NCBI GenBank assembly: GCA_016718315.1
Contig: JADKDV010000011.1
Location: 5,337 to 69,336, forward strand
Source: Candidatus Obscuribacter sp.
Lineage (GTDB): Bacteria > Cyanobacteriota > Vampirovibrionia > Obscuribacterales > Obscuribacteraceae
Reading direction: 5' to 3'
Length of the DNA: 64,000 bases
Shown here: one piece after another, positions 1-64,000 of the stretch
Layout: every line of letters begins with the position of its first letter
How positions within the stretch are numbered: position 1 is the stretch's first letter
The notes under the pieces: model-generated
Databases searched by the model: none
Told to the model about the DNA's origin: nothing
What the model saw: the letters and a program-made list of their open reading frames with translations, nothing else
Program-made: the position numbers and the translations under genes

Positions 1-8484: not shown

Positions 8485-9279
8485 ATGAACAGAGGGGCTA
8501 TAGCGAAATACATAGATGAGCTGCCGGCAAACGGCCGTTATACGTTTTGTCGTGCAGAGCTTCAGCAAAGATTTGCCGTGTCCGATGCGGCGATTAAGCT
8601 CGCTTTGAATCGGCTGCAGAAGAACGGTCGGGTCGTTAGCCCACGACGTGGATTCTATGTCGTGGTACCGGAAGAATACAAGCATAGCGGAGCCCCTCCG
8701 CCGACTTGGTTCATTCATGCACTCATGAATGATTGGCAGTCGAATTACTACGTCGGGCTGCTTAGCGCCGCCGAGATACATGGCGCCGCGCATCAGCGTC
8801 CTCAAGAATTTCAAGTAATGTGCGATCGTGCACATCGTATGATTGACATAGGACGCCACCGAATTCGATTCTTCAAAAAATGGAATCTAAGTGAAGTGCC
8901 TACCATACAACAAAAGACGCCCACCGGATTTATGAAAGTATCTACTCCCGAAGCAACTGCATTGGACCTCGTAAGGTACTACCAAGACGCTGGATACTTC
9001 GGAAATGTGGCAACCGTAATTTCGGAGTTGGCCAATAAAATGAACGCGCACAGTTTAGTTTCCACTGCAAAGCTTCGGGTAGAACTGGCGGTCGTACAAA
9101 GGTTAGGTTATTTGCTCGAACTGGTTGAGAAACAGAAACTCGCTGATTCCTTGCACAATTGGCTTTGCACGCAGTCACCACGTGTGACTAGCCTCCGAAC
9201 AGATTTGGAGTTGGCAGAATCGTCCTTGAATCGACGTTGGTTACTCTATATAAATGAAAAAATAGAGGTGGACCAATGA
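8485..9279 (+). CDS. abiEi: AbiEi-family antitoxin / wHTH transcriptional regulator (type IV TA)
   Basis: The N-terminal wHTH-like segment (GRYTFCRAELQQRF...LNRLQKNGRVVSPRRGFYVV) is typical of AbiEi. The stop overlaps the AbiEii start (ATGA at 9276-9279). The start is uncertain: the ORF track begins at 8404, and I prefer ATG 8485. Confidence 0.65.
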   Translation: MNRGAIAKYIDELPANGRYTFCRAELQQRFAVSDAAIKLALNRLQKNGRVVSPRRGFYVVVPEEYKHSGAPPPTWFIHALMNDWQSNYYVGLLSAAEIHGAAHQRPQEFQVMCDRAHRMIDIGRHRIRFFKKWNLSEVPTIQQKTPTGFMKVSTPEATALDLVRYYQDAGYFGNVATVISELANKMNAHSLVSTAKLRVELAVVQRLGYLLELVEKQKLADSLHNWLCTQSPRVTSLRTDLELAESSLNRRWLLYINEKIEVDQ

Positions 9280-10094
9280 TACCGCGCACGGTGCTCACGG
9301 TTTGGCGCACGCACCATGCTCCTTGGCCGGGCGATGATCAGGTTGAGCAAGATCTTGTAATTTCTAGGGCTCTCGTCGAATTGTATTCGGATAAATTGAT
9401 AGGAGACAGCCTCGCATTTCGTGGCGGAACTGCCTTGAATAAGCTGTTCCTGCCGTCAATGAGCCGCTATTCAGAAGACATTGATCTGGTCAAGGTCCGC
9501 GCTGAGCCTATAGGACAGGTGATGGGAAGAATCAGGGAGTTGCTTACGCCGTGGCTCGGAAAACCGAAATACAAGCAGACCGAATCGATGGTCACATTGC
9601 ATTTCTCGTACACGGCAGAGCCACCGCTGGAAACCCCTATGAAGCTAAAACTCGAAATAAACACCAGGGAGAATTTCGCTGTTTATGGATACGAGAGACG
9701 TTCGCTTGAAGTCTCGTCTGAATGGTTTTCTGGAAAAGCAGATATTAAAACATTTGCTCTGGACGAGCTGCTAGGCACAAAGCTTCGAGCGCTTTATCAG
9801 CGAAAAAAAGGACGAGATCTGTTCGATCCCTGGTTGTGTAATTCATCGTTAAAGGTTGATCCGGAGCGAGTCGTAAATAGCTTTGTTCAGTATATGAGCC
9901 ACAACAACATCAAGGTATCGCGCGCAGAATTCGAAGAGAACCTTTTAAAAAAGCTGGCAGATCCGTCCTTCCGCGATGATATACGCCCGCTTATCCGTTC
10001 AGGTGTAACCTACGATGTCGATGAGGCAGGCCGATACGTGTTGGATGAAATCGTAAGTCGACTGCCTGGCAAACCTTGGAAGCGCCTGGTCTAA
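9276..10094 (+). CDS. abiEii: AbiEii/AbiGii-family nucleotidyltransferase toxin (type IV TA, DUF1814)
   Basis: VEQDLVISRAL...AFRGGTALNKLF...RYSEDIDLV matches the conserved AbiEii N-terminal nucleotidyltransferase motifs. It is translationally coupled to the upstream gene. Confidence 0.8.
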   Translation: MIPRTVLTVWRTHHAPWPGDDQVEQDLVISRALVELYSDKLIGDSLAFRGGTALNKLFLPSMSRYSEDIDLVKVRAEPIGQVMGRIRELLTPWLGKPKYKQTESMVTLHFSYTAEPPLETPMKLKLEINTRENFAVYGYERRSLEVSSEWFSGKADIKTFALDELLGTKLRALYQRKKGRDLFDPWLCNSSLKVDPERVVNSFVQYMSHNNIKVSRAEFEENLLKKLADPSFRDDIRPLIRSGVTYDVDEAGRYVLDEIVSRLPGKPWKRLV

Positions 10095-10228
10095 TTGCGC
10101 TTTATAGAGCCTAAGGTTGTACAAGCCGGAGCAACTTGGCGGACTTGACGGTGCCCCCAATGTCGGGGCAAGTGACCGAGATTGGCAGGTTTAGGGCGGG
10201 GGTACCGTTTTAGCCTTGCGCTCATTAC

Positions 10229-12373
10229 TCATTCTTCTGCAAAAGTCGATGCGCACTCCACTCCAATCACAGCATTTTCGTCTGTCAACTTAATCAGCTC
10301 GTTGCGACTGGCAAATAGCTGGTCAAAGAAGTTTGTTTTCCCGACATGTTTACTCGCCTTTATGACAAATGACGCGCCCCAGCCCATGCGTCTTTCAAGC
10401 TTCATAGTAGTCGCGTACTGCTTTAGCGTGCGTGCATAGTTGTCGTAAGCCTGGCGGATTTTATCGGATTGCATCTGGGCTGCGGCAGGGGTTTTCCATT
10501 CTTGTGGGTTTTTAGTTTTTGCCGCCGCTGTGAGGTTGCCTAACGCTTCGGATACTGTGTATTTTTTATAGGCAGTGTCCTCCAGGCTAAGGGCTCGAAG
10601 GTCTTTTACAGTTTGGTCTGCATCATCGCCTCGCTCAGTTTGCAGATAGGCCTGCCTGAGCTGGTTCATTACTTTGGAGATAACCTCTATCGACATCCCT
10701 CGTTGCCACAAGCTCTTGGCGCGGGTTAAAAGTACGATGGCTTCTGTCTCGTTTTTAGCATTCATCTCGTCTTTTGCCAGAGCCACAAGCAATAGACAAA
10801 ACTTCTCACGCACGCTGGGGTCGTTTGGTGCTTCACTTAGTGCCTTTTCGTAAAATGGCACCGATTCTTTTGTCATGCCATAAGCGTCCAGGTGAGACGC
10901 ATTGGGTTTGGTTTTTGTTTGAGGCCAGTCCGAATCATGCTCGAGATTTTCGGCTGCTTTAGTATTGCCTGTCTGCAAGTATGCATATTGCAGACGATTG
11001 AGCACCAGAGTCTTGAGGCTTTTTGATTGGCTTTTGGCGGACCCAAGCTTTGCTCGGAGCAATAGATCAATAGCCGTTTTATTGTCATGATTTTGAGTGT
11101 AAGCCTTTGCCAATGTGGCAAATAGATAGCAAATTGTATCCCGCGTCTGACTATCCCTGGCATCATTGAGTGCGGCATTGTTTAGCGCTGCCAGTGCCGC
11201 TTTGTTGTCTCCAGTCCTTAGATGGTCATAGACTGCGTTGATATCATCGCGCACGTTGGATTGATAGAGTGACTTCAGTGCCTCCGTGTCTGCAGTAGTC
11301 AGCACTCCGACCGGCGCTGCCGGTATATGTGTCCACATGATGTCTTGTTTGTTTGAGCTGTGATTGAGACCGATGCTGTGTCCGATCTCGTGGAGGCACA
11401 ATGTCGCTATGCATCGTTTGCGCGCATCATCATTAAAGGTGCGCCTATAGTTGCCGGGTGTCAGTGTAAGTAGCTTCAAATTGGCTCTCAAAATATGACC
11501 ACTATTATTGACAGATCTTTCGCAGACACCGGCGGCATCCTTAGATTGCAGCTGTGCTTGCTCGCTGACCCATGTGCATGTGATGTCTGCTTTTGACTCT
11601 GTCTGCTCAAATGTAAATTGTATTTTGCCGTTGCTCTGCTTTTGCCAGGTATCAAATGCATTGCGCAGCAACTGAGCATCTCCACTTTTGTATCCTGCCA
11701 GCTTCGAATTTGCATTATCTGTTGGTATGTATACTTTGAGCGGCAATTTACCAGATAACCATTTGTTTAGTTGATTTTGCTTGCCACCGGTTTGTATCAC
11801 ATCTAGTGGCATAGACCAGGAGTTATCGGCAAGCTCAAGCTCAATCAATTTGATTTTGACCTTGATTTGCTCGATTGAGCGATGAGTGGGGTTATTGATT
11901 GCCAGTCTCTTAAGGAGGTCCAGCGCATCTTCGGTCTCGTTAAGTCGAGTTTTGATCAATGCCTGGAGTACGGCTACCTCAACATCTGATGGCTGCACGC
12001 TTGCTTGTTTGCGGGTGGAGGCTACGTCATTGAGAGCATTTGTCAGATACGCGATATCGTCTCGCGCCAGGAGCAACTCGTTGATCTCGGCTGGGCTCGC
12101 GCTCATTAGCCACTGCTCCGTGCGTCCGTATTGCTGGTGGTAAATGCAGCTGTATGCGGTATACAAAAGCTCCCAGGACTTGCGTCTGCTCTCTGGAGCG
12201 ATGACAACTTCCTCTAAGCCCATTGGGTTTGATTGACCCACCATTGGGGGCTTATGTGGTGTGTTGTCGTCGGTACGTGCAGCGCGGCAATCCGTGCCTA
12301 TCAGCAATGTGCCAAGCAGACCGAGTGCCACGATTTGCAGTTTTGCGCTCATATTACCTTTGACTGGTACCAT
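10229..12373 (-). CDS. Secreted matrixin-like zinc metalloprotease with a C-terminal TPR-like helical repeat region
   Basis: An N-terminal signal peptide is present. LCLHEIGHSIGLNHS is the HExxHxxGxxH metzincin motif. The C-terminal half has repeated helical, TPR-like segments. Confidence 0.7.
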   Translation of the reverse strand: MVPVKGNMSAKLQIVALGLLGTLLIGTDCRAARTDDNTPHKPPMVGQSNPMGLEEVVIAPESRRKSWELLYTAYSCIYHQQYGRTEQWLMSASPAEINELLLARDDIAYLTNALNDVASTRKQASVQPSDVEVAVLQALIKTRLNETEDALDLLKRLAINNPTHRSIEQIKVKIKLIELELADNSWSMPLDVIQTGGKQNQLNKWLSGKLPLKVYIPTDNANSKLAGYKSGDAQLLRNAFDTWQKQSNGKIQFTFEQTESKADITCTWVSEQAQLQSKDAAGVCERSVNNSGHILRANLKLLTLTPGNYRRTFNDDARKRCIATLCLHEIGHSIGLNHSSNKQDIMWTHIPAAPVGVLTTADTEALKSLYQSNVRDDINAVYDHLRTGDNKAALAALNNAALNDARDSQTRDTICYLFATLAKAYTQNHDNKTAIDLLLRAKLGSAKSQSKSLKTLVLNRLQYAYLQTGNTKAAENLEHDSDWPQTKTKPNASHLDAYGMTKESVPFYEKALSEAPNDPSVREKFCLLLVALAKDEMNAKNETEAIVLLTRAKSLWQRGMSIEVISKVMNQLRQAYLQTERGDDADQTVKDLRALSLEDTAYKKYTVSEALGNLTAAAKTKNPQEWKTPAAAQMQSDKIRQAYDNYARTLKQYATTMKLERRMGWGASFVIKASKHVGKTNFFDQLFASRNELIKLTDENAVIGVECASTFAEE

Positions 12374-12544
12374 GCTGGACTGAGTCTTGCATTTTAGGAG
12401 ATGCTGTCGACAAATGCTAGCGGGGTTGATATTGTGGCTCTAAGTTTGCTGGTGTGCCTATCTGCATCAACATCTTCTGATACTACTTCGATCGATAAGC
12501 TTGTTGCAAGCTGACTGATACATAAGCAGGATTACCAACTTGTT

Positions 12545-13918
12545 CTATGATTTCCGCTGCCACACTGTTTGCCATGCCTCAAACTCTGAAGGGCGCACTC
12601 GGTAGCGAGCAATATTACCTTCATGTAGAGCTAGGATCTCGTCTTCAGCGACGCGTTGGAATTCATCCCGGTCGTTGCTTTCTAAATTGTCTGACGTCCA
12701 TGCCTCTAGATATCTAAGTGCAGCTGCGCGATCGAATTGGTCCTTTACGATAGTGCCGACCACTTCGCGGAGAGAATCTCGATACTTGAGACGAAACGGA
12801 TCGGGTTCACCCAGTGACTGGCGAACTGCTTTATAGCGTTCAGCTGAGCGTTTATAAGCCCAGAGATAGATTTCCGTGAGTAGTTCTACTTTGTTTAGTT
12901 CGTATACTGCAAGAGTTGCCTGCACATATAAGTCTTTTGGCACATCGGCAAACGTAAGCGGAACTAGATTATGCTTGATCAGTGGAATGTTGGCTGCCAG
13001 GCGTGAAACTCGTTTGTTGACGTGCTCAAATGGTTGAAGGTAGGGTAAATGAACCATGATAAAGAAAGACTGTTCAAAAGGATCTGTGATTGCCGTTGCT
13101 GTATCTAAGATTTGGTTGAAGCATTCCTCGATAATCTGTGGTACTGCAAGCGGTCGAAACGATGATTGCCCAATTTCAACTTCAATTTGACGAAGGCTTC
13201 CTGCTGCCTTCGGATCCGTTAAAAGGTTGTTTGCCAAAACACCGTGCAAGTTCCGAATAGTTAGTCTGTTGAATCCTATCTCGTCAGCGTTATCAACAAG
13301 GAATTCAATCGCATCTTTATGATTTAGGATCATTTGCGCTTCAAGCCGGTCTTTACCCTGTGCCTCTTTGCCAAACGCGATCAATCTTTTTGTGTCTAGA
13401 ATGCTATATGTATTGCCTTCCAAACGACTTGAATTCCAAGATAGATCAATGAGCAAGCGATCCAAGATGTTTCGCGCGTATGTACCTGCCGGTTGGAATC
13501 CAATTTTGACTGCGCTTGTTTCATGAAGTTGGGTGCGCTGCGCTTCCGAAAGATAAGCACTTTCGTTTGGTCTATAAGAATCCAGAAAGTCCCTGTTGTA
13601 ACCAACTATCGTCCTTAAAAGCAGCGGACGCGAAACATTTTTCTGAATGTCTCGCGCTGCCCGAGACAAAGGCACCACTTCTGGTTCTATCTCTGTACTG
13701 ACGTTGACCGATGCCGGAAAGTATTTCATTCCACGACGTTGGCCTTCAGTTAAGGCTCTTCCTTGCCCTGCAAGATAGCGCAGTCGATATTGCAGCGTGC
13801 GGTGAGGGAGACTGCTGCCACTGGCAGCGCTTATAAATTTGAGGTCAACCCCATTAGGGTGAGCCTTAAGTATCTCCTCGATAACTTTAAGATCTTCTTC
13901 TGGTATCTGTTTAGCCAT
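12545..13918 (-). CDS. wHTH + Fic-domain protein with a degenerate Fic active-site motif
   Basis: The N-terminus is wHTH-like. A Fic_N-type SSRLEG motif ([ST]xxxE[GN]) is present. The core reads QPFEHVNKRVSR where the canonical motif is HPFx[DE]GNGRxxR, so the catalytic His is replaced by Gln and the Gly residues are lost. Confidence 0.65.
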   Translation of the reverse strand: MAKQIPEEDLKVIEEILKAHPNGVDLKFISAASGSSLPHRTLQYRLRYLAGQGRALTEGQRRGMKYFPASVNVSTEIEPEVVPLSRAARDIQKNVSRPLLLRTIVGYNRDFLDSYRPNESAYLSEAQRTQLHETSAVKIGFQPAGTYARNILDRLLIDLSWNSSRLEGNTYSILDTKRLIAFGKEAQGKDRLEAQMILNHKDAIEFLVDNADEIGFNRLTIRNLHGVLANNLLTDPKAAGSLRQIEVEIGQSSFRPLAVPQIIEECFNQILDTATAITDPFEQSFFIMVHLPYLQPFEHVNKRVSRLAANIPLIKHNLVPLTFADVPKDLYVQATLAVYELNKVELLTEIYLWAYKRSAERYKAVRQSLGEPDPFRLKYRDSLREVVGTIVKDQFDRAAALRYLEAWTSDNLESNDRDEFQRVAEDEILALHEGNIARYRVRPSEFEAWQTVWQRKS

Positions 13919-13954
13919 GAGTCAGTCTGTTCTGCATGAGCTTTAACCGTTATA

Positions 13955-14074
13955 TAGGCAATAATGTGTCACTTTAGGCAATTATATACCACTTTAGGCA
14001 ATATCATATCATATTAGGCAATATTGTAAGGCTTTAGGCAATTATAAGGCGCATTAGGCAACTATGTGTCCTTC
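13955..14074. repeat. Six direct repeats with an exact 20-bp period, core TAGGCAAT(W)AT, upstream of the Fic-like gene
   Basis: TAGGCA starts at 13955, 13975, 13995, 14015, 14035 and 14055. This is 37-156 nt upstream of the minus-strand ATG at 13918. Confidence 0.85.
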
Positions 14075-14212
14075 ACGGTGCAGCGTGACTTTGGTCAAAT
14101 GTATGATGGTTTTCGTCTACAGGATGCGTGACCGTTCCAAATTTGAGAGTTGATCAGCTTCTGATCTCCGAATTGTGGTTGGTCTAATAGTTACTTATAT
14201 TTCTTCAGCTTT

Positions 14213-14881
14213 TCAATTCGTTTTGACATTGGGGTGTTTATGCAAAAGCGGGCTGTAGATTATGCTGTCGATTTCATAACTGGCCAGCCTTTTAATTTCA
14301 CTGATCGTCAACCACAAAAACATGCGGGGATTGACCGCTTTGTAGTCTTCGTCGCAAAGGCTGGCATTGATAAAAGTGGTGGCGCCTATGGTGTTCTGAC
14401 CATAGCCGCTATGGATGTGACCAAAGATATGATATCGAGGCGGCTGCTCCATTGTGTCGAGCTTCTTGCGTAATTCTTCGCAGCCAACGCTCTGCGGCGG
14501 ACCGTACCTACCATCTGTCACATCCATGATGCCGTAAGGTGGTCCATGGGTAACTAAAATATCCAGACCATCAGGGATAATGTCCCAGACTGGCTTTATG
14601 TCCTCGCCGCGGTCTTTCATGTAGTACCAGTTAAAAAACGTAGGCGTCCAGGGACTTGCCCATATCTTTAAGCCAGCATATGTATAAGGCTCGTCGACTA
14701 GTATTTGTGCATGGGTCAAAATCGTCTTTGCCAGCGGCAACTCGCGCTCAAGTATTTTGTCGTGGTTGCCTGGTGTCACGATACATTGGTCATACAGATG
14801 GCGATTTCTTCCGAGAAAGGCGTTAAATTCAATAAGTTCATTCATACTGCCGACCGTCGTCAAATCGCCAGCAATTATCAA
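14213..14881 (-). CDS. Calcineurin-like metallophosphoesterase; N-terminal DxH motif lies in another frame (frameshifted)
   Basis: Motifs IIAGDLT, GNHD and GHIH are present. ATG 14945 opens MTKIATTSDVHS (the DxH motif) in a different frame, 12 nt after the upstream gene stop. The frames switch around 14896-14915. Confidence 0.7.
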   Translation of the reverse strand: MIIAGDLTTVGSMNELIEFNAFLGRNRHLYDQCIVTPGNHDKILERELPLAKTILTHAQILVDEPYTYAGLKIWASPWTPTFFNWYYMKDRGEDIKPVWDIIPDGLDILVTHGPPYGIMDVTDGRYGPPQSVGCEELRKKLDTMEQPPRYHIFGHIHSGYGQNTIGATTFINASLCDEDYKAVNPRMFLWLTISEIKRLASYEIDSIIYSPLLHKHPNVKTN

Positions 14882-14957
14882 TAAATCGCACTCCGGTACT
14901 TGGAATGGTCGAGTGGACGTCGCTGGTGGTAGCTATTTTAGTCATAATGATATTTTG

Positions 14958-16049
14958 TCAAAATCCGCGCTTTTGAGATAGTGGTGCAAAAATCTGCTTT
15001 GTTTCATCGTCGACTACAGGACCACCATGGACAACTATGTCTGTTTTGGGAAACCACTGTTTAAACAGCGCCATCTCGGCTTTTGTGTAAGGGGGTGTGC
15101 CGGGTAGCTCCAACCGCTCCAGATGCAGTACGGAGAGCTTACCAATCCCTTTTGTCGTGACCTTGGTTTGTCTGAGATCTAGTTTTTTAAGCGATTTGAG
15201 TTGCACCAGGGGCGCTATCACATAGTCAGTGACACTATTACTGTGCGGTATCGCTAATTCGACAAGGTCTGGGCATTGAGAGACATACTGAGCGCCCTCT
15301 CTGGTTAGTGCCACACTATCTATGCGCAGTACCCTGAGAGTTTTGCAGTTAGGCAAAAACCGTAGATTACTCATCAGTAAGCGGCAGGCTCCGGCATCAA
15401 GGACCTGGAGCTTTGGTAGTTTTGGTAGCTCCGCAAAACTCTCGCCAGTGATGTCTGTCGCAAACAATGTCAACTGTTCGAGATTGCTAAGTGCTGCAAT
15501 GTTTTTGAGCCCAATATCGGAGACATCGGACCGAGCTACATCCAGGTAGCGTAGTGATTGTATCTTGCATATGTTTATCAGGGCTTTGTCAGTCAGGGTC
15601 TCGTGCTTGCTGGACTTGTTGCCATCATCACTATCCATGTCGAGCATTTGCATTTTGAGAGCATCGATGCCTTTGATGGTGGCAAGCTCTGAGCTGTTGT
15701 GAGCACCGTAACTATTTACGATGAGAGCCAGGACAGAGTGTTTTGGTACTTTGACTGCAAAAGTGCCTCTGGCCTCATGCAAGATGGTGCCCTGGATATC
15801 GTGCAAGCCGTCAATCGCTGATTTGGTAGTGAGCACAATTGCACCGACTGACTGTTTAGTTGGGCACTGAATTGTTCTTGTCTCCAGTGTGTCAGCGGCT
15901 GGCGCTTTGGACTTTGCTTGGGCTGGTGTAAATCCTGGCAGGGGCATGCTTACGAGACCGAGCAATAGACACGCTGCCAAATTTGTTGTATAGCGCACCA
16001 TTGTGGCCGGTTTTCCTGTCTTAATTACTCTGTCGGAGGTGATTTTCAT
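14958..16049 (-). CDS. Secreted leucine-rich repeat protein
   Basis: A signal peptide is present. Repeated LxxLxLxxxxI(T/S)D units occur (LRYLDVARSDVSDIGLKNIAALSNLEQLTLFATDITG...). Confidence 0.6.
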   Translation of the reverse strand: MKITSDRVIKTGKPATMVRYTTNLAACLLLGLVSMPLPGFTPAQAKSKAPAADTLETRTIQCPTKQSVGAIVLTTKSAIDGLHDIQGTILHEARGTFAVKVPKHSVLALIVNSYGAHNSSELATIKGIDALKMQMLDMDSDDGNKSSKHETLTDKALINICKIQSLRYLDVARSDVSDIGLKNIAALSNLEQLTLFATDITGESFAELPKLPKLQVLDAGACRLLMSNLRFLPNCKTLRVLRIDSVALTREGAQYVSQCPDLVELAIPHSNSVTDYVIAPLVQLKSLKKLDLRQTKVTTKGIGKLSVLHLERLELPGTPPYTKAEMALFKQWFPKTDIVVHGGPVVDDETKQIFAPLSQKRGF

Positions 16050-16097
16050 AGAATGGCTTTTCAGTATAGCCTTATGTTGCGCCAGTTAGCGCGCGGA

Positions 16098-16511
16098 TTA
16101 GTAGGTTGGTTTGAGCTGTCTTTCGCTTGTTTGGGACGGCTTGTCTTTGTTCGACTGTCTAACAAGCTCATATTCTCTAAGTGAGCAACTCTTTACGAAG
16201 TCAAACAAGCTGAGTAGTTGACCCTTTTCTATTCCGTAAATTGGCCTGAGACCAATCACGTCGGAGGCATGCATTATTAAGTGGTCTGGCATCTCATTGA
16301 TTGGCAGCAATCTTGTCTCCAGTGCGTCAGCTGTGACCAGGGCGCCCACTTCGATCTCTTGCACAGCGTAAACTGCTGTACTTATCCGACCTGTTTCTAA
16401 GTCTTGGATCCGAGTCTCTAGCTTTCTAATGGGTTCTCTACTTTGCCAAATGAGAAAGCCGCCAAAGCTAATGGCACTCACTATACCTAAAATTACAAAT
16501 AATCGAGGCAT
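16098..16511 (-). CDS. Membrane-anchored SAF-like domain protein (CpaB N-terminal-like)
   Basis: An N-terminal TM helix is followed by VYAVQEIEVGALVTADAL...GLRPIYGIEKGQLL, which resembles SAF/CpaB N-terminal domains. Confidence 0.4.
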   Translation of the reverse strand: MPRLFVILGIVSAISFGGFLIWQSREPIRKLETRIQDLETGRISTAVYAVQEIEVGALVTADALETRLLPINEMPDHLIMHASDVIGLRPIYGIEKGQLLSLFDFVKSCSLREYELVRQSNKDKPSQTSERQLKPTY

Positions 16512-16639
16512 AAATCAATCTTATCATTCAGGTTCGATGCTTCAAATGGCGCCTTGGACTTTTGTTTACCGATGCCAATTAACATCGCGTCGTCATCGCA
16601 ACTTGTCCACAACCATGTCCTTTGTTATGATGTCGTAAG

Positions 16640-16873
16640 TTGTCACCGTCAAAGAGGATAAGACAATGCGTACAGATATCCACAACTTCCACTGCTTTCG
16701 AGCCAACTAGCAAGCGCAAACGCGGCTACCCCTCAGAGACACGGGTAAAGCGCGGTGATCGTGTTGTGCATGGAGGCAAAGAACTCATCGAAAAGCTCGG
16801 ACGCAATGATTTGTGCCCGTGTGGCTCTGGTCGACGCTTTAAGCGTTGCTGTATGCACTCAGGTTGTTTTTGA
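16640..16873 (+). CDS. Small SEC-C motif (metal-binding) protein
   Basis: The C-terminus [16 protein letters not shown] is the SEC-C zinc-binding motif. The start codon is uncertain: TTG at 16640, with no in-frame ATG. Confidence 0.45.
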
Positions 16874-16989
16874 CGGAAGTCAGAGAGACCACTATTCAAG
16901 ATGAGTGATCGACCGAGTAAATCTGAAGTGATGAGCGAGATTGGAAAGATGAGTGTGAAATGCTCAGATTTATCTTCCAATCTTTGCCA

Positions 16990-17952
16990 TCAGTATGACC
17001 TGGATGGACCCCTGGGTATCTCAACGCGCTTGGTTAGCTCATCTAGCTTGTCAAATAAAGTAGCCAGGCGACTGAGAAACACTTTGTCTGTCTTTATCGA
17101 CCGGCGCTCATCGCTATTAAGGGTGGCATTGATCGGTGCTGTTAGCTTGCTTATTTCTGTAGTTTCGCTATGGGCTAAGTATGCTGTCTTGTAAATTATG
17201 TCGTCAATGTTTTGACCGGCGTCTTTGCCATCGCTTTCTGCTGCCATTTCTACCTGTTTAAAAATCAATCTCACCACCATGTCTGTGCCTTCATGTCGCA
17301 GACCAGCCACATTCATTTGTGCTCCATCAAAGTCTGCTGCGCGCAGTGCTGCTGTGAGCTGTGGTATCGTGCGCGATGCTGTTAAAAAATTGGCAGATAC
17401 TGTTTTGGGTATTGATGCCGATTTGGTTGCTATGACATCGGTAAGTTTAATTGCCTTGCCATTTAATAATAGTTGGTAGTCAAATATTATCTCAGCACTG
17501 ATGGCGGCGAGCCCATCTGGCAGTGGTCTAAAGAGTCCGACCCGCTCGATAGCATCGAGAGCGCAGCGATCATATAACGGACAGCTAGAGCTGGTGGTCA
17601 ATTTGCTGGATAAGATTGCGCCAGTATTTGAAATATGCACAGTGACCTTTGCCGTGCCAGGCGATGAGCACTTTGGCGGATAATAGTTGCGCATCACGCG
17701 CCTTCTCAGGTCATTTTTGTACGGACCGAGATCGTACTTGGAGAGGCTCGATGGCGCCTCGGTTTTATCCGAGCGCTGCTGTTTTTGCTGTGATGGCGCC
17801 TTTGTTGTCGACTTTGTCTCTGTCTGACCAGAGCATGGTGGCATAGCTGTCCCGACTGTCATAGCTATTGCAACAGGCAAGAGTGAGCAAAGCGCTGCCC
17901 AAGGTTTTGTCATAGCATTACCTGGTAAAAAGTTTGAGTTTAGAGTTATCAC
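16990..17952 (-). CDS. Secreted protein with a TonB-C/TolA-like domain
   Basis: A signal peptide is present. NYYPPKCSSPGTAKVTVHISNTGAILSSKL...DRCALDAIERVGLFRPLP resembles the TonB C-terminal fold signature. Confidence 0.45.
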   Translation of the reverse strand: MITLNSNFLPGNAMTKPWAALCSLLPVAIAMTVGTAMPPCSGQTETKSTTKAPSQQKQQRSDKTEAPSSLSKYDLGPYKNDLRRRVMRNYYPPKCSSPGTAKVTVHISNTGAILSSKLTTSSSCPLYDRCALDAIERVGLFRPLPDGLAAISAEIIFDYQLLLNGKAIKLTDVIATKSASIPKTVSANFLTASRTIPQLTAALRAADFDGAQMNVAGLRHEGTDMVVRLIFKQVEMAAESDGKDAGQNIDDIIYKTAYLAHSETTEISKLTAPINATLNSDERRSIKTDKVFLSRLATLFDKLDELTKRVEIPRGPSRSY

Positions 17953-18009
17953 TCAGTTTTAGTCTTTTGAGCAGAGATAAGCCATGGGAATAACCCGGTA
18001 TCTTTTAGA

Positions 18010-18822
18010 TTACCTTGCCGGTTGCTTCTCAGTGCATTGATCAATTGTCCACTTATGCAAATCCTTGTAGACAGCGTCTCCGCTGCTATCGAGTGTATGA
18101 ATCGCGGGGTAGTAGTGTAGCTGTTTGTCACATCTTGCCTCGCGGTAGATGCTGCTAGACCAGCACGGCGGCTCAACAACATCAAATAGTCCCGCACCTA
18201 TAAAGAGCCGTTTGTCCTTCATTGTACTTACTCGGCTGGCACCATAAGGCTGAGAGCAGAGCGCCGCTGCGCCTATGACATCGGGCTCGTAGGACGCTGC
18301 GCTTATGACTGACGCTCCACCCAGTGAGTGTCCAATTACGATGACCTTTTTGAAACCGAGCTGTTTGAGCCACTTGACGGCCGCGCGCACATCGTGCACC
18401 GTGTCGGGAAATGGATCTATTTGACGGAAGCATAAATGCACGGTCGAGACACCACTAGCGGTGAGGTCATTGCCAAGGCGCTCGTATAGTCCTGCCGCTG
18501 GGCTGTCAAATCCTGTACCAATGCCACCAACGACCACAAGACCGGTGCTAGCATCTTTGCCAGGATAGTAATGCATTGATATCGGACCACGCTTTGTCTG
18601 TATTGTGATAAGAGTTGTAGCCTTTACTGTTTTATCCTCAGACTCTGTCGACTCCAAGAGTGTGGGTTTAGTCAGGCTCTCCCAGTTGTTGTCGGCTACG
18701 GGAGGTAAAGGCAAATGTGTAAATGGTGTCAGGTCATAAAATACTGATATCGCACAAGCAAGCAAAAGCCAAGGAACTAGTCTCATTGCTCTTTGTCGGT
18801 ATGTGCTTGCTGGCAATGTCAT
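18010..18822 (-). CDS. Alpha/beta hydrolase
   Basis: The nucleophile elbow VIVIGHSLGG is present, and the N-terminus has a TM or signal segment. Confidence 0.6.
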   Translation of the reverse strand: MTLPASTYRQRAMRLVPWLLLACAISVFYDLTPFTHLPLPPVADNNWESLTKPTLLESTESEDKTVKATTLITIQTKRGPISMHYYPGKDASTGLVVVGGIGTGFDSPAAGLYERLGNDLTASGVSTVHLCFRQIDPFPDTVHDVRAAVKWLKQLGFKKVIVIGHSLGGASVISAASYEPDVIGAAALCSQPYGASRVSTMKDKRLFIGAGLFDVVEPPCWSSSIYREARCDKQLHYYPAIHTLDSSGDAVYKDLHKWTIDQCTEKQPAR

Positions 18823-18957
18823 TAACTACTCTGCAAATTAAATCCCAATTTAGATATTTAAGCACCTATCGGTGATTTGCGCGTACTTGCCGCCTTTGCC
18901 AGCAGAGCATCCTTGCTATAATGAGCCCCTCAAATCTCATATTTAGAGGTCTCTTTG

Positions 18958-20073
18958 ATGCTCTCTGTGTTTTGCTCGCCATCTAGATACGTACAAGGCA
19001 AAAACGCCACTGCCGCTCTCGCCACCGAGATGGCAAAGTTTGGCTGGTCGGGTAAGGTGATGATTATCGCCGGCAGATCAGCGGCTAAGCTCTTGCAAGA
19101 GACCTGGCATAGCACTTTGCCGTCATCTGGATTTACTCCTGTCGTTGAGCGATTTAAGGGCGAGTGCTCTGCCGATGAAATCGCCAGACTGGTAGCCATT
19201 GCCGAGCAACAGAAGGTCACAGTAATTGTTGGTGCCGGTGGTGGCAAAGTGCTCGATACCAGTCGTGCCGTTGCTGCCAAACTTGATTTGCCAGCGGTCA
19301 ATTGTCCTACGGTAGCATCAAGTGACGCTCCCTGCAGCGCACTATCGGTGGTGTATCACCCGAGTGGCGAGTTTGATCAGTATTTCTTTTACAAACGCAA
19401 TCCAGATCTTGTTTTAGTCGACACCACGGTGATTGCTCAGGCACCACCGCGGCTATTGGTTGCTGGCATGGGGGACGCCCTGGCCACCTGGTTTGAGGCA
19501 GATACTGTGATTAATGCTAAAAAAGCCAATCAACTCGGTGGTGCCACCACTATGAGTGCTAGGGCGTTGGCGCTGCTTTGCTATGAGACATTGATTAGTG
19601 ACGGCGTCGCCGCTCTCACAGCTGTGCGCAACAAGTCAGTGACACCAGCACTTGAACGTCTGGTTGAGGCTAATACCTTGCTATCTGGTCTGGGCTTTGA
19701 GTCGGGTGGCTTGGCTATAGCGCATAGCGTGCACAATGGGCTGACAACTTTGGCTGAGACTCACAAATACATGCACGGCGAAAAAGTCGCCTTTGGCTTA
19801 CTGGTGCAACTGGTCGCTGAGGGCAAGCCGTCATCCTTGATAACTGAGGTGATGAGTTTTTGCGCCAGTGTTGGCTTGCCCGTCAGTCTAGAGCAGCTCG
19901 GTGTGACCGGGATTTCAAACATTCTCCTGCGTGGTGTGGCTGAGCGTGCTTGTGCACCAGGCGAGACTGCGCACAATGAGCCGTTTGCGGTGGATGCTGA
20001 TTTAATACTGGATGCGATGGTGACGGCTGACGCTATTGGGTCGGAGTTTTTGCAAAGAATAGGCGCTGCTTGA
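18958..20073 (+). CDS. gldA: Glycerol dehydrogenase (Fe/Zn-ADH family)
   Basis: Colinear with E. coli GldA motifs: SPSRYVQG, GGGKVLDT, ASSDAPCSALSVVY, GMGDALATWFEA, GFESGGLAIAHSVHNGLT, HGEKVAFG. Confidence 0.9.
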   Translation: MLSVFCSPSRYVQGKNATAALATEMAKFGWSGKVMIIAGRSAAKLLQETWHSTLPSSGFTPVVERFKGECSADEIARLVAIAEQQKVTVIVGAGGGKVLDTSRAVAAKLDLPAVNCPTVASSDAPCSALSVVYHPSGEFDQYFFYKRNPDLVLVDTTVIAQAPPRLLVAGMGDALATWFEADTVINAKKANQLGGATTMSARALALLCYETLISDGVAALTAVRNKSVTPALERLVEANTLLSGLGFESGGLAIAHSVHNGLTTLAETHKYMHGEKVAFGLLVQLVAEGKPSSLITEVMSFCASVGLPVSLEQLGVTGISNILLRGVAERACAPGETAHNEPFAVDADLILDAMVTADAIGSEFLQRIGAA

Positions 20074-20106
20074 AGTAAGACACCGCTTTGTACAGAGGAT
20101 TGTGCT

Positions 20107-20574
20107 TTGAAAAAGTTTTCACGCTGGGCAGCTTGGCTAGATCGCAACGATTTAAATGGTGTTGCTCAAAATAGAATTGGTGTATACGCCCTAGCAATTT
20201 CATCGAAGGATATCTCTGGCGAGCCTTTTTCAATGAGAAAGGAAATAAGATACTTCGGAATGACAAATTCACTTGGCGGTCTTAAGAGCCGACTGTCTAG
20301 CTTTAACCGAACAATTCATGGCAAGAAAGGGCACGGTGGCGCTAGGCGTTTTAAAAAAGTGCATACAAATCCTACTAGGCTGGTTGAAAAGCTGTATGTT
20401 GCAGTAAGCCCAACCGATTGTGTAGAGCACAGAGGAACACCGAAAGGTCTGATTTTGATGGGCAAGGTAGCCAAGTTCGAGTATGAATGTATGGCATCTT
20501 ATCTGGAAGCCTTTGGGAAACTACCCAGGTTTAATCGCATGTCGTCAGCAAAAGACACCTCTGAAGTTGAATAG
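20107..20574 (+). CDS. Hypothetical protein with a weak GIY-YIG-like signature
   Basis: GVYAL...RYFGMTNSLGGLKSRL loosely resembles GIY...YIG...R. The spacing is longer than canonical and the start is TTG. Confidence 0.3.
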   Translation: MKKFSRWAAWLDRNDLNGVAQNRIGVYALAISSKDISGEPFSMRKEIRYFGMTNSLGGLKSRLSSFNRTIHGKKGHGGARRFKKVHTNPTRLVEKLYVAVSPTDCVEHRGTPKGLILMGKVAKFEYECMASYLEAFGKLPRFNRMSSAKDTSEVE

Positions 20575-20664
20575 TGTCCTTTAGCGATAATATCTCCTTT
20601 TGCCGGGCAAACTATATTTGACCGCTTTGTGTCGTGTTGGCGTCAGGAGAGTACTGCTTACCAT

Positions 20665-22101
20665 ATGATCAAAACCAAAAAGGAAGAAATGGCTAAAGCC
20701 AGCTTTAGAGAGCCTCCCATTGAGGCTGCCTACCTCGAAAAGCCGGTCCACCTCCAGACTCGCAGCGATCGCTATGAGGCGGGTCGAGCGCTCCGGGTGA
20801 TATGCCCGCGTGAGTCCCACGCCGAGTTTACCCGGGATAGGGACGGGCGCCCTGACCCCATTGAGCTTTTGATAAAAACTGGAGAGGGTCGCATTGAGCA
20901 GCTTTTGCCTATCCGCTATGGGCGGATGCTGACCTCGCCTTTTGCCTTCTTCCGCGGGGCGGCGGCGATTATGGCGGCGGACCTTGATGTATCGCCATCG
21001 ACTGGTTATGCCGTGCAGGCCTGTGGCGACTGTCACCTTATGAATTTTGGTGCCTTTGCCTCGCCCGAGCGCAATATTATTTTTGATATTAATGATTTTG
21101 ATGAGACCTTTCCTGCTCCCTGGGAATGGGATCTAAAGCGTCTGGCGGCGAGCTTTGTCATTGCCTCGCGCAACAACGGACACAAGCGCGCTGATGCTAA
21201 GGCTGCTGCTGCGAGAGTGGTGCAGGCTTACCGTGATAAGTTGCGTGACCTGTCCAAGATGAAGACTCTGGAAGCCTGGTACTCCTATCTCGATTACAAG
21301 GCGCTTATCGATATGACTGAGGACACTCAGCTCAAAAAACGGCGCAAAAAGGTCCTGGCAAAAGCGCTCAGTCGTGACTCGGTAGAAGAGTTTGTCAAAC
21401 TCGGTCACGTAGTCGGTGGCAAACCTCGCATCAAAGACCAGCCGCCACTTATTTATCACCAGGAGGGGCATGATACGCCCGAGTACAAGGCTCGTATTTT
21501 AGAGAGCGTTGACCGTTATCGCCAGTCTCTATCAGTCGATCGTCGTGTGTTGTTTGACCGCTATGAGCTGGTGGATAATGCAATGAAAGTTGTCGGAGTC
21601 GGAAGTGTCGGCACCACATGTGGTATCGCTCTGCTTTTTGCGGCAGAGGAAGATCCATTGTTTTTGCAGGTCAAAGAAGCAAATCAGTCTGTGCTTGAGC
21701 CTTATAGTCATTTTGCAAATCATGATACCAATGGCGGTCGTGTCGTCAATGGACAGCGCTTGATGCAGGCGGCTAGCGATTTATTCCTCGGGCATTATGT
21801 CGGTGATAGCGACAAGCATCATTACGTAAGACAGCTCAGAGACGTCAAAGTAAAGCCGCTTGTGGAGATTTTTAACCCCGGCAATATGCTTGGCTTTGCG
21901 CGCAATTGTGGCTGGGCTCTGGCTCGTGCTCACGCCCGCTCTGGGGATGCTGCCATTATCGCCGGCTACATTGGTAAGGGTGATACGTTGCCAGACGCCA
22001 TCGCTCAATACGCCGAGAGTTATGCCGACCAAAACGAAAGTGATTACAAAAAGCTTGTTGAGGCAATAAGAGAGGGGCGCATAGAAGTCTATACCGAGTA
22101 A
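20665..22101 (+). CDS. DUF2252 family protein
   Basis: RYGRMLTSPFAFFRGAAAIMAADL, GDCHLMNFG, IFDINDFDET and PWEWDLKRLAASF are characteristic of DUF2252. I prefer ATG 20665 after GGAGAG; the ORF track starts at 20629. Confidence 0.75.
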   Translation: MIKTKKEEMAKASFREPPIEAAYLEKPVHLQTRSDRYEAGRALRVICPRESHAEFTRDRDGRPDPIELLIKTGEGRIEQLLPIRYGRMLTSPFAFFRGAAAIMAADLDVSPSTGYAVQACGDCHLMNFGAFASPERNIIFDINDFDETFPAPWEWDLKRLAASFVIASRNNGHKRADAKAAAARVVQAYRDKLRDLSKMKTLEAWYSYLDYKALIDMTEDTQLKKRRKKVLAKALSRDSVEEFVKLGHVVGGKPRIKDQPPLIYHQEGHDTPEYKARILESVDRYRQSLSVDRRVLFDRYELVDNAMKVVGVGSVGTTCGIALLFAAEEDPLFLQVKEANQSVLEPYSHFANHDTNGGRVVNGQRLMQAASDLFLGHYVGDSDKHHYVRQLRDVKVKPLVEIFNPGNMLGFARNCGWALARAHARSGDAAIIAGYIGKGDTLPDAIAQYAESYADQNESDYKKLVEAIREGRIEVYTE

Positions 22102-22281
22102 TCTACACAGACTAATGCCTTGGTTTAGAATCTTCGAAATCCCTGTGGTGACATCTGCACGCCGGCACCCGTGCCCGTCTCGGGCGCGCTGACGGCTATT
22201 TGAGCCAAACATGTCTTGTGCAATACGTGTAAGCTGCTATTAGCAAAGGTATCCATATTTCCGCAGACAACTGGAGCCGAT

Positions 22282-22458
22282 ATGACACTTTGTCCAATAG
22301 CCTTGATGGTGCATTGCACCGGCTGTCCTCTCGTCAAATTTTGCCCGGCAAAGACAATCATTGGAGACTTTGGTAAGACGTCGGCAGATAAGCCGCCACA
22401 CTCCACCGATAGCAAAGGTGACGATGAAAACATGGCGCCCGGCGATGACGAGGCCTAG
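22282..22458 (+). CDS. Small Cys-rich hypothetical protein
   Basis: ATG 22282 follows GGAG. The protein begins MTLCPIALMVHCTGCPLVKFCP (four Cys) and has an acidic tail. Confidence 0.35.
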   Translation: MTLCPIALMVHCTGCPLVKFCPAKTIIGDFGKTSADKPPHSTDSKGDDENMAPGDDEA

Positions 22459-22464
22459 ACCTGC

Positions 22465-23043
22465 CTATCTCGTGCAAGTGGCATAGGCTTGCATCTGTAC
22501 GCGGATGCTTTCGGTCCTGCCGCCATTCATCACTTCGTATCTTTGATTGCCGTTCCACTCAGGGCTGGTCATCGGGCCCGTCTGCCATAGCACGCTGCCG
22601 CCCAGTGCGCTGTATGAGTAAACGCCGCTGCCCAGGCTCATACCGTTAGGCGAAAACAGCTCATAGTTGCCGCCAGGCTTGATCATAATGAATTGGTTGA
22701 TGCGGGTTGTGGCGCCAGAAATGTAATACTTGCCGACACTTGGACCGACGCTCGTGTCCACAATTGGCGCTGTTACTGGGGCATTCATGCGAGAAATCGG
22801 CTGAACGTTTTGCCTGACATTGGATGGTGAAGTCTGCACTGGACCGGATACGGGACCAGATATAGGACCAGATACAGGTCCCGAGACTGGACTGGAGACC
22901 GCGCCAGACTTGTCTTGTGACTTTTTAAAGAGTTTGGGCCAGGCTTGGGCGGCGCCCGGGCAAATAATCCCGGCAATGGTCGCTACCAATATAGTCGTGG
23001 CAATCAGCAAATTGCTTGATTTCAAGGAACCTGGGCGGGCCAT
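22465..23043 (-). CDS. Secreted hypothetical protein with SGPV tetrapeptide repeats
   Basis: A signal peptide is present, followed by SPVSGPVSGPISGPVSGPV repeats and then a globular C-terminal region. Confidence 0.55.
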   Translation of the reverse strand: MARPGSLKSSNLLIATTILVATIAGIICPGAAQAWPKLFKKSQDKSGAVSSPVSGPVSGPISGPVSGPVQTSPSNVRQNVQPISRMNAPVTAPIVDTSVGPSVGKYYISGATTRINQFIMIKPGGNYELFSPNGMSLGSGVYSYSALGGSVLWQTGPMTSPEWNGNQRYEVMNGGRTESIRVQMQAYATCTR

Positions 23044-23255
23044 ACGGGGTCTCCAGAGTGTGACCAGTTCAATTTAACACGAATTTTCATACCTTGTTAG
23101 TTGCCAATTACTCAGTCTCATTTTTATATGAGTTTGTTCTAAATGCATGGCTCGCCTAAGTGATTTTGACATTGCTGCGGTAGGATGTCCTCAGGTTTCA
23201 AGATTTTGACTCAGAGTCTCGAATATTAGCTTTTTAAATTTGTGGAATAGGAAAG

Positions 23256-25205
<1,950 letters not shown>

Positions 25206-26979
25206 CTCAACATTCAATTCAACCCTCAATTCACCCCTTAACTCAACCCCTAATTCAGCCCTTAACTCGGCCTTTGACTCAGCACAAAAGATCGGTCTTA
25301 CTCCTGTTGCAAACAGCTGGGCTGTAGGCAAAAAACTGCAAGCCTTGATGGATAAGGTCAAGTCATTTGAGGGATTGAAAGTTGTAAGTCCGCCACAGAG
25401 TTTGAAGGCAGAGTTGCGTCCATATCAGTTAGAGGGACTTAGCTGGTTGGAGTTTTTAAGAGAGTTTGGACTTGGTGGCATACTTGCCGATGATATGGGT
25501 CTTGGTAAAACAGTTCAGACACTCGCTCACATTGCTAGAGAAAAAGAGGAGAACCGCCTTAATAAGCCATTTCTAGTGGTCTGTCCTACTTCGGTATTAC
25601 CCAACTGGTTGTCTGAGATAGATAAGTTTACGCCACACCTTAAGGTAACTGCTCTGCATGGACCCGCACGGTCTGAGCATTTTGCCAAGATAGCCAAGTC
25701 TGATATCGTGCTTACAACCTATCCGCTGGTTGCTCGTGATGATGAAGCCCTGTGTAAGCAAAAATGGAAGGCCGTCATCCTGGACGAAGCCCAGATGATC
25801 AAAAATCCTACAACCCTGGCGGCTCAAGCGCTCTGTCGCCTTAGGAGTGAGTACCGTGTTTGTTTGACCGGTACTCCCATCGAAAATCACCTTGGTGAAT
25901 TGTGGTCACAATTCAATTTTTTGATGCCTGGCTTTTTAAAAGATCTAAAGACATTTACGAAGAAGTTGCGCACGCCAATTGAAAAACAGAACAATGTATT
26001 TTTGCAAAAGGTCTTAGCAAATAAAGTCCGTCCGTTTTTATTGCGCCGTACCAAAGAGCTTGTGGCAAGCGAATTACCCGCCAAAACAATTATCACTAAA
26101 AGTATAGAGCTGGATGGTCGTCAGCGCGATTTGTACGAGACTGTAAGACTTGCGATGTATGAAAAGGTCAAGGAAGCAGTCGCTAAAAAGGGACTGGCTA
26201 AGAGTCAAATAATTGTGCTGGATGCTCTGCTCAAGCTCAGGCAGGTCTGCTGCGACCCGCGGCTGGTGTCTCTGGCGTCGGCAAAGAAGGTCAGTCAGAG
26301 TGCCAAGTTAGAGCTTTTGCTCGATATGATTGAAGAGCTGATGGATGAGGGCAAGAGCATACTTTTGTTTTCGCAGTTTACAAGCATGCTGGATCTGGTC
26401 ATGCCTGAGTTAAATAAACGGGCAATTGAGTTTGTCCAGATTAGAGGTGATACCAAGGATAGACGCACGCCTGTTGAGAGTTTTCAGAGTGGCAAGGTGC
26501 GTTTGTTTTTGCTCAGTCTCAAGGCTGGGGGTACTGGTCTCAATCTAACAGCAGCGGATACGGTGATACATTATGATCCCTGGTGGAATCCCGCTGTTGA
26601 AAATCAAGCAACCGATAGAGCGCACCGAATCGGACAGAAGAAGGCAGTCTTTGTATTTAAATTGATCGCCTCTGGCACAATCGAGGAGCGCATGGTTGAG
26701 TTGCAAGAGCGTAAGAAAGCTATAGCCGAGGGCATGTATGGTGATGAGAACGCATTGCCCTCCCAACTTACATCAGAAGACCTGGAGTCATTGTTTGCGC
26801 CGTTGTCGTCAGGTGATGAGGTACCCAAACTGCCCTCAGTTACTTCCAAGACGATGCAGTCAAAAAAGGAAATTGCAAAGAAAACACCTCCAAAAAAGGC
26901 ACCACTCAAGATTTAGCCCCTCTGTGCTTTTGCACATTTAGATTGACGCGTTTTGGCGTTGGCGGCATGCATGCGTGCC

Positions 26980-27008
26980 TTGCCGTGTGTCCTGTTTTGT
27001 ATTACAAT
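26980..27008 (+). promoter_or_regulatory. Candidate sigma70-type promoter
   Basis: TTGCCG (26980-26985), a 17-nt spacer, then TACAAT (27003-27008). It faces the small ORF at 27113. Confidence 0.25.
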
Positions 27009-27112
27009 GAATGACAAGGATTGCTATGCTTGTAGTAGGCTATTTGCCCGGTTTTCCATGGTATGGATGCTTGTAAAGCCTACAAAAAAGAGTTTTTAAA
27101 GAGGTTGGGCAA

Positions 27113-27253
27113 ATGAAGTTGAGAGCAGGTAAGCAGACCGCACAGGAGAGGCTAATACCTCAGCAGAAGCAGCGTGCGGAACGGGCACCCCTCGGCACAC
27201 TTGTACGTATGTGGACTGTTGAGCGATTGGAAGCCGAGGGCTACGGGAAGTAG
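27113..27253 (+). CDS. Small basic hypothetical ORF (46 aa)
   Basis: ATG 27113 lies about 8 nt after AGAGG. The peptide is MKLRAGKQTAQERLIPQQKQRAERAPLGTLVRMWTVERLEAEGYGK. It is below the ORF-track length cutoff. Confidence 0.25.
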   Translation: MKLRAGKQTAQERLIPQQKQRAERAPLGTLVRMWTVERLEAEGYGK

Positions 27254-27286
27254 TCAGGACGAATATCGGGAGTTATGTTCTGCGCT

Positions 27287-27961
27287 TCATCTATTCGATT
27301 GTCTGGCAAATAATCCTGCTACAAATGACTTCATTTGTGGTGCCAGATTTGAATTCATGAGGCGCTCAATATGCTCGCGATCGTTTTGTTTGTTGGTAAA
27401 TACTTTTGCTACTTCTAACACCGTAATATTGTGTTTGTCGCTTTGCAGATAGATGAGTTCGTCTCCTTGTTCTATCTCACCCTCTTGTACTACCGCAAAA
27501 TAAATGCCGGATCTGCCGCTTTGCATAAAGCGCTTGATGATATCGGGGCTGTCAAATTTAAAGGCTAGTTTATAGCAAGGCAGTCTCGGCTGCGTCACTC
27601 TTACTATTGCGGTGCCTATTTTAAATTCATCACCGATGCAGACGTTTTCTTCAAGCATTCCTTTGGTGGTGAGGTTCTCGCCAAACATACCATAGGGTAA
27701 GTCCATGCCTGGGAGCTCCTTTTGCCAGTAAGGATAATGCTCTGAGGCGTATACGTATAAAGCCTTATCCTTGCCGCCATGGACAGTCAAATCTGCTTGT
27801 TCATCGCCATCGAGGTTGAGTGTACGCAGGGCAAGTTTGCCTTTTACAGGTTGTTTGTAGATGCCTGTAAAAATCTCATCATCGCCGTTACTGACATGCT
27901 TGGCTCGACTGACACAGATTGTCTCGATAGTAGCTGGTGCTATCGTCGATTGATTACTCAT
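27287..27961 (-). CDS. MOSC domain protein (YiiM-like)
   Basis: DLTVHGGKDKALYVY...GMFGENLTTKG...IGDEFKIGTAIVRVTQPRLPCYKL is the MOSC beta-barrel signature with its conserved Cys. Confidence 0.8.
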   Translation of the reverse strand: MSNQSTIAPATIETICVSRAKHVSNGDDEIFTGIYKQPVKGKLALRTLNLDGDEQADLTVHGGKDKALYVYASEHYPYWQKELPGMDLPYGMFGENLTTKGMLEENVCIGDEFKIGTAIVRVTQPRLPCYKLAFKFDSPDIIKRFMQSGRSGIYFAVVQEGEIEQGDELIYLQSDKHNITVLEVAKVFTNKQNDREHIERLMNSNLAPQMKSFVAGLFARQSNR

Positions 27962-29180
27962 TGAGTTTTAGCTCCTTCATCAGTTGCTCTGCTTTATCGG
28001 TAGCGCCGCTTTGTCTGTAGCAATCGGCAAGTGCTAGTTTGACTGGATTGACGTAGATATAGCTTAGCGCATGATTTTGGCTTTTAGCGAGTGCGCGACT
28101 GTAGGAGGCAATGGCTCCGACGTAGTCCTTTTGCAGTGCCTGTGTGCGAGCCTTGTCTGCATAGACCCAGAGCTGTCTTATACTGGAAGCACTTGGTGTC
28201 TTGGCTAACAGTGCAGTACATTTACGACTGAGGTCGGCAGCTTCATTGCTTTTGCCCTCGGCATTGAGCAGACATATTTTGCCTGACATCACGCACAATA
28301 ATGCGCGAGCGTTTGTATCGCTCGGATTTGCCTGATAAATAGCCTCGATGTTTTTAAAGCTGTTTTCGATTTCTTCGGCTGCCTTTTGCAGTTCACCGGA
28401 TTTGGTGTGCAGTCGGACCAGCCGCTCGGCCGTTAGTGCGCGCAGGTACAAACTAGTCTGAGGGGAATCAAGCGGGCTGCAAAAGCCGCACAGATAAAAG
28501 CGCTCTGCCTGTGTGATTTTATCGTCGTAGCTTAGAGTGTCTGCCAGTTGCAGGCGACATTCGATTTCTTCTGGTGCAAGCGGACTGATTACTGCAATTT
28601 GCATGGACTCTGCCTCGGCTATGGCAGATAATTTTTTGCGGTAGCGCTCTTCTTCGCTCTTTTGTCCCAGTGATTGGCAGAGTAACTCCAGGTGGCTGAT
28701 GATTTTGACCACTTTGGGATTGGACCAGCTGGTAAAACCGGATTGTTCAAGAGCGCGGTCGTATTGTTCTTTTGCCAGTGTCTTATTGCCGTCACGCTCT
28801 TGCTTTTTAGCATCCTGCACCAGTCTGGTAAACTCTGGCTCACTGGCAAAGCGAGCGCGCTCTAATAGAGGTTCTAGCTTCTTTTGTCTCAGTGGTGGCA
28901 TTGTGTGGACGTTGTCGTCAGCCCAGCCGCTATTGTCGTTAGCATAAGCTGGTGGCAATATCTGTAGATGGTGGTGGTTGAAATCAAGCATGAGGCCGAC
29001 ATTGCCGCAGCAAACTAGTGCCAAAATCGCAAACTTGCCAAATCCAAACAGCCCTGGTTTGACACCTATATGCTGCTCTAGCTCAGCTATCTGAGCACTG
29101 CTTGCGCCTGGTTGTAAGACTATCTCGGGGGAAATGGTTTGCAACTGTTGTAGCAGATTGGACCAGCCAAAATCATTCAT
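27954..29180 (-). CDS. TPR-repeat protein
   Basis: The C-terminal ~300 aa consist of TPR-like helical repeats. The gene overlaps the downstream gene start by 8 nt. Confidence 0.55.
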   Translation of the reverse strand: MNDFGWSNLLQQLQTISPEIVLQPGASSAQIAELEQHIGVKPGLFGFGKFAILALVCCGNVGLMLDFNHHHLQILPPAYANDNSGWADDNVHTMPPLRQKKLEPLLERARFASEPEFTRLVQDAKKQERDGNKTLAKEQYDRALEQSGFTSWSNPKVVKIISHLELLCQSLGQKSEEERYRKKLSAIAEAESMQIAVISPLAPEEIECRLQLADTLSYDDKITQAERFYLCGFCSPLDSPQTSLYLRALTAERLVRLHTKSGELQKAAEEIENSFKNIEAIYQANPSDTNARALLCVMSGKICLLNAEGKSNEAADLSRKCTALLAKTPSASSIRQLWVYADKARTQALQKDYVGAIASYSRALAKSQNHALSYIYVNPVKLALADCYRQSGATDKAEQLMKELKLNE

Positions 29181-29188
29181 TTGTCTAC

Positions 29189-30058
29189 CTAAAGTGGGCG
29201 CATATCTTCTTCGAGTGATTTGATAAAGCTAGTCTCGCGATCTATGCCAGGCTTGTCGCCTTTTAGTTTGTATAGATTTAAGAGTTTATAGTGCACGCCA
29301 TGATTGAGCGTTGATACTTTAGCCGCAGCGTTTAAATCTGCTATTGCCTTGTCGTATTGCTTTAGTGCTTCGTATGCTTCGGCGCGTTTTATGTAGTGGT
29401 CGAGCATTGAGATTGATGTCTTGCCTGTCATAGCAATTAACATAGTTCGCAGTTTTATTGATGTATTCCAGTCTTTATCTGATTCTGCAATAACGGCTCT
29501 CAGACTGAGTGAGCTTGGGTTATTTTGTGTTTGCTTATTGCATTCGTCCAGCTCTTTTATGGCAGCAGACTTTTGCCCAAGTCGATTGAGGATTTCGGCA
29601 TGGGTAGTTCGGTAAAGCCAGTGATTGTTACCACGTTTAACAGCTTCACTAGAGCATTTTAGAGCTTCAGCGAAGTTCTTCCTGTGCATATAAATTTGAG
29701 CTTTCAAATTCAAGGCATCGGCATTGCCTGGTTCGTATTTGATCGCTTCATTTGTGTACTTTAGCGCTTCTGCATCACCATCTTCGGTGACCATTGTGAT
29801 GATAATGGCTTTCATAGACAGGTATCTGGAGTTTTTAGGATCTATAGCCAGTGCTTGATCTATTTCTTTGAGCGCCTGCTGTTTAGTGTCAAAGTTTTCT
29901 TTGTGTGCTTGGGCGCGTTTGTAAAGTGCCTCTGCCTGTGCGTTAGCGGCGCTAACTGAATTGGCTGAAAACAACAGTGGCATCAGCGAAATTGTAGTTA
30001 CTGCAATTTTGAGCCGTTTTAGATACATCGCGCCTGCTATCAAAATAATTCTTGCCAA
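29189..30058 (-). CDS. Secreted TPR-repeat protein
   Basis: A signal peptide is present. Canonical TPR units occur (AL..Y..AI..DP.N..A...). Confidence 0.65.
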   Translation of the reverse strand: MARIILIAGAMYLKRLKIAVTTISLMPLLFSANSVSAANAQAEALYKRAQAHKENFDTKQQALKEIDQALAIDPKNSRYLSMKAIIITMVTEDGDAEALKYTNEAIKYEPGNADALNLKAQIYMHRKNFAEALKCSSEAVKRGNNHWLYRTTHAEILNRLGQKSAAIKELDECNKQTQNNPSSLSLRAVIAESDKDWNTSIKLRTMLIAMTGKTSISMLDHYIKRAEAYEALKQYDKAIADLNAAAKVSTLNHGVHYKLLNLYKLKGDKPGIDRETSFIKSLEEDMRPL

Positions 30059-30176
30059 CTGCCTGTTTTGTTGCCAACTGCCCGTTTTCTTACCAATTGT
30101 CCATCGTCTTGCACCAGGGCATGAATCATAAGCATAGCAAATCCAAAAGCATTGCAGGTAATTGTCGCTAGAGGTA

Positions 30177-31820
30177 TCAGAGACCGAGCTTTTTGGCTTT
30201 TTCTCGCTGCAATACTAATTCGACAATAAGTCCATGTGGTTTGTTGTTAAGCAGTGAGAGTTTGCCTCCGCATGCCTCGACGCACGATTTGACAATGGTC
30301 AAGCCCAGACCAAAGCCACCACTTGCACGGTTGCGACTGGCTTCTGGTCGGTAAAAAGGTTGACCCATATATTTGAGGGCTTCTTCACTGACTCCAGGTC
30401 CGTCGTCAGATATAGACAGAGTGACAGTGTTGCTATTGGCGTCGGTGGTGATTATTGTGCTAATCACGATTTTACCCTCAGGACCAGCATACCGCACACT
30501 GTTGCGCAGCACATTGCCGATTGCTCTATCGAGTAGCAGTTGGTCCGCCATGACATTTACTTCGGCTGGTATGTTGATTGTGACGTTTATGCCGCTGGCA
30601 AATTTGGGCACAAGTGACTCTATGGTTTCTTTGAGATTTATTGACACAAGCTCGCGTGTTTTGGCTTGCATACCAGCTTTTGAATAAGCAATTAACTCGG
30701 TTATGAGTTCGTTTATTTCTTCGACTTCTTCTCTGATGTCGTTGATATGTCCTGATTGGTCTTTGTCTGATGATGACTCAAGCAGCTCTAGCGCCATTTG
30801 CAAGCGAGCAAGCGGGCTAAATAGCTCATGGGAGATATCAGCCAAAAGTCTCTTTTGTTCCTGCACATAGCCTTCTAGATGCTCTGCCATCGTATCCACT
30901 GCTTCTGATAAACGGGCTATCTCGTCGATGCCACCAGTTTTGACGCGGGTGTCAAATTTGCCCTGTGCAATGCTCTCTGTGGCTTTTGTCAGGCGTGTCA
31001 GTGTGCTTGTGATGCGGTAGACAAAAGGCCACCAAAAAAGCAAGCTAAAAATTAGGATAGATGCCAGTAATGTAGATACAAACTGAAAGTCAAATAATAG
31101 ATTGCTCTGCCAGAGGTTATCGCAGGTAGCAACAAGTACTCCTGGCCCAAAGTGCTGCATTTGCGGTGAGTAAACAAAAATATGGGCACCAATCCAAAAT
31201 CTATCTGGGTTATTGGTGTGTATCAAAAAGCGGTGATGTGCTTTGCCAAAAAACTCATCGGGAGGAGCTGGGAAGTGAGGGCCGGAATTGGTATTAAAAG
31301 GGCCTGGTCCTAGAAGCGGACCGGCATTTGGCTCAAAAGCACCTGGACCAAAGTGAGGACCCGGTGCAAAGGCCGGTCCATGACCAAAGGGCTCAGGCGG
31401 TCCATCAAAAAATCGATCTGGCGATCCGCCTGGTCCATGCATGCGCGGACCTGGAGCGCCTGGACCAAACTCTGGTGGCGGTGGTGGTGCTGTCAGCATC
31501 GCCTCTATTTTTGGTGGCAGCTCCACACTTTTGCCTGCAAGCTCATTGCCGTCTCTGTCAAAGATATAAAATTTGACGTGATAGATATCCTCAAATGACT
31601 GCAAGATTTCGGGCCACCTCTTGGGTCTGGATGAGTGCAGCTGACTGCTGATACCGCCAGCGATGCTTTCAAATCTTTCGCCCAGCGGTCCCTTTAGCGC
31701 TGTTTCCCAACCTATACCAAACTGAGCGTTAAAGCAAAGCAGTGTGATGCCCAGGAGTGTGCCCAGGTAGAGCATGAGCATGGCAAGTGTTTGCAGATAT
31801 AGTGGATACCGGACCTTCAT
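30177..31820 (-). CDS. CpxA-like sensor histidine kinase (HAMP-HisKA-HATPase) with a Pro/Gly-rich periplasmic region
   Basis: There are two TM helices. The periplasmic loop contains PPPPPEFGPGAPGPRMHGPGG...GPHFGPGAFEPNAGPLLGPGPF. The H-box is LLADISHELFSPLARL, and N and G boxes are present (GGFGLGLTIVK). Confidence 0.85.
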   Translation of the reverse strand: MKVRYPLYLQTLAMLMLYLGTLLGITLLCFNAQFGIGWETALKGPLGERFESIAGGISSQLHSSRPKRWPEILQSFEDIYHVKFYIFDRDGNELAGKSVELPPKIEAMLTAPPPPPEFGPGAPGPRMHGPGGSPDRFFDGPPEPFGHGPAFAPGPHFGPGAFEPNAGPLLGPGPFNTNSGPHFPAPPDEFFGKAHHRFLIHTNNPDRFWIGAHIFVYSPQMQHFGPGVLVATCDNLWQSNLLFDFQFVSTLLASILIFSLLFWWPFVYRITSTLTRLTKATESIAQGKFDTRVKTGGIDEIARLSEAVDTMAEHLEGYVQEQKRLLADISHELFSPLARLQMALELLESSSDKDQSGHINDIREEVEEINELITELIAYSKAGMQAKTRELVSINLKETIESLVPKFASGINVTINIPAEVNVMADQLLLDRAIGNVLRNSVRYAGPEGKIVISTIITTDANSNTVTLSISDDGPGVSEEALKYMGQPFYRPEASRNRASGGFGLGLTIVKSCVEACGGKLSLLNNKPHGLIVELVLQREKAKKLGL

Positions 31821-32593
31821 GGTGCACCAATAGCAGGCAGTGAGCTGGTGGTGACGCCGGGATCGACCAGGCTGTAGCCGACCGAGCGTACTGTGCGTAT
31901 CAGTCTCGGATTTTTGCTGTCGTCACCCAGCTTTTTGCGCAGTGCAGAGATGTGCACATCAATTGAGCGGTCATAAACATCGTAGTTGCGGTCCCGTATA
32001 GCACTGAGGAGTTGCTCGCGTGTTTTGATACGACCTCTAGCTTGCGCCAGCTCCACCAGCAAATCGTACTCCACTGGTGTCAATACCACTGTCTCGTCGT
32101 TGACTGTAACTGCGCGTGTCAGTAGCTTGATATGCAAAGGTCCGACTGTTATTTCGGTGACAGTACCAGTGGTGCTAATTGTTTGCGCTACCACTGTGCG
32201 TCTCAGTACCGCTCTTAGCCTGGCTAGCAGCTCTCTAGGTGAAAAAGTCTTGGGCAAATAATCATCGGCGCCTAATTCCAGTCCTACTATGCGGTCTGTT
32301 TCATCACCCAATGCTGTGAGCATCAATACTGGCACCTGGCTAATCAGACGTATGCGCTTGAGCACCTCAAATCCGTCAATGCCAGGCAACATGACATCCA
32401 ATATAATGGCGTCCCATTTTTGCTCGGTGGCTACCCTGAGCGCGCCCTCGCCGTCATGCACCGCGGTCACGTCAAAACCGTAGCGTTGTAGATACTCTGT
32501 GATCAGGCGGCAAAACTTGATGTCGTCCTCGACTATCAGTAGTCTCTGGCGAGCACCGCCTGCTGGTTGTGACTGGCTATCTGGCAAGTCCAT
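31817..32593 (-). CDS. OmpR/CpxR-family response regulator
   Basis: The receiver domain has LLIVEDD and ILDVMLPGIDG. The C-terminal winged-helix output domain has RSIDVHISALRKKL...IRTVRSVGY. The gene overlaps the kinase start by 4 nt. Confidence 0.9.
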   Translation of the reverse strand: MDLPDSQSQPAGGARQRLLIVEDDIKFCRLITEYLQRYGFDVTAVHDGEGALRVATEQKWDAIILDVMLPGIDGFEVLKRIRLISQVPVLMLTALGDETDRIVGLELGADDYLPKTFSPRELLARLRAVLRRTVVAQTISTTGTVTEITVGPLHIKLLTRAVTVNDETVVLTPVEYDLLVELAQARGRIKTREQLLSAIRDRNYDVYDRSIDVHISALRKKLGDDSKNPRLIRTVRSVGYSLVDPGVTTSSLPAIGAP

Positions 32594-32634
32594 GGTCCCT
32601 TAGTATTCGGTGACTTTTAGTATAGGGTATCTCC

Positions 32635-32650
32635 GTAAAGGCACCTTTAC
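32635..32650. promoter_or_regulatory. Palindrome GTAAAGG-CA-CCTTTAC in the divergent intergenic region (candidate response-regulator operator)
   Basis: Perfect 7-bp inverted arms with a 2-bp spacer. The GTAAA half-site is the pentamer of the E. coli CpxR box. Confidence 0.35.
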
Positions 32651-32754
32651 AAAACAAACGTCATATTGGCGCTACGCACATAAAAGCTTAACAAGGGTGC
32701 GATTTGATCAAAGCATCGGCGATTGCTGCCGCTCAATTTATGAGGAGTGCGGAG

Positions 32755-33387
32755 ATGTTTATAGGATTACATATTAAACGGGCTGATAGGCGCAAAAGTC
32801 TTGTACCCATATTACTAGGTTGCAGTTTGATCTCCGGTGCATGGGTGTCCAGTCATGCCCAAGCCGGCCCTGGCGGCTTCGGGGAGTGTCCTCCTCCCGG
32901 ACCGGGAGTCCAGGGTATGCCTCTGCCGCCACATGTCGCAGGTGGTCATGGTGGTCCGGGCATGCCGCCGCCCCCGCCAGGCGGTGGTTTTGGTGGACTG
33001 GGTGGACATCCTCCCGGTCCGCCACCCATCGCCATGATGTTGCCTCTTGATGCCGTCGATTTGACTGACGCTCAGGTTGATAAGCTGGCTGCAATCAAAG
33101 AAAGTACGATGGATAAAGTCGAGCCGCTGATGGTGCAGATGCACTCGCTGGAGCGACAATTTCGCAATGGTTTGATGCAACCCGAGCTCGATATTGCGGA
33201 CTTAAATAAAGTACAGAGTCAAATATCTGCTCAAAGAGAAAAAATTGATGCCATTTTTACAGGTAGCACAATTGCTTCTGCGCAAGTCCTGACCGCTGAG
33301 CAAAGGCAATCGATTAAGCAAAAAATGACGCGGCGCCAGGTGCAACCTATGGCATTTGGCAGACGCATGAATGTGGATAAAAAGTAG
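32755..33387 (+). CDS. Spy/CpxP-family periplasmic protein (LTXXQ motifs) with a Pro/Gly-rich N-terminal tract
   Basis: A signal peptide is present. The tract reads GPGGFGECPPPGPG...GGHGGPGMPPPPPGGGFGGLGGHPPGPPP. LTDAQ and LTAEQ motifs are present. ATG 32755 lies 7 nt after AGGAG. Confidence 0.75.
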   Translation: MFIGLHIKRADRRKSLVPILLGCSLISGAWVSSHAQAGPGGFGECPPPGPGVQGMPLPPHVAGGHGGPGMPPPPPGGGFGGLGGHPPGPPPIAMMLPLDAVDLTDAQVDKLAAIKESTMDKVEPLMVQMHSLERQFRNGLMQPELDIADLNKVQSQISAQREKIDAIFTGSTIASAQVLTAEQRQSIKQKMTRRQVQPMAFGRRMNVDKK

Positions 33388-33399
33388 AGAGGTGGATAT

Positions 33400-34731
33400 A
33401 TGGCATTAAAGCAGGCTTTTTCTGCACAGTCTGGTGCGCCAGTAAGGTTGAGACAGATTACAACAACGCCTTCTACAGAGGATTTGCGTTATGTTTTAGC
33501 GACAGCAACACAGCACAAAAAGCCTGCTGAGTTGCCATTTAAAAATCTCTACAATGGTCTCACTTTTATGGTGCGTGTGGTGCCGGCAACCGGTCAGATT
33601 GCTCCGCGCTGGACCTTTGAGCGCTGTGAAGCAAACGGTCCGGTGCACCTCTGGACGCGTGAGACCAATGAAGTAATAATGATCCAGGGCAAGATCAAGA
33701 TTGAAGCCAATTACACTGGTGAAGGTGCTGTGCCTGAGCCTGTTGATCAAAGTCAACAAAGTACAACTGGCTCTCAGCCGATTGTGATGGGCAATCCTGA
33801 GATTAGCGCTTATGACTTGCCCTCAATGGGGGCCAAGCTAGATCAAAGTGCTGGGAGCGGAGCGAGTCCCGCAGTAGGAACAGGGTCTGGAGAAAACTAC
33901 GAGTCTTTTACTGGCTCAGCTGGGGCTATCTTTGAGTCCGGTCCCAGTGGTGTAATGTCAGTTGCTCTATCGGAGCAAAAACATGATCCGGACTCAACTA
34001 TCAGCGGCTCGCACTTGCGTGTAGAGCGCTGGAGTGAAGTAGAAGATTGGAGTGGTGGTTGGGCACCATCGCCGGCCGATGCATCATCATCCGCGGGTGC
34101 ATCATCAGCAGCCGATGCACTCGCGGATGACGATAAAATGACTCAGTCAGGTACTTGTAGCGGTAGTAACTGGCTCTTTACCGAGGGGCACTTGGCTCCT
34201 TGTGCATTGCCACCGCCGGTGGCGCTTAGTGCCGATGTGGTCAAAAACTACCTGGCAGCGCTAACCAATCCGGCTACTGGATTAATCAGACACAGTGCCT
34301 TTGAGTTTTTTCTCTTGAGGGATCTTGGCTATGTCAAAAAGTGTGGCATTGCCGTCTCGCTTTTGATATTTGACTTTGGCTCAGAGTCGCAGTCAAAGCT
34401 GACGGCAGAAGCCCATGCGACTTTGTGTGACATGTTAAAAGACTATGTCTCGCCTATGGAAATCTGTGCTCAGCTAAAGACTGGTGAGTATGCCATTCTT
34501 TTGTGCGGATATGGCTTAAATAGCGCTTGTGAGCTGGCTCAAAGTTTGAGCAGTAAAATCAAAGAGTCTGCCGATCTTTTTGCCAGTTGTGCTGAGCTGC
34601 GAAATCTCGCTATCGGTATTGGTACTGTGCCTGATATGTGCAGTGATGCTGGTACACTTCTGGCGGTCGCTATTGAGGCAAAAAAGCAGGCGAGGAAAGC
34701 TGGCAAGGATTTTATGGTATTTGCGGTTTAG
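33400..34731 (+). CDS. Hypothetical protein with a C-terminal degenerate GGDEF-like domain
   Basis: The C-terminal ~150 aa look like a GGDEF fold (VSLLIFDFG...), but TGEYA stands in place of GG[DE]EF. The centre of the protein is a Ser/Ala/Gly-rich linker. Confidence 0.4.
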   Translation: MALKQAFSAQSGAPVRLRQITTTPSTEDLRYVLATATQHKKPAELPFKNLYNGLTFMVRVVPATGQIAPRWTFERCEANGPVHLWTRETNEVIMIQGKIKIEANYTGEGAVPEPVDQSQQSTTGSQPIVMGNPEISAYDLPSMGAKLDQSAGSGASPAVGTGSGENYESFTGSAGAIFESGPSGVMSVALSEQKHDPDSTISGSHLRVERWSEVEDWSGGWAPSPADASSSAGASSAADALADDDKMTQSGTCSGSNWLFTEGHLAPCALPPPVALSADVVKNYLAALTNPATGLIRHSAFEFFLLRDLGYVKKCGIAVSLLIFDFGSESQSKLTAEAHATLCDMLKDYVSPMEICAQLKTGEYAILLCGYGLNSACELAQSLSSKIKESADLFASCAELRNLAIGIGTVPDMCSDAGTLLAVAIEAKKQARKAGKDFMVFAV

Positions 34732-34767
34732 GCGACACAAATGTGATTTGTCTGGTAATAATAGAGT

Positions 34768-35355
34768 ATGCCCCGGTTTACAGCGGCCACTGCTTTGGCA
34801 CTAATGTATCCACGGTGGTTGCTACGTCAAAGGGTTATCAAAGGCAAATTGAAGAAAACAGTCTTGATAACGGCAGCGACACTCAGCGGCTTTTTGGTCG
34901 GTGGCGGTTGGCACTGGTTTGTGGATGATGGTTTTATAAACAAGATTATTTACCGTACTGGTTACCCGGTTTGTGATGTTGATACCTGGCAGATGTTGTT
35001 TTTTGCCTGCGGTCCAGCCTTATCGCTTGTTTGCTTGACCTGGTCTGTTGGCGTTTGTGTTCTACCAATGGTCAAAGATCCAGGTGTTCGCGGACCGTTA
35101 AAACTGAGTTTATTTGGACTGTCATCTGCAATTGTTGGCACCACAGCATTGGTCTTGACTCGTGGGCTGGGAAGTCAATTCCATTTTGCGTCATGCTTTG
35201 GCATGGTGCTCGCCTGCATCATGGCGACACTTTCGGTGCTGAGCGTTTTGACGATTATTTCGGGAGCCGGTGTGGTCTCAATAGGTTTTTGCTGGTATTT
35301 AGCTGAGCTTATATCTGGCTGCAAAAAGCCAGCCCGCTTACCCTGGATCCCGTAG
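34768..35355 (+). CDS. Integral membrane hypothetical protein
   Basis: Four to five hydrophobic helices. Confidence 0.5.
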   Translation: MPRFTAATALALMYPRWLLRQRVIKGKLKKTVLITAATLSGFLVGGGWHWFVDDGFINKIIYRTGYPVCDVDTWQMLFFACGPALSLVCLTWSVGVCVLPMVKDPGVRGPLKLSLFGLSSAIVGTTALVLTRGLGSQFHFASCFGMVLACIMATLSVLSVLTIISGAGVVSIGFCWYLAELISGCKKPARLPWIP

Positions 35356-36351
35356 GACTGCCGCTGCTGCTGTGATGCCACTCAAGTAGGCACTCTCTAC
35401 TCTGGCGCCCTGACACCAGTCGCCGCAATACACCAGCGCCAGATCTGGCTCTGTGATGCAGCCATCGGCAAGAGGAGTCACAGGTAGTGCGTATTTCCAT
35501 TTGTGCAATTTGCTGTAGCAAGTATCTGCTAGTGTGATATCAAATACAGTGCTAAAGCGCTCTAGCATTGCTTTTGTGATGGTCGATGAGTCCGTCAACC
35601 ACTGCGCATTGGACCAATCTGGTGAGGCGTGGAGCATCCACCGCTCTCCATCTGGTCTGCCTGGTTTGCTGCTGTCCCGCGCTACCCATGAGAGTATTTG
35701 ATCATCTAGATTGATGCCATCAAAAGGTATATCGAGGACTTTGTCAAAGCTTACCGACAGAGCAAAGCAGGGCTGTAAATAGCGCTCTGGTAGTTGTGGA
35801 TGGGGATAGAGATCCATTGCTTGAGCTGGTGGCATATTTAGTATCAGGTGATCGTAGCCGCTGCTATTAAAGTCCTGCGGCTCATCTTGTGAGGTAAGCG
35901 TCCCGTTAATCGACCATTTTGCGCCTTTGCGTGCGACTTTGAGTACGCGGTGCGCTAGCTTGATTGTGAGACTACCAGTAGTGCCATCGGCTCTGGTGTC
36001 TAGCATGGCATCTGCGAGACTGCGCATCACAGGCACACCGACATATCTGGAGTGAGTCGATGTGTCAGGCATCATCTGTCCGTTTTGCCGCCGGGCAAAG
36101 CGTCCAGACCAGCGCGCCACTTTGCCAGAGTCAATGAGCGGTGCTAAAAACTGGATAAATCTCTCGTCCCGCGCGGTGAAGTATTGCGCCCCGTAGTCAA
36201 AGACCTGCTCATCTCGATCTCGCGATGCCAGTCTGCCACCGTGATGGCGACCTTTGTCATAGATAGTGACGTCGACTCCGGCATCGACCAGAGTTATAGC
36301 GCATGATAGTCCGGCCAGTCCAGCTCCGACAATTGCTACTTGCTGGGGCAT
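35338..36351 (-). CDS. NAD(P)/FAD-dependent oxidoreductase (renalase-like, COG3380-type)
   Basis: The N-terminal Rossmann motif VAIVGAGLAGLSCA is present and the overall length fits the family. Confidence 0.6.
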   Translation of the reverse strand: MPQQVAIVGAGLAGLSCAITLVDAGVDVTIYDKGRHHGGRLASRDRDEQVFDYGAQYFTARDERFIQFLAPLIDSGKVARWSGRFARRQNGQMMPDTSTHSRYVGVPVMRSLADAMLDTRADGTTGSLTIKLAHRVLKVARKGAKWSINGTLTSQDEPQDFNSSGYDHLILNMPPAQAMDLYPHPQLPERYLQPCFALSVSFDKVLDIPFDGINLDDQILSWVARDSSKPGRPDGERWMLHASPDWSNAQWLTDSSTITKAMLERFSTVFDITLADTCYSKLHKWKYALPVTPLADGCITEPDLALVYCGDWCQGARVESAYLSGITAAAAVLRDPG

Positions 36352-37149
36352 CTAGTGCGCTCCTGCGCTGGCTGCCGGTCTTTGTACTCGGGCTGTGCGT
36401 ACTGACGCTATGCCACCATCTACGGAGATACTTTGCCCTGTCACCCAGCTGCTGCCCTGCCCAATGAGCCATTCCATGACTGTTGATACATCGCTGGCTT
36501 CGCCTACTCGACTGATAGGGTGCATATCTAGCGAGGCTTGCAGTTGAGTCTCATTGGAGGTGATTGCTTTTGTCATTTTTGTCCTGAGCAGTCCGGGAGC
36601 TACACAGTTTACTCTTATCTGGTGTCTAGAGTACGTCGCTGCCGCCGAGCGCACCAGTCCCTCTACGCCGGCTTTAGCTGCGGCGATGGCTTCGTGATTG
36701 GTGAGACCGACTTTGGCTGCGCAAGAGGAGACTAACACTATCGAGCCTCCTTTGCCCATCATCGCCTTAGCTGCATGTTTTACTGTGGCAAAGGCAGAGG
36801 TCAGATTGGTGGCAATGACATTGTTCCATTCTTCTTCTGTGGTCAGGTGGGCCGGTTTTAGCAAAACCGAGCCGACACAGTTGGCGACACCATCGAGACG
36901 TCCATGTATCACCAGCGCTGACTCTATGCAGTCTCTCATCTGGCTCATGCTGGTGGCGTCACATAGTACATAGTCGCCCTCTAGTTCCTGGGCCATAGCG
37001 GCCAGCACTGCTTCGTCTCTGCCTGCCAGGATGAGCTTGGCTCCAGTCTGGTGCAGGCGCCTGGCGAGATCGCTGCCGACTCCGCCTGTAGCGCCGATTA
37101 TCAGGTGCACCGGAGCGCTGTGCGGCTTAACTGTGGCGTTTTCGTCCAT
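36352..37149 (-). CDS. Short-chain dehydrogenase/reductase (SDR)
   Basis: IIGATGGVGSDLARRL is a TGxxxGxG-type motif. The SDR core is present (NCVG, VSS...A.AAAKAGVEGL). The stop abuts the downstream gene start. Confidence 0.8.
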   Translation of the reverse strand: MDENATVKPHSAPVHLIIGATGGVGSDLARRLHQTGAKLILAGRDEAVLAAMAQELEGDYVLCDATSMSQMRDCIESALVIHGRLDGVANCVGSVLLKPAHLTTEEEWNNVIATNLTSAFATVKHAAKAMMGKGGSIVLVSSCAAKVGLTNHEAIAAAKAGVEGLVRSAAATYSRHQIRVNCVAPGLLRTKMTKAITSNETQLQASLDMHPISRVGEASDVSTVMEWLIGQGSSWVTGQSISVDGGIASVRTARVQRPAASAGAH

Positions 37150-37308
37150 TCTGACCTCTATCTGATTCGTGACCGGACTGTGCTAACACAGCCCACAATG
37201 TACGTTACAGGTCAGCTGTGAACTGTCAGTGAACTATTGGTGAGCTATGAGGTCTGGCAATTGATAAAGCTTCCAGTACTGGATACTGGCGCTAAAGCAT
37301 CTTTGTAT

Positions 37309-37989
37309 CTACTTCTTTATTTTTGCCAAAATTGCTTTTGCTTTTGCGTTCATTTTTTCGGCTGCGGCTTTGTCGCCGTTGCGTTCAAGATAAGCTGCAT
37401 AATCTGATATGTCGGCCGCCAGTAGCTCGTCTGGCGGTAGCTTTTCAACGAGTTCCATGCTGCGTTTAAAGCTTTCTTCAGCTCCGGATTTTTTTAATGC
37501 GCCCAGGCACGTGCCTCGGAAGCAATACCAGTGTGCCAATTCTGTTTGAGCTTCTTGCTTGTCTTGACCAGCAGCTATGGCTCGGTCATAGGCGACTATA
37601 GCATCGGCTGCTTTACCTTCAAACATGTAAATGCTTCCCAGGAAGCCGGCACTCAGAGCCACATCCAAGCTCTTTGGACCTTTGCATGCAGCATATCCAT
37701 CTGTTGCCTGGACAAACATCTCTTCTGCTTCTTTGAATTTGCGCAGACGCTTGAACTGGCGACCCAGACACTCCTTTGCCACCATCATTTCATAGCTTTT
37801 GGGTTGGCTTGCTCTGTCATCGACTGCTGCTTGATACAATTTGGCAGCTTCAGCATAGTTACCAGTTTTTGACGCTTCCTGACCCGCTAGCATGTGCGTG
37901 AGATATTCATCTTGGGCTGCATAAACTTGAGTATTAGCAAGCACTGTGAGAAGCGCTGCTAGCAAGACGGATTTTGTTTTGATTTTCAT
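37309..37989 (-). CDS. Secreted TPR protein (paralog 1 of a tandem pair)
   Basis: A signal peptide is present, with TPR units and a Lys-rich tail. It is colinear with 38036-38725. Confidence 0.65.
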   Translation of the reverse strand: MKIKTKSVLLAALLTVLANTQVYAAQDEYLTHMLAGQEASKTGNYAEAAKLYQAAVDDRASQPKSYEMMVAKECLGRQFKRLRKFKEAEEMFVQATDGYAACKGPKSLDVALSAGFLGSIYMFEGKAADAIVAYDRAIAAGQDKQEAQTELAHWYCFRGTCLGALKKSGAEESFKRSMELVEKLPPDELLAADISDYAAYLERNGDKAAAEKMNAKAKAILAKIKK

Positions 37990-38035
37990 TCAGGTCTTAT
38001 ATAGCCTTGGGTTTGCTGTACTTTCCAGGTTTTGT

Positions 38036-38725
38036 TTATTTCTTTTCCATTTGCTCTTTTATTGCTTTGATTCGAGCCCTAATGGTTTCAGCTTGTTTTG
38101 TCTTTTTGCGATGGTCAAGATAATCTGCGTAATTTTGGTAGTCGGCAATTGTGAGGTCGTCCTTTGGTAGTTTTTCGCTCATGGCTACACCCTTATTGAA
38201 ATAAGTTTCAGCCTCATCAAAGTTGCCCATGCCTTCAAGGCAGCTAGCAATGCCAAAAATCCTGTGCGTTACAAAATCAGCTTCTAGATCTGTCCTAGTC
38301 TCTGCAATGGCAACAACCCTTTTATACAAAGGGAGAGCCTCTACGTAGCGCTCCTGTGCCATACATAGACGTGCCAGATATAGACATGCATAGAGGCAAT
38401 CTTTGGAGTTGGGTCCTTCTTTTTCTTCGTATATTTTGAGAGCGTGTTTGAGCATTTCTTCTGCTTCGTTATCCCGTTTCAAATAACGCATTGATTGTCC
38501 AATGGACTCCATCACGCGCGCTGCTTTGACGCTCTCTGGAGTGGTTGACAGTTCTTTGAGAGCAATCTCGTAGTCTTTGAGGGCGTCTTCATAGCGGTGT
38601 GCGGCGTAGGCTGCGTCAGCGCTCTCCATACTTTTGTCGTAAACGCTCTTCTCTGCAAAAGCAGGTGCATTATAAGATGCCAGTAGTGCCAATAAAAGAC
38701 AGACCAGGCGTGATTTGACAGCCAT
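38036..38725 (-). CDS. Secreted TPR protein (paralog 2 of a tandem pair)
   Basis: Same architecture and length as 37309-37989 (EAEEM, DY..YL...K motifs). Confidence 0.65.
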   Translation of the reverse strand: MAVKSRLVCLLLALLASYNAPAFAEKSVYDKSMESADAAYAAHRYEDALKDYEIALKELSTTPESVKAARVMESIGQSMRYLKRDNEAEEMLKHALKIYEEKEGPNSKDCLYACLYLARLCMAQERYVEALPLYKRVVAIAETRTDLEADFVTHRIFGIASCLEGMGNFDEAETYFNKGVAMSEKLPKDDLTIADYQNYADYLDHRKKTKQAETIRARIKAIKEQMEKK

Positions 38726-38810
38726 TAGATTGACTCCGTGATGCTTTGATATGTGGATTGCAGGGATGCCTGGACAATGAAAAGCAATTTTAGCAGTGAC
38801 AGTGCAATAA

Positions 38811-39083
38811 CTATTGCTGCTTTGATAGCAAAAATTTGTTGACCGACCATTTGAAAGTAAAGTAAGAAACTGGCAGACCAGCGAGAAAGCCTGCTATTGC
38901 GCCAATTGGCTGCACAATTGTGCGGATTTCGTTGAGTGAATGGCCCGATGAACCCAGCGCAACTCCAATGATTGCACCCAGGGTGCCACCAGCCAAAAAG
39001 CCGGCTATCGCACTACCGAGTACGTTGACGCCGGTGTATATAAGCCAAGACTTGAGATATGGCACTTTCGTTACTTCAGGCAT
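38811..39083 (-). CDS. Small membrane protein with Gly-zipper helices
   Basis: GSAIAGFLAGGTLGAIIGVALG and GAIAGFLAG segments. Confidence 0.45.
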   Translation of the reverse strand: MPEVTKVPYLKSWLIYTGVNVLGSAIAGFLAGGTLGAIIGVALGSSGHSLNEIRTIVQPIGAIAGFLAGLPVSYFTFKWSVNKFLLSKQQ

Positions 39084-39153
39084 TGTTTACACCTCTAATG
39101 ATTGCTATCTGGTTTGTGTCGGGATGCCTGTGCCGACAATTTTAACAGGCCCA

Positions 39154-39561
39154 TTAGCGCATTAATAATCCGAGCCCTGGCATCAAGCAAAGCATCCAAG
39201 CTATGGTTGACCACATGATTACTCTAAAATTGGCTGCCCAGGCCCAGCGCCATCTGTTTGTAGCGCTGACTTCAGGGACGATTTTGCTGGCAATATAGGC
39301 GTGCATGCCCAGCGCCAGGACGTAATAAATAGGTATATTGATAAAGCTCCAGAGCGGTACATATAAACTGATCGGACCACAGATGCACACCGAGCACCAG
39401 GTGCAGCACATGGCGAGGTAACTAGCTTGTCGCTGGTCGATTTTTAGCATGCGCTCGGCGCTGCGCCCGCTCAGTGTCAAGCCGAGAATTAACAGTGATA
39501 AAAGCCAAGGCCAGACACATGGCAGCACTGCAGCTAGGTATTGCGTGAAGTCCATTATCAA
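39154..39561 (-). CDS. Integral membrane hypothetical protein
   Basis: Four hydrophobic helices. Confidence 0.4.
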   Translation of the reverse strand: MIMDFTQYLAAVLPCVWPWLLSLLILGLTLSGRSAERMLKIDQRQASYLAMCCTWCSVCICGPISLYVPLWSFINIPIYYVLALGMHAYIASKIVPEVSATNRWRWAWAANFRVIMWSTIAWMLCLMPGLGLLMR

Positions 39562-39848
39562 TTCTTGTCTGCCGCCTTAACGATAGATGTCATAGGAGTG
39601 TACTCACACTGTTTGAAGCCAACTTTGTCATGCTAAGAGGCGCTGTAAAAACTGTGCTCTAACGACAGACAGTTGGTTAAGTGTTCGGAGGCAGAATGAG
39701 CTAAGGATATCGTGACTTGCAAAATGCAAGTTGAATGCGTATGATGTTATGAGCCTGGTTTTTACCCATCTATTTAATTGTTTGTTTGTTTTCCGTCTCT
39801 CGGTCCTCTCTTTCTTTCTTACTTTCTTCTCGTGTCGCGTGGTGGTCT

Positions 39849-40361
39849 ATGTTGCAATCCAAACTTTTAATTCGCCCTGGTACACTTGCTGAGAGACCAC
39901 AAGTGGCTGCTGTCACCAGGCAGGCTTATGCTGACTATGCTAGTACTTCGGATCCTGAGTTTTGGCAACAGTATCAGGACTCAACCGAGCAGACCTTGCT
40001 ATATGACGATGCTGTGCTGCGTCTGGTCGCTCTCGGAGGTGACGAGATAGTTGGCACCGTGCTGCTTTGTCCGCCCTACCAAATGTCGATGGGTGGTAAG
40101 GTCGTCACAAATCCTTATCCTGAGATGCGCTTGTTAGCTGTCTTGCCAGGTCACCGGGACTCAGGCATTGGTGCTCAGATAATCAACGATTGTGAGCGGC
40201 GCACCAGGGATGATGGCTATAGTGCAATCACCTTGCACACCACGGTGCTGATGCAGACAGCCAAGGCAATGTATGAGCGTCGGGGTTATGTCCGCTATCC
40301 TGAGATTGATTTTGAGCCAGTGCCAGGTTTTGTGGTCTGGGGCTATATCAAGCAATTTTAG
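39849..40361 (+). CDS. GNAT-family N-acetyltransferase
   Basis: LAVLPGHRDSGIGAQII is the acetyl-CoA-binding R/QxxGxG/A motif. I prefer ATG 39849 to the ORF-track start at 39786, which lies in a CT-rich tract. Confidence 0.7.
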   Translation: MLQSKLLIRPGTLAERPQVAAVTRQAYADYASTSDPEFWQQYQDSTEQTLLYDDAVLRLVALGGDEIVGTVLLCPPYQMSMGGKVVTNPYPEMRLLAVLPGHRDSGIGAQIINDCERRTRDDGYSAITLHTTVLMQTAKAMYERRGYVRYPEIDFEPVPGFVVWGYIKQF

Positions 40362-42238
40362 AGATCGTGAATTACTTTAGGCGGTATTGCCGCTCTCAGG
40401 GCGTTTAAAACCGAGAGGATATCGATAATCTCTTGCAAAATTGCGCCGTTTACAGGACTTAGATGTCCTGTTGCCGCAAAACCCATGCCGATAAGACTGA
40501 GGACCATACCTCCAACGGCACTTTGCAAAGCGATTATGCGCATGCGTCTTGCTATGTGCATAAACTCATCCACTTTCTCAAGTGAATTGTCCATTATTAC
40601 AACACCGGCAGCTTCAGCTGTGACATCGCTGTTTTGTCCGATGGCCATGCCTACGGTGGCTGCCATCATTGACGGTGCGTCATTGATACCATCGCCCACA
40701 TAAAGGGTTTTGGCTGCCGCTGTTTCTTTGCGCACAATAGCTAGTTTTTCTTCTGGGCTCTTTTGCGCATATGTCTCGGTTATACCTACTTGTTCTGCCA
40801 GATACTGTACCTCCGACTCCCTGTCACCAGAGAGGATCATGACGCGCTCGATGTCATGCTTAGGACCGAGATGTCTGACAAAAGTACTGCTCTCCGCCCG
40901 TGGTGCATCTCTAAATCTGAGAGCGGCGGCATATTTGCCGTCGATAACAGCGATACATTCCAAACCGCCTGCTACCGGTGGTAACTCGGCTAAGTTATCG
41001 GGATTTTGTTTGATCAATTGTTTGCGACTGGTGATTTGGACCAGGTGACCATCCACTGTACCGCTCAGTCCCTGACCTGGTGGCTCGCTTACTGCGCTAG
41101 CTTGTGGCACAAAGAGTTTTTGCTCTTTGGCGGCCTCTGTTATAGCGCGTCCCAGTGGATGTTTGGAGTAGCCCTCGAGACTGGCTACAAGTGTCAGCAC
41201 ACGCTTTTGTTCAAAGCCAGTGGCGACCAGTTGCTCAGTTAGTTTGGGCTCACCATAGGTAAGTGTGCCGGTTTTATCAAATATCGCCGTGCGGCACTGG
41301 GCAATTTGCTCCAGTACCACAGGACTCTTGACGATAATTGCTCGGCGAGCACAAAGGGAGATAGAGCCAATTATCGCTATCGGTATCGCTATAAGCAGTG
41401 GGCAGGGTGTGGCAATTACCAGCACTGCCAAAAATCTAATAGCATCTCCACTGAGCGCCCAGGCTCCAAAAGCCACAGCTAGTGCTATGGGGGTATAGAT
41501 TGTTCCGAGCTGATCGCCGAGGCGTCTGAGATTAGGGCGTTTGTCTTCTGACTCGCGCATTACTTCCATAATTTTGGCGTAGCGAGAGTCCGCTGCAATT
41601 TTGGTTGTATTGATTGTTAGAGCCGACTCGCCGTTTATGGCGCCTGATATAACAGTGGAGCCTTTTGTTTTGGTGATTTTAAATGGCTCGCCAGTGAGGT
41701 AAGACTCGTCCATGACGCCGTGACCAGATAGCACCACGCCGTCTACTGGGCAGATGTCGTGTGGATAAATTACTAGTGTGTCGCCTACTACGACATCTTT
41801 GAGGCTAATATCACTGATGGTGCCATCGATTTGTTTGTGTGCCACTGATGGTACTCTTTTGGCTAGTGCTGCCAGTACTGATGAGGCACTGCGCAGAGCG
41901 TAGCGCTCCAGAGCTTCTCCGCCAGAGAGCATTAATACTATGATAGAGCCAGCTAGGTATTCTCCAAGCAATACTGAAGTGACTATTGCTATGCCACCGA
42001 GTAAGTCTGAGCCAAAGTCCCGCTTGAGCATTTTGGCTATTAACTCTGCCAGTAGTGGCAGTCCACCAACAGCCAGTATGGCAATCAGTGGCAGCTGGTA
42101 CGTTGCTGCCTGGGTGCCCATGGCAAAGCGCAGTATCAAATGTAGTGCTATGGCTAATATCGATAAGGCTGCGACAATTGTTGATTTGTGCTGCCATAAC
42201 CTCACCCTTAAGGGCACTATTGCCGGATGATCTGTCAA
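40358..42238 (-). CDS. P1B-type heavy-metal P-type ATPase without an N-terminal metal-binding domain; TM motif TPCP
   Basis: DKTGTLT, GDGINDAP and TGEP are present. The membrane motif is ATPCPLLIAIP. No HMA (GMxCxxC) domain is present. Confidence 0.8.
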   Translation of the reverse strand: MTDHPAIVPLRVRLWQHKSTIVAALSILAIALHLILRFAMGTQAATYQLPLIAILAVGGLPLLAELIAKMLKRDFGSDLLGGIAIVTSVLLGEYLAGSIIVLMLSGGEALERYALRSASSVLAALAKRVPSVAHKQIDGTISDISLKDVVVGDTLVIYPHDICPVDGVVLSGHGVMDESYLTGEPFKITKTKGSTVISGAINGESALTINTTKIAADSRYAKIMEVMRESEDKRPNLRRLGDQLGTIYTPIALAVAFGAWALSGDAIRFLAVLVIATPCPLLIAIPIAIIGSISLCARRAIIVKSPVVLEQIAQCRTAIFDKTGTLTYGEPKLTEQLVATGFEQKRVLTLVASLEGYSKHPLGRAITEAAKEQKLFVPQASAVSEPPGQGLSGTVDGHLVQITSRKQLIKQNPDNLAELPPVAGGLECIAVIDGKYAAALRFRDAPRAESSTFVRHLGPKHDIERVMILSGDRESEVQYLAEQVGITETYAQKSPEEKLAIVRKETAAAKTLYVGDGINDAPSMMAATVGMAIGQNSDVTAEAAGVVIMDNSLEKVDEFMHIARRMRIIALQSAVGGMVLSLIGMGFAATGHLSPVNGAILQEIIDILSVLNALRAAIPPKVIHDL

Positions 42239-42320
42239 TTTTTGTACTTCTCTAATATTGGTGCGATCGTTGTTTTTGCGCGTGGGCAGCTCATGGATGT
42301 CGCCAATACTTCAAGCTTCA

Positions 42321-43505
42321 TTATGCCTCCATCAGCATTTTGGTTTGGGTGTTCTTTTGGCACATGGAGAGAATTATTTCAGCGATTTCGTAGACTGCTT
42401 CTGTGCGATTTAGATTGTATTTGGTTGGTAGCGGCAAGCTCTCTCTGTTTACCTGGTGCTCCAGAGTCTCCACGATAGCAACAATGTCATAGGGATGGTT
42501 GATGGGTCTGGCTAAATTGGTCTCTATGAGCATTTGTGCAGTGCCGGCCTCTTGGGGCATAGGTTCAGTTAATTGATCGATTGCCATAGGCAGCCTGCGT
42601 GCCACTGCTTCAAATGTAGTTAAGCCACCAGCTTTAGTGACCAGTAAATCACAGGCACTCATGGCATCCGAGAGCGAGGGCAATTCTGGTAGCACTTTTG
42701 TAGCAAATGGCATCTGTGTTGACAAAAGCTGGATTTCCTCAAAGAGTTCTTCGTTTTTGCCGCACACTACCAGCACCTGGATCGCTTTACGCACATCGCC
42801 CAACGCTTGATATATTTTAGCAATACTTCCACCGCCGGCCCAACCTGCTGATAGGCAGATTGTAAGCAAGTCAGGACTCAAGCCCAGCTCGCTGAGCAGA
42901 CTCTCGCGACTTTGTATTGGGGCATGTAAAAAGCGCGGATCTACAGGCATGCCAATAGTCACTATTTTGTTAGCGTCAACTCCCAGTTGTTCCAGTCTCT
43001 CTTGTGCCAGTATGTTTGGCGCCACCGTGAGAGCTGCGCCTTTGCAAGCCCAGCCTGTCCACAAGTTGGCATTAGGATCGACGACCACCACCATGAGGTC
43101 TGGTTTGTGAGTGAGATTGACTGCCTGCATCGCTCTGGCTAGATAATGATTAGTCATCGGATGGACTGAGACGACAAGTGCTGGATCGGTCTTGACGAGG
43201 AGCCGCTTAACTACGCCAGATGCCAGCCAGTATCCTATCGATGAGTTATCTGGTTTAAACTGCTCAATCAAAGCGATGTAGTATTTCATCCAGCTTTGTT
43301 TGTGACGCAACAAAAAATTGTATAGAAAGACAAAAAAGGTATGAATCGGGTTGGTATGTTCGATTACGTCGGCGATAACTACCTGGTAAGGATTTGCTGC
43401 ATGCTGTTTGGCTGTTATTTCTTCTAACGCCGCCTTGAGAGCGTTGGCTGCGCTGTGATGTCCGCCGCCGGTGTTTGAAACACAGATCAGAATATTATTG
43501 CTCAT
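42321..43505 (-). CDS. Glycosyltransferase, MGDG-synthase/UgtP-like (GT28-type)
   Basis: The N-terminal ILICVSNTGGGHHSAANAL is typical of the diacylglycerol glycosyltransferase family. The C-terminal GT-B half has KAGGLTTFEA. Confidence 0.65.
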   Translation of the reverse strand: MSNNILICVSNTGGGHHSAANALKAALEEITAKQHAANPYQVVIADVIEHTNPIHTFFVFLYNFLLRHKQSWMKYYIALIEQFKPDNSSIGYWLASGVVKRLLVKTDPALVVSVHPMTNHYLARAMQAVNLTHKPDLMVVVVDPNANLWTGWACKGAALTVAPNILAQERLEQLGVDANKIVTIGMPVDPRFLHAPIQSRESLLSELGLSPDLLTICLSAGWAGGGSIAKIYQALGDVRKAIQVLVVCGKNEELFEEIQLLSTQMPFATKVLPELPSLSDAMSACDLLVTKAGGLTTFEAVARRLPMAIDQLTEPMPQEAGTAQMLIETNLARPINHPYDIVAIVETLEHQVNRESLPLPTKYNLNRTEAVYEIAEIILSMCQKNTQTKMLMEA

Positions 43506-43798
43506 ACTTTACGCTCCATCCGTGAGGATTGAGCGTTTTGACTCTGTCTATGTGCGTCAATAGCCCACAAGTGCATGACTGAGCTATTCACTATAAGGTC
43601 CCGAGAGCAGCAAACTATTTGCTGATAGCACAGCATTTAACAATTGACCGTTGCTATCGTCCGCTTAAATAATCGGTGTCGGGCGCCAATTGGTAACAAT
43701 ACTGGCGTTTTGGGAACCAACTGCTGGTCTTACTTGCCTGTACTGATACTAGCCGACCGCTGTTTGGTTAGACAACTTACACGCAGGTACTGTCCTTA

Positions 43799-44272
43799 AT
43801 GCTCAAATTTGTCAACTTGTTACTTGCTTCGCTTTTTATGGTGTTGACTTGTTATGTCGGCTACAACTACGTCATAGACAAGCACCTGTCTTTAGAGTCA
43901 AAGAAGTGGCCTCAGTCTGTGGCCACTATACAGTCGTCTCAAATCCGTATCGCACAGCGCGGAGGCAATGTTGCCTTGTACGTGCCCAATGTCACCTATC
44001 AATTTAGGGTCAACGAGAACTTGTATGGTGGCAGTAATGTTAGTTATCCCAATCCTCGTGATATCGATCAGGATGTCGCCGACCTGTATACAAAAAAATA
44101 TCAAAAAGGTCTTAGAGTATACGTTTCATACAATCCGCTTAAACCCTCCGAAAACTGCATTGAGCCCGGGGAGAGTTCTACACTCAACCACGAGTTATAT
44201 TGGGCTCTGGGATTTTTTGCAGCTGCTATGTTGATACTGTTTTTGAATAAAGAACACTTTTCTACAACTTAG
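43799..44272 (+). CDS. DUF3592-like membrane protein
   Basis: An N-terminal TM helix, a beta-rich middle (WPQSVATI...YVPNVTYQF) and a C-terminal TM helix give the DUF3592 topology. Confidence 0.45.
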   Translation: MLKFVNLLLASLFMVLTCYVGYNYVIDKHLSLESKKWPQSVATIQSSQIRIAQRGGNVALYVPNVTYQFRVNENLYGGSNVSYPNPRDIDQDVADLYTKKYQKGLRVYVSYNPLKPSENCIEPGESSTLNHELYWALGFFAAAMLILFLNKEHFSTT

Positions 44273-44981
44273 CGAATATAAAAACGAGTGTGCACACCAC
44301 CGAGCAAAAGAGCGTCAGCGCAATCGAAAACGCTGTGCCCAGGCTAAAAGCCACTGGAGCGTAGTCCTTTACTTTTATGCCAAACCACTGTCTGGCAACT
44401 GTTTCAGATATAGCGCCAGCGGTGTAGCAGACATTTGCCATAAAGGCATAGAACAATACGCCGAAGGTGATAAATCCTAATGACTCGTGCGCTAGTAGCA
44501 ATAAAAACACACCAGGTAGTCCGCACATGCCGACAACGATGTTATAGATAACGCGTCTTGTTTCCCACCAGAGCAAAATGGATAGCATGTTGCGCGGCTC
44601 AGCAGGTGTTGTTACCAGCGGACCAAATAGTTTGAGGCTTTTGGCTTTGCCTTTGGCCTTAGAGACAAATTCCAAATTGGAGCAAATTTCATGGATTTGC
44701 TCTGGGCTCATTTCTTCCAGGCGCTTGATAAATTCGTCAGCTTCCAGGGCAAATACAGCTTCAGCATTGACTGCTTCGGGCTTGGCCGACTCTGGCTTTA
44801 GGACTTCGGTCTTCACCAATTCAGACTTTACCAATTCAGACTTCATCAATTCAGGCTTTACCAATTCTGCCTTTGGCATCGCGGGCTCGGTCTTTATATC
44901 CGCGCTTTTTGTCGGTTCGGTCAGGTTCAGTTTGAGTTTTAGTTGGTGCTCGTTTATAGCTTCGTCCACAGTTTGTACCAT
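44262..44981 (-). CDS. Hypothetical membrane protein with KSELV/KPE pentapeptide repeats
   Basis: I prefer ATG 44981 (MVQTVDEAINEH); the ORF track starts at 45134. The repeat region is KPELMKSELVKSELVKTEVLKPESAKPEAV, and the C-terminus has three to four TM helices. Confidence 0.5.
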   Translation of the reverse strand: MVQTVDEAINEHQLKLKLNLTEPTKSADIKTEPAMPKAELVKPELMKSELVKSELVKTEVLKPESAKPEAVNAEAVFALEADEFIKRLEEMSPEQIHEICSNLEFVSKAKGKAKSLKLFGPLVTTPAEPRNMLSILLWWETRRVIYNIVVGMCGLPGVFLLLLAHESLGFITFGVLFYAFMANVCYTAGAISETVARQWFGIKVKDYAPVAFSLGTAFSIALTLFCSVVCTLVFIFAKL

Positions 44982-45136
44982 CTCACCGCTATTACACCAG
45001 ACTAGCAAACTTTTTGCCCGGCGCCTCTTTGCCCTGGCAGTGTTTGCTTTGATTTTGCTTGCAAGCGACAGATAAAGGTACAATTTAACCGTAATTTGAC
45101 CTTTTAACTTCCATCTTTCGTTTGAGTAAATCACAT

Positions 45137-46075
45137 ATGATGACTACGCGTCGTTTGTTTTTGAGCTATTTTGCCACTGTTGGTGGTGCGCTTATGCTGG
45201 GCGACTGCTCCAGTCTGGCGCGCTCCCTGGCGCAGGTCGATGCTGGTAAGTCGACGGATGCAAATGCAAAGACGCTGGGCGACAATGAGTTTAAAGGGCA
45301 GGCCATCTTTAGCCGGATTGTCACCAAAGCCAAAAAGGAGCACTGGAGCGAGCTTGCCACCGGTGCTTTGATGGGCAAAGTGGCGTTAGAGTTGGTCGGT
45401 ACGCCTTATGTGGCTGGTACTTTGGATAGAGATAGTGCGCACGAGCGTTGCAGTGTTGATTTGACCGGTCTTGATTGTGTCACCTTTTTTGAGACCACAC
45501 TTGCTTTTGCTCGTATGCTCAAAAAGGGTGGAGATAAGCCTGTTGATCTGTTGCGCGAGGTGACAAACACTCGCTATCGTGGCGGTAGATTAGATGGTTA
45601 TGCATCGCGATTGCACTATACAAGCGACTGGCTCTATGACAACGAACAAAAAGGTGTGGTCAAAGTGCTCTCTGACCTGCCAGGTGCTGAGCCGTTTAAG
45701 CAAAAAGTCAGCTTTATGTCAGCGCATCCAGCCAGCTATAAGGCACTTACTGCCCATCCGGAGCTGGTGGCAAAACTAAAAGCGCAGGAAGCTGCTATCA
45801 ACAGTCGACAGATGCAATATATACCGCTCGATAAGATTGCTGCCATCGAGCCTCTGCTAAAGACCGGAGATATTGTCGGTGTCTGTACTAATTTGGCTGG
45901 GCTGGATATTGTCCATACCGGTATCGTGTTTTGCGATGACAAAGGGGTCGCGCATTTTATGGATGCTACTTCCAAAAAGTCTAAAATGCAGGTTGTAATT
46001 GAGCCCGGACCACTTAGTCAAGCGCTGCGCTGGTCCAACACCTTGACTGGTGCAATGTTTGCTCGACCGCTATAG
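45137..46075 (+). CDS. DUF1460-like (amidase-like) protein with a twin-arginine-type signal
   Basis: MMTTRRLFLSYFATVGGALML resembles a Tat signal. GTPYVAGTLD...LDCVTFFETTLA resembles DUF1460. Confidence 0.5.
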   Translation: MMTTRRLFLSYFATVGGALMLGDCSSLARSLAQVDAGKSTDANAKTLGDNEFKGQAIFSRIVTKAKKEHWSELATGALMGKVALELVGTPYVAGTLDRDSAHERCSVDLTGLDCVTFFETTLAFARMLKKGGDKPVDLLREVTNTRYRGGRLDGYASRLHYTSDWLYDNEQKGVVKVLSDLPGAEPFKQKVSFMSAHPASYKALTAHPELVAKLKAQEAAINSRQMQYIPLDKIAAIEPLLKTGDIVGVCTNLAGLDIVHTGIVFCDDKGVAHFMDATSKKSKMQVVIEPGPLSQALRWSNTLTGAMFARPL

Positions 46076-46217
46076 CTAATTGACTCTTTATACATGCAGC
46101 TGGTGGCAATTATTGCTGCTGGTGCTTGCCATGCTCTTGTAAGCTCCCTGTGTTAATGACGGAGTCTGGGAGATGGTGTAGTCTCAGTAGTCGCAGTATA
46201 TAAGGACTCGCTACCAT

Positions 46218-48605
46218 ATGAAACACTGGAGTATCTCTTTACTGGTCGGACTGCAACTCAGTGCTTTATCACTACCAGCAGTACCAGGCGGGATGTTACC
46301 AGCGCAAGCTCGAGCCAATAAGACCGAACAGACAAGCGCTAAAGATCTAAACGAATCTAAAGAGTCTAAAGAGTCGAAAGCCACTAAAGAGTCCAAAGAG
46401 ACTAAAGAGTCCAAGAAATCTAAAGCAATACCTGCCACAACAAAATCCAGTAGCTCTAAGTTTTACACAATTGAGCCGCTGCTCATGTATCAACCTGCGC
46501 CTAAAAGCGCTAAAGAGCAGTTTATAAGTGCGCTGATGGCTAAGATGACTCTTGACGAAAAGCTCGGTCAGCTCAATTTGCTCTCTATCGGTGCCGATGT
46601 TACTGGACCAATACTGAGTCAGGGGGTTGAAGAAAAAATTGCCTCAGGAGCGGTAGGCGGAGTCTTTAACTTGATTGGTCCTTCATCTGTGCGCAAGATG
46701 CAAGACCTTGTGATGCAAAAGTCGCGTCTCAAAATTCCTTTGATTTTTGGCTACGATGTCATCCATGGACATCGCACGATATTTCCTGTCCCGCTTGGTC
46801 TGGCCACATCCTGGGACATGGATTTGATTAAGCAGACTGCCAGTGCTGCCGCTAACGAAGCCACTGCTGATGGTCTCAACTGGACTTTTAGTCCGATGGT
46901 TGACATTGCCCGCGACCCCCGCTGGGGACGTGTCTGTGAAGGTGCTGGCGAAGATACCTATTTGGGTAGTGAGATTGCCAGGGCGATGGTGCGTGGCTAT
47001 CAGGGCGACAACTATAGCGGCAATGACAAACTCATGGCTTGTGTCAAACACTTTGCCCTCTATGGTGCTGCCGAAGCCGGGCGCGATTACAACACTGTGG
47101 ACATGAGCCGCGTGCGTATGTTTAACGAGTACTTGCCACCATATAAGGCGGCAGTCGATGCTGGTGTGGCATCTGCCATGACCAGTTTTAACGAGATTGA
47201 TGGCATGCCATCTAGCGGTAACAAGTGGCTATTGACCAATCTCTTGCGTCAATGGTGGGGCTTTAGTGGCTTTGTGGTGACCGACTACACTGCTATTACT
47301 GAGATGATGTTGCACGGTGTCGGGGATGACAAAAAGGTAACTGAGCTGGCTCTCAATGCCGGTGTCGACATGGATATGGTCGGTGAGTTGTTTACCAAAT
47401 ACGGTAGCTCACTTGTTAGCACAGGCAAAGTCACTGAGGGTCAAGTCGATGCTGCTTGCCGGCACATACTGGAGGCCAAGTACGATCTTGGTCTATTTAC
47501 CGACCCCTACAAATTTATCGATGAATCCAGACCAAAAGCTCAGATCATGAGTGCTGAAAAGCTGGCGCTGAGCCAAACTGCTGCTAGCAAAAGTATGGTA
47601 CTGCTTAAAAACAACAATCAAGTTTTGCCTTTAAACCCTCAAAAAAAGATAGCTTTTATCGGTCCGCTGGTAAAAGATCAGCGCAATTTGCTCGGTAGTT
47701 GGAGCGCTAACGGTCAGGGGCGTGAGGCTCAGAGTATTTGGGATGCGCTCAGCCAAAAGTTTGGCGAAGGCAAATTTGAATACTCAAAGGGCTGCAATTT
47801 ACTTGATGACAAAGAAATGATCGAGAAGCTCAATCATGACGGTGGAGAACTGACTTGTGATAGTCGCACTCCGCAAGAAATGATCAAAGAAGCCGTGGCA
47901 CTCGTAAGTAAGTCGGACGTGGCAGTCGTTGTTTTGGGTGAGCCCTTTTGTATGAGCGGCGAGGCTGCTAGTCGTAGCATGATTGGTCTATTTGAAAATC
48001 AAGTCAACCTGCTTAAAGCTCTCAAAGAAACCGGTAAGCCAGTTGCACTTGTGCTAATGAACGGACGTCCGCTAACACTGACCTGGGAAGACAAAAATCT
48101 CGATGCTATCCTTGAGGCTTGGTACGGCGGTACCAAAGCTGGTGGTGCCATCGTTGATGTCTTATTTGGCGATGTTAATCCATCTGCTCGTTTGACTATG
48201 AGCTTCCCCCGTAACGAGGGGCAAATACCAATCTATTACAATGCCAAAAGCACTGGACGCCCTGTGGTGCCTGGTGAAAAATACCACTCACAGTATCTCG
48301 ATGTCTCTAACGATCCACTCTATCCATTCGGTTATGGGCTGAGCTACACAGACTTTAAATATAGTGACGTGGCATTAAACAAAAGCACTCTGGCACCGGG
48401 TGAAAAACTCACAGTTACAGCCACCGTTAGCAATACCGGTAAAGTGGCCGGGATAGAGACTGTGCAGCTATATATCAGGGATCTGGTGGGCAGTATTACG
48501 CGCCCAGTCAAAGAACTAAAAGGCTTTAGACGTATTGAGCTAGCACCCGGTGAGAGCAAGGTTGTATCTTTTGAATTGTCCAGCGAAGATTTGCGCTTTT
48601 TATAA
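46218..48605 (+). CDS. bglX: Periplasmic beta-glucosidase, GH3 (BglX); C-terminal ~35 codons shifted into another frame (continues to 48708)
   Basis: GH3 motifs are present (GYDVIHG, SPMVDIARDPRWGR, GFVVTDY). After a T5 run (48597-48601) the conserved tail YNQELNFKAEPGAFKVFVGPNSRDVKEAQFELLDK is read in the +1 frame, ending at 48708. Confidence 0.9.
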   Translation: MKHWSISLLVGLQLSALSLPAVPGGMLPAQARANKTEQTSAKDLNESKESKESKATKESKETKESKKSKAIPATTKSSSSKFYTIEPLLMYQPAPKSAKEQFISALMAKMTLDEKLGQLNLLSIGADVTGPILSQGVEEKIASGAVGGVFNLIGPSSVRKMQDLVMQKSRLKIPLIFGYDVIHGHRTIFPVPLGLATSWDMDLIKQTASAAANEATADGLNWTFSPMVDIARDPRWGRVCEGAGEDTYLGSEIARAMVRGYQGDNYSGNDKLMACVKHFALYGAAEAGRDYNTVDMSRVRMFNEYLPPYKAAVDAGVASAMTSFNEIDGMPSSGNKWLLTNLLRQWWGFSGFVVTDYTAITEMMLHGVGDDKKVTELALNAGVDMDMVGELFTKYGSSLVSTGKVTEGQVDAACRHILEAKYDLGLFTDPYKFIDESRPKAQIMSAEKLALSQTAASKSMVLLKNNNQVLPLNPQKKIAFIGPLVKDQRNLLGSWSANGQGREAQSIWDALSQKFGEGKFEYSKGCNLLDDKEMIEKLNHDGGELTCDSRTPQEMIKEAVALVSKSDVAVVVLGEPFCMSGEAASRSMIGLFENQVNLLKALKETGKPVALVLMNGRPLTLTWEDKNLDAILEAWYGGTKAGGAIVDVLFGDVNPSARLTMSFPRNEGQIPIYYNAKSTGRPVVPGEKYHSQYLDVSNDPLYPFGYGLSYTDFKYSDVALNKSTLAPGEKLTVTATVSNTGKVAGIETVQLYIRDLVGSITRPVKELKGFRRIELAPGESKVVSFELSSEDLRFL

Positions 48606-48760
48606 TCAAGAGCTCAATTTTAAGGCTGAGCCGGGAGCTTTTAAGGTCTTTGTTGGTCCTAATAGCCGTGACGTAAAAGAGGCACAGTTTGAGCTTTTGG
48701 ATAAATAAAGGTACTTAGTCCAGTAATTAAGCCGCGACAAACATGTAAATCATGATAAGA

Positions 48761-48790
48761 GCGTAACTATCGGTTACGCGCTTTGTGTGC
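48761..48790 (+). terminator. Candidate intrinsic terminator downstream of bglX
   Basis: GCGTAAC-TATCG-GTTACGC forms a perfect 7-bp stem (48761-48779), followed by GCTTTGTGTG, which is only weakly U-rich. Confidence 0.35.
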
Positions 48791-48949
48791 GCTTACTTTG
48801 CCGGTGGTTATCAGTCTTGCGATTGTTAGTCAGGCTGTTGCCAGTCAGGCGGTTATCAATCCGGCGGCTGAGCAGACTTGGTCAAAGGGCTGATGTGACC
48901 AAGGTTTTACCGCGTTACATTGTATTTGTACAGATGGCGACCCGCTATC

Positions 48950-49639
48950 ATGTTTAGCAATCGCACCAGTGCTGGTAAGTTATTAGCCCAGAGACTATCT
49001 CATCATCTCTCCCAAAGGACCCTGGCAAACGCTCTATTGGTAGTCGGTTTGCCGCGGGGTGGTGTGCCTGTGGCTGCGGAAGTAGCAAAAGTTTTGCAAT
49101 GTCCAATGGAACTCATTGTTTCCAAAAAACTGTCTTATCCATATAGACCTGAATACGCCCTTGGTGCGGTGTCATCTGATGGTGTTGTGGTTTTGAGTCC
49201 GGAGATACCTACCGATAGACGCTGGCAATCATATGTAGAGCACGAGCGTTTTATTTTGCTTGAACACACTCGCAGTACAGAGTTGCAGTATTTTGATTTG
49301 GCTGACTGCAAGCGCATTACCTTTAGAGGCAAGACAGTAATCCTGGTAGATGATGGTATCGCCACCGGTATGACTGCCATGGCTGCTGCTAAGTCTGCCC
49401 GAGAGCGCGGTGCTGCTCAGGTTATCCTGGCTGCCCCAGTGATTAGCATCGAGGCCATGGACTCATTGCGCAGTTATTGTGATGATATTGTGGCTCTGGA
49501 GGTACCCAGTGAATTTAAATCAGTAGGTGCGTTTTATGAAGACTTTAGTCAGACTACCAGTGCTGAGGTAATTAATTGTCTGCGCAGTCTATCGACCTCT
49601 ATGCCGCCGCCTAATACTAATGGCACAGTATGCCCTTAG
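48950..49639 (+). CDS. Phosphoribosyltransferase-family protein
   Basis: VVGLPRGGVPVAAEVA and the PRPP loop VILVDDGIATGMT are present. I prefer ATG 48950. Confidence 0.75.
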   Translation: MFSNRTSAGKLLAQRLSHHLSQRTLANALLVVGLPRGGVPVAAEVAKVLQCPMELIVSKKLSYPYRPEYALGAVSSDGVVVLSPEIPTDRRWQSYVEHERFILLEHTRSTELQYFDLADCKRITFRGKTVILVDDGIATGMTAMAAAKSARERGAAQVILAAPVISIEAMDSLRSYCDDIVALEVPSEFKSVGAFYEDFSQTTSAEVINCLRSLSTSMPPPNTNGTVCP

Positions 49640-50502
49640 CTTATGGACTGACAATTGAGTACAGCGGCACCATGGACTTTGCCTGAGCGCAGGTCATCGA
49701 GTGCTTGATTGGCATCGCTAAGTTTGTAGGAAGTCACTGTTGTCTTTATATCTATCTCTTGAGCTATAGCAAAAAACTCAGTGGCATCTTCTCTCGTTAA
49801 ATTGGCGACCGATCTTATGATGCGCTCTTGCCAGAGATCATCATAGGCAAATGACGGAATGTCGCTCATATGGATGCCACCACATACGATTGTGGCGCCT
49901 TTAGCTGATGCTTTGAGGGCGCTGACTACAAGCTCACCAGCAGGTGCAAATATCAGAGCGGCATCGAGGGGAGCAGGTGGTTTTTGACCAGAGTCACCGG
50001 CCCAAACTGCGCCCATTTGTCTGGCAAATTCCTGAGCTTTAATATCTCCTGGTCTGGTAAAGCCATAGACTTGCCAGCCCTGATGCAATGCTATCTGGAT
50101 GGTGATATGAGCCGCCGCGCCAAAACCGTAAATGCCAAGGTGCTTGCCTTTGCCTGCTAATTTGAGGGTGCGCCAGCCGATTAGCCCAGCGCAGAGCATG
50201 GGAGCGGCGTGCTCATCATTTACCGTGTCGGGCAATTTAAAGCAAAACTGAGCACTGGCAACACACTCGGTGGCATAGCCGCCATCGCGTGTGTAGCCTG
50301 TAAAGATGGCATTGTCGCAGAGGTTTTCGCGGTGAGTAGTGCAAAACTGGCATTGACCACAGGTCTCAGCCAGCCATGGTATACCGACTCTATCGCCTAC
50401 TTTGTGACTTGTGACGTCTGGGGCGGTAGCTTTGACTCTGCCCACTATCTCGTGACCAGGGATGAGATTAGCTTTGGGCGAGGTCAGCTCGCCATCGACC
50501 AT
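49636..50502 (-). CDS. Zinc-dependent alcohol dehydrogenase; N-terminal ~42 codons in another frame (frameshifted)
   Basis: PGHEIVG, GxGxxG (GIYGFGAAAH) and the C-terminal ADH fold are present. Upstream, ATG 50629 opens MQAMVFEQPHKPL...EITYCGVCRTDLH in a different frame. The junction lies at CATG 50501-50504. Confidence 0.8.
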   Translation of the reverse strand: MVDGELTSPKANLIPGHEIVGRVKATAPDVTSHKVGDRVGIPWLAETCGQCQFCTTHRENLCDNAIFTGYTRDGGYATECVASAQFCFKLPDTVNDEHAAPMLCAGLIGWRTLKLAGKGKHLGIYGFGAAAHITIQIALHQGWQVYGFTRPGDIKAQEFARQMGAVWAGDSGQKPPAPLDAALIFAPAGELVVSALKASAKGATIVCGGIHMSDIPSFAYDDLWQERIIRSVANLTREDATEFFAIAQEIDIKTTVTSYKLSDANQALDDLRSGKVHGAAVLNCQSIS

Positions 50503-50859
50503 GTAAGTCCGTACGACAGACCCCGCAGTACGTTATCTCCACCAGTACCTGCCCGTGATTGAGCGTGGGGGCTGATAGTGTCCGGAGTGTCAGTGGTTTA
50601 TGAGGTTGTTCAAATACCATGGCTTGCATGAGGACATTTTAGTTTAATGAGTCCATTGACAACCGTGATTGTTATGACTGTTTGGCTTTATCTGGCAGTT
50701 AGCTGGCGGGCGGCGTGGTTGGGGGTCGGTTTGTTTGTGGGTTTGTTGGTGGGCGTGCTGGCTGTTTTGTTGGCGGGCTCGCCGATTGGTGGACTGGCTA
50801 TGCTATCGTAAAAATGTTATTGTCGAGCTTAGCTATTGCCTCTGGTGTTGGAGCCAAAA

Positions 50860-51693
50860 ATGAATTCAAATACTTGTTTAGTTGCCCTTACCCTTTGTGT
50901 CGTCAGTTGTGGTGCTGTTAGCGCTGGCAATTTGCAAGACAGGATAGTCAAAGAAGTAGTAAAAGCCAAGACCAAAGGCTATGTCAATCAAGTACAGTCT
51001 AAGCTCGGTATTAAGCCTTCAACTCAAACGAGCACTACAGGTAGTACCGCTACCAATTTGATCAATCAAGTTAAGGCTCAGCTCGGCAATAAGACTGCAA
51101 CACCGCTAGCCAATCCGCCGGTGCCAGGTAGCACCACGCTGACTAAGACAATCATCAACAAAGTCGAGACTCATTTTGGTATCAACTCCGCGGCTACTGG
51201 CACCGCCGCTGGAGCTGTGCCAGGGGTGCCTGTGACCACCACAACCACTACGACCAATACTGTCATCGACAAAATTGAGTCACGTCTGGGTATTAATTTG
51301 CCCGGAGGGACCAATGCTACAACTACTTCTACATTGCCCGGCACCACATTGCCTGGCGCCGTATTGCCCGGTACCAGTCTGCCTGGTGTGACATTGCCTA
51401 CCTCGACTAAGTCTGCTGCCACTAACGCTATCATCGACAAAGTTGAGTCTCGCCTTGGTATCAATCTACCTGGTGGTAGCAATGCCGCTACTACTTCGCC
51501 TGTCACCACCCTGCCTGGTACTACAGCAACCACCACAACGACAACCACAACTACCACCAACGCCATTATTGACAAAGTTGAGTCACGTCTCGGTATCAAT
51601 TTGCCTGGTGGTACCAATGGCTCGACAACTGGCACAAACACTTCCACAGCCGATTTGCTCAAGCAAGTAGGGTCCAAGCTCGGTATTAAGTAG
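50860..51693 (+). CDS. Secreted Thr-rich repeat protein
   Basis: ATG 50860 follows GGAG, and a signal peptide is present. There are seven copies of an I(I/N)xKVxS(R/K)LGI(N/K) motif, three of them as IIDKVESRLGINLPGG, separated by poly-Thr linkers. Confidence 0.6.
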   Translation: MNSNTCLVALTLCVVSCGAVSAGNLQDRIVKEVVKAKTKGYVNQVQSKLGIKPSTQTSTTGSTATNLINQVKAQLGNKTATPLANPPVPGSTTLTKTIINKVETHFGINSAATGTAAGAVPGVPVTTTTTTTNTVIDKIESRLGINLPGGTNATTTSTLPGTTLPGAVLPGTSLPGVTLPTSTKSAATNAIIDKVESRLGINLPGGSNAATTSPVTTLPGTTATTTTTTTTTTNAIIDKVESRLGINLPGGTNGSTTGTNTSTADLLKQVGSKLGIK

Positions 51694-51755
51694 TAATTGG
51701 CTTACCTACTCTCTATAGGCCACTTGCTATACTGATTGCCAAGACAAGGCAATAA

Positions 51756-53969
51756 ATGAAACCAGGCCAACAACCTAAGCCCCCTTCATCCTTACCGCCG
51801 GGCGAGACTCTTAGCGGGGCGGTGGAGCGCGTCACTTTTCATAGTGAGGATAGCGGCTTTTGTGTGCTCAAGGTCAAAGTGCGCGGTCAAAAGGACCTGG
51901 TCACAGTCACCGGCAGTGCTGCCTCCATATCTCCTGGTGAATTTGTAGAGTGTCATGGTAATTGGCTCAATGACAAAAACTATGGATTGCAGTTTAAGTC
52001 GTTTAAATTGTCTGTAGTGCAGCCAAGCACGCTAGAGGGCATGGAAAAGTATCTGGGCTCAGGCATGATCAAGGGCGTTGGACCACACTTTGCCAAGACT
52101 CTGATAAAGGCCTTTGGCGATCAGGTCTTTGAAGTAATTGAGAACAATCCAGAGCGTCTGACCAGTTTGCCCGGTATAGGCACCAAGCGCAAAAATCAAG
52201 TGGTCGAATCTTGGAAAGAGCAAAAGGCCATTCGCGAGATCATGGTCTTTCTCCAGTCTTATGGTGTGGGGACATCGCGGGCGGTGCGCATCTACAAAAC
52301 CTACGGTAACGATGCAATCGCACTGGTCTCAGCCAATCCATATCGTCTTGCTCTCGATATACATGGTATCGGGTTTAAGACAGCCGATACCATCGCCCTC
52401 AATCTCGGCATCCCTCGAGACTCGTTGATACGAGCGCAAGCTGGAGTCCGGCACACACTGCAAGAGATGTCTGGAGAAGGTCACTGTGCCTGTGAGCGCG
52501 ACAATCTTATCACTGCCGCCAGTGAGCTTTTAGAAATACCTGAGACTCTGGCTGGCACCGCCCTTGATGCAGAGGTACTGGCCGGTAATCTCATCTGTGA
52601 GCAAATCGAGGGACGCAATCTCTTTTATCTAACTGCTATGCAAAGAGCTGAGATTAGCGCCTCTGAGAGTTTGTACCGTCTATCATGCGGACTTGCTCCT
52701 TGGGCAGCAGTGGAGATAGACAAGGCTATCCCCTGGGTTGAAGAACAGGCAAAAATTACTTTGTCTGAGTCGCAAAAGGTAGCAGTAGAGCTGGCACTGC
52801 AAAACAAACTACTGGTGATAACTGGTGGACCCGGTGTTGGTAAGACCACACTGGTCAATAGTATCTTGCGTATAATCGGCGCCAAACAAGCCGATATCTT
52901 GCTTTGTGCTCCCACTGGTCGCGCTGCCAAAAGACTCTCAGAGTCTACCGGTATGACAGCAAAGACTATACACCGGCTGCTTGAGTTTGATCCCAAATTT
53001 GGTGGCTTTAAACGCGACCAAAATAATCAGCTCGAGGCAGATCTAGTAGTCGTAGATGAAGCATCGATGATAGATCTGGTCTTGATGCATCAACTGCTCA
53101 GGGCCATACCAGATAAAGCGGCGCTGCTACTGGTGGGAGACGTCGACCAGTTACCATCGGTGGGACCAGGTGCAGTGCTATCCGATATTATCAACTCAGC
53201 GGCTGTACCTGTAGTCAGGTTGACAGAGATCTTTAGACAGGCTGCCACCTCCAAGATTATTGTCAATGCACACCGCGTCAATCAAGGCGAGCCGCCCTTG
53301 CCTGCTACCAAACAAGAGGAGCTGGAAGACTTTTATTTTATCTCTGCTCAAAACCCAGAAGATATCGCTGATAAATTGTTGCAAGTAGTCTGTGAGCGCA
53401 TCCCCCAGCGATTTAACCTCGACCCTATTCGTGATGTGCAAGTGCTCACACCTATGCACCGCGGCAATCTGGGCAGCCGGTCGCTCAATATTGAGCTACA
53501 AAAACGGCTCAACAAAGCCGGTGGTGCACAGGTTACTAAATTTGGCTGGAGTTATGGTGCCACCGACAAAGTCTTGCAAGTGGTCAACAATTACGACAAA
53601 GAAGTCTTTAACGGAGATATAGGCACCATAACTAGTATCGACACAGAAGAGTCAGAGCTGGTTATAAACTTTGATGGTCGCGAAGTAAAATATGACTTTA
53701 ATGAGCTAGATGAGATCACGCTTGCTTATGCTGCCTCTATTCACAAGTCTCAGGGCTCCGAGTACCCGGCAGTGGTGATACCACTATCGATGCAGCACTT
53801 TATGATGCTAGAACGCAATTTGCTCTACACCGGTATTACTCGCGGTAAAAAGCTCGTAGTTTTAATTGGTCAGCCTAAGGCTCTTGCTCTGGCTGTAAAA
53901 AACAAAAGGTCGGCCAGTCGAGTGACAGCACTGAGCTATCGTGTAAAGACTAGCTTTGGCAAAAATTGA
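51756..53969 (+). CDS. recD2: RecD2-type SF1 helicase (RecD/TraA family)
   Basis: [11 protein letters not shown] (Walker A), [24 protein letters not shown] and [18 protein letters not shown] are present, with N-terminal HhH-like modules. Confidence 0.9.
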
Positions 53970-54002
53970 GAACCGGGAGAATCTGGATTGTGGTAGCGAG
54001 AG

Positions 54003-54097
54003 ATCAGTGAAAGGCTAGCTTTGGCAATAAGAGATCAGGGAAAGGCTAGATCGGGGAAACGGTAGATCAGGGAAAGGCTAGATCAGGGTAAAACCTA
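54003..54097. repeat. 16-bp tandem repeat ATCAGGGAAAGGCTAG (4 adjacent units plus 1 nearby copy), intergenic
   Basis: Units lie at 54034-54049, 54050-54065, 54066-54081 and 54082-97 (degenerate). An isolated copy lies at 54003-54018. Confidence 0.8.
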
Positions 54098-54132
54098 TTA
54101 ACCCAGAATGGTCCATTTATTAAGGTGGTTGT

Positions 54133-54924
54133 ATGGGGAATGGCGGTGGCAAAATGGATAAATTGAAGGCTCAGTTTATGGCTCAATCTAGGGCGCAGTT
54201 TATTGCTCAATCTAAGGCTATCCTTAGTTTGTCGTTGCTGATTAGTACGGCAATTTGCCCCTGTACTGTTAGCTTTGCTAGCTCCGGGGGGTCTGCTATG
54301 TCCGAGTTTGCTAGCGCTGCCGATAAGCGCGCTGCCACCTCTATGGGTGAGAGTATTGCCGCCAGTAACTTGATCACAATAGGTCAAATGGACGAGCATT
54401 TTGCCCTCAAAGTCACAGAAGTGCTCAAGGGCGACAAAACTCAAGTTGGCAAAACCCTCAGTATAGGTCCGCGCCGCAGCTGCGATGCCTATCCGACAAA
54501 GGGTAATCCAGTGGCGGTGTTTTGGGGCAAAGATGGTGCGACTACTAGCATTGTGGATACATTATCTGGTGACCAAAACCTTGCTGCATTGCGCTGCCTC
54601 GTCAAAGTCTATGCGATAGGAGACGAGCATGCTCGCTTTACCAAATTAAGCGGATTGTTTGTCGACCCATCTAACGGCTGTCCTGAGGCAAAGCATCTGG
54701 ACCTTGCCAGTATTTTTAAGAGAGAATTTTATGGCGCTTTGCCCACCATGCGCGATCCCAAAACTTTTGAGATAGTCAAAAATCTCTATCCTAAGGTCGC
54801 ACCTGACGAGCAGCTCAAGCTCTTAACCTGGATGGCTGATACAAGGGATGCGCGCGCGGTACCTTTACTCCTCGATGCTCTGCAATCAAAAGACAAGTTT
54901 ATTAAGAGCGAAGCGCAAAAATAA
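54133..54924 (+). CDS. HEAT/ARM-like repeat protein, upstream part of a frameshifted gene
   Basis: A signal or lipoprotein-like N-terminus is present. The ORF ends at TAA 54922, directly after an A5 run (54917-54921). The sequence continues in the frame of the next ORF. Confidence 0.5.
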   Translation: MGNGGGKMDKLKAQFMAQSRAQFIAQSKAILSLSLLISTAICPCTVSFASSGGSAMSEFASAADKRAATSMGESIAASNLITIGQMDEHFALKVTEVLKGDKTQVGKTLSIGPRRSCDAYPTKGNPVAVFWGKDGATTSIVDTLSGDQNLAALRCLVKVYAIGDEHARFTKLSGLFVDPSNGCPEAKHLDLASIFKREFYGALPTMRDPKTFEIVKNLYPKVAPDEQLKLLTWMADTRDARAVPLLLDALQSKDKFIKSEAQK

Positions 54925-56152
54925 GCTGAGCTACAGCTGGAGCAAACGTCCTGAGGTCAAAGCTGCTTTGCAAAAGCTTCATGCTGCTGGTGCTGCTTCC
55001 GGTTCTTCAACCGGTTCTTCAACCGGTTCTGCAACCAGTTCTTCTAATAGTTCTGCCGCCAGCACTCAGACTGCTTTTCAAAAGGCCGAGACCTTTAGTA
55101 AGGCGGGGCAAACTGCTGCCGCGCGGGAGCAATATTTTGCCGCACTGGAGCATGCAAATGCCGGGGAGTCTAAAGATGTGACAGCTTACACTCAGCGTGC
55201 AGCAGCGCAAAAGCTTTTGGTAGCAGCCTCAGCTCAGGACAAAAAACGAATTTGGCAGGCTATAGCACCCCAAATTTATAAAGATGCTAAATCAGGTAAT
55301 TATCTGGAGTCTGCAGAGTCTGCTGAGATCATGCTCAAATTGCGCGACCCTGCTTGTCTGGACGATCTCATATTGCTATTGGATAGACGCGATGTGATGC
55401 AAGCAAAAGCCAATCGTTTAGCCACCATGGCTGTGATTGATCTAGGTCCTGCCGCGCGGGCAAAAGTAGCGCAGCATTTATTGAGTCTGGTCCAGAGTGG
55501 TGGCGCTCTGGTCAAAGATCAAGAGTCCAGGACTACCACTTTAGTGGAGCTGGTGTTTATTGGCACTGAGGCGGACTCTAAGCGTTGTACTGAGCTTGTG
55601 GCTAGCAAGCCGGACTTTAAATTTATTTGGGACAAGCTCGCAAAATTACAGGGCATCAGTGATGAAAAGGAGCAGTGTCAGTATCTGAGTAATTTGATGC
55701 AGTCAAAGTCCGAGGTACTGCCCGATGTGCTGCCCTGGGTAGCGGAGCGACTTGGCCGCATTGGGGATGGAGCGGCGTCGAGCGTGCTTGTTGCAGCTCT
55801 GGGTAGTGTCAACTACCATCTATCAGATTGCGCCGCTAGTGCCCTTATTAGTCTGGGTCGCAAGTGCAGTAAGGATAAACTTGTAGCAGCAGCACTGATT
55901 GATGGTGATAACCGGGCCCGGTCTATCGATGTTCTTTGCACTATATATGGTGCAGAGGCACTACCAACGATCAGAAAGATTGCAAAGGATCCAAAAGCTA
56001 AATACAAAGCCAGTGCCTTTATCTGGCTGGGGCGCCTGGGCAACAAAGATGACCTCACCTATCTCATACCGATGAGCGACTACTGGCAGGGCGACCGTCT
56101 CAATCACTACTGGGTAACAATGGCCTTGGATGACATTGAGTCAAGACGTTAA
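54848..56152 (+). CDS. HEAT/ARM-like repeat protein, downstream part of a frameshifted gene
   Basis: Removing one A from the A5 run gives ...FIKSEAQNKLSYSWSKRPEVKAAL... GSST repeats are present. The remainder is helical repeats (ALGSV...AASALISLG). Confidence 0.5.
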   Translation: MRARYLYSSMLCNQKTSLLRAKRKNKLSYSWSKRPEVKAALQKLHAAGAASGSSTGSSTGSATSSSNSSAASTQTAFQKAETFSKAGQTAAAREQYFAALEHANAGESKDVTAYTQRAAAQKLLVAASAQDKKRIWQAIAPQIYKDAKSGNYLESAESAEIMLKLRDPACLDDLILLLDRRDVMQAKANRLATMAVIDLGPAARAKVAQHLLSLVQSGGALVKDQESRTTTLVELVFIGTEADSKRCTELVASKPDFKFIWDKLAKLQGISDEKEQCQYLSNLMQSKSEVLPDVLPWVAERLGRIGDGAASSVLVAALGSVNYHLSDCAASALISLGRKCSKDKLVAAALIDGDNRARSIDVLCTIYGAEALPTIRKIAKDPKAKYKASAFIWLGRLGNKDDLTYLIPMSDYWQGDRLNHYWVTMALDDIESRR

Positions 56153-56249
56153 TTGGGTAAGAAGTCTTTGGTTTTAAGAGTGTTTTAAATGCTTTAAACG
56201 AGCACGGACCAGAGTCGTTTAGTCAGTATTTCGGTTTTCTCCCAAGTCT

Positions 56250-57056
56250 TTATGGAAACTCAATATCTCCGTTTTCGATTTCATCAAGCCAGTCATTAAT
56301 TTCTTTTGCTTGCCTGAGCCTCAATGCCTTTTCCTCCAACTCGTCCACACCGTCATCCCCACTCGGTGAGCTGGGAGGCAAGGGCTTGAATACAACAATC
56401 CTTTTGACTGGCCTGATCATCAGCTGCTCAAGTACATGAGTCGGAGTTGGTGGCAAAAGCCGAATTAACCAATCAGGCAACAATTTCTTGAGTGACGGTA
56501 CTTTTGCTACTTCTCTCGGGGGCAATTTTCGCCATGCTGTTATTACATCATTGCTACACGTTACTCCATTTCCTAAGAGCCAGAGATCACGAAGCGCTCG
56601 TCCGGCAAGGCTTTCGCCTAGACCCTTGATACGCATTGCAACACTCTTACAATTTATACGAGTGCGATCCTGATGATTTAGAAACGAGCTTGTTCTACCA
56701 TCTGACACCAATGTGACATCAGATGGCTTAAGTTTCTCCCTTCCCGTATCATTCAATCTTTCGATGCAATTTCGACTAACAGCTGTTGCTACTGTGGCGA
56801 TTTTGCGACCAAATGCTCTTCGCTTTATGGCAGCCAGTTGCCTATCAGAGACCTTTCGATTGGATGGAGCAAAAAATCTAAAGACACCACGAGCTAAGCG
56901 TTCGAGAGTTCCACCCTTTACTAGTCTCGACAAAGCGCTATCAATCGTTGTGCGCGGAGCAAACGGAATCAAATCGCGACTTGTAAAAATGTATCCCTTG
57001 GGTAGCCCGTTGAGAAACCTTAAAAATGGTGAAGGGCGTCGTGCTCTGGCTGGCAT
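56250..57056 (-). CDS. Hypothetical protein with an AbiEi/DUF6088-like N-terminal wHTH
   Basis: GYIFTSRDLIPFAPRTTIDSALSRLVKGGTLERLARGVFRF resembles the AbiEi-type antitoxin N-terminal domain. No partner toxin gene is adjacent. Confidence 0.4.
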   Translation of the reverse strand: MPARARRPSPFLRFLNGLPKGYIFTSRDLIPFAPRTTIDSALSRLVKGGTLERLARGVFRFFAPSNRKVSDRQLAAIKRRAFGRKIATVATAVSRNCIERLNDTGREKLKPSDVTLVSDGRTSSFLNHQDRTRINCKSVAMRIKGLGESLAGRALRDLWLLGNGVTCSNDVITAWRKLPPREVAKVPSLKKLLPDWLIRLLPPTPTHVLEQLMIRPVKRIVVFKPLPPSSPSGDDGVDELEEKALRLRQAKEINDWLDEIENGDIEFP

Positions 57057-57297
57057 AGCCTACCTCCTTTATGGGGATTATTGCGAGAAATACAGCTGTT
57101 TTTCTCGCAATAACCACTGCGATATAAGAGGTACTACGACGGGCGCCGCCAAAAAGTTCAAAAATTGAAAATTTCAACTCTGCGTTAAAAGCAAAGAGTT
57201 CTGAAAGCTCTCAGTCCCCCTTTGCAATCAATGAAAAACGCACCCAATTATTTACGCGTTGGACAGTTCTTTCGAATCCTTATCACACCACCCGATT

Positions 57298-58317
57298 TTA
57301 CTTTCTCTCAACGCTTGCTGCCTTACCCAGATAGCTAGTCATGCCGTTTGAGTCTAGCCATTGTTTTGCCTGAGCGTCGCCTTTGAGAGTGGCATCGAGA
57401 AATTTAGTCGTGATTTCATCGACCATTTGTTGTGTCTGTTGGTCGCCTTGATTGCTGGGTCGATAGAGTCTGCCGCCAAACACACCGTGATCAGCGCCTT
57501 CAAAATTGATGAGGTATTGATTGGGCGCTTTCATACCGTCAAATGGGATACGTCTGTCTTCGGCTTTGGTCTCTGCTATGGCGCTGACATCTTTGGTACC
57601 AGTGATTAGCATCCCAGGTATGTCGATTTTGCCGTATGTTTTGTCTGGTGCTATTTTGCCACCCATGACTGGTGGACACAGATAGATAGCGGCTTTGACT
57701 CGGCTGTCTTTACCCTTTTGCCCAGAAGGAAAGTTTTGACCGGCAATAGCAAGCGATGTGCCGGCACCAAATGAATGACCTGAGACAGCTATTTTGCTCA
57801 AGTCCATTTTGCTTTTGAGCAATGGATCTGATTGATTGCGCCTTGCCATTTCATCTATGACAAATTTGATGTCGCCCGCGCGGTCAATTAAGTTTTGACC
57901 GTTAGCTGCTGCTTTCATCTTTTGCATCATCACAGCTTTGCCCTCGGTGATGGACGAACGCCATACGCCAGTGTCGCTGCCAGCATGCTGCACGGCTATA
58001 CAGATATAGCCCTTTTGGGACCAGAATTTGCCGAGATAGGGGGCTGCATCGCGACTCCCGCCCAGTCCATGCGAAAAAATCACCACAGGAAAGGGACCGC
58101 TGCCCTCTTTGGGGATGTACAGCCGCACTGGTATATCGCGGTTGCGTGCCTGGTCATGCCAGTCTTCATATACCGCTCCAGCATTTGCTTTGCCCATGGC
58201 GCCCTGGCGACCGAGTAGCTGAGCAAAGGCACCCCTTTCGGCACGGGCGTGATTGATAGTGAGCCCCATGGTAGTGGCCAGTAGCAAGCAGGCGGTAAAG
58301 GTAGTAATTTTGTGCAT
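57298..58317 (-). CDS. Secreted alpha/beta hydrolase (PAF-acetylhydrolase/lipase-like)
   Basis: I prefer ATG 58317 (MHKITTF..., a signal peptide). VVIFSHGLGGSRD and the nucleophile elbow SGHSFGAG are present. Confidence 0.6.
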   Translation of the reverse strand: MHKITTFTACLLLATTMGLTINHARAERGAFAQLLGRQGAMGKANAGAVYEDWHDQARNRDIPVRLYIPKEGSGPFPVVIFSHGLGGSRDAAPYLGKFWSQKGYICIAVQHAGSDTGVWRSSITEGKAVMMQKMKAAANGQNLIDRAGDIKFVIDEMARRNQSDPLLKSKMDLSKIAVSGHSFGAGTSLAIAGQNFPSGQKGKDSRVKAAIYLCPPVMGGKIAPDKTYGKIDIPGMLITGTKDVSAIAETKAEDRRIPFDGMKAPNQYLINFEGADHGVFGGRLYRPSNQGDQQTQQMVDEITTKFLDATLKGDAQAKQWLDSNGMTSYLGKAASVERK

Positions 58318-58618
58318 ATGTACCTCGGGTCTCAGGTGATGCTGGACTATACGAGTACTAACCCAAAATGTTTCACTGGTAATCGCAAAAAACTTGATGA
58401 CCGAAGCTAAAAGCAACCAAGACTACATTGCACGAGAAAAGCGCTTGACCTCGTTGAAGATCATATTTGTTTGCTTTCCCATTTGGGGGATATTTGCCTA
58501 TTTAGCCATATTTAGGTGAGGTCAGTTTTGCCCCCATCTCGCCCTCCCATTTGCCAGCCTGTGGCACTTGGTCCACTTTTTGCTGGTACCGGGTATATAG
58601 TTTGCGGAGCCAATTCAT

Positions 58619-59326
58619 ATGAACATGAAAAACAACGAAGCCGAACCGCACATTAAACCCCGGGACGCCCATGCGGCTGGGGCTGATAATGATGCGCAAA
58701 ATAGCTGGCAAAGCGAGTTGTTTAAGCCTCCAGCGAGTGCTGCCGAGCGCCGTGAAATGTTGAAGCTGGCTCAAGATGCATCTGGGGCTGGTAAGCAGTC
58801 TGAGGCGCTGGATTTTACTGCCGACCACCTCAAACGCGTGGTTGAGCACTCGATAGGTCATACCAATCTGGGCACAAAGGTGCCGGATGACGCTGCCAAT
58901 TTGCCTGGTTTTAAGGTTGATAAGCGCGTCAAATGTGCCACTACTAGCAGCCAGTGGCTGGTCGAGATGGGACTTATGTCCAACAAAGAGTTCCAGCTCA
59001 AGGTCAATGACTTTGTTGATCTCTTGCCTGGCAAGGGCTTTCATAAGCAAGAGTTACACGGCAAGCTTGACCCTAAGCAGTTTCCCGAAGGACCAATCGG
59101 CTTTATTGTCGGTCAGGGGCTGGGTCATGATGGCTCAAATCATATTGCTTACGCTGAGCGTCGGGGCGATACCATCCGTATTGTGCACAATGACTGGGCC
59201 ACTGGCAAAGTCGTCGATCAAAAGGTCCAGGATGTATTTTATGACAAAGCTGGTCAGCCGCGTTTTGACGATCTTACGTTATTTGTATTGCCGCGCCAAC
59301 AGACAAATTATGCCAGACGCGGTTAG
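58619..59326 (+). CDS. Hypothetical protein with a CHAP/NlpC-P60-like Cys-His signature; no signal peptide
   Basis: KCATTSSQWL is a candidate nucleophile. GSNHIAYAERRGDTIRIVHNDW fits the CHAP pattern GHVA.VE...G.I.V.E.N. The N-terminus is polar. Confidence 0.5.
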   Translation: MNMKNNEAEPHIKPRDAHAAGADNDAQNSWQSELFKPPASAAERREMLKLAQDASGAGKQSEALDFTADHLKRVVEHSIGHTNLGTKVPDDAANLPGFKVDKRVKCATTSSQWLVEMGLMSNKEFQLKVNDFVDLLPGKGFHKQELHGKLDPKQFPEGPIGFIVGQGLGHDGSNHIAYAERRGDTIRIVHNDWATGKVVDQKVQDVFYDKAGQPRFDDLTLFVLPRQQTNYARRG

Positions 59327-59400
59327 CGCACAGATGAAAGTCACAGATAGTGCACAGCAGATTGTCACCTCAGTCTCTGCCACCAATAGCGGTGTCTAGT

Positions 59401-60492
59401 ATGCGCTGGCTTAGCCAGTTACTGATTTTATCGACTGTTTTAAGCTCATCGCTTGTGGCGCAGGCCGGTAGTGATTGGCAGTCAGAGCGTGAGATTGCTG
59501 ACAAGCTTGAGCGCAGCCACCAGGATGATGAGGCACTTAAACACTATCGTCTGGCTCTAGCCAGAGTGCCGTCCACTGACTTTGTTAACCGCGCTTATCT
59601 ACTCGCTCAGATTAGTACTCATTATTTGCGCAAAAGAGATTGGGCTGAGGCTAAAAAGGCTCTTTTTGCTGCCACATCTACTGTGCAGCAACTGCAAAAG
59701 CTTGGTCATCTAAACGATGATTTGGTTCTGGCGATAACTTCACTACGTGAGGAGATCAATTTGCATCTCTATCGAGAAAAAGTCTCTTTTGCCGAGCGCA
59801 AAGTATTGCTCGTTATGTCCGAAAATCTAGACGTAAATTGCTTGCCGCAGCAGCTTGATTATAACCGCTGCACCGATCTGGCACGTGGCTATCTGGGTAG
59901 TGCCGATGCCCCTGCCGCTTTGCTCTGTCTTGAGCGGCTAGAGGGTCATATGAAGGGTGATGCCAATGATCGTTTTAAATTACAACTGCGAAAAGCAGTA
60001 TTAAATAAAGTGGCGGGCAAACCAGCAGACTTTAATCGTTTAAGCCGTGAGCTGCGTGCTAGAAGTGATATCGCCACAAGTGCCTGCGCAATTGCCGAGG
60101 CCCAGACTTGGGCTTGTGATTATAGCGGTGTCCCGATTACGATAGCGCAAGCTCGTGGGCAGTTGGCTAAAGCTAAAAAACTAGATGCTGATGTTCAAAG
60201 CCGGTTATACCAGGTCGAAATCACCAATGCTCTGGATAGAGGTTATTATCCACTTGGTGAGCAGCTTTGCCGCAAGTGGTTAGCGCTGCCACAAAAGGCT
60301 TTTACTGAGAAGCAAATAGAAAGTGTCAAGGGCAGTCTCTCAGTTTGCTTGCAGCAGCAAAATAAGAGTGATACCACCAATGCCGCCTCACTATATAATC
60401 AAAGTAAGAGCAAACAATTTGAGTTTTTGGTGGACGAAGAAAGAGAAGCGCAGCGGGCTATAGAACAGGATAGGCTCAAACGTCGGCACTGA
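59401..60492 (+). CDS. Secreted helical-repeat protein (paralog 1)
   Basis: ATG 59401 gives MRWLSQLLILSTVLSSSLVAQA (a signal peptide). The body is helical and TPR-like. It is colinear with 60632-61773. Confidence 0.6.
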   Translation: MRWLSQLLILSTVLSSSLVAQAGSDWQSEREIADKLERSHQDDEALKHYRLALARVPSTDFVNRAYLLAQISTHYLRKRDWAEAKKALFAATSTVQQLQKLGHLNDDLVLAITSLREEINLHLYREKVSFAERKVLLVMSENLDVNCLPQQLDYNRCTDLARGYLGSADAPAALLCLERLEGHMKGDANDRFKLQLRKAVLNKVAGKPADFNRLSRELRARSDIATSACAIAEAQTWACDYSGVPITIAQARGQLAKAKKLDADVQSRLYQVEITNALDRGYYPLGEQLCRKWLALPQKAFTEKQIESVKGSLSVCLQQQNKSDTTNAASLYNQSKSKQFEFLVDEEREAQRAIEQDRLKRRH

Positions 60493-60610
60493 AGTGAAGA
60501 TTGAGTTGATGAATGTATTGATGAATGAATGACTTGATGATTGAATGAGTCGATGAATGAGTTGATGAATGGATTGAATGAGTTGATGAATGAATAAATT
60601 GAATGATTGC
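60493..60610. repeat. Degenerate ~11-12-bp tandem repeat (TTGATGAATGAG)n, intergenic
   Basis: About nine units lie between the two paralogous genes. TGA and ATG triplets are dense in every frame. Confidence 0.75.
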
Positions 60611-60631
60611 TAGTCGTCTTGGAGTAATAGT

Positions 60632-61450
60632 TTGCCCTTAAGTTTAAAACACAATGCCGCTAGACTGTCAGTATGCTGCTGCACTAGCATTGCTTTGTAT
60701 TTTGTTTTAGTTATTACTTATCCTTGTGTATTTATTGCTCAGGTCCATGCCTCCGCTATCTGGGAATCTGAGCGGGCACTGGGTGATAAATGCGACATAG
60801 ATAAGCGTGGTGAAGAAGCCCTGGCTCATTATCGTCTGGCCTTAAAGTCCCTACCCGCCAGTGATTTGATTAATAAAGCAGATTTGCAGACTCTAGTAAT
60901 ATTGCAGCTTGTCAAACTTAAGCGTGATGATCAGGCGAGCCTTGAACTTAATTTACTGGTCAATCAGATGCGGCAGCTGGGCGGACAGCATGCCGCAACT
61001 GACCGGCTCCTTTATTCGCTCACGGCACTTGCTGAAGAATTAGATATGAGGGCTCAAGGGGGTCAGGGCACATCTGCTCAGCGCAAAAAGCAATTGTCTA
61101 TGCTAGAGCGTTTGTATTGTAATTGCTTGCCTAAATACGTTGGTGTTGACAGACTTTGCGCTGAGACACGCGTGTTTTTGAGCTATGGTGATAACCATAG
61201 TGCCTGGCAATTTATGGAAAATGTCGCACCCTATATGCACTTTACTGAGCACAAGCGAGATAAGTTTGTGGCGCGCATAGCCGTTGTCAAAAAGCGAGAT
61301 GGCAAGCCTGAGTCTTACAATAAGCTCTTTGCAGAGCTGACAGCAAAAAAGGGCTTGGTCAGGCTGCTGCCACCATGGCTGATGCTCAGACTTGGGCGGC
61401 AGACTATGAAGGCTGTATCCAGACTATTGAGTCTGCCCGTAAGTCTCTAA
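60632..61450 (+). CDS. Secreted helical-repeat protein (paralog 2), upstream part of a frameshifted gene
   Basis: WESERALGDKCDIDKRGEEALAHYRLAL parallels WQSEREIADKLERSHQDDEALKHYRLAL of paralog 1. The start is TTG. Similarity switches frame at the A6G3 run (61345-61353). Confidence 0.55.
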   Translation: MPLSLKHNAARLSVCCCTSIALYFVLVITYPCVFIAQVHASAIWESERALGDKCDIDKRGEEALAHYRLALKSLPASDLINKADLQTLVILQLVKLKRDDQASLELNLLVNQMRQLGGQHAATDRLLYSLTALAEELDMRAQGGQGTSAQRKKQLSMLERLYCNCLPKYVGVDRLCAETRVFLSYGDNHSAWQFMENVAPYMHFTEHKRDKFVARIAVVKKRDGKPESYNKLFAELTAKKGLVRLLPPWLMLRLGRQTMKAVSRLLSLPVSL

Positions 61451-61773
61451 AAAAGTCTGGCACGCTGGACAATGCAGCCTTGCGCGCCATGTCTATGTCA
61501 CTGATTGATTGTAGTATGGACCGCGGTGCATGGAGTCTTGCCGAGAGAGAGTGCAAGACCTGGTTAGCTCTCCCCGGAGCCAACACCAGTCCTGACCGTA
61601 AGCTTGTGTTGCAGGGGCTTATCAGATGTTTGCAGCAGCAGTCAAAAAATGCTGAAGCGAAAAAATACGAGCAACAAATTAATTCAGGCCTCAGTGACTA
61701 TGACTTCATTACTGAAGACGAAAAAGCGGTTCAAAAAGAAATTCAAAGTCGCCGCGGCAAAAACTTAAAGTAA
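61375..61773 (+). CDS. Paralog 2, downstream part of a frameshifted gene
   Basis: ADAQTWAADYEG...CKTWLALPG parallels AEAQTWACDYSG...CRKWLALPQ of paralog 1. Confidence 0.55.
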   Translation: MADAQTWAADYEGCIQTIESARKSLKKSGTLDNAALRAMSMSLIDCSMDRGAWSLAERECKTWLALPGANTSPDRKLVLQGLIRCLQQQSKNAEAKKYEQQINSGLSDYDFITEDEKAVQKEIQSRRGKNLK

Positions 61774-62274
61774 TTATGTTGTGCTAGTGGCTGTGTGTTT
61801 GTCCGTCGGGTGCCACTTGTGCGATTCGCGTGGACGAATTATCTCCACAGAGCAAGGAGCGTGATTGACAATCGCGCGTGAAACACTGCCTAGCAGGTTG
61901 TGGGGGCAGACATCTTTGCCGTGGGCACCGAGCATGATGGCATCAGCCATCCAGTCCACAGCACTGTTGATTATTTCAGTGCGAGGCAGTCCCTCTCTAA
62001 TTTCATAGTGAGCTAAGGCATTGGGGATTTCGGCTTCGATGCGATGGCGTACTTCCTGACAAAAATGTTCGGCTGCTTCGTGTCTGTGCTTGTCTATCTC
62101 TTGCAATGTCTCGGCAAAGGCCGCTGAGTCATCAAAGTCGTAGCCAGAAGTAGGCAGAGGCTCCAGTACTGTGAGGATTTTAAAGCTCATGTTGGCTGGC
62201 CAGTGACGTTTAATTAAAGTGCCGACCACTTGTTTGGAGTATGGTGAGTCGTCTATGGCAATGATCACTTTCAT
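61774..62274 (-). CDS. Universal stress protein (UspA family)
   Basis: MKVIIAIDDSPYS and the C-terminal ATP-binding-type motif GAHGKDVCPHNLLGSVSRAIVNHAPCSVEIIR are present. Confidence 0.8.
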   Translation of the reverse strand: MKVIIAIDDSPYSKQVVGTLIKRHWPANMSFKILTVLEPLPTSGYDFDDSAAFAETLQEIDKHRHEAAEHFCQEVRHRIEAEIPNALAHYEIREGLPRTEIINSAVDWMADAIMLGAHGKDVCPHNLLGSVSRAIVNHAPCSVEIIRPRESHKWHPTDKHTATSTT

Positions 62275-62497
62275 GGTTTTACTCCCTTTAGAGCGCTATT
62301 ACCAGTGTGACCTGTTTACACTGAGTAAACCTCCATCAGGGGATTGATTTGCAGATGGCAAAAGTGCCTAAAAGTTGCCTCAAACAGTCATCCTCCGGGA
62401 GGACGATAACGACTATTCTAAAAATGTCCTTCTCAAAGTCGATAAAATTAGATACTAGTAGAGTGATAATGCCAGGGCACAGCAAAGTGGGTCACAA

Positions 62498-64000
62498 ATG
62501 AAGGCTAAAGACGCTCCCAGCCAGTTGGATGCTGGCAATACCAGCACAACTCTTGGCGCCTTTGCCAGTCAACCAATGGAGCAAATTGCCACCAGTTTTG
62601 CTGTTGACTTGAGCGTTGGTCTTACTGCTGAGCTTGCTGCCACAAGGCTCAAGCAAGTTGGACCTAATTGTATGACCGGGTTTAAAACGCGCTCGCCGTC
62701 AGACATATTGATTGATCAGTTTAAGTCTAGTGTGGTTGTGCTACTGCTGGTGGCTAGTGCCATCAGTGGCTTTAGTCATGAGTATATGCAGATGGCAGGT
62801 ATCATGGCAGCAGTGGTTATTAATGCCGTTATTGGTTTTATCACAGAGTACCGTGCTCTTGTCTCTTTGCGCGCCCTAGAAGCACTCTCTGGACCCCTGG
62901 CGCGCATCAGACGCGGTGGAGTGGAGATGGAGCTGGCTGCTAGCGAGCTTGTCCCTGGTGATTTGGTTTTACTTGATGCAGGTAGTCGTGTGCCTGCCGA
63001 TATGAGGCTCTTTCAGGCGGCCAGTCTGGCTATCGATGAGTCGATATTAACCGGCGAGAGCGTGCCCGCCTACAAAGATATCGTGCCCCATGAGAGCGGC
63101 ATGGAGTCTATCGCTCATCAGGGCACAGTAGTCGTATCCGGGCGTGGTCGGGGTGTTGTGGTCGCCACTGGTGACAGTACCAGACTTGGTAAGCTTGGTC
63201 AAAAGCTCTGTTCGATTTCACTGAGTACTACGCCTCTTGAGCGCAATCTCGAGCACCTTGGTAGTGCTCTATCGACTATGACGGTAGTCATTTGTGTTGT
63301 GCTCTTTGGTGTTGGTTGTATCCAGCAGCGCGATCTTTTTCAGATGCTGCAGATAAGCATATCTCTGGCTGTAGCTGCCATACCAGAGGGGCTACCGGTG
63401 GTAGCGACTCTGGCACTTGCTCTCGGTACTCAGCGCATGGTCAAGCTCAACGCTTTGATACGTAAACTAAGCGCGGTGGAGACACTGGGTTGTACTCAGA
63501 TTATTTGTACCGACAAAACTGGCACTTTGACCCAAAATCAAATGTCTGTCTCAGAGATAGTTATCGGTGGTCGTACCATCAATGTCTCTGGCAGTGGTTA
63601 CGCCCCTACTGGGGATCTTAGCGAAGTAGGCAATCGACTTGACCTCGCGACCGAGCCTGTTTTGACCCAGCTACTGATGGCAGTGGCGCTTTGTAATGAT
63701 GCCCGAGTCGAAAAGCACTTGGACGAGTCTAGCTGGCATGTGCTCGGTGACCCCACTGAAGGTGCCCTAGTGACAGTGGCTGCCAAAGCAGGTCTGCATC
63801 AAAATCATCTGAAGCAAACCTATCCCAGACTAAACGAATTGCCTTTTGATATGACACGTAAGCGTATGACTACAGTGCATGCTCTTGCCGACAAAAAAAT
63901 CACAGCCTTTGTCAAAGGTTCTCCTGAGTCCACTCTTGCTGTGTCTACTTCTTATCTATCCGATGAAGGAATAAGACCGCTAGATAGCGAGATGCTGACT
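62498..64000 (+). CDS. Cation-transporting P-type ATPase (P2-type, Ca2+/Mg2+-like), 5' partial; continues beyond the window
   Basis: ATG 62498 opens a frame that stays open to the window end (501 codons). Motifs are the N-terminal Cation_ATPase_N-like LSVGLTAELAATRLKQVGPN, TGES, PEGLP and ICTDKTGTLTQNQM. It is absent from the ORF track because no stop lies within the window. Confidence 0.85.
   Translation, partial: MKAKDAPSQLDAGNTSTTLGAFASQPMEQIATSFAVDLSVGLTAELAATRLKQVGPNCMTGFKTRSPSDILIDQFKSSVVVLLLVASAISGFSHEYMQMAGIMAAVVINAVIGFITEYRALVSLRALEALSGPLARIRRGGVEMELAASELVPGDLVLLDAGSRVPADMRLFQAASLAIDESILTGESVPAYKDIVPHESGMESIAHQGTVVVSGRGRGVVVATGDSTRLGKLGQKLCSISLSTTPLERNLEHLGSALSTMTVVICVVLFGVGCIQQRDLFQMLQISISLAVAAIPEGLPVVATLALALGTQRMVKLNALIRKLSAVETLGCTQIICTDKTGTLTQNQMSVSEIVIGGRTINVSGSGYAPTGDLSEVGNRLDLATEPVLTQLLMAVALCNDARVEKHLDESSWHVLGDPTEGALVTVAAKAGLHQNHLKQTYPRLNELPFDMTRKRMTTVHALADKKITAFVKGSPESTLAVSTSYLSDEGIRPLDSEMLT

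Follow-up and report, generated by a model that had tools for sequence, protein, structure and literature searches.

What are six short, evenly spaced DNA boxes doing immediately upstream of the gene for a winged-helix/Fic-like protein? The window analysed here is the whole 64-kb stretch, positions 5337-69336 of a 78.5-kb contig from the 6.09-Mb genome (16 contigs) of a Candidatus Obscuribacter sp., and the gene lies on its minus strand. On the plus strand the word TAGGCA begins at 13955, 13975, 13995, 14015, 14035, and 14055. This exact 20-bp phase, first described in a sequence-only reading of the DNA, is confirmed by the start positions, by Tandem Repeats Finder (period 20, score 86), and by a repeat search of the array (start-to-start spacings of 20, 20, 20, and 20). 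The six copies, at about 13955-14074, take the form TAGGCAA(T/C), five of them reading TAGGCAAT and the sixth TAGGCAAC on the plus strand. The same reading placed the end of the array 37 nt upstream of the minus-strand ATG, and this holds: the gene-nearest box starts at 13955, 37 nt from the first base of the ATG (13918), leaving 36 nt between them. Its division of each unit into a conserved TAGGCA core and a variable half stands for the core and needs amending for the other half, where conservation runs 2-3 nt past TAGGCA. In gene orientation the conserved sequence reads (A/T)(A/T)TTGCCTAA(A/T)G; outside it, the 20-bp units vary freely. The array is a real, non-random feature of this DNA.

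The six 20-bp units occupy 13952-14074 on the minus strand, and the array occurs once in the genome. Box 1, the farthest from the gene (14055-14062), reads GTTGCCTA and lies in the unit ACATAGTTGCCTAATGCGCC. Box 2 (14035-14042; unit TTATAATTGCCTAAAGCCTT) has a TATAAT before it, and is followed by box 3 (14015-14022; unit ACAATATTGCCTAATATGAT) and box 4 (13995-14002; unit ATGATATTGCCTAAAGTGGT). Box 5 (13975-13982; unit ATATAATTGCCTAAAGTGAC) reads ATTGCCTA and stands directly after a perfect TATAAT. Box 6 (13955-13962; unit ACATTATTGCCTATATAACG), the nearest to the gene, also reads ATTGCCTA; its core is at -43 from the ATG, and it probably lies within the 5' untranslated leader. All six boxes, likewise on the minus strand, are direct, and their core, TGCCTA, is non-palindromic.

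Within the genome the array stands alone. TAGGCAAT occurs seven times in the 64-kb window, five of these inside the array, which is also the sole cluster of more than two TTGCCTA words in the 6.09-Mb genome. No phased pair of boxes with at most one mismatch was found elsewhere in those 6.09 Mb. The sequence-only reading had called for a genome-wide search and named a dispersed repeat as one outcome that would speak against a regulatory array; the search came out negative for such a repeat, the phased array occurring only at this locus. The 457-aa winged-helix/Fic gene is likewise present in a single copy. One other TTGCCTA pair at a spacing of about 20 bp exists in the genome (contig C1, near 1066388; same strand, 21 bp apart). 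It was considered as a second array and, being without further family features, was taken as chance.

The adjacent gene (P0001, 12545-13918, minus strand) encodes a 457-aa protein consisting of an N-terminal winged helix, a disordered linker, a class II Fic core, and a C-terminal helical domain. Pfam recognises the Fic domain alone (PF02661, residues 219-311, 28.8 bits against a cut-off of 24), and no NCBIfam model matches the protein. An earlier AlphaFold2 model, from the shallow alignment A1, had a pLDDT of 57.5; winged-helix folds topped its fold search, in which there was no match at E ≤ 0.001. The model from the deeper alignment A4 (67 sequences) has a mean pLDDT of 92.3 and a pTM of 0.75. 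Residues 1-70 (13709-13918, minus strand; pLDDT 81-94) are predicted to form a winged helix-turn-helix, with three helices (7-19, 26-32, and 39-51) followed by a two-strand wing (55-58 and 65-68). HTH_20 was found in 11 of 29 family members and a BlaI/MecI-type repressor family in seven. A Foldseek search with the A4 model returned FICD as the best match (E = 1.7e-7), followed by BT_2513, CccR (7XUX), SoFic (3EQX), and CbFic2.

The class II inhibitory-helix motif [ST]xxxE[GN] is present as SSRLEGN (13412-13432, minus strand) and is invariant or nearly so in the family; S163-S-R-L-E167-G168 aligns with TVAIEGN of FICD. The Fic motif itself is degenerate (QPFEHVNKRVSR, 13001-13036, minus strand). 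It departs from HxFx[D/E]GN[G/K]RxxR with its catalytic histidine, having instead Gln295, which is nearly invariant in the family and aligns with the catalytic histidine of FICD. The family consensus is QPF[D/E]DVNKRVSR. Residue 299 (13022-13024), at motif position 5, is a histidine in the window protein (QPFEH), and nearly all relatives have an aspartate there (QPF[D/E]D); among the members of alignment A1 this change is found in this protein only. As modelled, the core is a class II Fic/Fido fold with its inhibitory helix in place and its catalytic histidine replaced. The Fic and inhibitory motifs are invariant across phyla, which argues that the Fic domain is under selection. Lacking the histidine, it may act as a ligand sensor, an effector, or an oligomer holder.

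The family to which this protein belongs is large, with more than 8000 matches in a 90%-identity collection and at least 759 clusters at 50% identity (E ≤ 1e-30). We fetched 80 loci encoding relatives of 53-75% protein identity, drawn from Pseudomonadota, Acidobacteriota, Melainabacteria/Cyanobacteriota, Rhodothermota, Gemmatimonadota, Chloroflexota, Deinococcota, Armatimonadota, Latescibacterota, Myxococcota, and Thermodesulfobacteriota; the best named match among them is from an Obscuribacter sp. (75% protein identity). Phasing was assessed by counting identical 6-mers within 220 bp upstream of the gene at 77 orthologous loci, which represent 10 or more phyla. Self-matches numbered 119, 295, and 161 at lags of 19, 20, and 21, respectively, 217 at lag 40, and 109 at lag 60, against about 5-15 at other lags, and control stretches put through the same 6-mer lag analysis gave no peak. 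Against 823 control windows, 49 of the 77 loci score above the 99th percentile by a strict exact-match measure; the score of the window is 24. A search for conserved neighbours across the 80 loci and the window found no gene other than the Fic gene clustering in more than seven loci. Further, TGCGYATA-N11-13-TGCGYATA was found 12 times in seven other genomes of 4-7 Mb, each time directly upstream of a family gene.

Most loci from Pseudomonadota and Acidobacteriota have TTGCGCATA boxes or the complement, ordered + - - + + + - and placed at about -126, -113, -93, -76, -57, -36, and -23. The core of most relatives, TGCGCA, is a palindrome, and it is the flanks that give each box a direction. All boxes are direct in arrays of the Melainabacteria clade and at a few further loci (L050, L057, L066, and L077). 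At one locus (L030, positions 1-66), the contig end upstream of a family member carries six exact 10-bp repeats (CAACTTTGCC) and no 20-bp boxes; these may be a different type of array or an assembly artefact. The design of the array is retained at 55-60% protein identity across phyla. To judge from this comparison of sequences, the phased array is a trait of the wHTH/Fic(Gln) family and travels with the gene.

Box type follows protein phylogeny. On the protein tree, TGCCTA boxes occur only in one well-supported clade, whose six rows include that of the window, and other clades have TGCGCA, TGCGTA, TGCGCG, TGCGGA, or TGCGTC/TGCGCC boxes. A member from the same bacterial family with 62% identity has six direct TGCGCGTAAA boxes. 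The sister clade at 75% identity, L006/L094, shows a strict alternation of TTGCGCAAAG and TTGCCTAAAG with a 40-bp super-period (L006, 3795-3920); this array has the look of an intermediate between the two types and points to array growth by duplication of two-box units. Within the window's own clade, conservation is confined to the boxes, with TTGC unchanged at every 20-bp step and variable spacers. The number of boxes varies too, from six in the window to eight in L086, at least eight in L091, five to eight in L092 and L093, and 13 in L087, an 81%-identical relative whose phased TTGCCTAAAG boxes span 7717-7960. TGCCTA and TGCGCA clades share one recognition helix, RTLQYRL, which is nearly invariant though the boxes differ. 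A search of this helix for residue changes that could account for TGCCTA versus TGCGCA thus came up empty, leaving the wing or helix 2 as candidates for the specificity determinant.

The protein tree is discordant with taxonomy: proteobacterial clades contain rows from Chloroflexota and Deinococcota, for instance. The gene is also patchily distributed, being found in none of five other genomes of the genus and in two of 13 other genera of the family, and in this genome it is an accessory island gene. Mobile-element genes are neighbours at several loci: an integrase and a relaxase at L086, transposases at L087, L089/L090, and L094, and integrases at L091. L087 also has, 1.5 kb downstream and amid transposase fragments, an HTH gene and a second Fic gene, this one canonical (Fic_N plus Fic). 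Members of the family were found on 32 plasmids, and a search among phages gave one weak partial protein match only.

An alignment of 30 loci reveals where the boxes stand relative to the promoter. TTGATA, 17 bp, and TTTAAT preceded by TGn together constitute a sigma-70-type promoter, and the full consensus reads CTATGCGCAA .. TTGCGCATAG nn TTGATA n TTGCGCATA nAnGTGn TTTAAT TGCGCATAG .. CTATGCGCAAC AAAGG .. ATG. At these loci, the spacer holds one box, the expected start site coincides with another, and a third, inverted, lies between the start and the ribosome-binding site. Repressor sites in the spacer, at the start, or before the ribosome-binding site are expected to repress transcription. 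For the window, the candidate -10 hexamer is TATAAT (TGGTATATAAT, 13981-13986, minus strand), identified by its match to the consensus; TGGTATATAAT also precedes one box in the relatives L087 and L006/L094. Its -35 equivalent is weak, with a 15-bp spacer. An alternative promoter-like site, CTTACA, 16 bp, and TATGAT after TG, lies inside the array (14003-14030, minus strand). Both window candidates are consensus matches only. A third arrangement, with TTGCCT as the -35 and a flanking TATAAT as the -10, was ruled out, the spacer being 9 bp or 29 bp. With either putative promoter, the boxes cover the promoter or stand downstream of it.

We propose that the six boxes are the protein's own operator, which we consider likely, and, with somewhat less confidence, that the effect of the protein on its own promoter is repression. 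A cooperative operator array, with autoregulation by the adjacent winged helix, had been put forward in the sequence-only reading. It is favoured by the comparative evidence: the co-travel of array and gene across phyla, their co-variation by clade, the uniqueness of the array per genome, and the embedded promoter all suggest autoregulation. That the protein itself is the binder, that it binds cooperatively, and that it represses are all three points that we infer. In the proposed mechanism, one winged helix of the 457-aa protein would read each (A/T)(A/T)TTGCCTAA(A/T)G box. The 20-bp step corresponds to two helical turns, about 68 Å, which would place all protomers on the same face of the DNA. 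Neighbouring 50-kDa protomers could touch at 68 Å, and it is for this reason that binding would be cooperative. With the promoter inside the array, occupancy would shut off transcription. Cooperative occupancy would keep the protein scarce, and the result would be a tightly self-limited, stand-alone, horizontally mobile one-gene module. A regulator that has itself as its only target needs some further output, which counts against the operator reading, as does the near-invariance of the recognition helix among proteins with different boxes. As a unit of gene plus sites found in many phyla, the switch would be of a real but not unprecedented kind.

Fic proteins have been studied as AMPylating toxins and as regulators. 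To our knowledge, self-repression via a fused HTH has been shown for two Fic proteins only, CccR and SoFic. HTH-Fic fusions were noted, and their autoregulation guessed, by Kinch et al. 2009 (PMC2686095). CccR of Yersinia pseudotuberculosis has a C-terminal HTH and a canonical Fic motif (H192), AMPylates FtsZ, and represses its own promoter via AGATAATCAT-N26-ATGATAATCT, an operator of two 10-bp inverted repeats, 26 bp apart, that lies upstream of the start codon and is bound by a dimer (PMC9755527). Like CccR (PDB 7XUX), a structural neighbour of its model (Foldseek E = 3.4e-6), the window protein combines a class II Fic domain, an N-terminal inhibitory helix, and a DNA-binding domain in one chain. 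Unlike CccR, it has its winged helix at the N-terminus and glutamine in place of the histidine, and its array has six direct boxes at 20 bp (5-13 in relatives) rather than a palindromic dimer operator. SoFic of Shewanella oneidensis binds 100 bp upstream of its own start codon (bioRxiv 10.64898/2026.07.09.737422), and DNA binding by CbFic2 of Coxiella burnetii is coupled to its oligomeric state and activity (PMC10628234). In both SoFic (PDB 3EQX) and CbFic2, as in the window protein, a Fic fold is joined to a winged helix. There, however, the winged helix is C-terminal, the canonical histidine is present, and the proteins are active AMPylases/deAMPylases, and neither has been described with a phased multi-box array.

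The motif itself recalls a subfamily of Doc. Clade D2, with the motif Qx[F/Y]x[D/E][G/V]NKR, comprises 45 sequences, usually single-domain, for which function and regulation were not given (Khater & Mohanty 2015, PMC4454073). The family shares with this clade the His-to-Gln replacement and the Doc-like NKR, and its consensus, QPF[D/E]DVNKR, fits the motif. In contrast to clade D2, the window protein has a histidine at the [D/E] position and three domains, including the N-terminal winged helix and C-terminal helical domain that mark a family of at least 759 clusters. Its overall fold is that of a class II Fic protein such as FICD and not the small Doc fold. A literature search found no publication on the regulation of the wHTH/Fic(Gln) family, and a search for the box words returned primers and unrelated sequences only. 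By analogy, the array-gene unit would work like the self-repressors CccR and SoFic. New in comparison with these two would be the N-terminal winged helix, the lack of a catalytic histidine, the phased operator of 5-13 boxes, and the promoter interleaved with it.

Other systems in which the neighbouring gene's product binds cooperatively to phased short sites, direct or mixed in orientation, over a promoter are plasmid iterons with RepA, parC with ParR, and the omega heptads of pSM19035. Their binders are unrelated to the window protein, and the replication or partition partner genes are absent here. The sequence-only reading had offered, as its alternative, an iteron-type replication or partition site left over from a mobile element. 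Six units of 20 bp do resemble iterons, which are direct repeats of 17-22-bp sites in constant phase; the centromere-binding protein AspA is among the weak fold matches to the winged helix; and the family occurs on the 32 plasmids and, at other loci, beside integrases, relaxases, and transposases. Most loci, however, are on chromosomes of 4-6 Mb, and conserved Rep, ParA, or ParM genes are lacking around the gene in the 80 loci and the window, where the array gene has a metallophosphoesterase and a matrixin/TPR protein as neighbours and no ParA/ParM-type NTPase. The 22-kb plasmid pLA6_011 carries repC and repA/repB as a separate module about 9 kb from the Fic gene, which keeps its own boxes and promoter words. 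The boxes interleave with the -35 and -10 elements and extend almost to the start codon, and the intergenic region has no DNA match among plasmids. The chromosomal loci, the lack of Rep or ParA nearby, and the separate repABC module on pLA6_011 make an origin or a centromere-like partition site very improbable. Binding of the boxes by another host-encoded factor, or their action as RNA in the 5' leader, would suit box 6, and perhaps box 5, which are downstream of the candidate -10 and so may be transcribed. Against this, the array accompanies the gene across phyla and onto plasmids, and it co-varies with the protein. The presence of boxes in both orientations in most relatives fits recognition of double-stranded DNA and counts against RNA, for which there is also no Rfam match and a predicted fold worse than that of shuffled sequence (z = +2.55); we regard either version as very improbable. 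Copy number differs among close relatives, and the 40-bp super-repeat of L006/L094 points to duplication of units, as would be expected of a neutral tandem duplication (minisatellite) with no function. Yet conservation within each unit is restricted to a box of 8-11 bp, the spacers having diverged, a pattern that refutes the minisatellite reading; the persistence of the same design across phyla at 55-60% protein identity also speaks against it, and we regard it as next to impossible.

The neighbourhood of the gene bears on another reading. A metallophosphoesterase gene just upstream (14213-14881, minus strand) matches PADLOC PDC-S10 at 196 bits; the match begins at profile position 33, and the ORF has TTG as its start codon. 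An AbiEi/AbiEii type IV toxin-antitoxin pair lies at 8404-10094 on the plus strand (PADLOC, 310 and 335 bits), and the 457-aa protein has weak PADLOC matches to PDC-S04 and to SoFic (33 bits for the latter). With AbiEi/AbiEii, PDC-S10, and the Fic-like gene, the region from 8.4 to 14.9 kb looks like a small defence island. The phased sites might chiefly be a docking platform or switch that templates an oligomer and sets the state of the Fic-like domain, with the operator role secondary; release, by phage or other stress acting on the DNA for example, would free the effector. Such a platform would be compatible with autorepression, and we consider it rather unlikely. The variable box number (5-13 in close relatives, with the phase kept) and the defence-island setting are compatible with it. 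So are the invariance of the Fic and inhibitory motifs across phyla, the switching of CbFic2 activity by DNA binding via dimerisation (PMC10628234), and the requirement of SoFic dimerisation for both DNA binding and AMPylation (bioRxiv 10.64898/2026.07.09.737422). On the other side, the domain lacks the catalytic histidine, and promoter overlap alone suffices to explain the conservation of the boxes. We are similarly doubtful that the phased array also templates a one-faced filament of the protein, making the module a defence or addiction device. In such a filament, box number (5-13 in the window's clade) would set the count of parked protomers, and the His-less, Doc-like Fic domain would pass from idle to active or sensing, or back, as the protein leaves the DNA or assembles on it.

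Read as the operator of the winged-helix/Fic gene, the single-locus array would explain an odd repeat of this genome. It also draws attention to a large, uncharacterised branch of Fic proteins that lacks the catalytic histidine and has kept every other active-site and inhibitory residue. In this branch a stereotyped multi-site operator would spread with its gene by horizontal transfer. The array would provide a defined DNA ligand with clade-specific variants, suited to footprinting, specificity swaps, and structures of protein-DNA complexes, and such a ligand may offer a handle on the role of the His-less Fic fold.
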